DNA of 32,000 nt, taken from assembly GCA_030149205.1 (NCBI GenBank), contig JASBSB010000001.1, positions 210,001-242,000 of the forward strand, given 5' to 3'. This stretch comes from Candidatus Heimdallarchaeota archaeon (GTDB lineage Archaea > Asgardarchaeota > Heimdallarchaeia > Heimdallarchaeales > Kariarchaeaceae). The notes under the pieces were generated by a model. The model was not told the DNA's origin. It saw only the letters and a program-made list of their open reading frames with translations, and made no database searches. Shown one piece after another: positions 1-32,000 of the stretch (its first letter is position 1; each line of letters starts with the position of its first letter). A program made the translations under genes and the position numbers.

Positions 1-1092
1 TTCCCCTACTCTAGTTGGATCCTCTGCTGAGGTAATTATAGATTCCCCAAGAGCATAATAGGCAGCAGATTGATTGGCATCTCTAAGCCTTCCAATTGGT
101 GGAAGTTCTGGTCTCCTGGTATTGTACAAAACGAAATCAACACTTGGAAGGTCAATTGTCTCTCCTGTTCCGCGTACACTCTCTCTGGAAATGATAGCCC
201 TTGTATTTGCTGCGATGGAGAAGTTTTTCCAATCTACTTTTCCAGTGCTGGGGTCAGCATAAACGTTTTCCATAACATTTCCAGGTTTGGTGGTAGCTGT
301 TGTTAGCTGTTCGTGCTCTGGAAATGAATCACATTTTACATAAAATCCTTTCTCAGTTCCAAACCCATTACCCTCCTTGTCAAGAAGTGTAATGTCATCC
401 TGAAGTATCACCACTTTTTCAGGATCCTTAAGGTTGTGGTCATGACAAGTCAGGGTTGTTTTACCTGTCCCTGATAATCCGAAAATCAACATTCCTTTTT
501 CATTCAATTTTCCATCTGATTCTTTTAATTTGAAATATTTCGAACCTGCATGCAATCCCAACCCTTGTTGTTCTGTCCTCATGATTTCCATTGCCATTCT
601 GAGAATGCTCATCTTAGCCTCACCATAATAATCAATTCCCAACACATAAGTGATTCTTTCAATTGGATCTAGGATCACCTTTACCTCTGGATATTGTGGA
701 ACATACAGAGTCATGATATCTGGGTTTTCATGGAGTTTATCACTGGTAAAGAAGTTTATATCATTCATGAGTGGGATGTTTGGGTTTTTCTTATAGACGG
801 CAATGGTAGCCTTCATTCGAATCTTAGGGTTTTGACCAACAAATAGATTCATGACAATGAAGTCTTCTGGCTTGATCATCCCATAGACCTTATCTATGAC
901 CTTTTGGTTTTCCTCATTTAACAGAGAGGTAAATTTTGCAGATCTAGCTGAAATCTTTGAATGAAATAGAGGATTTCCAAATTCATTTTTGATTGATTGA
1001 GGTTGTGCCCATTCTTGGAGTTGCCTCCTTTTTGGTGAAACCTGTTCTTGTGGTATCTTTTGAACAAATTCTAGAAAGCGGCTTTTGTTCAT
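1..1092 (-). CDS. pckA: Phosphoenolpyruvate carboxykinase (ATP), 3'-truncated by the window edge
   Basis: Not in the ORF track. My translation from ATG at 1092 (in-frame TGA just upstream at 1108-1110) reads MNKSRFLEFVQKIPQE... and stays open to base 1. It contains YYGEAKMSILR, GLHAGSK, the P-loop FGLSGTGKTTL (GLSGTGKT at 457-480), ILQDD and GTEKGFYVK, typical of ATP-dependent PEPCK. Confidence 0.9.
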   Translation of the reverse strand, partial: MNKSRFLEFVQKIPQEQVSPKRRQLQEWAQPQSIKNEFGNPLFHSKISARSAKFTSLLNEENQKVIDKVYGMIKPEDFIVMNLFVGQNPKIRMKATIAVYKKNPNIPLMNDINFFTSDKLHENPDIMTLYVPQYPEVKVILDPIERITYVLGIDYYGEAKMSILRMAMEIMRTEQQGLGLHAGSKYFKLKESDGKLNEKGMLIFGLSGTGKTTLTCHDHNLKDPEKVVILQDDITLLDKEGNGFGTEKGFYVKCDSFPEHEQLTTATTKPGNVMENVYADPSTGKVDWKNFSIAANTRAIISRESVRGTGETIDLPSVDFVLYNTRRPELPPIGRLRDANQSAAYYALGESIITSAEDPTRVGE

Positions 1093-1115
1093 AATTCGCA
1101 AATAGATTCATAAGT

Positions 1116-1123
1116 TATTTAAA
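1116..1123 (-). promoter_or_regulatory. TATA box of pckA (TTTAAATA)
   Basis: TTTAAATA on the minus strand 24-31 nt upstream of ATG 1092, the usual archaeal spacing for a leaderless or near-leaderless transcript. Confidence 0.5.
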
Positions 1124-1487
1124 TTATGATAAAAAGCAAGTTCACAAACTTAATATAGAATATTATACAATTTTCCAATATTTATATAATAAAAATGGAT
1201 ATTTTCTCGTAATAACAAATATTACTATCTGATGGTCTGGAGATGTTTTTAGCATTAGAAAATAATTTAGGTAAATGTATCAGAATCTCAAGAGTACCAA
1301 AAGTACTTAAATGGATGCTGAGGTTATTTAATCATAGTTTTATTCAATTTCGGATAATTTAACACACAAAATTTAGTTTTTGATTTTGTGGATCTTAGAA
1401 TTAATTTTTAGGAAGTTACCTATCTGATGAAGCCTTCATAGTCCACACACGGTTTAGATTTTTGAATGATAATTGTCATGAGGTTTT

Positions 1488-1501
1488 CAGAAACTATAAA
1501 A
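1488..1501 (+). promoter_or_regulatory. BRE/TATA (cagaaa-CTATAAAA) of the CMD gene
   Basis: Purine-rich BRE-like sequence followed by CTATAAAA at 1494-1501, 22-29 nt upstream of ATG 1523. This supports 1523 rather than 1466 as the start. Confidence 0.5.
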
Positions 1502-1522
1502 AAGTTTGAACAAAGAAATTTT

Positions 1523-1897
1523 ATGGGTAATTCTGATTATACCTCACTCGAAGAATTCAAAGAGTTTCGCCACAAGATGAATGAAAAAATATTTTCCTCT
1601 GGACATCTGGGGATCAAGCGGTTCTTTGCCTTAGATACCCGGGCTTATGAAGAGGGAGAACTTTCATCTAAAGTAAAAGAGCTATTAGGATTGATTGCAT
1701 CTTTGGTTTTGAGATGTGATGATTGTATAACCTACCATATAATACAGGGAGTATTAGTAGGTGTCACTGATGCAGAATTTTATGAGACCTTCAATATAGG
1801 ATTAATAGTTGGAGGGTCAATTGTGATTCCTCATCTGAGGAGGGCTGTTGCACACCTCGAGGAATGTAGAGAATTAGACAGCGAACTTTCACTCTAG
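1523..1897 (+). CDS. Carboxymuconolactone decarboxylase / AhpD-like protein
   Basis: KELLGLIASLVLRCDDCITYH (CxxC-x-x-x-H) and IVGGSIVIPHLRRA match the CMD family. The ORF track starts at 1466; start moved to ATG 1523 on promoter spacing. Confidence 0.85.
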   Translation: MGNSDYTSLEEFKEFRHKMNEKIFSSGHLGIKRFFALDTRAYEEGELSSKVKELLGLIASLVLRCDDCITYHIIQGVLVGVTDAEFYETFNIGLIVGGSIVIPHLRRAVAHLEECRELDSELSL

Positions 1898-1936
1898 ACT
1901 AAATTTTTATTAACATCCTGATTAGGATTACTTATC

Positions 1937-3268
1937 TTGAACATTATTTCAGCGGAGGACTTATTCAACAAGGTTCCTGAACTCAAGACAATTGATGTTT
2001 CTTTATGTGTGAGATGTAAGGCAACTCAGTTGTTATGTGGTCTTAGAACTTGCCCTCTACTGAAAGCTGTTAATCAATCAATAAAGACAGAGACAAGGGT
2101 ACAGGAGATAAAAAACCTATCAGAAATTAACGCACCTTCACCTCAAATATTTGTTGGTCACAGGCATTATCCCAAGGTTTACGCAGGTCCTTCTTCGGCA
2201 TTGTTTCCTGACGAAACAGATCCATCTCTACTTGGCAACCCTTCAAAATGGGTTGGGATGGGATTAAATGAGGTTATTGAAATGAGATTTGGAATGCTTC
2301 GAGGCATGCAGAAGGTAGATGTCAAAGGGAAAAGTAGAGTACAGGAACAGTTAGAATCTTTGTCTTTATCAGTCAATCCCACAGAGATAGAGGCAAAATT
2401 GAGTCGTGAGATTCAGTTTTCTCAGAGATTTGACACAATAACGCAACCCTATGGCCCAAGTGGTGAATTTTCTAAATTCAATCTGTCTGGGAACCCAAAG
2501 ATCCCCAGCAAGGTGGATATGATCCTTGAGGATGATTTAAACAGCAGGGATCAGCTTAATGGTCTTTATAACTCTGGTTTAGATGTATATTATCTTCAAA
2601 ACGCCTTCTCATCAGGAGCATTTGGGCGTCAGGAAGCGTCCAAAATGGTTCCAACTAGATGGTCAATCACTGCAGTTGACGATCAGATAGGCAAAATCTT
2701 GTTGAAGAAAATTCAGGATTTTTCGTCAGTAAACAATATTTTAGCCTTTCATGGTGGTCATTTGGGGAACTATTTCACCATCCTAATCTTTCCAGGAAGT
2801 TGGAAGTTTGAAAATTTTGAAACATGGTTTCCTCAAACCATATATACTTTGGGCATGACAACACCTAGTATTTCCTATGACTTTGAAGGATTTTCTTATC
2901 CAACTCAATATTCCGGTTTGACTAGATACTCAGTTCAGGCTGGAGGGTATTATGCGGCAAGGTTATCAATCCTAGAGAAGCTGTACAATATGCGAAAGCA
3001 GGGTTCCGTCCTCTCTATAAGAGAGATAACTCCAGAATATATGATACCTGCTGGAGTGTGGGTGGTAAGAGAAGCAGCGAAATCTGCACTCGAAGGTCAA
3101 ATCTTTCAGTCTCACCTTCCTGAGAAACGAAAAGGTGAAGCTCTTGTTTTTCATGATAAAAACGAAGCAATAAATTGGTTACAATCACGTCTCATAAGCT
3201 CAATTGATTTTTACAAGACAAAATCAAAATTAATAGGACAAACTTCTTTAACGGATTTTTTAATGTGA
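1937..3268 (+). CDS. nreA: Archaeal Nre-family DNA repair protein
   Basis: N-terminal CVRC..LCGLRTCP Cys cluster, SPQIFVGHRHYPKVYAGP, KMVPTRWSITAVDD, GGYYAARL, GVWVVRE, and a C-terminal PCNA-interacting PIP box QTSLTDFL (from 3239). TTG start. Confidence 0.92.
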   Translation: MNIISAEDLFNKVPELKTIDVSLCVRCKATQLLCGLRTCPLLKAVNQSIKTETRVQEIKNLSEINAPSPQIFVGHRHYPKVYAGPSSALFPDETDPSLLGNPSKWVGMGLNEVIEMRFGMLRGMQKVDVKGKSRVQEQLESLSLSVNPTEIEAKLSREIQFSQRFDTITQPYGPSGEFSKFNLSGNPKIPSKVDMILEDDLNSRDQLNGLYNSGLDVYYLQNAFSSGAFGRQEASKMVPTRWSITAVDDQIGKILLKKIQDFSSVNNILAFHGGHLGNYFTILIFPGSWKFENFETWFPQTIYTLGMTTPSISYDFEGFSYPTQYSGLTRYSVQAGGYYAARLSILEKLYNMRKQGSVLSIREITPEYMIPAGVWVVREAAKSALEGQIFQSHLPEKRKGEALVFHDKNEAINWLQSRLISSIDFYKTKSKLIGQTSLTDFLM

Positions 3269-3419
3269 TAATGTTTTCGTGAAGTTAAGATTTTAATAGA
3301 ATGAGACTGTTTAGATATATATTTGTCAGATACTCTGAGATAATTAATCTAAATCAGAGAATTTACCATTTTTTTCTAAAAATAGACAAAGTACATAAAT
3401 TCAATGATTATGTAACCAT

Positions 3420-5042
3420 ATGACCGAAGCTGAATCAGGGGGTCAGAACACACAAATAGATTTTGTGCCCGAAGACCGAATATGGAGGGGGAAACCGTTT
3501 TATATGTCCAACATATACAAATGGAGTTTATATGACCTAGGCAACACCATTTTCTCACTGGTTGTGGTTTCCCTTACGATTGGACCTCTTCTCTATATCC
3601 TTTTATTCGATCAATTAAAAGGCAACTATGCTCCAAACAAAGCAGGAGAGATCGCGGTAAACACTGGAAACTTTGCACTTGCAATAGGGGTGGCCATAGG
3701 AAATATTGTGATGGCAATAATTTCACCATATGTTGGAGCGATAGCAGATTCAAGAAAAGAGAAAAAGCGACTCTTAATGAAGATAACCTGGCTCTGTGTA
3801 ATTTTCATGGCTGCTTTGGGTATCTCTCTTTATGTAAAAAATATATACATTATAATTGGTATTTTTTTGATTGCAAACTTCTTTTACCAAATTGGGCTAG
3901 TAGTATATGATACAACACTTCCTTTCGTAGCAGATCAATTTGACATTGGAAAAATTGCCTCTATTGGGATAGCAATCGGGTATTTTGGTTCACTGATTGG
4001 ACTTGCTTTAACATACGCTTTAATCCCATTTTTTGGAGATTATCATGCACAAGCTGCGACCTTCAAATTGGTGAACGGAGTTGAACAGTTGGTAACTCCG
4101 GACAATTTTAAGATTGGATATATCCCTTATATTTACCCCATTGGAGCATTAATGTTTCTACTATTTGCTTTACCAATGTATACTGTCAAAGAAAAGAGAT
4201 TGAAGAAGGCTGAGGTTAAGTCAAGCTTCAAAGAAACTTTGGAGGGCGTGGTAGCCACAGGGAAAGATATTTGGCATTACAAACAAATGAAGAGGTTTCT
4301 GCTGGGATGGTTGATATTTGTTGATGCGGCGAATACAACTATACTATTTATGGCTCAAATTGTGTTGGTTGGTTTAGAATTTGGTTCTGGTATATTTACC
4401 AGTATAACTTTAGGAGTTGGAATAATTTCTGCTGTCTTATTCACCTATCCAGTTGGAATATTTGCAGACAAATACGGACCAAAAAAAGCACTCTATTTGG
4501 TCACTTCACTTTGGGTCATTAGTGTAATATTAGCCTTTATGACAAATATCTCTCACACCACCGCAACTCAGCTCAACCTATTCAGTACAACTGATTGGCT
4601 TAGGATTGGTGGGGGAACTAATGGTTTCTCAGCGCTAATTATTATTTTTCCAATAATATTGGGACCAGCGTTAGGTGGGACTTGGGTTGTTCAGAGACAC
4701 TTTATCACAGAATTAGCACCCCCTGACAAAGTTGGTAACTACTTTGGATTTTCCAACATCTTCGGTAGAATTTCAGCAGCAGTCGGTCCAGCTATTTTTG
4801 CCTTTGCAGTTTATGTCTTTAGTATCGGCTGGTTGGGCTTTGATGTAGGTGTTGCTACAAGATTATCACTATTGGTAATAATTGGATTGATGATTACTGG
4901 CTTTTCAATTTTGGCGACCGTTGATGATGTCCACAAACACTTTATCAGTGGTGCAAGGGCAAACGGTTTAGGACAGTGGATACACAACAATATTGTGGTG
5001 TTTCCAGACTTAAAGAAACAACATTTAGATGAAAAAGAATAA
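3420..5042 (+). CDS. MFS transporter, UMF1/Atg22-like family
   Basis: WSLYDLGNTIFSLVVVS, GAIADS and GIFADKYGPKK loop motifs, ELAPPDKVGNYFGFSNIFGRISAAVGP, and about 12 hydrophobic segments. Confidence 0.85.
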   Translation: MTEAESGGQNTQIDFVPEDRIWRGKPFYMSNIYKWSLYDLGNTIFSLVVVSLTIGPLLYILLFDQLKGNYAPNKAGEIAVNTGNFALAIGVAIGNIVMAIISPYVGAIADSRKEKKRLLMKITWLCVIFMAALGISLYVKNIYIIIGIFLIANFFYQIGLVVYDTTLPFVADQFDIGKIASIGIAIGYFGSLIGLALTYALIPFFGDYHAQAATFKLVNGVEQLVTPDNFKIGYIPYIYPIGALMFLLFALPMYTVKEKRLKKAEVKSSFKETLEGVVATGKDIWHYKQMKRFLLGWLIFVDAANTTILFMAQIVLVGLEFGSGIFTSITLGVGIISAVLFTYPVGIFADKYGPKKALYLVTSLWVISVILAFMTNISHTTATQLNLFSTTDWLRIGGGTNGFSALIIIFPIILGPALGGTWVVQRHFITELAPPDKVGNYFGFSNIFGRISAAVGPAIFAFAVYVFSIGWLGFDVGVATRLSLLVIIGLMITGFSILATVDDVHKHFISGARANGLGQWIHNNIVVFPDLKKQHLDEKE

Positions 5043-5112
5043 AGGAATATATTTTTCTTGTCAATTTGCTTAGATAGAATACTTTTTTACGAATTACAGC
5101 ATATAATTAATT

Positions 5113-6138
5113 ATGGCACTTTCAGAACAGATGAATTTTACTGAAGAAGAGATTCAAACAGAAGCTGATCGATTGTTTACAAAGTTAAAGGGTGCTGGTT
5201 GGGATCATTCAGATTGTGAAATTATTGCTCCATTGACTCTTGAGATAAATCAAATCAAAAAAAAGAAAAACGCAGTAATTTTGGCTCATAGTTATGTTAC
5301 CCCCGATATTATATTCGGTGTAAGTGATTATTCTGGTGATTCACTTGGACTATCGAATGAAGCTGCCAAAACCAGTGCAGATATAATTGTTTTTTCAGGG
5401 GTCGTGTTTATGGCCGAAACTGCGAAAATTCTCTCACCAGATAAAACAGTATTAATCCCATCTAAAGAAGCTGGATGTTCACTTGCAGATGCAATTACAG
5501 CAGAGGATATGAGACAACTAAGAGATCAATATCCTGGAATCCCTATTGTTGCATATGTAAACACAACAGCGGAGGTTAAAGCAGAGGCAGATGTATGTGT
5601 TACCTCTGCAAATGTAGAAAGGATTGTCGAAAAGTTAGAAGGTGACACCATAGTTTTTGTTCCAGATAAAAATATGGGAAAATACCTCAGTCGAACGTCA
5701 AGCAAGAAAGTAATAACCTATGATGGCACCTGTATAGTTCATGACAACATACAACCAGATTCCTTGGATATACAGAGGAACAGGTTTGGTGAAGACTTGG
5801 TAATTTTAGCACATAGTGAATGTCCCCCTGATATTCTTGATAGAGTTGATGTAGTTGAAGGAACTACAGGTATGCAAAGATACATCATTGAGCACCCTGA
5901 AAAGAAAAAAATTATGTTAGCAACAGAATGTGGTCTTGCTGACAGGTTTAGTGTGGAATTTCCAGATAGAGAGTTTATCGGATCATGTGTTATGTGTCCA
6001 TATATGAAGAAAAATGAGCTTCGTAACATACTTCAGGTGTTAAGAGATCCTCGCCCTGATCAGATCATCAATCTCGATGAAGAGATTCGAGTGAAAGCAA
6101 AACGTTCCTTGGACAAGATGTTTGAATTGGGATCATAA
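5113..6138 (+). CDS. nadA: Quinolinate synthase A ([4Fe-4S] enzyme)
   Basis: AVILAHSY, GVVFMAETAKILSP, AGCSLA, YVNTTAEVKA, CIVH, LAHSEC, CPYMKKN; the three cluster-ligating Cys motifs are present. Confidence 0.95.
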   Translation: MALSEQMNFTEEEIQTEADRLFTKLKGAGWDHSDCEIIAPLTLEINQIKKKKNAVILAHSYVTPDIIFGVSDYSGDSLGLSNEAAKTSADIIVFSGVVFMAETAKILSPDKTVLIPSKEAGCSLADAITAEDMRQLRDQYPGIPIVAYVNTTAEVKAEADVCVTSANVERIVEKLEGDTIVFVPDKNMGKYLSRTSSKKVITYDGTCIVHDNIQPDSLDIQRNRFGEDLVILAHSECPPDILDRVDVVEGTTGMQRYIIEHPEKKKIMLATECGLADRFSVEFPDREFIGSCVMCPYMKKNELRNILQVLRDPRPDQIINLDEEIRVKAKRSLDKMFELGS

Positions 6139-6417
6139 TACCTCAAAAGAGTTTGCAGTCTAATTTCAAATGGTAAGGACTTAGAGGGTAATTCGACTCA
6201 AATGAGGATTTTCAGTAAATGAATACAGATAGAAGGTAAACTGGTCTTTTATGCATTATTACTGTAAATTTTGGAAACGAGAAGAACAGTGAGTTGTTGA
6301 TGAATACAGAAAGAAATATTGAAATCACTATACTTGTCTTTTAGAGATGCCTAATCGATTAGTATAGATATTATACATATATGTTAAACTTTATTTTATC
6401 AAATTACAATTGGTGAT

Positions 6418-6972
6418 ATGGATCCTGGTAAAACCTTAGAATCTATGATGACTACCCTTAGAGAAAAAACTGGGAAGGATATTCAATCTCTTACCTTGGA
6501 AATAAAAAATCTTCAGTTAAAAAAACATGCAGAAATTCGAAATTATTTCAAAGAGTCCTACGGGTTGACTTATGGGTACGCAAATACACTTACTAGTAAG
6601 GTTCGAGAAGAGCTAGAGGGTAAAACTGGTTCAAATGAATTAGTCAAGAACTTATTCACAAACAAACCGAATATGAAATTAATTTACGATAAACTTTTGC
6701 AAAAAGTCAATAAATTTGGAGAGGTTGAAATTGCTCCAAAGAAGACCTATGTCTCATTAAGAGTAAAGAAACAATTTGCAATCCTAAAACCCTCTACTAA
6801 ATCTAGGTTTGACATTGGATTGAACTTGAAAGGGAAACCTGTGACCAAAAGATTAACAGATGGCAAAAAATGGAATTCTATGTGTACTCACCGAGTGAGT
6901 GTAAGTTCAGTGAATGATGTTGATAAGGAATTAATTACTTGGTTGAAAGAGGCATATAATGACTCTACCTAG
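6418..6972 (+). CDS. DUF4287 + DUF5655 domain protein
   Basis: N-half LREKTGK...YGLTYGYANTL resembles DUF4287. C-half KKTYVSLRVKKQFAILKP...MCTHRV...VDKELITWLKEAY resembles DUF5655. Preceded by GGTGAT. Confidence 0.75.
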   Translation: MDPGKTLESMMTTLREKTGKDIQSLTLEIKNLQLKKHAEIRNYFKESYGLTYGYANTLTSKVREELEGKTGSNELVKNLFTNKPNMKLIYDKLLQKVNKFGEVEIAPKKTYVSLRVKKQFAILKPSTKSRFDIGLNLKGKPVTKRLTDGKKWNSMCTHRVSVSSVNDVDKELITWLKEAYNDST

Positions 6973-7051
6973 CTTTTCTCATAAAAACTTTATAATTAAG
7001 ATTTGAAATTTACTTGGTTAAATTTATTACTTTAAAGGAATACAATTTGAT

Positions 7052-8323
7052 ATGGAACTTACAAAAGAGTGCTTTTACTGTACTCAAAACAATTCAGTAT
7101 TCATGGATTATCCATTAAATGAAGCAATTTTTGGTTTAGAAAGTAATTTTCCACGATGCCTGATTCATTACCAATTCCGTTGTGATCAATGTTTAGGGGA
7201 GTCCCACTTCAACGGGATCTCGTGGTGTAACTCTTGCAAAAATTTCACTTGTGTACGGTGCGAGAGTGAGCGGATAGTGTGGACTGATTTTTTTGTAAAC
7301 TCCTACTATTATGAAATAAAATGTCCAAACTGTGACGCATGGAATCCAACTCTTGACTATTCTGAATTTATGATGGAACATCCGTTTCAATTGGGGGTTA
7401 TTATACCTCAAAGTCCAGTAAACGTTTGGATCCAATTTTCTTCTGACTATTTGGAAAAACAACCTAGCCTAGAATTTAATGAGAGGAGGGGATTCCATGA
7501 GTTAAGTAAGTTTACCGGATATAAAGATTCATCCTTTTCAGTTCCCAATGTATTAAATCCGGTTCAAAATTGGTCTGAGATTGCTAAGGATTGGGATAAT
7601 AATTTTGATGTTGAAGGAGATTTTCATCATAAGAACCTTATTCTTCCTCATGTACTTGACTTGATTACAGATTCAGATGGAGTGGTTTTAGATGTCGGAT
7701 GTGGAAACGGCAACCTTGCTAGGATATTATCAAAAAGTGGGAGAAAAGTTATTGGAATTGACCCGAGTGATATGATATTGTTTGCAATAGAAAAAGAGCA
7801 AATTAAACCTCTTGGAATCACCTATTTTCAGGAGACGATTCAGGAGTTTCTTCAAAGAAGTCAATCTGATTTCAAACACATTGTCCTAAATATGATGATA
7901 ATGGATGTTGAAGACCTTCGAAGTTTAGCTGAAAGTTTGGGTAAACTAACAATAGGGGGAGGAGAGGTGATTATTTCATTGTTGCATCCTTGTTTCGATG
8001 TTTCAACGAAGACTACTATCAAATTTCCTCAAGATTCTCAACATAATGAAGATAAAGTGTTTATTGTTGATAACTATTTCAAAGAAGAAAAGAGTTGGAT
8101 CAAATTTAATATTTCAGAAACCAAGACTGTCCACTTTCACAGGACATTATCGACTTATGTAAATATTTTAAGTGAGAATGGTTTGTTAATAGATAAAATG
8201 GTAGAGCCAGTTCCAAAAGATAGCCTATACAAAACTGATCCAAGGGAAACCTTTCTTGATTATGACAGAATCCCACTATTCTTAATTTTAAGATGCAAAA
8301 AAATCAGTAGTAATTTTCCTTGA
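7052..8323 (+). CDS. Class I SAM-dependent methyltransferase with N-terminal Cys-rich zinc-binding region
   Basis: Motif I VLDVGCGNG, VIGIDPS, GEVIISLLHPCF and HFHRTLSTYVN...GLLIDKMVEP. Residues 7-94 carry five CxxC plus one CxxH. Confidence 0.85.
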   Translation: MELTKECFYCTQNNSVFMDYPLNEAIFGLESNFPRCLIHYQFRCDQCLGESHFNGISWCNSCKNFTCVRCESERIVWTDFFVNSYYYEIKCPNCDAWNPTLDYSEFMMEHPFQLGVIIPQSPVNVWIQFSSDYLEKQPSLEFNERRGFHELSKFTGYKDSSFSVPNVLNPVQNWSEIAKDWDNNFDVEGDFHHKNLILPHVLDLITDSDGVVLDVGCGNGNLARILSKSGRKVIGIDPSDMILFAIEKEQIKPLGITYFQETIQEFLQRSQSDFKHIVLNMMIMDVEDLRSLAESLGKLTIGGGEVIISLLHPCFDVSTKTTIKFPQDSQHNEDKVFIVDNYFKEEKSWIKFNISETKTVHFHRTLSTYVNILSENGLLIDKMVEPVPKDSLYKTDPRETFLDYDRIPLFLILRCKKISSNFP

Positions 8324-8393
8324 GGTGAATCTATTAATATCATGCCTATAAAAAATTTAAGTGGAAGTGTTTTCCAACTCAGAGGTGTGATAT

Positions 8394-9122
8394 TTGATTT
8401 CTGTTAAAGATTTTGTTGACTTTTTTAATACCAGTTTTAATGAATTAGAAGAGTTTGAGGTAGAGGATAAGCAGGAGAATTTTATTCTTACGTTCACTTT
8501 AACTGTTGTCATTTTTTTTGTTGGAACTTCAATTCTGGCAATGGTGACCTACCCTCATTACTCCTTCAGTCAAAACTATCTCAGTGCACTTGGAACATCT
8601 AAGAATCCGTTATCCTTCATTTTTAATTCCTCGGTTATTATTACTGCAATATTATTAATTCCCACGTATTATGCAATTTACAAAATTATGAAACGTAATA
8701 TAATGATGCAGGACATAAAGTTTCTAAATTTCTCTTTTGGTTTAGCAATTCTTTCTTCTCTTTCTTTGTTATTAGTTGGTCTCATTCCAGCAAATCCTCA
8801 AACATTAATCCCACATCTCATCGCTGCTGGACTATTCTTTTTAAGCATAGGGTTTTATTATGTAATCATCACTTTCTTGATGTTAAAAGTATTGCATTTT
8901 TGTGCTAATTATAAGAGATTTACCTCAATCTGGGATTACTTAGGTTTCTCAATTATTATTCTGGTATTGATATTCATCGATTTGAATACTTGGTATAACA
9001 AATTAATCCAAAAAACCATTGTATATGGTTCCCTGTTACTTCTCATTTACGTTTCAAACAAATTAAGAAAAATAGACCGTGACGAAAGTTGTATTATTCC
9101 AAAACCTAGGGAGTCCCCATAA
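8394..9122 (+). CDS. DUF998-like multi-pass membrane protein
   Basis: YPHYSFSQNYLSALG...IFN, LVGLIP...HLIAAGLFF and QKTIVY pattern with about 5-6 TM segments. Its 3' end overlaps the convergent glpD by 17 nt. Confidence 0.6.
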   Translation: MISVKDFVDFFNTSFNELEEFEVEDKQENFILTFTLTVVIFFVGTSILAMVTYPHYSFSQNYLSALGTSKNPLSFIFNSSVIITAILLIPTYYAIYKIMKRNIMMQDIKFLNFSFGLAILSSLSLLLVGLIPANPQTLIPHLIAAGLFFLSIGFYYVIITFLMLKVLHFCANYKRFTSIWDYLGFSIIILVLIFIDLNTWYNKLIQKTIVYGSLLLLIYVSNKLRKIDRDESCIIPKPRESP

Positions 9123-10749
9123 AATTCTTCACATATTCTACATAATCATTCTTCATTTGATTCTTTGTCTCTTCAGACCAATTTAATTCTTTCGCCATGG
9201 TTTCTGCAACTTTATCCACAGAGGATAACCCTTGACCCTTGTAGAATGCCATTTGGAACCTTCTTCTCAGCACATCAGTGACAGTTCTTGCAAATTCATA
9301 TCGCGTGGAGTATACTACTTGAGCCATTATAAACGGTGCATTTTGATCAATGATTTCAGTGAGTGATTTATCTTCATCAATTAGTGCAGTAAGCCTTGGA
9401 ATTTCTGTACCATAATGTTGGAGTAAAACTCTAATTGTCTTTTCTGAAAGGTTATACTTCTCCTTCAGGTCTTTGTAACTCTGTTCCTTAAAAGTCTCAT
9501 AATCCTCAAAATCCGTACTAAAAAAGGGGACAGAATCTGTCACACATTTATGTGAAGAGGGTGATAATCCTAAATTTTTTATTGCCCGATCCATAACATC
9601 CTTTGCCATCTTTCGATGAGTTGTCATCTTTCCTCCAGCAATGGTTATTACATCACCATAATCTTTGACCGTATGTTCTCTGCTGGTCTTCTTCTCATCT
9701 TTTCCCGGTTGATAGACCAGTGGTCTTAGCCCTGCCCATGCAGAATACACGTCTTTACGGGTGTATTTAGCTGTTGGGAAAAGGGTGTTTAAAGCATCTA
9801 ATATGTAATCTAAATCTTCTTTTTCTGGTTTGACTTCCTCAGAGGGTAATTTCCAGTCAGTATCGGTTGTACCAACAATATCAAAGTCATCCCAAGGAAG
9901 TATGAAAATAGGTCTATCATCTTTGTTTGCTAATAAAACACAATAGTCGGTAAGTTTCTTCTTTACTGTTAAATGGACTCCCTTTGTCCTCCTTATGTGA
10001 ATCTTTGGGTCAAAATCTTTCCCTAAGGCTTCTGTTTCATGAGACCAGGGACCTGTAGCATTTACCAATAATTTTGTGTGAACCTCTGTCTCCTCACCAG
10101 TTTCTACGTCCTTCACGTTAAGTTTAATCCCATTTTCATCTCGTTCCCAGTGTGTGACTTCAGTATAATTTAACACATCTGCATGTCCAGCTACACCACT
10201 AAGTAAATTAAGTAAAACCAAACGCGAGTCGTTGGTTTCAACATCATGATAATAGGCACCACCAATCAGGTCTTCTTCTCCCTCGACAATTGGAAACTGT
10301 TCAATTAATTTTTGTTTGGATAGGGTTTTATGTTTCCCGATTTGTTTAGGCCAAGCTAATAAATCATAAAACCAAAGACCAATACGAAGCATCCATAACT
10401 TCTCTGGGGTCCATTTGTACATTGGTATCATGAATTTTTTAACTGTTGAAAAGTTTGGAGTAAGATCAGCTACAATTTTTCTTTCTAAAGCTGCCTCTCG
10501 TACAAGTTTGAATTCATAATTCTTCAAGTACCGAAGCCCCCCATGAAGTAATTTCGTACTCTCAGATGAAGTTCCTGATGAGAAATCACCCTTCTCGAAT
10601 AGGGCCACATTTAATCCTCTCAAAGTTGCATCTCTTAATACACCAGCTCCTGTAATCCCACCACCAATTACAACCACGTCGTATTCTCTTTCAGAAATTC
10701 TTGATTTGATTTCATCACGGTTGGGGATAACGATGTTATCAGTCAACAT
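9106..10749 (-). CDS. glpD: FAD-dependent glycerol-3-phosphate dehydrogenase (GlpD/GlpA family)
   Basis: DVVVIGGGITGAG, DFSSGTSSESTKLLHGGLRYL, NATGPW, TKGVHL, GTTD, WAGLRPL, SREH, GGKMTTHR. Confidence 0.93.
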   Translation of the reverse strand: MLTDNIVIPNRDEIKSRISEREYDVVVIGGGITGAGVLRDATLRGLNVALFEKGDFSSGTSSESTKLLHGGLRYLKNYEFKLVREAALERKIVADLTPNFSTVKKFMIPMYKWTPEKLWMLRIGLWFYDLLAWPKQIGKHKTLSKQKLIEQFPIVEGEEDLIGGAYYHDVETNDSRLVLLNLLSGVAGHADVLNYTEVTHWERDENGIKLNVKDVETGEETEVHTKLLVNATGPWSHETEALGKDFDPKIHIRRTKGVHLTVKKKLTDYCVLLANKDDRPIFILPWDDFDIVGTTDTDWKLPSEEVKPEKEDLDYILDALNTLFPTAKYTRKDVYSAWAGLRPLVYQPGKDEKKTSREHTVKDYGDVITIAGGKMTTHRKMAKDVMDRAIKNLGLSPSSHKCVTDSVPFFSTDFEDYETFKEQSYKDLKEKYNLSEKTIRVLLQHYGTEIPRLTALIDEDKSLTEIIDQNAPFIMAQVVYSTRYEFARTVTDVLRRRFQMAFYKGQGLSSVDKVAETMAKELNWSEETKNQMKNDYVEYVKNFMGTP

Positions 10750-10864
10750 GTTAAAAGGGTTATTCAGACAGATTTTTAAGATTGTACTTTCCTACCATAA
10801 AATTTTCCGTTATTTATAAGAAAATTGTTTAATTGTACGAACAAACATAAGCTAGGAGTATCTA

Positions 10865-11713
10865 ATGAAAATTATGCTAACAGATTCACAATTGGTCGAA
10901 TGGTTAAAGGAGGATATCCATTCTTGGGACATTTCAACCACCGATCAGAGATATAAACGAACAGTATCTGCTGACATATTTAGTAGGGAAGCTGGTACAA
11001 TTTGTGGAATAGAAGTTGTAAAACAGGTATTTCAACTCGTTGGTATACATCCAAATGATATTCAATCTTTTGTGATAGATGGAACTGATGTTCAAAAGTC
11101 TGACAAAATAATGGAGATCAAAGGAGAAGCTCGTCATATTTTAACTGGAGAGCGATTGGCGTTAAATTTACTGGGACATATGAGTGGTGTTGCCACAAAA
11201 ACAAGGAATCTAGTTGACAGAGCCCATTTGTTAAATCCCCATGTGAAAATAGCTGGAACTCGAAAAACTCTACCAGGATTGAGAACTCTTCAAAAATACG
11301 CGATCAAAATGGGCGGGGGTGATACACATAGAATGTCATTATCTGACATGGTTATGTTAAAAGAGAACCACCTTGCCGAATTTGAAAGTGAACAATTGGC
11401 AATCGACACTGCCTTTTCAACTAAATCTTTCACACATAAAATAGAGGTGGAGGTTACAAACCCAAATCAAGCTCAAAGAGTTGCTAAAACTGGAAAAGTT
11501 GATATAATCATGTTAGATAATTTTAGTTTAGAACAAATAACTCCTACAGTTGAATTAATCAAAGAAATTAACGACAGAATTTTAATTGAAGTTTCAGGTG
11601 GAATAAATGAATCTAATTTTGAAAGTTATGTGAAGACAGGTGTTGACATTATATCTATGGGGGCTCTGACTCATACAACTAAACCTCTGGATATTAGCCT
11701 ATTGATAAAGTAA
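10865..11713 (+). CDS. nadC: Quinolinate phosphoribosyltransferase (nicotinate-nucleotide pyrophosphorylase)
   Basis: GERLALN, TRKTLPGLR, HRMSLSDMVMLKENH, EVEV, IMLDN, EVSGGI, ISMGALTH. AGGAG lies just upstream. Confidence 0.95.
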   Translation: MKIMLTDSQLVEWLKEDIHSWDISTTDQRYKRTVSADIFSREAGTICGIEVVKQVFQLVGIHPNDIQSFVIDGTDVQKSDKIMEIKGEARHILTGERLALNLLGHMSGVATKTRNLVDRAHLLNPHVKIAGTRKTLPGLRTLQKYAIKMGGGDTHRMSLSDMVMLKENHLAEFESEQLAIDTAFSTKSFTHKIEVEVTNPNQAQRVAKTGKVDIIMLDNFSLEQITPTVELIKEINDRILIEVSGGINESNFESYVKTGVDIISMGALTHTTKPLDISLLIK

Positions 11714-11715
11714 CT

Positions 11716-12078
11716 CTAACCACATCCGCCTTTACCACAGGTACATTTACCAGTACACCCTTTTTCGTTCAATTTGGAGAAGTCAACATAAGGGTTATTT
11801 ATTTTATACCCAGCATTGGAAAAATCCAGTGTTGCACCTCGGACGTATGGAAGACTAATTTCATCGATTAGAAGTGATATTCCGTTGATTTTTGTTCTCA
11901 TATCTCTGGGGTGAATCTGTTTATCCAAGGACATGGAATAACTATATTGCCCCTGAACAAACCTCAAAAATATCCTTAGATGTGTGTCAGTTGAGGTCAA
12001 CACCTTAAGCAATTCATCTCTAGCATTATTAGTAATATTCACGGTTTCAGAGGACGTTAGGTCATTAGATTCTAACAC
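11716..12078 (-). CDS. HesB/IscA-like (A-type carrier fold) protein with atypical Cys pattern
   Basis: VNITNNARDEL, LRIFL, GISLLIDEISLPYVRGATLDF and YKINNP match the A-type carrier scaffold. The GGCSG Cys is absent; the tail is CTGKCTCGKGGCG. GTG start. Confidence 0.75.
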   Translation of the reverse strand: MLESNDLTSSETVNITNNARDELLKVLTSTDTHLRIFLRFVQGQYSYSMSLDKQIHPRDMRTKINGISLLIDEISLPYVRGATLDFSNAGYKINNPYVDFSKLNEKGCTGKCTCGKGGCG

Positions 12079-12155
12079 TACATTAAACTTTAATCCTTCT
12101 TGATAAATTCTTTTGTGTAGTAATAATTTTCTGTATTTATTGGTAGAATTACTAT

Positions 12156-12860
12156 TCAGTGAGTATAGGATAAATGACGTAATTGCTCAGATATACTTTT
12201 TTGAAAATGGTTTTTTGCGCTGATCCTTAGAAACAGAAGGATATTGACATCAGTAATTTTATGAATCGCTGCTTCTGCCAATATGGTATCACTAGAATCT
12301 AACACAATTTTTGAAAGAAATTCATTGGAGATAAGTCTAAACAACGCCTCCTCACGAACATAATAATTAGAGTCGCTCATGAAAATTTCAAAGAGGTATT
12401 TTTGATTGGTCCGATGGATCTTCCTTACTGCCTGTCTTCTAATCTTATAATTCTTCTCCTCTTTTATGATCAAGTGAATATATTTTTTATCAGAAAGTCT
12501 TTGGAGAGCCAGTCTTTTGATGTTGATATCATTACAAAGTTTAACGATCTTGAACAAAGAGGATTGATTATTAATTTTCTCAAGAGCCTCTCTTTTAACG
12601 ACATAGTTTGAATCCGTGATCGTAATTGCCTCTAACTCTTCGGAGAAGTCTTCATTTATCCTGAGAACTGCTTCTGCCCTGGTTGGAGGATATGGTGCAT
12701 TTTTTGCAATTTCCAAAAACAATCTCTGTGAGCTAACCGCTTTTAACAATTGTTGAATGGAGCCATGGTTTCTTGATTGATAGAGTATTCTTATCAATTC
12801 TTTTTCTGAATGAGGCCAATTATCCTTTCCATTAAACATAAGAAACCATAAATCCTCCAA
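12156..12860 (-). CDS. Short HEAT/LRV-like helical repeat protein
   Basis: Six to seven units of about 25-28 aa with consensus L..I...DsN..vR..Al.kI, e.g. LEAITITDSNYVVKREALEKIN and LFEIFMSDSNYYVREEALFRLI. Confidence 0.65.
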   Translation of the reverse strand: MEDLWFLMFNGKDNWPHSEKELIRILYQSRNHGSIQQLLKAVSSQRLFLEIAKNAPYPPTRAEAVLRINEDFSEELEAITITDSNYVVKREALEKINNQSSLFKIVKLCNDINIKRLALQRLSDKKYIHLIIKEEKNYKIRRQAVRKIHRTNQKYLFEIFMSDSNYYVREEALFRLISNEFLSKIVLDSSDTILAEAAIHKITDVNILLFLRISAKNHFQKSISEQLRHLSYTH

Positions 12861-12891
12861 AAATAAGATTGATTTTCATCTTAAAAAACGT

Positions 12892-13368
12892 TCATAAATT
12901 CAGGTTTACCATTCTTGGATGATGGAGCTGATCATCCGGATTGATTGGGAGATTTGTACTATAAACCATGAATTTATCCAGGGGAATTGGTTCATCTATC
13001 TCTTTTATTTGCTCAATTATTACGGCATATGACCTTACTGCATCCTTTAAATCAAACCATGACATTCTATAAATCTCTGGGATAAGTGGTTGATAAATCT
13101 CATCCTTGAGAATCTTATCTCGTCTTTCAATTCCATGACAGATGAAACTATGAGTAGCAACTCTTCTATCAATGTCTACAAAATACCCCACCTTCGGAAG
13201 ATAGGGGAACTCTTTTATGTGTACTCCATATTTCTGCGCATAAAAATTTAGAATCACTGCTGGTCTTGGCTTATCAAGATGCTCCTGTAATTGAGCTATC
13301 GTAATCTGTCTTGCATTGATCAGATATTCATCTGGGATTTTAATTCTCATTAAAACCTGAGAATCCAT
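12892..13368 (-). CDS. Hypothetical protein, possible PUA-superfamily (ASCH/EVE-like) fold
   Basis: GYFVDIDRRVATHSFICHGI, LIPEIYR and AVIIEQIKEIDEPIPLDKF recall PUA-like domains. Start moved from TTG 13386 to ATG 13368 because TATTTAAG (13392-13399) lies 24-31 nt upstream of the latter. Confidence 0.45.
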   Translation of the reverse strand: MDSQVLMRIKIPDEYLINARQITIAQLQEHLDKPRPAVILNFYAQKYGVHIKEFPYLPKVGYFVDIDRRVATHSFICHGIERRDKILKDEIYQPLIPEIYRMSWFDLKDAVRSYAVIIEQIKEIDEPIPLDKFMVYSTNLPINPDDQLHHPRMVNLNL

Positions 13369-13423
13369 ATTCACTAGAAGTATCAATCCAACTTAAATAC
13401 TGATTTAAGTCACCTATTTGTTT

Positions 13424-14320
13424 CTATGATTTAGGTTTAAATTCTTTAAGTGATTCATTGAACTCATCTGACTTGTTATCTTTAAAATAAGCGTAACCTA
13501 CCTCCATAAACCCTTTCTTCATGGAGATGTATTCTAGGAACATTTCAACCAAATTTGGAATCACAGGTTCAATCAACCCTAAGATCTTCTGTGCAACTAT
13601 TCTGATTTCCTTTTGTGCATGATCATCTAATCTTAACTCCAAAAAGTGAAATAAATTATGTAAATCCATTTTAAATGTGAAAGTGGTCATCATGAGCTGT
13701 GGTAAAAACTGTCTTGCTGTTTCAGGAGCTATTCCTTCTTGAATCAACTTATAATAGAAACGAACTGATTTTTCAATAAGTTCAATTCCCTCATTATACA
13801 AATCTTGATGATTCTCAAATAACACTACCACACCACTTCCCTGTTTGGTTAGTTCAGTATCCTTAAACCTAAGTTCAAAGTCAAACATTTCAAGATCATG
13901 AGAAACATATCTTCTTGAAATTTCGTTGACTGAGGCAGTACGGTGTCTTAAGATCTGTCTAGCGACAAATAGTGGAGCATGAATCTGAAACATAAATTCA
14001 ATATTTTCAAATGGACTTGTGTGTCTGTGCCACATCAAATATCGTGAAAGCCTTAAATCCTGTTCTAAGGTTCTCCCCTCTTCATTGTCTGAGAAAATGT
14101 TCCCATATGAAATTCTTGCCACCTTTGCGGGTTTTCTATCATCATCATGTCCCATGTAATCCAACAATTGAACCTTTATCTCTGAATATTTTATGGATAA
14201 ATTTGGTTCTGTAGGAATCTTAATGTCTACCTTGGGACATCCTGGGTTAATTTCTTCAATTTTCACCATTTTCAGGTATTTGATTGTTTCAAGTTTCTTG
14301 TATTTTATGGTTGCTGACAC
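13424..14320 (-). CDS. thyX: Flavin-dependent thymidylate synthase
   Basis: ThyX motif RHR-x7-S-x-R (RHRTASVNEISRRY), plus HTSPFE, APETARQFLP and LRLDDHAQKEIR. Alternative start at ATG 14269. Confidence 0.95.
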   Translation of the reverse strand: MSATIKYKKLETIKYLKMVKIEEINPGCPKVDIKIPTEPNLSIKYSEIKVQLLDYMGHDDDRKPAKVARISYGNIFSDNEEGRTLEQDLRLSRYLMWHRHTSPFENIEFMFQIHAPLFVARQILRHRTASVNEISRRYVSHDLEMFDFELRFKDTELTKQGSGVVVLFENHQDLYNEGIELIEKSVRFYYKLIQEGIAPETARQFLPQLMMTTFTFKMDLHNLFHFLELRLDDHAQKEIRIVAQKILGLIEPVIPNLVEMFLEYISMKKGFMEVGYAYFKDNKSDEFNESLKEFKPKS

Positions 14321-14325
14321 TGATA

Positions 14326-15360
14326 TCAGATTTTAATTACTACCTTACTATTCAGTTCCACAGTTTCAATAATGGGGTTTTTCCTTAAATCTATAAATTT
14401 CAAACTAGAAAGATTGTTTAATTCTTGAGGATAAACATGAAGATTATTATTTTCTAAAAACAATTTTTCTAATGATTTCAGTGAGATTAAGGTGGTAAGA
14501 GTTTGGATATCATTACCCCCTAGATACAATGACCTTAATTTTGAAAGATTCTGAATGAATTTTGGAAGTTCAGACAATCTGTTGTTCGCTAAAGATAGTT
14601 TTTCCAATGGTGGGTTGTAGGATTGATCTAATTCAAATTTCGATATTCTATTCGAAGCAAGATAAAGTTCTCTTAAGTTAGATAAAAATGAGAAGGACTT
14701 GTCTGGTAATGTGATTCTATTGTTTGACAAATTCAGTACTTCTAAATTATTCAAAGAATAAATATCATAAGGAATGCTCATTAAGCTATTTTTTGAAAGA
14801 TTAAGAGATACTAATGATCTTGTATTCCCAGTTATATGAAAACCAACTATTTGATTTTCACTTACCTGTAATGTCTTTAGTTTCAAAATTTTGATATTAA
14901 AATTCTTTAGATGGTTTTTATTTAACCAAAGGTGCTCTAAATTTTCAAAATCACTAAAATCTGGTACATCTGCAAACTTATTTCCACTTAATACCAATTT
15001 TTTCAATTTATTTCCTTGAAAATCCAATTCTTTAAGCTTGTTGTCTGAGAGGTTTAAGACCTCTAATTGCAAACTAGGATTTTTATGAAAGTTAACCTTT
15101 TGAAGGTTGCAGTTAATCAAATAGAGATATTTTAAATTGGGAAGAGATGAGAAGTCAAAATTAATTCTAGACAAATCTTGATTTGCAATAGTTAATCCAA
15201 TTATCTTTTTGAACCATAGAACTATTCCTGACTCATCTTCATTAATTGATGATATAATTTTCAAGGGAGACCCTAATTCATCTTCTAGATTACTAATCGC
15301 AACAAAGTCCCTTTCCACAATTTTGAATCCATCTTTTTTCAAAAATTCTTTAATCAACAT
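14326..15360 (-). CDS. Stand-alone leucine-rich repeat protein
   Basis: About 11 LxxLxLxxNxL repeats (LEVLNLSDNKL, LEHLWLNKNHL, LRELYLASNRI, LRSLYLGGNDI, LKFIDLRKNPI) after a roughly 60-aa N-cap. No signal peptide or effector domain. Confidence 0.92.
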   Translation of the reverse strand: MLIKEFLKKDGFKIVERDFVAISNLEDELGSPLKIISSINEDESGIVLWFKKIIGLTIANQDLSRINFDFSSLPNLKYLYLINCNLQKVNFHKNPSLQLEVLNLSDNKLKELDFQGNKLKKLVLSGNKFADVPDFSDFENLEHLWLNKNHLKNFNIKILKLKTLQVSENQIVGFHITGNTRSLVSLNLSKNSLMSIPYDIYSLNNLEVLNLSNNRITLPDKSFSFLSNLRELYLASNRISKFELDQSYNPPLEKLSLANNRLSELPKFIQNLSKLRSLYLGGNDIQTLTTLISLKSLEKLFLENNNLHVYPQELNNLSSLKFIDLRKNPIIETVELNSKVVIKI

Positions 15361-15818
15361 TTATTTTACAAAATCATTCTTATTTAACTCATATGAATGT
15401 GAGGTAACAACCTTTGACAAGAGAATTGTCAATGTTAAATAAAAATATAGTAGTGTTTAAAAACGAATTTTGGCTCACCGTTTGAATATAAAGATTAGTT
15501 TTATGACTCTTCATATGTTTAAAAAAATTTCTAAACATCGTTTAAGGCTTGAAATTTACTCTAACTTAATGTATAAATAACATCACATGAACATTTTCGC
15601 TACAAGACCTTAAATTTGTGGAAGTAAGAAGAATATACTTGGCTATAGCAATCAAAAGAGTGTGAAAAAAATGATGGTCTTCCTAATTCACTATTTGGCG
15701 CCACAATTATCGAAGAGATATTTCAAAAGTCGTACATCCCCCCACAAATTTTTTCGAAAAACGTAAAATTCGCATCTCCATATATCTAAATTCGACATCT
15801 CATACTAACCCCATAAAC

Positions 15819-15830
15819 TATAAATATAAG
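15819..15830 (+). promoter_or_regulatory. TATA box of the wHTH regulator gene
   Basis: TATAAATATAAG starting 29 nt upstream of ATG 15848. Confidence 0.6.
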
Positions 15831-15847
15831 TTGCTAAGAATGTAGTT

Positions 15848-16120
15848 ATGTACAACCAAAACGAACAAAAACTACCTGGTAACGCAATCATTATGTTGAG
15901 ATTTCTTCACGATCAAGGAAGAAAAACACAAAAAGAAATCATTCAAACTTTGAATCTCCCTATTAGATCCGTAAGATACTGCATCAGAAGACTTATGGAA
16001 AGAGGTCTAATTGTAAAATATCCAAATCTCAAAGATATGAGATCTGTTTTTTACCAACTCGCAGCAGACAAGATTCATGAAGTTGAACAAATTATTTCTG
16101 AAATTGAAGAAACTGCATAA
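15848..16120 (+). CDS. Small winged-HTH (MarR/ArsR-like) transcriptional regulator, archaeal type
   Basis: KTQKEIIQTLNLPIRSVRYCIRRLMERGLI helix-turn-helix and wing NLKDMRSVFY, resembling the archaeal D-x-R-x-x-x-Y wing motif. Confidence 0.85.
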   Translation: MYNQNEQKLPGNAIIMLRFLHDQGRKTQKEIIQTLNLPIRSVRYCIRRLMERGLIVKYPNLKDMRSVFYQLAADKIHEVEQIISEIEETA

Positions 16121-16253
16121 TTTCATAATCCCTCATTAACCTGTCAAATTCTAAGTTCAGGATGGATCAGTTAAATTGAGAGATTAACAATTTTATTAAC
16201 AAAACCTTTCTCTATATTGATTTAACTAATTTATCTTGGTTTATAATTTCAAC

Positions 16254-16727
16254 TTAATTAGTTTTTAAAAATTCTTTTAGTTTATCAAAAGGAGGGTAAT
16301 CACTGGGAACGTTAGCTATCCATTTGTATATGATCATTCCATTCTTCACTACAAAAAGCGAACGTTTGGCAACACCTTTGAAACCTACAAAATTGTCATC
16401 ATAAATATCAAACTTCATAATTAAATCTTTGTTAAAATCAGATAAGATTGGATAATTTAATTTAAATTCTTTAATAAACTCCTTCTGAGAAAAAGGGAGG
16501 TCCACGGATATCCCAATCAAATTTGCACCTAAAGATTCAAAATCTTTGTGGGAGTCTCGTAATTCACATGATGAATCACTGCAGACTCCTGTAAAGGCAC
16601 CGGGGAAAAAATATAATACAGTTGTTCCTTTTTCATATTCTGTCTGTAAATCAAACTCTCTCTCTTGACTTTCAAGAGATGTTTTCCAAGTTACGGTGGA
16701 TGGTGCTTGAGTATTTAGTTCAACCAT
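16254..16727 (-). CDS. Peroxiredoxin (AhpC/TSA superfamily, BCP/PrxQ-like)
   Basis: PxxxTxxC active site FFPGAFTGVCSDSSC with a second Cys 5 residues downstream, GISVD, YPILSDFN and KRSLFVV. Confidence 0.92.
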   Translation of the reverse strand: MVELNTQAPSTVTWKTSLESQEREFDLQTEYEKGTTVLYFFPGAFTGVCSDSSCELRDSHKDFESLGANLIGISVDLPFSQKEFIKEFKLNYPILSDFNKDLIMKFDIYDDNFVGFKGVAKRSLFVVKNGMIIYKWIANVPSDYPPFDKLKEFLKTN

Positions 16728-16770
16728 GACTCCGTATTAATTGCTCAGGTATAAAATAGATTTGATAATG

Positions 16771-18579
16771 TTAATTAATATTATCTTTTAAGAACCAACT
16801 AGCACTTTGTAAACCTTTAGATTTTGATTTTTCTACAATAAATGTTTTTAATAAAATGAATAAAGAACTAAGGAAAAAGATTGTAGCTGAAAGATAAATT
16901 GAGTTATATAATACGTTTAACCTCAAATTTACCAAGGAAACCGCGAATAGCATGTTAATATTGTTTTGAATAAATTCACCCGATGCTCTCAGGTAGTTTC
17001 CTCTTGCAAAGTCAAGAGTTGCATTTAGTCTCCCGGCTTCAGCTTGATCCAACTCATTCCTATCAATAAAGAATAATTTCTTGTTTGCAAGGTTTGAACT
17101 ACTGGCTTGGTAGTAAATTTTGGAACTCATATTGTACGGTATTGCCCATCTTCTTGCCAGAATTTCTTTTTCGAGACCTGTGAACTTTGTGGCCCCAGTC
17201 AAACTTCCTTCAACATAATTTGTCATGGGTGATTGAATGAACCCCACAAATGAGTTAGATATCTCAGGTAAACCGAACATCCTCCCTAATTGATGAAGGA
17301 CTTCAGTATAAAGAAATCCTTTCGCCCTCAAACCAGATGATGTTGAAGACCATCGTGCATTATTCATGATTGAAAGCCCTACTATATCTGATTTGTAAGG
17401 GACCAATCCGGTGCTAGAGTTATAATAAAACTTAGTGAGAGGGTCAGACCCATAAATTAGGTTTAGAAAGAAGAACCCATTTGGAAAGTTGTTATAGACT
17501 GATTTGGAGTTACGAATTGCAAATTTAATATTTTCTGCGGTAAATGAATCTATTACTAAGTATGGTGAACTCCCATTCTTTATTACCTTTGATTCTAAAG
17601 AGGATCTTAAGAAAGAAGAATACGTTGGGAGCATAAAAGCTGATTGAACATCAATTTTCTTGGGATAAAAGTTTAAAAATGATTTGATTGTCTTAGGAAG
17701 AAGTAAAACCCCAGAATCTGCAAACATTGAAAAATAATTTTCTTTCGAACCAGTACTGCTATAGATTATATTAGCTATGTAAATATCACTTACCTTCGTG
17801 TAATCAATCAAACCATATGGTCGAGAATATGGCATTCCAATTATGGTTTTTTGAATGATCTGTTCAAGCTTTGACTTCATGAATTGATTACGAATGGTAC
17901 TGTTTGAACTCACTAAATTATAGGGTTTGCTGTTTTCCTTCGCCTGAAAATAAAACGGGGCAAACGCATTGATGTCATATCCAATTGATTTGTTTCCAGT
18001 AATAAACACATTTCGCATATCTGATTGTCCTAAAGACTCAGTGGAAGGATAATGATAAAACCAATATGTCTGATTTTTGAAGATGTCAGAACTTAGGTCT
18101 AAGATGTTTATTGTGTACGCATTTTGTTGGTCATATGCTGCAAAGAAATTTGGTAATTTATCAACTGAAACCCTTACACCATTCACAGGTGTCTGGCCAC
18201 TGTTGTTGAGGTAAAAATCTTGCCCAACTCTCAATTCTCTTTCTTTGCTTATAAATTCATTAAGGGGCTTTGTGTCCAAATTTTTTGTGATATAGTTAAT
18301 ATGATAGTTGAATTTAAAGCTGTTACCTATAATATTTTCAGTAAAGAGAAAAGTACCGTTATATCCTGGAAATTCTGTGGTTTGTGTAAACTGGTTGGGA
18401 AGCTGGCTGGCTTGGAGAGATAGACTTGTGGGTATCCCCCAAAATTGTAAAACTATATTCAACGTTAGAGTTGTTTGAAACAAAGGCTGTTGAGCCTCAA
18501 CATGCTGAATATGGGGTGTTTGAGGAGATGTGAGAGGAATAATAAAAATTAAGATCAAGAGTAATCCTAAAGACCGCAC
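16771..18579 (-). CDS. Secreted, C-terminally membrane-anchored protein with degenerate metzincin motif
   Basis: Signal peptide MRSLGLLLILIFIIPL, C-terminal TM helix LYNSIYLSATIFFLSSLFILL followed by a basic tail, and internal HQLGRMFGLPE...SPMTNY. Confidence 0.65.
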   Translation of the reverse strand: MRSLGLLLILIFIIPLTSPQTPHIQHVEAQQPLFQTTLTLNIVLQFWGIPTSLSLQASQLPNQFTQTTEFPGYNGTFLFTENIIGNSFKFNYHINYITKNLDTKPLNEFISKERELRVGQDFYLNNSGQTPVNGVRVSVDKLPNFFAAYDQQNAYTINILDLSSDIFKNQTYWFYHYPSTESLGQSDMRNVFITGNKSIGYDINAFAPFYFQAKENSKPYNLVSSNSTIRNQFMKSKLEQIIQKTIIGMPYSRPYGLIDYTKVSDIYIANIIYSSTGSKENYFSMFADSGVLLLPKTIKSFLNFYPKKIDVQSAFMLPTYSSFLRSSLESKVIKNGSSPYLVIDSFTAENIKFAIRNSKSVYNNFPNGFFFLNLIYGSDPLTKFYYNSSTGLVPYKSDIVGLSIMNNARWSSTSSGLRAKGFLYTEVLHQLGRMFGLPEISNSFVGFIQSPMTNYVEGSLTGATKFTGLEKEILARRWAIPYNMSSKIYYQASSSNLANKKLFFIDRNELDQAEAGRLNATLDFARGNYLRASGEFIQNNINMLFAVSLVNLRLNVLYNSIYLSATIFFLSSLFILLKTFIVEKSKSKGLQSASWFLKDNIN

Positions 18580-18641
18580 AACTGTTCAAAGGTTGTTAGG
18601 TTTTAATTGTATACTTTTAAAATGTGAACAAACGTTAATTC

Positions 18642-19337
18642 TTAGACGAGGTATTTTGAAGGGATCGCTGTGGTGGTCTCATAGTTGTATTTTTCTGCAA
18701 ATGCAACTTGACATTCCATCCCTCGCGATTTTCTTCTTGATTTCATTAATTCACTAACATTTTTCCAATTGAAGAAAGAACCATAGTACTCACCACATTC
18801 TAATGCTATGTTCATCGAATCTGTCACATCGATAAACTTAACAGGAAGAGAGGAGCTATCATCATAATAATAAAAAAGATAAATTGGTGATCGATGAGAA
18901 AAATTATTTTCCATAAGTTTTGGAATTCTTGCATATGAAATAGCATTTCTTAGAAGAGAGTTAGTATTTTTATGATCTGGGTGCTTTGCTTCAGACCCCC
19001 AAGTAATTATTACGTCAGGTTTGAGTCTTGCAATTAAGTTTGCAAGTTCAAGCGATGAATCTCTAGAATCAGAAATCTTTGAATCTCCCATATTTAGAAA
19101 TATTGGCTTTTGTGCGCCTAATATTTGAGACACATCCTCTGCTTGAGTCTTTCGAATATTAATGATTTCTTCCATACTCTGATCTTTAAACTTGGTTGTT
19201 AGTTCTCCATAAGTCAAGTAGATCAGATTTACTATGTCTCCCCTCATAGCATGGGCAGCCAACGTTCCTGCCATCCCAATTTCATCATCAGGATGTGGTA
19301 ATAAGGCAATTATTGATTTTGAAGCAGAACTCACCAT
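18642..19337 (-). CDS. PIG-L/LmbE family deacetylase (BshB1-like)
   Basis: ALLPHPDDEIGMAGTLA, LTYGE, IRKTQA and HPDH motifs. The substrate cannot be determined from the sequence. Confidence 0.88.
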   Translation of the reverse strand: MVSSASKSIIALLPHPDDEIGMAGTLAAHAMRGDIVNLIYLTYGELTTKFKDQSMEEIINIRKTQAEDVSQILGAQKPIFLNMGDSKISDSRDSSLELANLIARLKPDVIITWGSEAKHPDHKNTNSLLRNAISYARIPKLMENNFSHRSPIYLFYYYDDSSSLPVKFIDVTDSMNIALECGEYYGSFFNWKNVSELMKSRRKSRGMECQVAFAEKYNYETTTAIPSKYLV

Positions 19338-19435
19338 ATCAAATTTTATTTCAACTTTAATAATTTTCTCTTATTCCTAATTGTTTAATTGAATTATACA
19401 AATTTTAATAAGGGAATGAATTAAAGACTAATAAA

Positions 19436-20236
19436 ATGGAGAAATATCAGCTTAGAGGTTGGTTTACCTTTCAAATATCAGGAACAGATACTGTTGTGTT
19501 TTTAGACAATTTAATACCCTTAGATCTACAAAATCTTCCCCAAAACATCTTCTCTCCATCAATGTTTCTCAACCCTAAGGGTAAGATTAGATCAATTTTT
19601 TATCTAATCAAACTCAATTCTAACAAAATTCGGTTAATTACAACAGCTGAGTATAAAGCCAACCTAGTTGAGGATTTATTAAAGTACAACATTAATGTTG
19701 ATATCAAACTTGAGGATTTAACAGATGAGGTTGGAGTTCTTAATTGTCGACTGATCAGACAAAGTTCTGAGGAGATACATGATGAATATTTCCCAATAGT
19801 TCATTCGATGGAGGTATTTTTGGGTTGGGAAGAAAAAAGTGAAGCTGAAGTCAATTTTGACCTTTCTCTTTACCTTCTGAAGAAGAACAAGCCAGCAATC
19901 CGAAATTTACTCGATATTAATCCAATCGAAGCCGGATTTTCAGATGAAATTAATTTAGATAAAGGGTGTTTTCTAGGTCAAGAGCCATTAGCAAGAATGG
20001 TTAACAGGGGTAAACCTAGATACAAGAGATACACACTTATCACGAATACCTTAATGACAGTTCTAGATGAGAATCAAGGAGTCTTAATTTCAAAATATCA
20101 AATAACGAATGATGAGATCCTTCTTGATCTATTGTTGAAGGATAAAACTGTAAATTCTATGGAAGGGTCTGAATCATTCAAATTAGAGCTAGTTGGAACT
20201 TATCCTACTCTAAGAAGTGAAAAATTATTCCCATAA
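19436..20236 (+). CDS. ygfZ: YgfZ/IBA57-like folate-binding protein
   Basis: ISGTDTVVFLDNLI, FLNPKGKI and the family signature KGCFLGQE (K-G-C-Y/F-x-G-Q-E). Confidence 0.8.
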   Translation: MEKYQLRGWFTFQISGTDTVVFLDNLIPLDLQNLPQNIFSPSMFLNPKGKIRSIFYLIKLNSNKIRLITTAEYKANLVEDLLKYNINVDIKLEDLTDEVGVLNCRLIRQSSEEIHDEYFPIVHSMEVFLGWEEKSEAEVNFDLSLYLLKKNKPAIRNLLDINPIEAGFSDEINLDKGCFLGQEPLARMVNRGKPRYKRYTLITNTLMTVLDENQGVLISKYQITNDEILLDLLLKDKTVNSMEGSESFKLELVGTYPTLRSEKLFP

Positions 20237-20287
20237 TTAATAAAATTAATATGGCAAAAATTTGTGTGATAACTTATAATATGGAAA

Positions 20288-20656
20288 CTACAATACCTTA
20301 ATTCCTATATTTGAAAGAATTCCTACAAATAAAAACGCAAGTATGAAAAATAAAAGTGATATCCAGACCGATTTTTCAAAGGAATATTTTTTCTGATCCA
20401 ACAGGTAAACAAGGTAACTAGTAAAAACAAAGAGTAACATTGGGGTAATATTTGAGATCCCAGGAACTGAGGATATCGCTGAAACAATAAATTGAGACAA
20501 AAACATTACACCATAAACCAACAAAGCAAAAATAAATGATTTTCCTAGATTGTCAAAGTCAAACTGAACAGACTTTGAATTAATGAGTTTTCGCACAATC
20601 ATTGCGGAAATTGTAAGTACAACAATTAATAGAGCAACATAGAGAAGGTCTACCAT
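20288..20656 (-). CDS. Hypothetical 4-TM membrane protein
   Basis: Four hydrophobic segments in 122 aa. CTTTAAAA lies 22-29 nt upstream of the ATG. Confidence 0.7.
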   Translation of the reverse strand: MVDLLYVALLIVVLTISAMIVRKLINSKSVQFDFDNLGKSFIFALLVYGVMFLSQFIVSAISSVPGISNITPMLLFVFTSYLVYLLDQKKYSFEKSVWISLLFFILAFLFVGILSNIGIKVL

Positions 20657-20704
20657 AGTATTTACTTTTTATAGCTGTTTTAAAGCCTTATTGAGAACAT
20701 ATAA

Positions 20705-21166
20705 TTATTGTGTTATTATTTGATTAATTCCATATTCGGCTAACTTTTGAACATTATCAAATATATTTTTATTCTTTCTTAAATTATCAAGATCAAACCA
20801 TTTCAAATTTAATCCCTCTGGTGACGCTTCTAAATTTACATCGTTTATTTTTGCATAAAAAATCATATCCATATGGTTAGGATGACTTCCCCCTATAATT
20901 TCCTCAATAATAAAATGGGGCTTCTTAAGAACTTTCACCCGATCGTCATTCAACTTTATTGTTGAGACAGGATGGATAAATGTTGGATTCACATTACCAA
21001 TTTCTTCGTGGATTTCCCTTAAAGCTCCCTCCAGAGGTGTTTCATTTTGTTCGAGATGACCTCCTGGTGGGACCCATGCATTAAGCTTTTTATGCCAGAT
21101 AAACAAAGTGATCTTCTTTGTTGGATGTATAAGATAGGTGGTTACAGCGAAATGTCTTTCTGTCAA
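20705..21166 (-). CDS. Nudix hydrolase
   Basis: Complete Nudix box GHLEQNETPLEGALREIHEEIG (G-x5-E-x7-REUxEExG), plus HFAVTTY and HMDMIFYA. Confidence 0.92.
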   Translation of the reverse strand: MTERHFAVTTYLIHPTKKITLFIWHKKLNAWVPPGGHLEQNETPLEGALREIHEEIGNVNPTFIHPVSTIKLNDDRVKVLKKPHFIIEEIIGGSHPNHMDMIFYAKINDVNLEASPEGLNLKWFDLDNLRKNKNIFDNVQKLAEYGINQIITQ

Positions 21167-21179
21167 TAAAATCTATCCT

Positions 21180-21965
21180 TTAAGGTAATCCAAATAATTT
21201 TAACAAACCATAAGGGTTTCCAAAGATTAGAATGAATAATCCTTGGATTAATGTCAACAAAGATACAAAAAAGACGAAGTATCCCCATCCAATCATGAAG
21301 TGTAAGACATCCATTAACCCGTCAACCAAATAACCCAATAAGAATAGAAGAAATACCAGAGAACCCATAATTAATGCAAATCCTGCGACAATGAAAATAG
21401 GAATATCTTGAGTACCACCTAAATTGGATCGTTGAAACCAGACCATTATTAATACAACCATCGACAGAATGATTACAGCCCAACCTAAGATGTGGAGATA
21501 AGTATCTGTAACATGTTCAAAAAAGTAACTTATTGCAAATAGTATAATTAATAACACCCCCGCTCCAAGAACCACATATTCTACAGGGAAACCTATCCCA
21601 ATAGGGTTTTTGACTTTTAAAAACCAAGTCAAATAAACCAAAGCCATAAATAGCATTGTAACAAGTGTAAAACTCTTTGGACGCTTCTCTAAAGGTCTGG
21701 AGACCAGAGCGAACCCGTTTACCAACAAAAGAATTAAAGTATAGTTAACATAAGAATTTGATGTATCAACAAATTCTATCAATACAATTGGAAGAAAAAA
21801 TGTTAATATTCCAAAAATGAACGAAGTCCACCTTATTATTTCTAGTTCAATTTCTCTTTTGATAAATATCCTGTCTATTCCAAAAATTACACCAATTATA
21901 CCTGTTAATATCATAAAATACGGGTAGAATGTAATAATTATGTTACTTATAACAGTCGTTACCAT
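21180..21965 (-). CDS. Uncharacterised multi-pass membrane protein (paralogue A, with internal duplication)
   Basis: Colinear with 22048..22638 over aa 1-162 (GIDR 29-32, SRP 89-91, W114, P127, Y147, D154, GW161-162), with an extra 65-aa segment. Confidence 0.75.
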   Translation of the reverse strand: MVTTVISNIIITFYPYFMILTGIIGVIFGIDRIFIKREIELEIIRWTSFIFGILTFFLPIVLIEFVDTSNSYVNYTLILLLVNGFALVSRPLEKRPKSFTLVTMLFMALVYLTWFLKVKNPIGIGFPVEYVVLGAGVLLIILFAISYFFEHVTDTYLHILGWAVIILSMVVLIMVWFQRSNLGGTQDIPIFIVAGFALIMGSLVFLLFLLGYLVDGLMDVLHFMIGWGYFVFFVSLLTLIQGLFILIFGNPYGLLKLFGLP

Positions 21966-21988
21966 TGATTAAGTCAATAAAACAATGT

Positions 21989-21999
21989 TATTAACTTTT
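21989..21999 (-). promoter_or_regulatory. BRE/TATA AAAAGTTAATA of paralogue A
   Basis: Identical 11-mer, 23 nt upstream of the ATG, also found upstream of paralogue B (22662-22672). Confidence 0.6.
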
Positions 22000-22047
22000 A
22001 TCACTTAATATTAAAATTTTCAGAAGAATACTTTTTAAATCTTACAT

Positions 22048-22638
22048 TTAGCTGAACCCAAGATATGTGAGAAGTCCATAATGGTTCTTTAAGACAATGA
22101 TTGCCACCCCTTGAGCAAGTGTCAGTGCTGACACTAGACCGACAAACACACCCCAACCCATCATATAAAGAAAAACATCCATAATTTGTTCAAATGCGTA
22201 ACTCAAGAGAAACAGAACCAGAACGATACCACCGATAATGACTGCGACAAGTTCGATCGGTATATCACCTCCGATTCCTTTATTTGTTCTCAGATTCCAA
22301 ACCATATAGATAATCCCCATTGCAATTATAATTACAAAAGCAAAAGCTGCTGGAATCTTTTCGAATGGTCTGGAGTTCAAAGATAAGCCAGTTATCAACA
22401 TGAGGAGTATGGTGTAATTGGAATATACACCAGGTGTATCTATGTAATAGATCAGAAGAATAGGAACCGCAAGCATTAACAAACCACCGATAAATGATAA
22501 TGCTTGTAACACCTTATTTTCTTCCTCTCTTTTTTTCAATATACGATCTATACCTAGAAGGAACCCTAAGAGTCCCACTATTATCATTACATAGGTATAG
22601 TAATCCGCTATGTAGGTTACATATGTTGGAGTAGCCAT
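22048..22638 (-). CDS. Uncharacterised multi-pass membrane protein (paralogue B)
   Basis: About 6 TM segments; tandem paralogue of 21180..21965. Confidence 0.75.
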   Translation of the reverse strand: MATPTYVTYIADYYTYVMIIVGLLGFLLGIDRILKKREEENKVLQALSFIGGLLMLAVPILLIYYIDTPGVYSNYTILLMLITGLSLNSRPFEKIPAAFAFVIIIAMGIIYMVWNLRTNKGIGGDIPIELVAVIIGGIVLVLFLLSYAFEQIMDVFLYMMGWGVFVGLVSALTLAQGVAIIVLKNHYGLLTYLGFS

Positions 22639-22661
22639 ATGTATATCAAATAATTTGATGA

Positions 22662-22672
22662 TATTAACTTTT
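22662..22672 (-). promoter_or_regulatory. BRE/TATA AAAAGTTAATA of paralogue B
   Basis: Same 11-mer and same 23-nt spacing to the ATG as in paralogue A. Confidence 0.6.
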
Positions 22673-22791
22673 TCTCCAAAAAATTTAAAAATTCCCTCTT
22701 ATAGGTTGAATGTTCTCAATTGTTTGCTTTGAGTCATAAACGTGTTCCTATCACAATTACCAAATTAATTAGTTGGAAACACATAATTTAA

Positions 22792-23748
22792 GTGTGTTAT
22801 ACCAGAAGGAGTCTGTTGAACAAGCAGGTTTTAATTACTGGTAGCTCAGGGCAAATTAGCTCAGAACTTATCCCCGAGTTAACCGCAAGAGGATATTCAA
22901 TCATAGCAACTGATGTTAAACTTCCAAAAACAGAATTCGAGTATGAGGTTTTCGAAATCTTGGATGTAAGGCAAAAGAAGGAAATGGAAAGATTGGTATC
23001 TAAATATGACATTTCATTAATAATACATAATGCCTCAATTTTATCTGCTAAGGGGGAACAAGACCCGTCACTTGCCTTGGATGTTAACTTTGAGGGGACG
23101 AGAAATGTGTTAGAGGTAGCGAGAGATGCAGAAGTTGAAAAGGTTTTCTCACCCAGCTCGATTGCAGCCTTTGGACCTGAGACCCCAAAGGAAAACACAC
23201 CAAATGATGTAATTACAAGACCTAAAACTATCTACGGTATATCTAAAGTTTTTACTGAATTATTGGGAGAATACTTTTGGGGTAAATATCAATTAGATTT
23301 TAGATGTTTAAGATATCCGGGAATAATCACACCAAATTCTATCCCATCGGGTGGTACAACAGATTGGGCAATAGAAATGTTTTTTGAGGCACTAAATAAT
23401 GGAAACTATCGGTGTTTTGTTAATAAGGATACCCAATTGCCCATGATGTCAATGAGAGATTGTGTTCGGGGCACACTTGAATTCTTAGAGGTTGATTCTA
23501 AGAAATTGACACATAGAACATATAATGTGACAGGAATTAGTTTTACACCGGCTGAACTCTATAATGAAATAAAAACACATTTACCCAGTCTTAAGATTGA
23601 ATATCTTCCAGACTACAGACAGCAGATAGCAGATACTTGGCCTAAGTCAATCGATGATAACTTTGCCAGAAGAGACTGGGGATGGCAAAATTCAGATGAT
23701 TTAAAATCAATTACTAAATGGATGATTGATTCATTAAAGAGTAAGTAA
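22792..23748 (+). CDS. tdh: L-threonine 3-dehydrogenase, SDR / NAD-dependent epimerase type
   Basis: VLITGSSGQI, SSIAAFGP, RPKTIYGISK (YxxxK), DFRCLRYPGII, PSGGTTDWA and RQQIADTWPKSIDD..ARRDWGW, all characteristic of SDR-type TDH. The true start may be TTG 22816. Confidence 0.85.
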   Translation: MCYTRRSLLNKQVLITGSSGQISSELIPELTARGYSIIATDVKLPKTEFEYEVFEILDVRQKKEMERLVSKYDISLIIHNASILSAKGEQDPSLALDVNFEGTRNVLEVARDAEVEKVFSPSSIAAFGPETPKENTPNDVITRPKTIYGISKVFTELLGEYFWGKYQLDFRCLRYPGIITPNSIPSGGTTDWAIEMFFEALNNGNYRCFVNKDTQLPMMSMRDCVRGTLEFLEVDSKKLTHRTYNVTGISFTPAELYNEIKTHLPSLKIEYLPDYRQQIADTWPKSIDDNFARRDWGWQNSDDLKSITKWMIDSLKSK

Positions 23749-23784
23749 GACTAAGTATTCTTAAATTATAATGTATTTTTTCAT

Positions 23785-25959
23785 TTATCCTTGAGCAATA
23801 ACTTGTGCTTTACGAGAGTCATATCTTCCTGAACCAACAATTGTGTATTTTACATCAATTTCCGCATCTGGAGAAATTCCTTCAAATCTCCAAGACTTCA
23901 AGACCCCTTCCTCAGTTTCGGTTCTATCCTCATGAGTTGCCTGTGGGGTTTCATGTGTCTCTCCGTAGATGTCAAATCCAGTTGGAACTAAGTCTTTGAG
24001 TGTAAAGTTTACTGTCTTGTTGCCGAAATTTGTCCCATGTAAAACTATGTTGAAACCTTTCTGACCTTCGACTCTAGTCCATTGAACCTCTTTGGAAATA
24101 TCCATGGCAATTCTTTCATGAACCACTTCAATACCTTCAATTAGATCCATAGCCTCAGCAGTAACTTTTTGATCAGGGGCAGAGTAGATGAATCCCTCTG
24201 ATTTAACTGCACCTCTTAGTACGGGTGAATCCTTTTCTGGTCTTACAATATGAGTTGGATAACTAATTTCGAATACATCATCTTGCTTAAACCCATGCAC
24301 CAAATCATTGTTTTCAAGGTGTTCGAACTCTACAATTAAATCTCTTTTGGATGAAGTGTCTGTACTGTTTACTCCTGAACCACGAACTTCATATCCAGAA
24401 GAGAGGGTTTGTCCATTGTAATTAACAACCACTTCCTCAGATTTAGGTCCTTCAAATCCAGATGGTATCTCATCTGTAACTGTTACTGCTTCAAGTGGGT
24501 AAGTTCCAACTCCTGTTACTTTGATTACCGTTGGAATTTCAGTTCTAGTATAGGAAGGTACTTTGGTTACTTTATACTCCTTGGATACCGCCAAAGCCAT
24601 GAATTTTAAGTCTTCTTCAGGAACAACAATAGTAGAAGTAGACTCTAAATACATCTCGTGTTGTACTGAGAAATCTAAAAACTGACCGAAGGTAGGAGGA
24701 TCTCCTTCTGGATGATCATATGCGAACTCAAAAGCGAGTTTTTCAGTTGGTTGAATTTCTCTTTCCTGTTCAGTAGCTGTGGTGCCATCCCAATCTAGGA
24801 TAAGGTTTTGGTTACTGATGTCCCCCTCAAACACTTTCAATGTATTTAGGTTATAAGTAAATTCGGAAGTATTCTCTATGTGAACAACACAATCATAAAC
24901 TCCAGGTTCTTCTGACCTCTCAGCTCTTCGGATCCTATGCCTTAGGTTAGATACCCCATCGATACTTTTTGGACTTAATCCTGAGTACAATTTGGGTTCT
25001 TTATATTCAATTTTTAATTTTCCAGCTTTATAGATCTCAACACCTTCTGGGAGAGATCCATTCAAAATTATTTTGAGATTTACTGTATCACCTGGGTTGA
25101 GTTCTTCCAGTTTCAATGTGACTTCTGATCCACTTGTAGAGGCATCACCTTTTTCACATTCAGTATCTACAATTGTTGCATTTTGATTTACTGATTTACT
25201 TATTACTAAATTTTGAAGGCCTGATTCACTTGTATTTGTTATATTAATCTCATTTATGAAATCTACTTCACGACCACCTAGAAAGTTTGGTACAAGTGAA
25301 GACCCTTTTTCATAGTATTTTGAAGTAACTTCTATTGGACTTTCTTCAGTTTCAAACTCATATTCTGAGCTCCATGACTCTTTTGGACCTAAGTCTTCCA
25401 CCTGCATTTTTTGTTCAAGAGCTGTATTCCCTTCTGATACATTTACAGCCCCTATATTATCGAGTTCTAAGTCAATACCATAAATACCATCCCGTGAACC
25501 GTCATTGCTTACAGTTAATTTCCCTTTGGCTTTAGATTTTTCTACGAGCTTTCCATTGCTATCTAAGGTGAATTCTGAGGTTTCATGAACAATAACATTT
25601 AATCCCTTCCCCTCAAATTCTTTATCTAGCTTTTCTTCCTCTTCAGCACTAAGGCTTGTTTCGTAGTCAAATTCTCCAGGTTGAAGAGATGTATCACCTA
25701 TTGTCTTGTCAAACCCTGTCCCAGATGTTCCTCCATGTGTAGAAACAGCAGCAACTGGTGCTGGTTTTGCACTCAAATTTCGGAGACTTTTTTCAGATTC
25801 CCTTCTAACACCTCTATCTGAGTCTTTCGTAAGTTTCTCTAAAGCCGATATTGCCTCAGGGTAGCTTTCAGGAAGATCTCCCAATTCCTGTGCAGCCTGT
25901 TTACGTTCTTTTTTATTATCTGAATTTGCCATATTCAGTAAACTTTGCAGATCTACCAT
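23785..25959 (-). CDS. HEAT repeat + putative mu-homology domain (adaptin medium chain / delta-COP-like) + Ig-like repeat protein
   Basis: aa 3-62 form a HEAT pair (ERKQAAQELG...DSDRGVRRESEKSL). aa 119-335 show an MHD-like strand pattern. aa 455-712 hold two DUF11-like Ig domains (TDEIPSGF, KDLVPTGF). Acidic, with no signal peptide or TM helix. Confidence 0.6.
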   Translation of the reverse strand: MVDLQSLLNMANSDNKKERKQAAQELGDLPESYPEAISALEKLTKDSDRGVRRESEKSLRNLSAKPAPVAAVSTHGGTSGTGFDKTIGDTSLQPGEFDYETSLSAEEEEKLDKEFEGKGLNVIVHETSEFTLDSNGKLVEKSKAKGKLTVSNDGSRDGIYGIDLELDNIGAVNVSEGNTALEQKMQVEDLGPKESWSSEYEFETEESPIEVTSKYYEKGSSLVPNFLGGREVDFINEINITNTSESGLQNLVISKSVNQNATIVDTECEKGDASTSGSEVTLKLEELNPGDTVNLKIILNGSLPEGVEIYKAGKLKIEYKEPKLYSGLSPKSIDGVSNLRHRIRRAERSEEPGVYDCVVHIENTSEFTYNLNTLKVFEGDISNQNLILDWDGTTATEQEREIQPTEKLAFEFAYDHPEGDPPTFGQFLDFSVQHEMYLESTSTIVVPEEDLKFMALAVSKEYKVTKVPSYTRTEIPTVIKVTGVGTYPLEAVTVTDEIPSGFEGPKSEEVVVNYNGQTLSSGYEVRGSGVNSTDTSSKRDLIVEFEHLENNDLVHGFKQDDVFEISYPTHIVRPEKDSPVLRGAVKSEGFIYSAPDQKVTAEAMDLIEGIEVVHERIAMDISKEVQWTRVEGQKGFNIVLHGTNFGNKTVNFTLKDLVPTGFDIYGETHETPQATHEDRTETEEGVLKSWRFEGISPDAEIDVKYTIVGSGRYDSRKAQVIAQG

Positions 25960-26122
25960 ATCAATCTGAATAAATACAATTTTTAGAAATTATAACCTTT
26001 TGTAATATAAAATAGCGTATTGTCTCCTTCTTCGTGTGTGATTGTTACTTCGAATTTGTGACTTTCTTTATATGAAATAAGGAAAATTTATCTAGAAGAT
26101 ATTGATTGAAAATCAATAATAA

Positions 26123-27535
26123 ATGAACATTAGTAATGATTTGTTAAGAGGTGTCGATTTATCTGTAGAGGTATTCCGAAATGACGACTTTTCGAACTCT
26201 GTAAATGAATTGTTACCGATGGATTTACTGAGTCTTAGACTAAGTAATGTCCCAGATCAAAGTTCTACTGTGGTTTCTCTTTTTGATTTTAACGGTGAAA
26301 AGAGATATATGGCAAGGTTGAGAGACCAAAACCCTGTTTTTACAACTAGAGTCCAAAACACTAGAAAATTTGGAAAATGGTATTTTCTGATTGAATTTTT
26401 CGATGAATTGTACGGAAAGATAGAATTTTGTCATCCAGTGGGAATTGTTTCAACTCTTCGTATACTTGAACCTCTACAAGAGGTTAAGATCACTCAAATC
26501 AGTAATTCTGAGCTCAAAAAAGCATTAGTTGAAGCTAAAGTTGAATTAACTGAAATATTTGGAATTGGTCCTTCAACCAAACAGAAGTTAGAAAGTGTCA
26601 AAATTTGTAGTATTAATGACCTTTTAGATTACGAACCTAGCCAAGTTAGTGAAATGATAGACATTGCTTTAACTAAAGTCACTCTTTGGTATGAACATAT
26701 TAGAACCCAATACTTTGAAAAAGGAAAATGGTTCAATCAAGATCGTCAAATAAAATCTATATCTTCAGATATAACACTAATCAAGGGAATAGGAAAGAAA
26801 CTTCAATCAGTTTTGTTTGAAGCTGCAGGAATTCAAACCATAGAAGATCTATCTCACTCAAACCCTACTGATCTTGAACAGATAATTGGCCTTAAAAAAG
26901 CAGTAAAGTTTATTTCAGCTGCAAAAGAGTTCCTTTCTCAAGAACAGGATGAAACTATTTCCAACACTTTCAATGAGGGAGATATCTCTAAAGTTGAACA
27001 CCAAATAGACATAGAACTAGTTGGGACAGATAGTGAATTGAATTATGATACTACACCAATTACAACTAAAGACAAAATATCCACATCGTCCTATGTGGAG
27101 GTTGACCCTCCTTCGAAAATTTATGAGAGTAATATGCATGATATAGACGAGAAGTTGAACAATTTAATCAAGCTTAAAGGGATAGGAAAGAAACGGGCTG
27201 AGATTTTGATAGAAAATTCAATTGATACACCAGAACTACTAAACAGACTATCCGAGAGAGAACTAGCAGAGATGCTGAAGGTATCTGACTCAATAGCGCA
27301 TAAATTAAAGACCTCAATTTCTGAATCAAGCAGTATCCAGAAAGAACCTCTTCAACAATCTAATCTAACCACTTTGAAAGGATTGGGTCCAACTTACGAG
27401 ACTCGATTACGTGAGAACGGAGTGAACTCAATGAGGGATCTCAAGTTGTTAGAAATTGAAGAGATAAAAAGTATCACAAAAGCACCTTTGAAGCGGGTTA
27501 AGGAGTGGAAAAGTGAATTAGAAATTTTATGTTAA
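26123..27535 (+). CDS. Protein with four helix-hairpin-helix (HHH_5-like) domains
   Basis: IFGIGPSTKQKL, IKGIGKKLQSVL, LKGIGKKRAEIL and LKGLGPTYETRL, each followed by an (G/S)I.(S/T)..DL-type motif and a second helix pair. Unassigned beta-rich N-terminal domain. Confidence 0.8.
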   Translation: MNISNDLLRGVDLSVEVFRNDDFSNSVNELLPMDLLSLRLSNVPDQSSTVVSLFDFNGEKRYMARLRDQNPVFTTRVQNTRKFGKWYFLIEFFDELYGKIEFCHPVGIVSTLRILEPLQEVKITQISNSELKKALVEAKVELTEIFGIGPSTKQKLESVKICSINDLLDYEPSQVSEMIDIALTKVTLWYEHIRTQYFEKGKWFNQDRQIKSISSDITLIKGIGKKLQSVLFEAAGIQTIEDLSHSNPTDLEQIIGLKKAVKFISAAKEFLSQEQDETISNTFNEGDISKVEHQIDIELVGTDSELNYDTTPITTKDKISTSSYVEVDPPSKIYESNMHDIDEKLNNLIKLKGIGKKRAEILIENSIDTPELLNRLSERELAEMLKVSDSIAHKLKTSISESSSIQKEPLQQSNLTTLKGLGPTYETRLRENGVNSMRDLKLLEIEEIKSITKAPLKRVKEWKSELEILC

Positions 27536-27589
27536 AAAAATTCATGGGTCATAACTAAGCTATTTCTATTATTATGATTTAGAACCCAT

Positions 27590-27817
27590 GTGCCAACACT
27601 TATTGAGAACCTACTAATTTTTTCCGTGTGTTTTATTTTATTTAGTCCTATCCTATATCAAGTTGTGAAAGTAATGATGATCACTTGGGAAAACCGAGAA
27701 AAAGTATCAATTGAACGAAAACGTGAGGTTTTTCTAACTTCTCCATTAATTGTTATAGTAGTGTTTATTTTGTTTTATATGCTCGTTAATTTTTTATACA
27801 GATTGATTCAATTTTGA
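27590..27817 (+). CDS. Small 2-TM hypothetical protein
   Basis: Two hydrophobic helices separated by a charged linker. Its stop overlaps the convergent sufC end by 10 nt. Confidence 0.55.
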   Translation: MPTLIENLLIFSVCFILFSPILYQVVKVMMITWENREKVSIERKREVFLTSPLIVIVVFILFYMLVNFLYRLIQF

Positions 27818-28569
27818 TTTGAAGACTCAGCAACTAGTTTTTCATATCCCTTCTCCTCAAGTTCAACTGCTAATTCAGGTCCACCAGATTTAACAATTGT
27901 TCCTTTATGCATCAAGTAAATGATATCTGGTTTTGTGTATGTCAAGAGTCTATTGTAATGTGTAATTAAGAGAAAGCCAGAATTTGTTTCTTCTCTTTGC
28001 TTAGTTATATTTTCAGCAACAACACGGAGCGCATCAATGTCTAACCCACTATCAATTTCATCTAAGACCACAATTGAAGGTTGCAAAACAGACATTTGAA
28101 TCATTTCAGCCTTTTTTCTCTCACCACCAGATGCATTCTCATTTACACCTCTATTAACTAATGAAGCATCTAAACCAATTTGCTCAAATTGTGACTTTAA
28201 TTTACGATGGAATTTTATTGGGTTTTCAAGCTTTTCATCAGGGTTTTTTAGATGTAACGCAGTTCTAAGGAAATTGGACATAGTTACACCTTCAATTGCA
28301 ATTGGAGATTGGAATCCTAAAAATATACCTAACCTGGCTCTCTTATCTGTCGAAAGTTCTAATATACTCTCACCATTAAATAGGATGTCTCCTGAAGTTA
28401 TTTTGTAATCAGGATGTCCAAAAATAGTTTTTGCAAGTGTTGATTTTCCAGATCCATTTCTTCCCATAATTCCTGCTATCTCTCCAGACTTTATGGTGAG
28501 ATTTACCCCATGTAGTATCTCTTGATCTTCTACAGAAACATACAATTCTTTTATTTCTAATGTTGACAT
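27808..28569 (-). CDS. sufC: Fe-S assembly ATPase SufC
   Basis: Walker A GRNGSGKST, GIFLGFQSP, signature SGGERKK and Walker B VVLDEIDSGLDIDAL. Confidence 0.96.
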   Translation of the reverse strand: MSTLEIKELYVSVEDQEILHGVNLTIKSGEIAGIMGRNGSGKSTLAKTIFGHPDYKITSGDILFNGESILELSTDKRARLGIFLGFQSPIAIEGVTMSNFLRTALHLKNPDEKLENPIKFHRKLKSQFEQIGLDASLVNRGVNENASGGERKKAEMIQMSVLQPSIVVLDEIDSGLDIDALRVVAENITKQREETNSGFLLITHYNRLLTYTKPDIIYLMHKGTIVKSGGPELAVELEEKGYEKLVAESSNQN

Positions 28570-28574
28570 AATTT

Positions 28575-28970
28575 TTATTCTCCATTTTTAATTTGATTTG
28601 CTCTATATTTTAAAAGTGCGGCTTGTACAACTTTTATTCCAAGTAACGCACATTTTAATCTCACAGGTGAGAGACTTACACCTACGAGTTCCCTAATATC
28701 TTCTTGACTAATTGATTCCACTTCATCAATAGACATCCCTGGAACCACCTCAGTTAACATGGAAGTTGTTGCTTGACTGATTGCACATCCATTGCCTTGA
28801 AAAGTCATTGACTCAACTGTCTCAGTAGAACCGTCCAACTTGACCCAGATTTTAATCCGATCCCCGCATAGAGGGTTTAAATCTTCATCCACTAATGTAG
28901 CATCTTCCATTGGGTGATGGTTAAGGGGATTTTTGTAATGTTCTATAATATTTTCTCTATAGATGTCCAT
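28575..28970 (-). CDS. sufU: SufU/IscU-type Fe-S scaffold or sulfurtransferase
   Basis: MDIYRENIIEHYKNP, NPLCGD, GCAISQA and RLKCALL (three conserved Cys), located between sufS and sufC. Confidence 0.9.
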   Translation of the reverse strand: MDIYRENIIEHYKNPLNHHPMEDATLVDEDLNPLCGDRIKIWVKLDGSTETVESMTFQGNGCAISQATTSMLTEVVPGMSIDEVESISQEDIRELVGVSLSPVRLKCALLGIKVVQAALLKYRANQIKNGE

Positions 28971-28979
28971 ATTATCCCT

Positions 28980-30308
28980 CTAACTAAACATCGTATGAAT
29001 GTTTTCAAGGACTTCCAATGTATAGTCTATTTCTTGAAATGTGTTGTAAATGTAAAATGATATTCGATTGGTTGCAGGTGTGTGTAATGATTCAATCAGT
29101 GGTTGAGCACAATGATGGCCCGCTCTTATTGCAATACCTTTTTCATCTAACAGAGTTGAGACATCATGAGGATGAATTAACATTCCATCCTTGTTGAAGA
29201 TGTTAAAGCTGACTACACCACCTCGATGGTTTATATCTTCAGGCCCAAAGATTTTAACATAATCTGTTTCTTTCATTCTTTTGATTAGGTAATTTGTTAA
29301 ATCATGTTCTATTCTTCTGACACGATGCATATCTAAGTCAAGGAGATAATTTACGGCAGTTCCAAATGCGATTCCTCCACCTACGTTTGGTGTTCCAGCT
29401 TCAAACTTCCAGGGTAAGTCATTCCAAGTAGCGCTTTCATAACTCACAGACCTAATCATATCTCCACCATAAAGTAGTGGTTCGAATTCCTCTAACACAC
29501 TTGCTTTCCCGTAAAGTGTACCAATACCCATTGGAGCTAACATTTTATGACCGCTAAAGGCTAAAAAGTCGGGGTTAAGTGTTTTCACATTAATTGGAAT
29601 GTGAGGGACACTTTGAGCTCCATCAATCATAAAAAGGGAGTTATGTTCATGAGCTATTTCGCTAATTTGCTCCATTGGATTAATACTTCCCAACACATTA
29701 CTCATGTGTGGAACAGACACCAATTTTGTGTTATCTGTGATTACCTTCTCTGCAGAATGGATATCTAAAAGCTGTGAATTGCTAGTTTCTATGAATTTTA
29801 GTTTTGCACCTGTTCGTTTGGCAATAATTTGAAATGGGACAAGGTTTGAATGGTGTTCCATCCTTGATAACACTATTTCATCCCCTGGCTTTAGCTTCTG
29901 TTCCAGACCTCTCGCTACAAGATTTAATCCTTCGGTAGTGTTTTTAGTGAATATTATCTCTTCCATTGATGCCCCTATTAGTTTTCCAACATCTTGGTGA
30001 GCCTTTTCATACATATCTGATGCGACCTCACTCAGATAGTGTATCCCACGGTGAACGTTTGAGTTCCAGTGAGTATAATAGTCAGTTAGGCTTTCGATAA
30101 CTTGTCTCGGTTTTTGGGTTGTAGCTGCATTGTCTAAATAAACCAAATCAAGATTGTTTCGAACCTTCTGTTTAAAGATTGGAAAATCTTCCCTGATCTT
30201 TTCAACCAAAATCTGTTGATTCATAGCATCATCATCTGAAATAATATTCATATTAATATCGTATGAGGTTTTATTTAATGAAAAAGATAAGTTTAATTGA
30301 CTTATCAA
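28980..30308 (-). CDS. sufS: Group II cysteine desulfurase SufS
   Basis: YLDNAATTQKP, MEHHSN, DGAQS, PLP-lysine SGHKM, FEAGTP and RAGHHCAQP. The real start is probably ATG 30251 or 30224. Confidence 0.96.
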   Translation of the reverse strand: MISQLNLSFSLNKTSYDINMNIISDDDAMNQQILVEKIREDFPIFKQKVRNNLDLVYLDNAATTQKPRQVIESLTDYYTHWNSNVHRGIHYLSEVASDMYEKAHQDVGKLIGASMEEIIFTKNTTEGLNLVARGLEQKLKPGDEIVLSRMEHHSNLVPFQIIAKRTGAKLKFIETSNSQLLDIHSAEKVITDNTKLVSVPHMSNVLGSINPMEQISEIAHEHNSLFMIDGAQSVPHIPINVKTLNPDFLAFSGHKMLAPMGIGTLYGKASVLEEFEPLLYGGDMIRSVSYESATWNDLPWKFEAGTPNVGGGIAFGTAVNYLLDLDMHRVRRIEHDLTNYLIKRMKETDYVKIFGPEDINHRGGVVSFNIFNKDGMLIHPHDVSTLLDEKGIAIRAGHHCAQPLIESLHTPATNRISFYIYNTFQEIDYTLEVLENIHTMFS

Positions 30309-30332
30309 ATAGATAGTTTCGATTGACTTAGT

Positions 30333-31742
30333 TCATCCGACTGCGCCATATTCGGCCATATCAATTTCAATTAGTCTGTTAAGTTCTACTGCATATTCCA
30401 TTGGTAGTTCTTTGGCAAAGGGTTCGAAGAAACCCATACATATCAGTGCAATCGCTTCATTCTCAGGAAGTCCACGTGACATTAGATAAAACATTGTCTC
30501 CTTTCCAATCTTACCTACTGTAGCTTCATGAGTAATTGTGGCATCGTCTCGCTGAATCTCTTGATATGGGTATGTATCGTTTGTTGAATCTTCATCTAAT
30601 AACAGGGCATCACAAACAACATTGGACACAACATTACCTGCATTAGGGGCAACAGTTATCAATCCACGGTATGTCGTTTTTCCATTTCCCCGTGAAATAC
30701 TTTTTGCCGTTATTCTCGAATGAGTTCTTGGAGCTAAATGAAGGATTTTTGCCCCAGTGTCCTGATGTTGACCGTGGGAAGCGTATGCAACTGAGAGAAC
30801 CTCACCTTTTGCACCTGGTTCCATTAAATAGATGGAAGGATACTTCATTGTCAATTTTGATCCAATATTTCCATCAACCCATTCAACAAGAGAGTTCTCA
30901 TAGGCAAAGGCACGTTTTGTAACGAGATTAAAGACATTATTACTCCAATTTTGTATGGTCGTATATCGTATTCTGGAATTTTTATGTGCTACAAGTTCAA
31001 CTACTGCTGCATGAAGTGAGTCAGAACTATAGGAAGGGGCAGTGCAACCCTCAATATAATGTATATCAGAACCTTCTTCTGCTATAATTAAGGTTCGTTC
31101 AAACTGACCTACATTTTTTGCATTGATCCTGAAATAAGCCTGAAGTGGTACTGAAACCTTCAATCCTTTAGGAATTATAATGAATGACCCGCCAGACCAT
31201 ACCGCTGAGTTTAACGCTGCAAATTTATTGTCATTAGCTGGAATAATTTTGCCAAAGTACTCCTTGAAGTATTCTGGGTATTTTTTCAAACCCTCATCTG
31301 TAGATAGGAAGATAACACCCTGCTTTTCAAGGTCTTCTCTTAACTTATGATAAACTGTTTCGGAATCGTACTGAGCACCTACTCCACCTAAGAATTTCCT
31401 CTCTGCTTCTGGAATTCCTAACTTTTCGTAAGTTTGTTTAATATCATCTGGGACATCATCCCAAGATTCTTCAGTCTTTTCAGAATACCTAGCATAATAC
31501 CTGATCTTCTGGAAGTCAACCTGTAAAAGTTTTTCTTGATCTCCCCATTTTGGCATAGGTAATTGTTTGAAGATCTCTAAAGCCTTTAACCTAAACTCTA
31601 ACATCCATTCAGGTTCGTCCTTTAACTTTGATATCTCTCGAACAATATCCTCAGTCAATCCAAAGTCAGTGGATGCTGTAAATTGTTCTGGATCTGCCCA
31701 ACCTGCTTTATAATCTATTTCTAAATCGAGTTTTGAGTCCAT
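30333..31742 (-). CDS. sufB: Fe-S assembly scaffold SufB
   Basis: EPEWMLEFRLKA, GGVGAQYDSE, DNKFAALN, GQFERTLII, YIEGCTAP, GSKLTMKYPS and HEATVGKI. No intein. Confidence 0.97.
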   Translation of the reverse strand: MDSKLDLEIDYKAGWADPEQFTASTDFGLTEDIVREISKLKDEPEWMLEFRLKALEIFKQLPMPKWGDQEKLLQVDFQKIRYYARYSEKTEESWDDVPDDIKQTYEKLGIPEAERKFLGGVGAQYDSETVYHKLREDLEKQGVIFLSTDEGLKKYPEYFKEYFGKIIPANDNKFAALNSAVWSGGSFIIIPKGLKVSVPLQAYFRINAKNVGQFERTLIIAEEGSDIHYIEGCTAPSYSSDSLHAAVVELVAHKNSRIRYTTIQNWSNNVFNLVTKRAFAYENSLVEWVDGNIGSKLTMKYPSIYLMEPGAKGEVLSVAYASHGQHQDTGAKILHLAPRTHSRITAKSISRGNGKTTYRGLITVAPNAGNVVSNVVCDALLLDEDSTNDTYPYQEIQRDDATITHEATVGKIGKETMFYLMSRGLPENEAIALICMGFFEPFAKELPMEYAVELNRLIEIDMAEYGAVG

Positions 31743-31784
31743 TTGTATCTATATTTAATATTGAGGCATCTATTATAAATTCAA

Positions 31785-31831
31785 TCATAATCTACATTGT
31801 CTATTTTATTTCTAGACAAGAATAATTATGA
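31785..31831. promoter_or_regulatory. Nested inverted repeat, putative operator of the divergent suf promoters
   Basis: TCATAAT-n5-TTGTCTA-n9-TAGACAA-n5-ATTATGA. Both arm pairs share the dyad axis at 31808. Confidence 0.6.
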
Positions 31832-31875
31832 CTATCTTTACTTTTATTTAATAACATGAGAATTATTTTATTGAT

Positions 31876-32000
31876 ATGAGTGCCACGAAGACTGCTAGGT
31901 TTTTGGAAACTTCTTATACAACTGAAGATTCACTTAACAAACTAGTAAGCGGATTAAATGAGGATACCAGACTTGTAGAAAGAAGGAAACGATTGTGGAA
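31876..32000 (+). CDS. 5' end of a gene running off the window, possibly SufD
   Basis: ATG 31876 reads MSATKTARFLETSYTTEDSLNKLVSGLNEDTRLVERRKRLW and stays open to the edge. It resembles the SufB/SufD N-terminal helix pair. TTTATTTA/TATTTAAT lies about 23-33 nt upstream. Confidence 0.45.
   Translation, partial: MSATKTARFLETSYTTEDSLNKLVSGLNEDTRLVERRKRLW

Follow-up and report, generated by a model that had tools for sequence, protein, structure and literature searches.

A HEAT-fused protein with a predicted mu-homology domain in a Heimdallarchaeial genome

The origin of adaptor and coat complexes remains one of the main unsolved problems of eukaryogenesis. The mu-homology domain (MHD), by which eukaryotic vesicle-coat adaptors bind cargo, is the cargo-reading part of these complexes, and a gene (P0001) in the stretch of Heimdallarchaeial DNA analysed here (that is, the window, 32,000 nucleotides in length) raises the question of whether an archaeon encodes a relative of this domain and, if so, what the protein that carries it might do. 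A preliminary description made from the sequence had proposed P0001 as a candidate archaeal relative of the adaptin and COPI medium subunits. Here we consider this proposal on the basis of domain architecture, predicted structures, family profiles and gene neighbourhood.

Domain architecture and predicted fold of P0001

The features of the locus are collected in Table 1. The ATG start of P0001 is correct, because six full-length homologues (35–54% identity) can be aligned with it from residue 1. The HEAT pair, low-complexity linker and roughly 600 residues of beta domains that had been read from the sequence are all recovered: Pfam HEAT_2 matches aa 5–63 (28.1 bits against a cut-off of 27.7; 55–57 bits in the relatives P0014 and P0016) on a model with four helices (aa 4–11, 16–27, 34–43 and 49–63; pLDDT 77–92), the linker drops below pLDDT 50 at aa 69–117, and aa 120–710 are modelled as strands nearly throughout. 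The linker carries a motif (G-T-x-F-D-D/K-x-x-G-D-x-x-L-x-x-G-E-x-D-x-E-S/T) that is kept across the A1 alignment and restricted to the close HEAT subfamily. As had also been described, the protein is acidic (pI 4.63; 130 D+E versus 74 K+R) and has neither a signal peptide nor a TM helix; a scan for hydrophobic 19-mers found none in P0001, nor in nearly all of the 150 relatives examined, which identifies the close homologues as cytoplasmic rather than secreted bacterial proteins. The peptide strings cited in the preliminary description are all present in the translation at their given residues.

Table 1 Features of the P0001 locus, with positions in the window
Feature	Position	Strand	Extent or composition	Basis
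Whole gene P0001	23785..25959	-	ATG start, 724 aa + stop	ORF list, translation, full-length Heimdallarchaeota MAG homologues
Two HEAT repeats	25765..25959	-	aa 1–65	Pfam HEAT_2 and model helices
Disordered acidic linker	25621..25764	-	aa 66–113	Low pLDDT, pI 4.1, subfamily motif
Predicted MHD	24607..25620	-	aa 114–451	Structure alignments and family profile
Predicted MHD subdomain A		-	aa ~114–228 + 325–337 + 433–451; subdomain B and insert nested within	
Predicted MHD subdomain B	24988..25275	-	aa ~229–324	DUF11 match; HMMER alignment to mu1/mu3 subdomain B
Extra beta-sandwich	24664..24948	-	aa ~338–432; precedes closing MHD strands	Family-specific; unaligned in MHD superpositions
Two DUF11-type Ig-like domains	23788..24606	-	aa 452–724	Strands pLDDT 70–90; DUF11/DUF7507 matches at same place in relatives
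Helix-hairpin-helix (HhH) neighbour	26123..27535	+	470 aa; N-terminal beta domain + four HhH units	Pfam HHH_5, four stretches
5-TM protein	22048..22638	-	196 aa	Hydrophobic segments; tblastn and clustering across 7 loci
Tandem paralogue of 5-TM protein	21180–21965			

The core of P0001 (aa 114–451) is predicted with high confidence to have a mu-homology fold by two template-free structure models, one of the full-length protein and one of the domain at aa 110–470 (built from a 54-sequence alignment; pLDDT 92.6, pTM 0.83). When the full-length model was aligned with known structures by VIA-align, the best 50 rows were all MHDs, with AP-2 mu2, the AP-1/3/4 mu subunits, delta-COP, SGIP1 and Syp1 matched end to end at Z 13–18.6. 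For AP-2 mu2 (7ofp_A; Z 18.6, rmsd 3.9, 230 of 261 residues aligned), residues 167..435 superpose on model residues 114..448, an alignment that opens on the first MHD strand and closes on the last, so that what is matched is the whole two-subdomain MHD and not merely a tandem of independent Ig domains. Foldseek gave E values of ~1e-9 to 1e-8 against AP1–4 mu, delta-COP and Syp1, and an exhaustive alignment of the domain model with 48,161 PDB chains, independent of Foldseek, placed MHDs at all of ranks 1–10 (Z 16.5–13.1; 212–234 residues aligned), followed by single beta-sandwiches from Z 11.3 downwards with ~130 residues. In the ESM Atlas, eukaryotic delta-COP and AP-2 mu clusters align 227–229 residues over positions 4–339 of the domain-model query. 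The predicted models and the aligned ranges also follow the A-B-A topology of an MHD (that is, B is inserted in A and the chain ends in A). As some 230 residues are aligned across a 335-residue model span, aa ~338–432 stay unaligned, in keeping with the extra sandwich that had been placed ahead of the closing MHD strand; this insert is modelled at pLDDT 91–97 from the deep alignment and bears its own conserved columns (P352, D356-C357, N363-x-S-E-F and an invariant P422). The two DUF11-like domains described after the MHD are likewise recovered, by a TIGR01451 match at aa 479–503 of P0001 (NCBIfam; the DUF11-type matches there are all sub-threshold) and by DUF11/DUF7507 matches in relatives.

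Sequence links P0001 to MHDs by way of its relatives. Neither Adap_comp_sub (PF00928) nor muHD (PF10291) matches P0001 at E up to 10 (Pfam gives only DUF11 and HEAT_2) or is matched in a six-frame search of its own genome, and a single-sequence search of PDB sequences found no match. Among 54 relatives, PF00928 matches 29 (best E 4.3e-11) and muHD matches 4; the relative P0020 scores 40.9 bits against PF00928 (cut-off 31.6) over profile positions 12–236, subdomain A included, and is itself similar to P0001 at E 3e-38 across aa 120–720. The MHD profile match expected from the preliminary description is thus found in the family and not in P0001 itself, and because P0001 lacks such a match its own link is transitive. 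Searched against PDB sequences, the family profile gave 26 of 27 matches to AP mu1/2/3 or delta-COP (best E 0.003), with profile positions 119–225 aligned by HMMER with subdomain B of mu1/mu3. Two of the three MHD alignments with eukaryotic sequences that had been proposed were reproduced by HMMER, namely the opening strands (aligned to mu1 and delta-COP) and subdomain B with its '...SG..V..L' return strand (aligned to mu1/mu3 'ISVKFEIPYFTTSGIQVRYL'). The predicted models show the P0001 MHD to be homologous in fold to the AP mu C-terminal domain, delta-COP and muniscins, and its sequence homology to these proteins, judged from profiles, holds through the family.

These domains could alternatively be read as an ordinary DUF11/CARDB-type array, as in prokaryotic surface proteins, with a likeness to MHDs that is convergent or a model artefact. 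In keeping with this, the only beta domain that Pfam matches in P0001 is DUF11 (aa 237–299, inside subdomain B; 29.7 bits), 42 of the 54 relatives have DUF11 matches on the stretch equated with subdomain B, where PF00928 and PF01345 matches overlap, and integrin and pilin Ig arrays score in Foldseek too. We nevertheless hold this reading to be very improbable: MHDs lead the single-sandwich matches by at least 5 Z units with nearly double the aligned length and end-to-end coverage, the PF00928 matches in relatives take in subdomain A, the PDB profile matches are almost all MHDs, and P0001 has no signal peptide.

Family and distribution among Asgard archaea

The preliminary description had mentioned earlier reports of adaptor-like domains in Asgard archaea, and for the MHD this is so: Eme et al. 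2023 (Nature 618:992, PMC10307638; Suppl. Info 4.3.1, Table S3) list 44 Asgard Adap_comp_sub candidates as "sparsely distributed", and Asgard adaptor homologues are treated as patchy both there and in Koestlbacher 2026 (PMC12962969). A Jordarchaeia candidate in that table bears the family motifs RIWN and WEC..F.NTSEF, whereas the HEAT-subfamily motifs LKFMA, PGVYDC and GVRKEA were not found in it. The Asgard MHD family was listed in 2023 as a eukaryotic-signature candidate, and P0001 is a divergent, HEAT-fused member of it that goes undetected by the Pfam model. Its HEAT-fused subfamily of Heimdallarchaeia is missing from the 2023 list and is an addition of the present analysis.

A family-profile search of 400 Asgard genomes recovered the module in 355 of them (~346 at E 1e-19 or better), representing 81 of the 85 genera. 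The patchy appearance of the MHD in Asgard archaea mostly reflects the limited sensitivity of the Pfam model. Named members belong to Thor-, Heimdall-, Borr-, Jord- and Loki/Promethearchaeota, and members in AFDB and the Atlas superpose at TM 0.78–0.82 over ~340 residues. Relatives at E 1e-10 or better number 115 and are alignable across aa ~115–720, with the MHD and Ig tail kept as one unit. A profile search of homologous proteins of longer and of similar length yielded few further members, none of them named from outside the Asgard archaea, and a locus search with the A1 alignment returned Heimdall/Kari MAGs only. Clusters in the ESM Atlas with Thermoplasmatota labels have few labelled members and are a lead only. 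The module does not appear to be strictly cytoplasmic throughout the family, because one relative (P0019; 4745 aa, with SBBP repeats and an N-terminal hydrophobic segment) bears it in an apparent giant surface protein.

Gene neighbourhood and possible function

The Heimdallarchaeia, placed by Eme et al. 2023 (PMC10307638) as the class closest to eukaryotes, hold a HEAT-fused form of the MHD with a conserved gene neighbour. An HhH gene adjoins 10 of the 11 HEAT-MHD loci sampled, which span three families of the class, and none of 17 loci from other MHD subfamilies. The two genes stay together when their relative orientation changes: they are divergent here and co-directional, with the HhH gene upstream, in loci L032 and L033. 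On the other side, close relatives have a gene for a 5-TM protein immediately after the MHD gene, and in the window an epimerase gene lies between the two. An ORF at 22797–23198, antisense within the epimerase gene, was dismissed as spurious.

We consider it highly probable that P0001 is a soluble cytoplasmic scaffold composed of two HEAT repeats, an acidic linker of ~50 aa, a genuine MHD and two DUF11-type Ig domains. By analogy with eukaryotic MHDs, the MHD and Ig platform may bind short peptide motifs or partner proteins through its beta-sheet surfaces, and the tethered HEAT pair together with the acidic-aromatic linker motif may provide a further binding site, or one through which the protein regulates itself. 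Candidate partners would be membrane proteins (that is, a role in trafficking) or the conserved HhH neighbour protein. P0001 probably does not read YxxPhi motifs or PIP2 in the manner of mu2, because the domain is acidic (MHD pI 4.5) and the residue corresponding to the tyrosine-pocket Asp varies: in a weak HMMER alignment (2.6 bits), Ile123 lies under the mu YxxPhi Asp, in a column that varies among 54 relatives. In mu2, an Asp176-type residue forms part of that tyrosine pocket. A domain with an acidic surface would not be expected to attach directly to anionic lipid.

P0001 could be a true MHD homologue within an archaeal vesicle- or membrane-trafficking adaptor, its MHD binding the cytoplasmic tails of membrane proteins and its HEAT pair docking on a solenoid, GTPase or longin partner, in an arrangement that would prefigure AP/COPI. 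The fold shared with cargo-binding MHDs, a host from the class closest to eukaryotes and the 5-TM membrane protein gene directly downstream in close relatives are consistent with this, and we regard it as possible, albeit doubtful. The genome, which is 93.5% complete, has no recognisable sigma/mu longin or Adaptin_N partner: the longin gene that was sought is not there as a Pfam match to Clat_adaptor_s (PF01217), and Adaptin_N (PF01602) gives a single sub-threshold match of 17 bits, the like of which occurs in non-Asgard control genomes. The MHD is acidic, the tyrosine-pocket Asp position is variable (in the weak alignment), the 5-TM neighbour is retained in only 7 of 28 loci, those of close relatives, and the HEAT pair belongs to the HEAT_2/PBS type that is common in prokaryotes.

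Helix-hairpin-helix domains are usually linked to nucleic acids and not to membranes, and the MHD protein might instead work with its HhH neighbour, perhaps scaffolding an assembly on nucleic acid or some other soluble complex. The near-constant adjacency in HEAT-MHD loci, set against its absence from loci of the other subfamilies, and its persistence through a change of relative orientation point in this direction; we nonetheless judge such a role rather unlikely. The association may be inherited synteny because the sampled genomes are kin, HhH domains are generic, and the two genes do not form an operon here since they are divergently transcribed. A complex prediction for full P0001 with aa 1–270 of the HhH neighbour, run without controls, scored 0.00 and weighs on neither side.

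The scaffold reading could be extended to a wider evolutionary scenario, which as a whole we consider improbable and put forward as speculation. The archaeal MHD would be an ancient module of nearly all Asgard archaea, and perhaps of Marine Group II as well. Shedding of its inserted sandwich and Ig tail would have given rise to the cargo-binding domain of eukaryotes. Subdomain B would derive its nested form from a DUF11-type domain, which would relate the MHD to an Ig repeat widespread in prokaryotes. The Heimdallarchaeial HEAT-linker-MHD chain would function as an adaptor in one polypeptide, anticipating the combination of solenoid and MHD in AP and COPI.

Comparison with known systems

The MHDs of AP-1 to AP-4 mu and delta-COP share with P0001 a two-subdomain, all-beta architecture (Z 16–18.6, rmsd 3–4 Å, ~215–230 residues in superpositions of the predicted structure) and a weak but specific sequence likeness in the opening strands, subdomain B and return strand, at an identity of only about 11–13%. 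P0001 differs from them in a ~100-aa sandwich before the closing strands, in two extra C-terminal Ig domains and in N-terminal HEAT repeats that stand in place of the longin domain. The kinship originally proposed with adaptin and COPI medium subunits consequently stands for the MHD, by predicted fold and family profiles, and falls for the protein as a whole: because HEAT repeats replace the longin domain of mu and delta-COP, P0001 carries an MHD without being orthologous to a medium subunit. Its MHD is acidic, in contrast to the basic surface of mu2, which binds PIP2, and the partners with which AP and COPI medium subunits assemble, two large HEAT-solenoid subunits and a sigma subunit, have no recognisable counterparts in the P0001 genome.

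DUF11 (PF01345) and CARDB repeat proteins resemble P0001 in subdomain B and the C-terminal domains; typical DUF11 arrays, however, are secreted or surface proteins of independent tandem domains, whereas P0001 has no signal peptide and its first DUF11-like unit is nested. Muniscins (FCHo1/2, SGIP1 and Syp1; muHD, PF10291) and stonins, like P0001, carry a stand-alone MHD after a long disordered linker, and the MHDs of SGIP1 and Syp1 match the predicted structure at Z 13.3–15.7. Muniscins have an F-BAR domain at the N-terminus where P0001 has its HEAT pair, and lack the insert and the C-terminal Ig domains; nothing in P0001 points to DPF-type ligands. The Asgard Adap_comp_sub candidates of Eme et al. 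2023 belong to the same family as P0001, with which they share an MHD, insert and two DUF11 domains of ~600 aa, alignable over their full length, and neither has a longin fusion; P0001 differs from the listed candidates in escaping the Pfam model and in carrying an N-terminal HEAT pair together with the linker motif.

Domain architecture and predicted fold of P0001

The host genome (3.3 Mb in 12 contigs, 93.5% complete; window G+C approximately 35%) encodes in P0001 a protein whose closest homologues occur in MAGs labelled Candidatus Heimdallarchaeota and, in one case, Kariarchaeota (35–54% identity over the full length). These matches place the organism in the class Heimdallarchaeia, among the Asgard archaea. 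All elements given in the preliminary description are present: the HEAT pair corresponds to a Pfam HEAT_2 match (aa 5–63) and to four N-terminal helices in an AlphaFold model (from a seven-sequence alignment), the low-complexity linker and subsequent ~600 aa of beta structure to an unstructured stretch (aa 69–117) and strands (aa 120–710), and the acidic character without signal peptide or TM helix to a pI of 4.63 and the absence of any hydrophobic 19-mer in P0001. The only other Pfam match is DUF11 (aa 237–299).

Foldseek searches of the PDB with this model recovered Ig arrays and, beside those, a dense block of mu-homology domains (MHDs; that is, AP-1 to AP-4 mu, delta-COP and Syp1) at E of approximately 1e-9 to 1e-8 (TM by target 0.55–0.64, ~230 aligned columns), and on re-alignment with VIA-align MHDs filled all of the top 50 rows. 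Model residues 114–448 cover residues 167–435 of AP-2 mu2 (7ofp_A), that is, the complete mu2 domain (Z 18.6, rmsd 3.9 Å, 230 of 261 residues aligned); given that this span comprises 335 residues, of which ~230 are aligned, ~100 residues represent an insertion.

We refolded aa 110–470 from a 54-sequence alignment collected by exhaustive HMMER search (pLDDT 92.6, pTM 0.83) and, independently of Foldseek, aligned this domain model exhaustively to 48,161 PDB representatives. Ranks 1–10 were all MHDs (AP-2, AP-4, AP-3, AP-1, cow and yeast delta-COP, SGIP1 and Syp1; Z 16.5–13.1, 212–234 residues aligned, model range 5–339), with single sandwiches ranking below (Z ≤11.3, ~105–140 residues), and eukaryotic delta-COP and AP-2 mu clusters of the ESM Atlas aligned over 227–229 residues (query 4–339). 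The additional sandwich proposed to precede the closing MHD strand is recovered as the inserted part (pLDDT 91–97), and the two DUF11-like domains proposed to follow are likewise in place.

Features of P0001 and its gene neighbours (domain boundaries from the aa 110–470 domain model)
Feature	Nucleotides	Strand	Residues	Remarks
P0001 ORF	23785–25959	minus		encodes 724 aa
Disordered linker	25621–25764	minus	66–113	
Subdomain A, opening part			~114–228	
Subdomain B			~229–324	nested
Subdomain A, return strand			~325–337	
Extra sandwich			~338–432	
Subdomain A, closing strands			~433–451	
DUF11-type Ig domains			~452–724	two
HhH neighbour	26123–27535	plus		470 aa; N-terminal beta domain (~aa 30–130), four helix-hairpin-helix (HhH; HHH_5) units
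Multi-TM protein	22048–22638	minus		5 hydrophobic segments
Tandem paralogue of multi-TM protein	21180–21965	minus		8 hydrophobic segments
133-aa ORF	22797–23198	minus		antisense to NAD-dependent epimerase gene (22792–23748, plus)

Family membership and distribution

When a profile of the 54 sequences was compared with all PDB sequences, 26 of 27 matches were AP mu1, mu2, mu3 or delta-COP (best E 0.003). Two of the three sequence pairings proposed in the preliminary description reappear in these alignments: the opening strands fall on those of mu1 and delta-COP, and the stretch ending '...Y.....SG..V' aligns with 'ISVKFEIPYFTTSGIQVRYL'. Pfam detected Adap_comp_sub in 29 of the 54 members (best E 4.3e-11), muHD in four and DUF11 in 42, with no Adap_comp_sub match for P0001 itself. 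Its relative P0020 scores 40.9 bits against Adap_comp_sub (curated cut-off 31.6; profile positions 12–236) and matches P0001 at E 3e-38 over aa 120–720. P0001 belongs to the MHD family on the basis of its predicted fold and transitive sequence similarity; the original observation is confirmed and its MHD-like interpretation supported.

DUF11 and Adap_comp_sub overlap on subdomain B in several relatives (P0014 aa 237–344, P0020 aa 108–325 and P0025 aa 250–360), which suggests that a DUF11-type domain, nested in the MHD, makes up subdomain B. Such overlap provides a sequence bridge from a common prokaryotic Ig repeat to the eukaryotic MHD.

At the family level, the MHD is already known in Asgard archaea: Eme et al. 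2023 (PMC10307638), who describe them as "sparsely distributed", list 44 Adap_comp_sub candidates in Table S3, the first of which (Jordarchaeia) has the motifs of P0001's family. Adaptor homologues are still termed patchy by Koestlbacher et al. 2026 (PMC12962969). Our family profile matched 355 of the 400 Asgard genomes at E ≤1e-5 (~346 at E ≤1e-19), 81 of 85 genera and 78 of 90 high-quality genomes, so the "sparse" pattern mostly reflects a sensitivity limit. Many Loki-type genomes carry 3–7 copies, compared with one in the host genome. In one genus of the same order (g12), just 14 of 25 genomes gave any match, several of them weak, partial and DUF11-type; lineage-specific loss may have occurred there.

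ESM Atlas clusters sharing the MHD-plus-insert fold (TM 0.81–0.82 over ~335 residues) are labelled mostly Thermoplasmatota, few members carrying labels; the AFDB entry A0A075HVV2 bears on the same question. The family may thus extend to Marine Group II archaea; if these labels are confirmed, it is not confined to Asgard archaea and eukaryotes.

Variable N-termini and gene neighbours

More than 100 cluster representatives conserve the ~600-aa module (that is, MHD, insert and Ig domains) as a whole. Their N-termini differ: some have none, others carry proline-rich tracts, HEAT repeats or coiled coils, and there is a NACHT fusion. The paralogues P0068, P0071 and P0097 have long polyproline N-termini, whose PPxPPG repeats could be ligands of Asgard profilins. 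Another fusion, P0043/P0160 from Candidatus Borrarchaeum (1322 aa), joins the module to a NACHT NTPase domain at the C-terminus. The giant SBBP-repeat protein P0019 (4745 aa, Heimdallarchaeota) has an N-terminal hydrophobic segment and carries the MHD-plus-insert module at residues 4016–4375, so in some proteins the module may lie outside the cytoplasm.

HEAT-fused forms, found at 11 of 28 sampled MHD loci, occur in Heimdallarchaeia and in a protein of Thorarchaeota that bears the name "HEAT repeat domain-containing"; by the criterion of three motifs of the subfamily, they are missing from Table S3 of Eme et al. An HhH-protein gene adjoins the MHD gene at 10 of the 11 HEAT-MHD loci versus none of the 17 others, divergently in the window and co-directionally upstream in another family of Heimdallarchaeia; as the sampled genomes are kin, this adjacency is a lead rather than proof. 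The beta domain of the HhH neighbour conserves D55, R61, G84 and W86. The multi-TM pair belongs to no family beyond a weak 7TMR-DISM match, and in close relatives, but not beyond them, the MHD gene is followed directly by a gene for a 5-TM homologue. The 133-aa antisense ORF is most likely spurious.

Putative function

By likeness to eukaryotic MHDs, P0001 would most likely serve as a platform that binds peptides or partners. Whether it would do so in the manner of mu2 is another matter: the MHD is acidic (pI 4.5), the column under the YxxPhi-pocket Asp is variable (the alignment there being weak), P0001 has no longin domain, and Pfam finds neither a sigma/mu longin nor more than a single, sub-threshold Adaptin_N-like match in the host genome, all of which argues against a mu2-like mechanism. 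We regard P0001 as a divergent, HEAT-fused new member of the already listed Asgard MHD family. Its linker carries a conserved acidic-aromatic motif (G-T-x-F-D-D-x-x-G-D-x-x-L-x-x-G-E-x-D-x-E-S-S), confined to the close HEAT-MHD subfamily and P0013 (which has no HEAT part), that may be a short linear motif and is similar in kind to the acidic-aromatic ligands bound by appendage domains and muHDs in eukaryotes.
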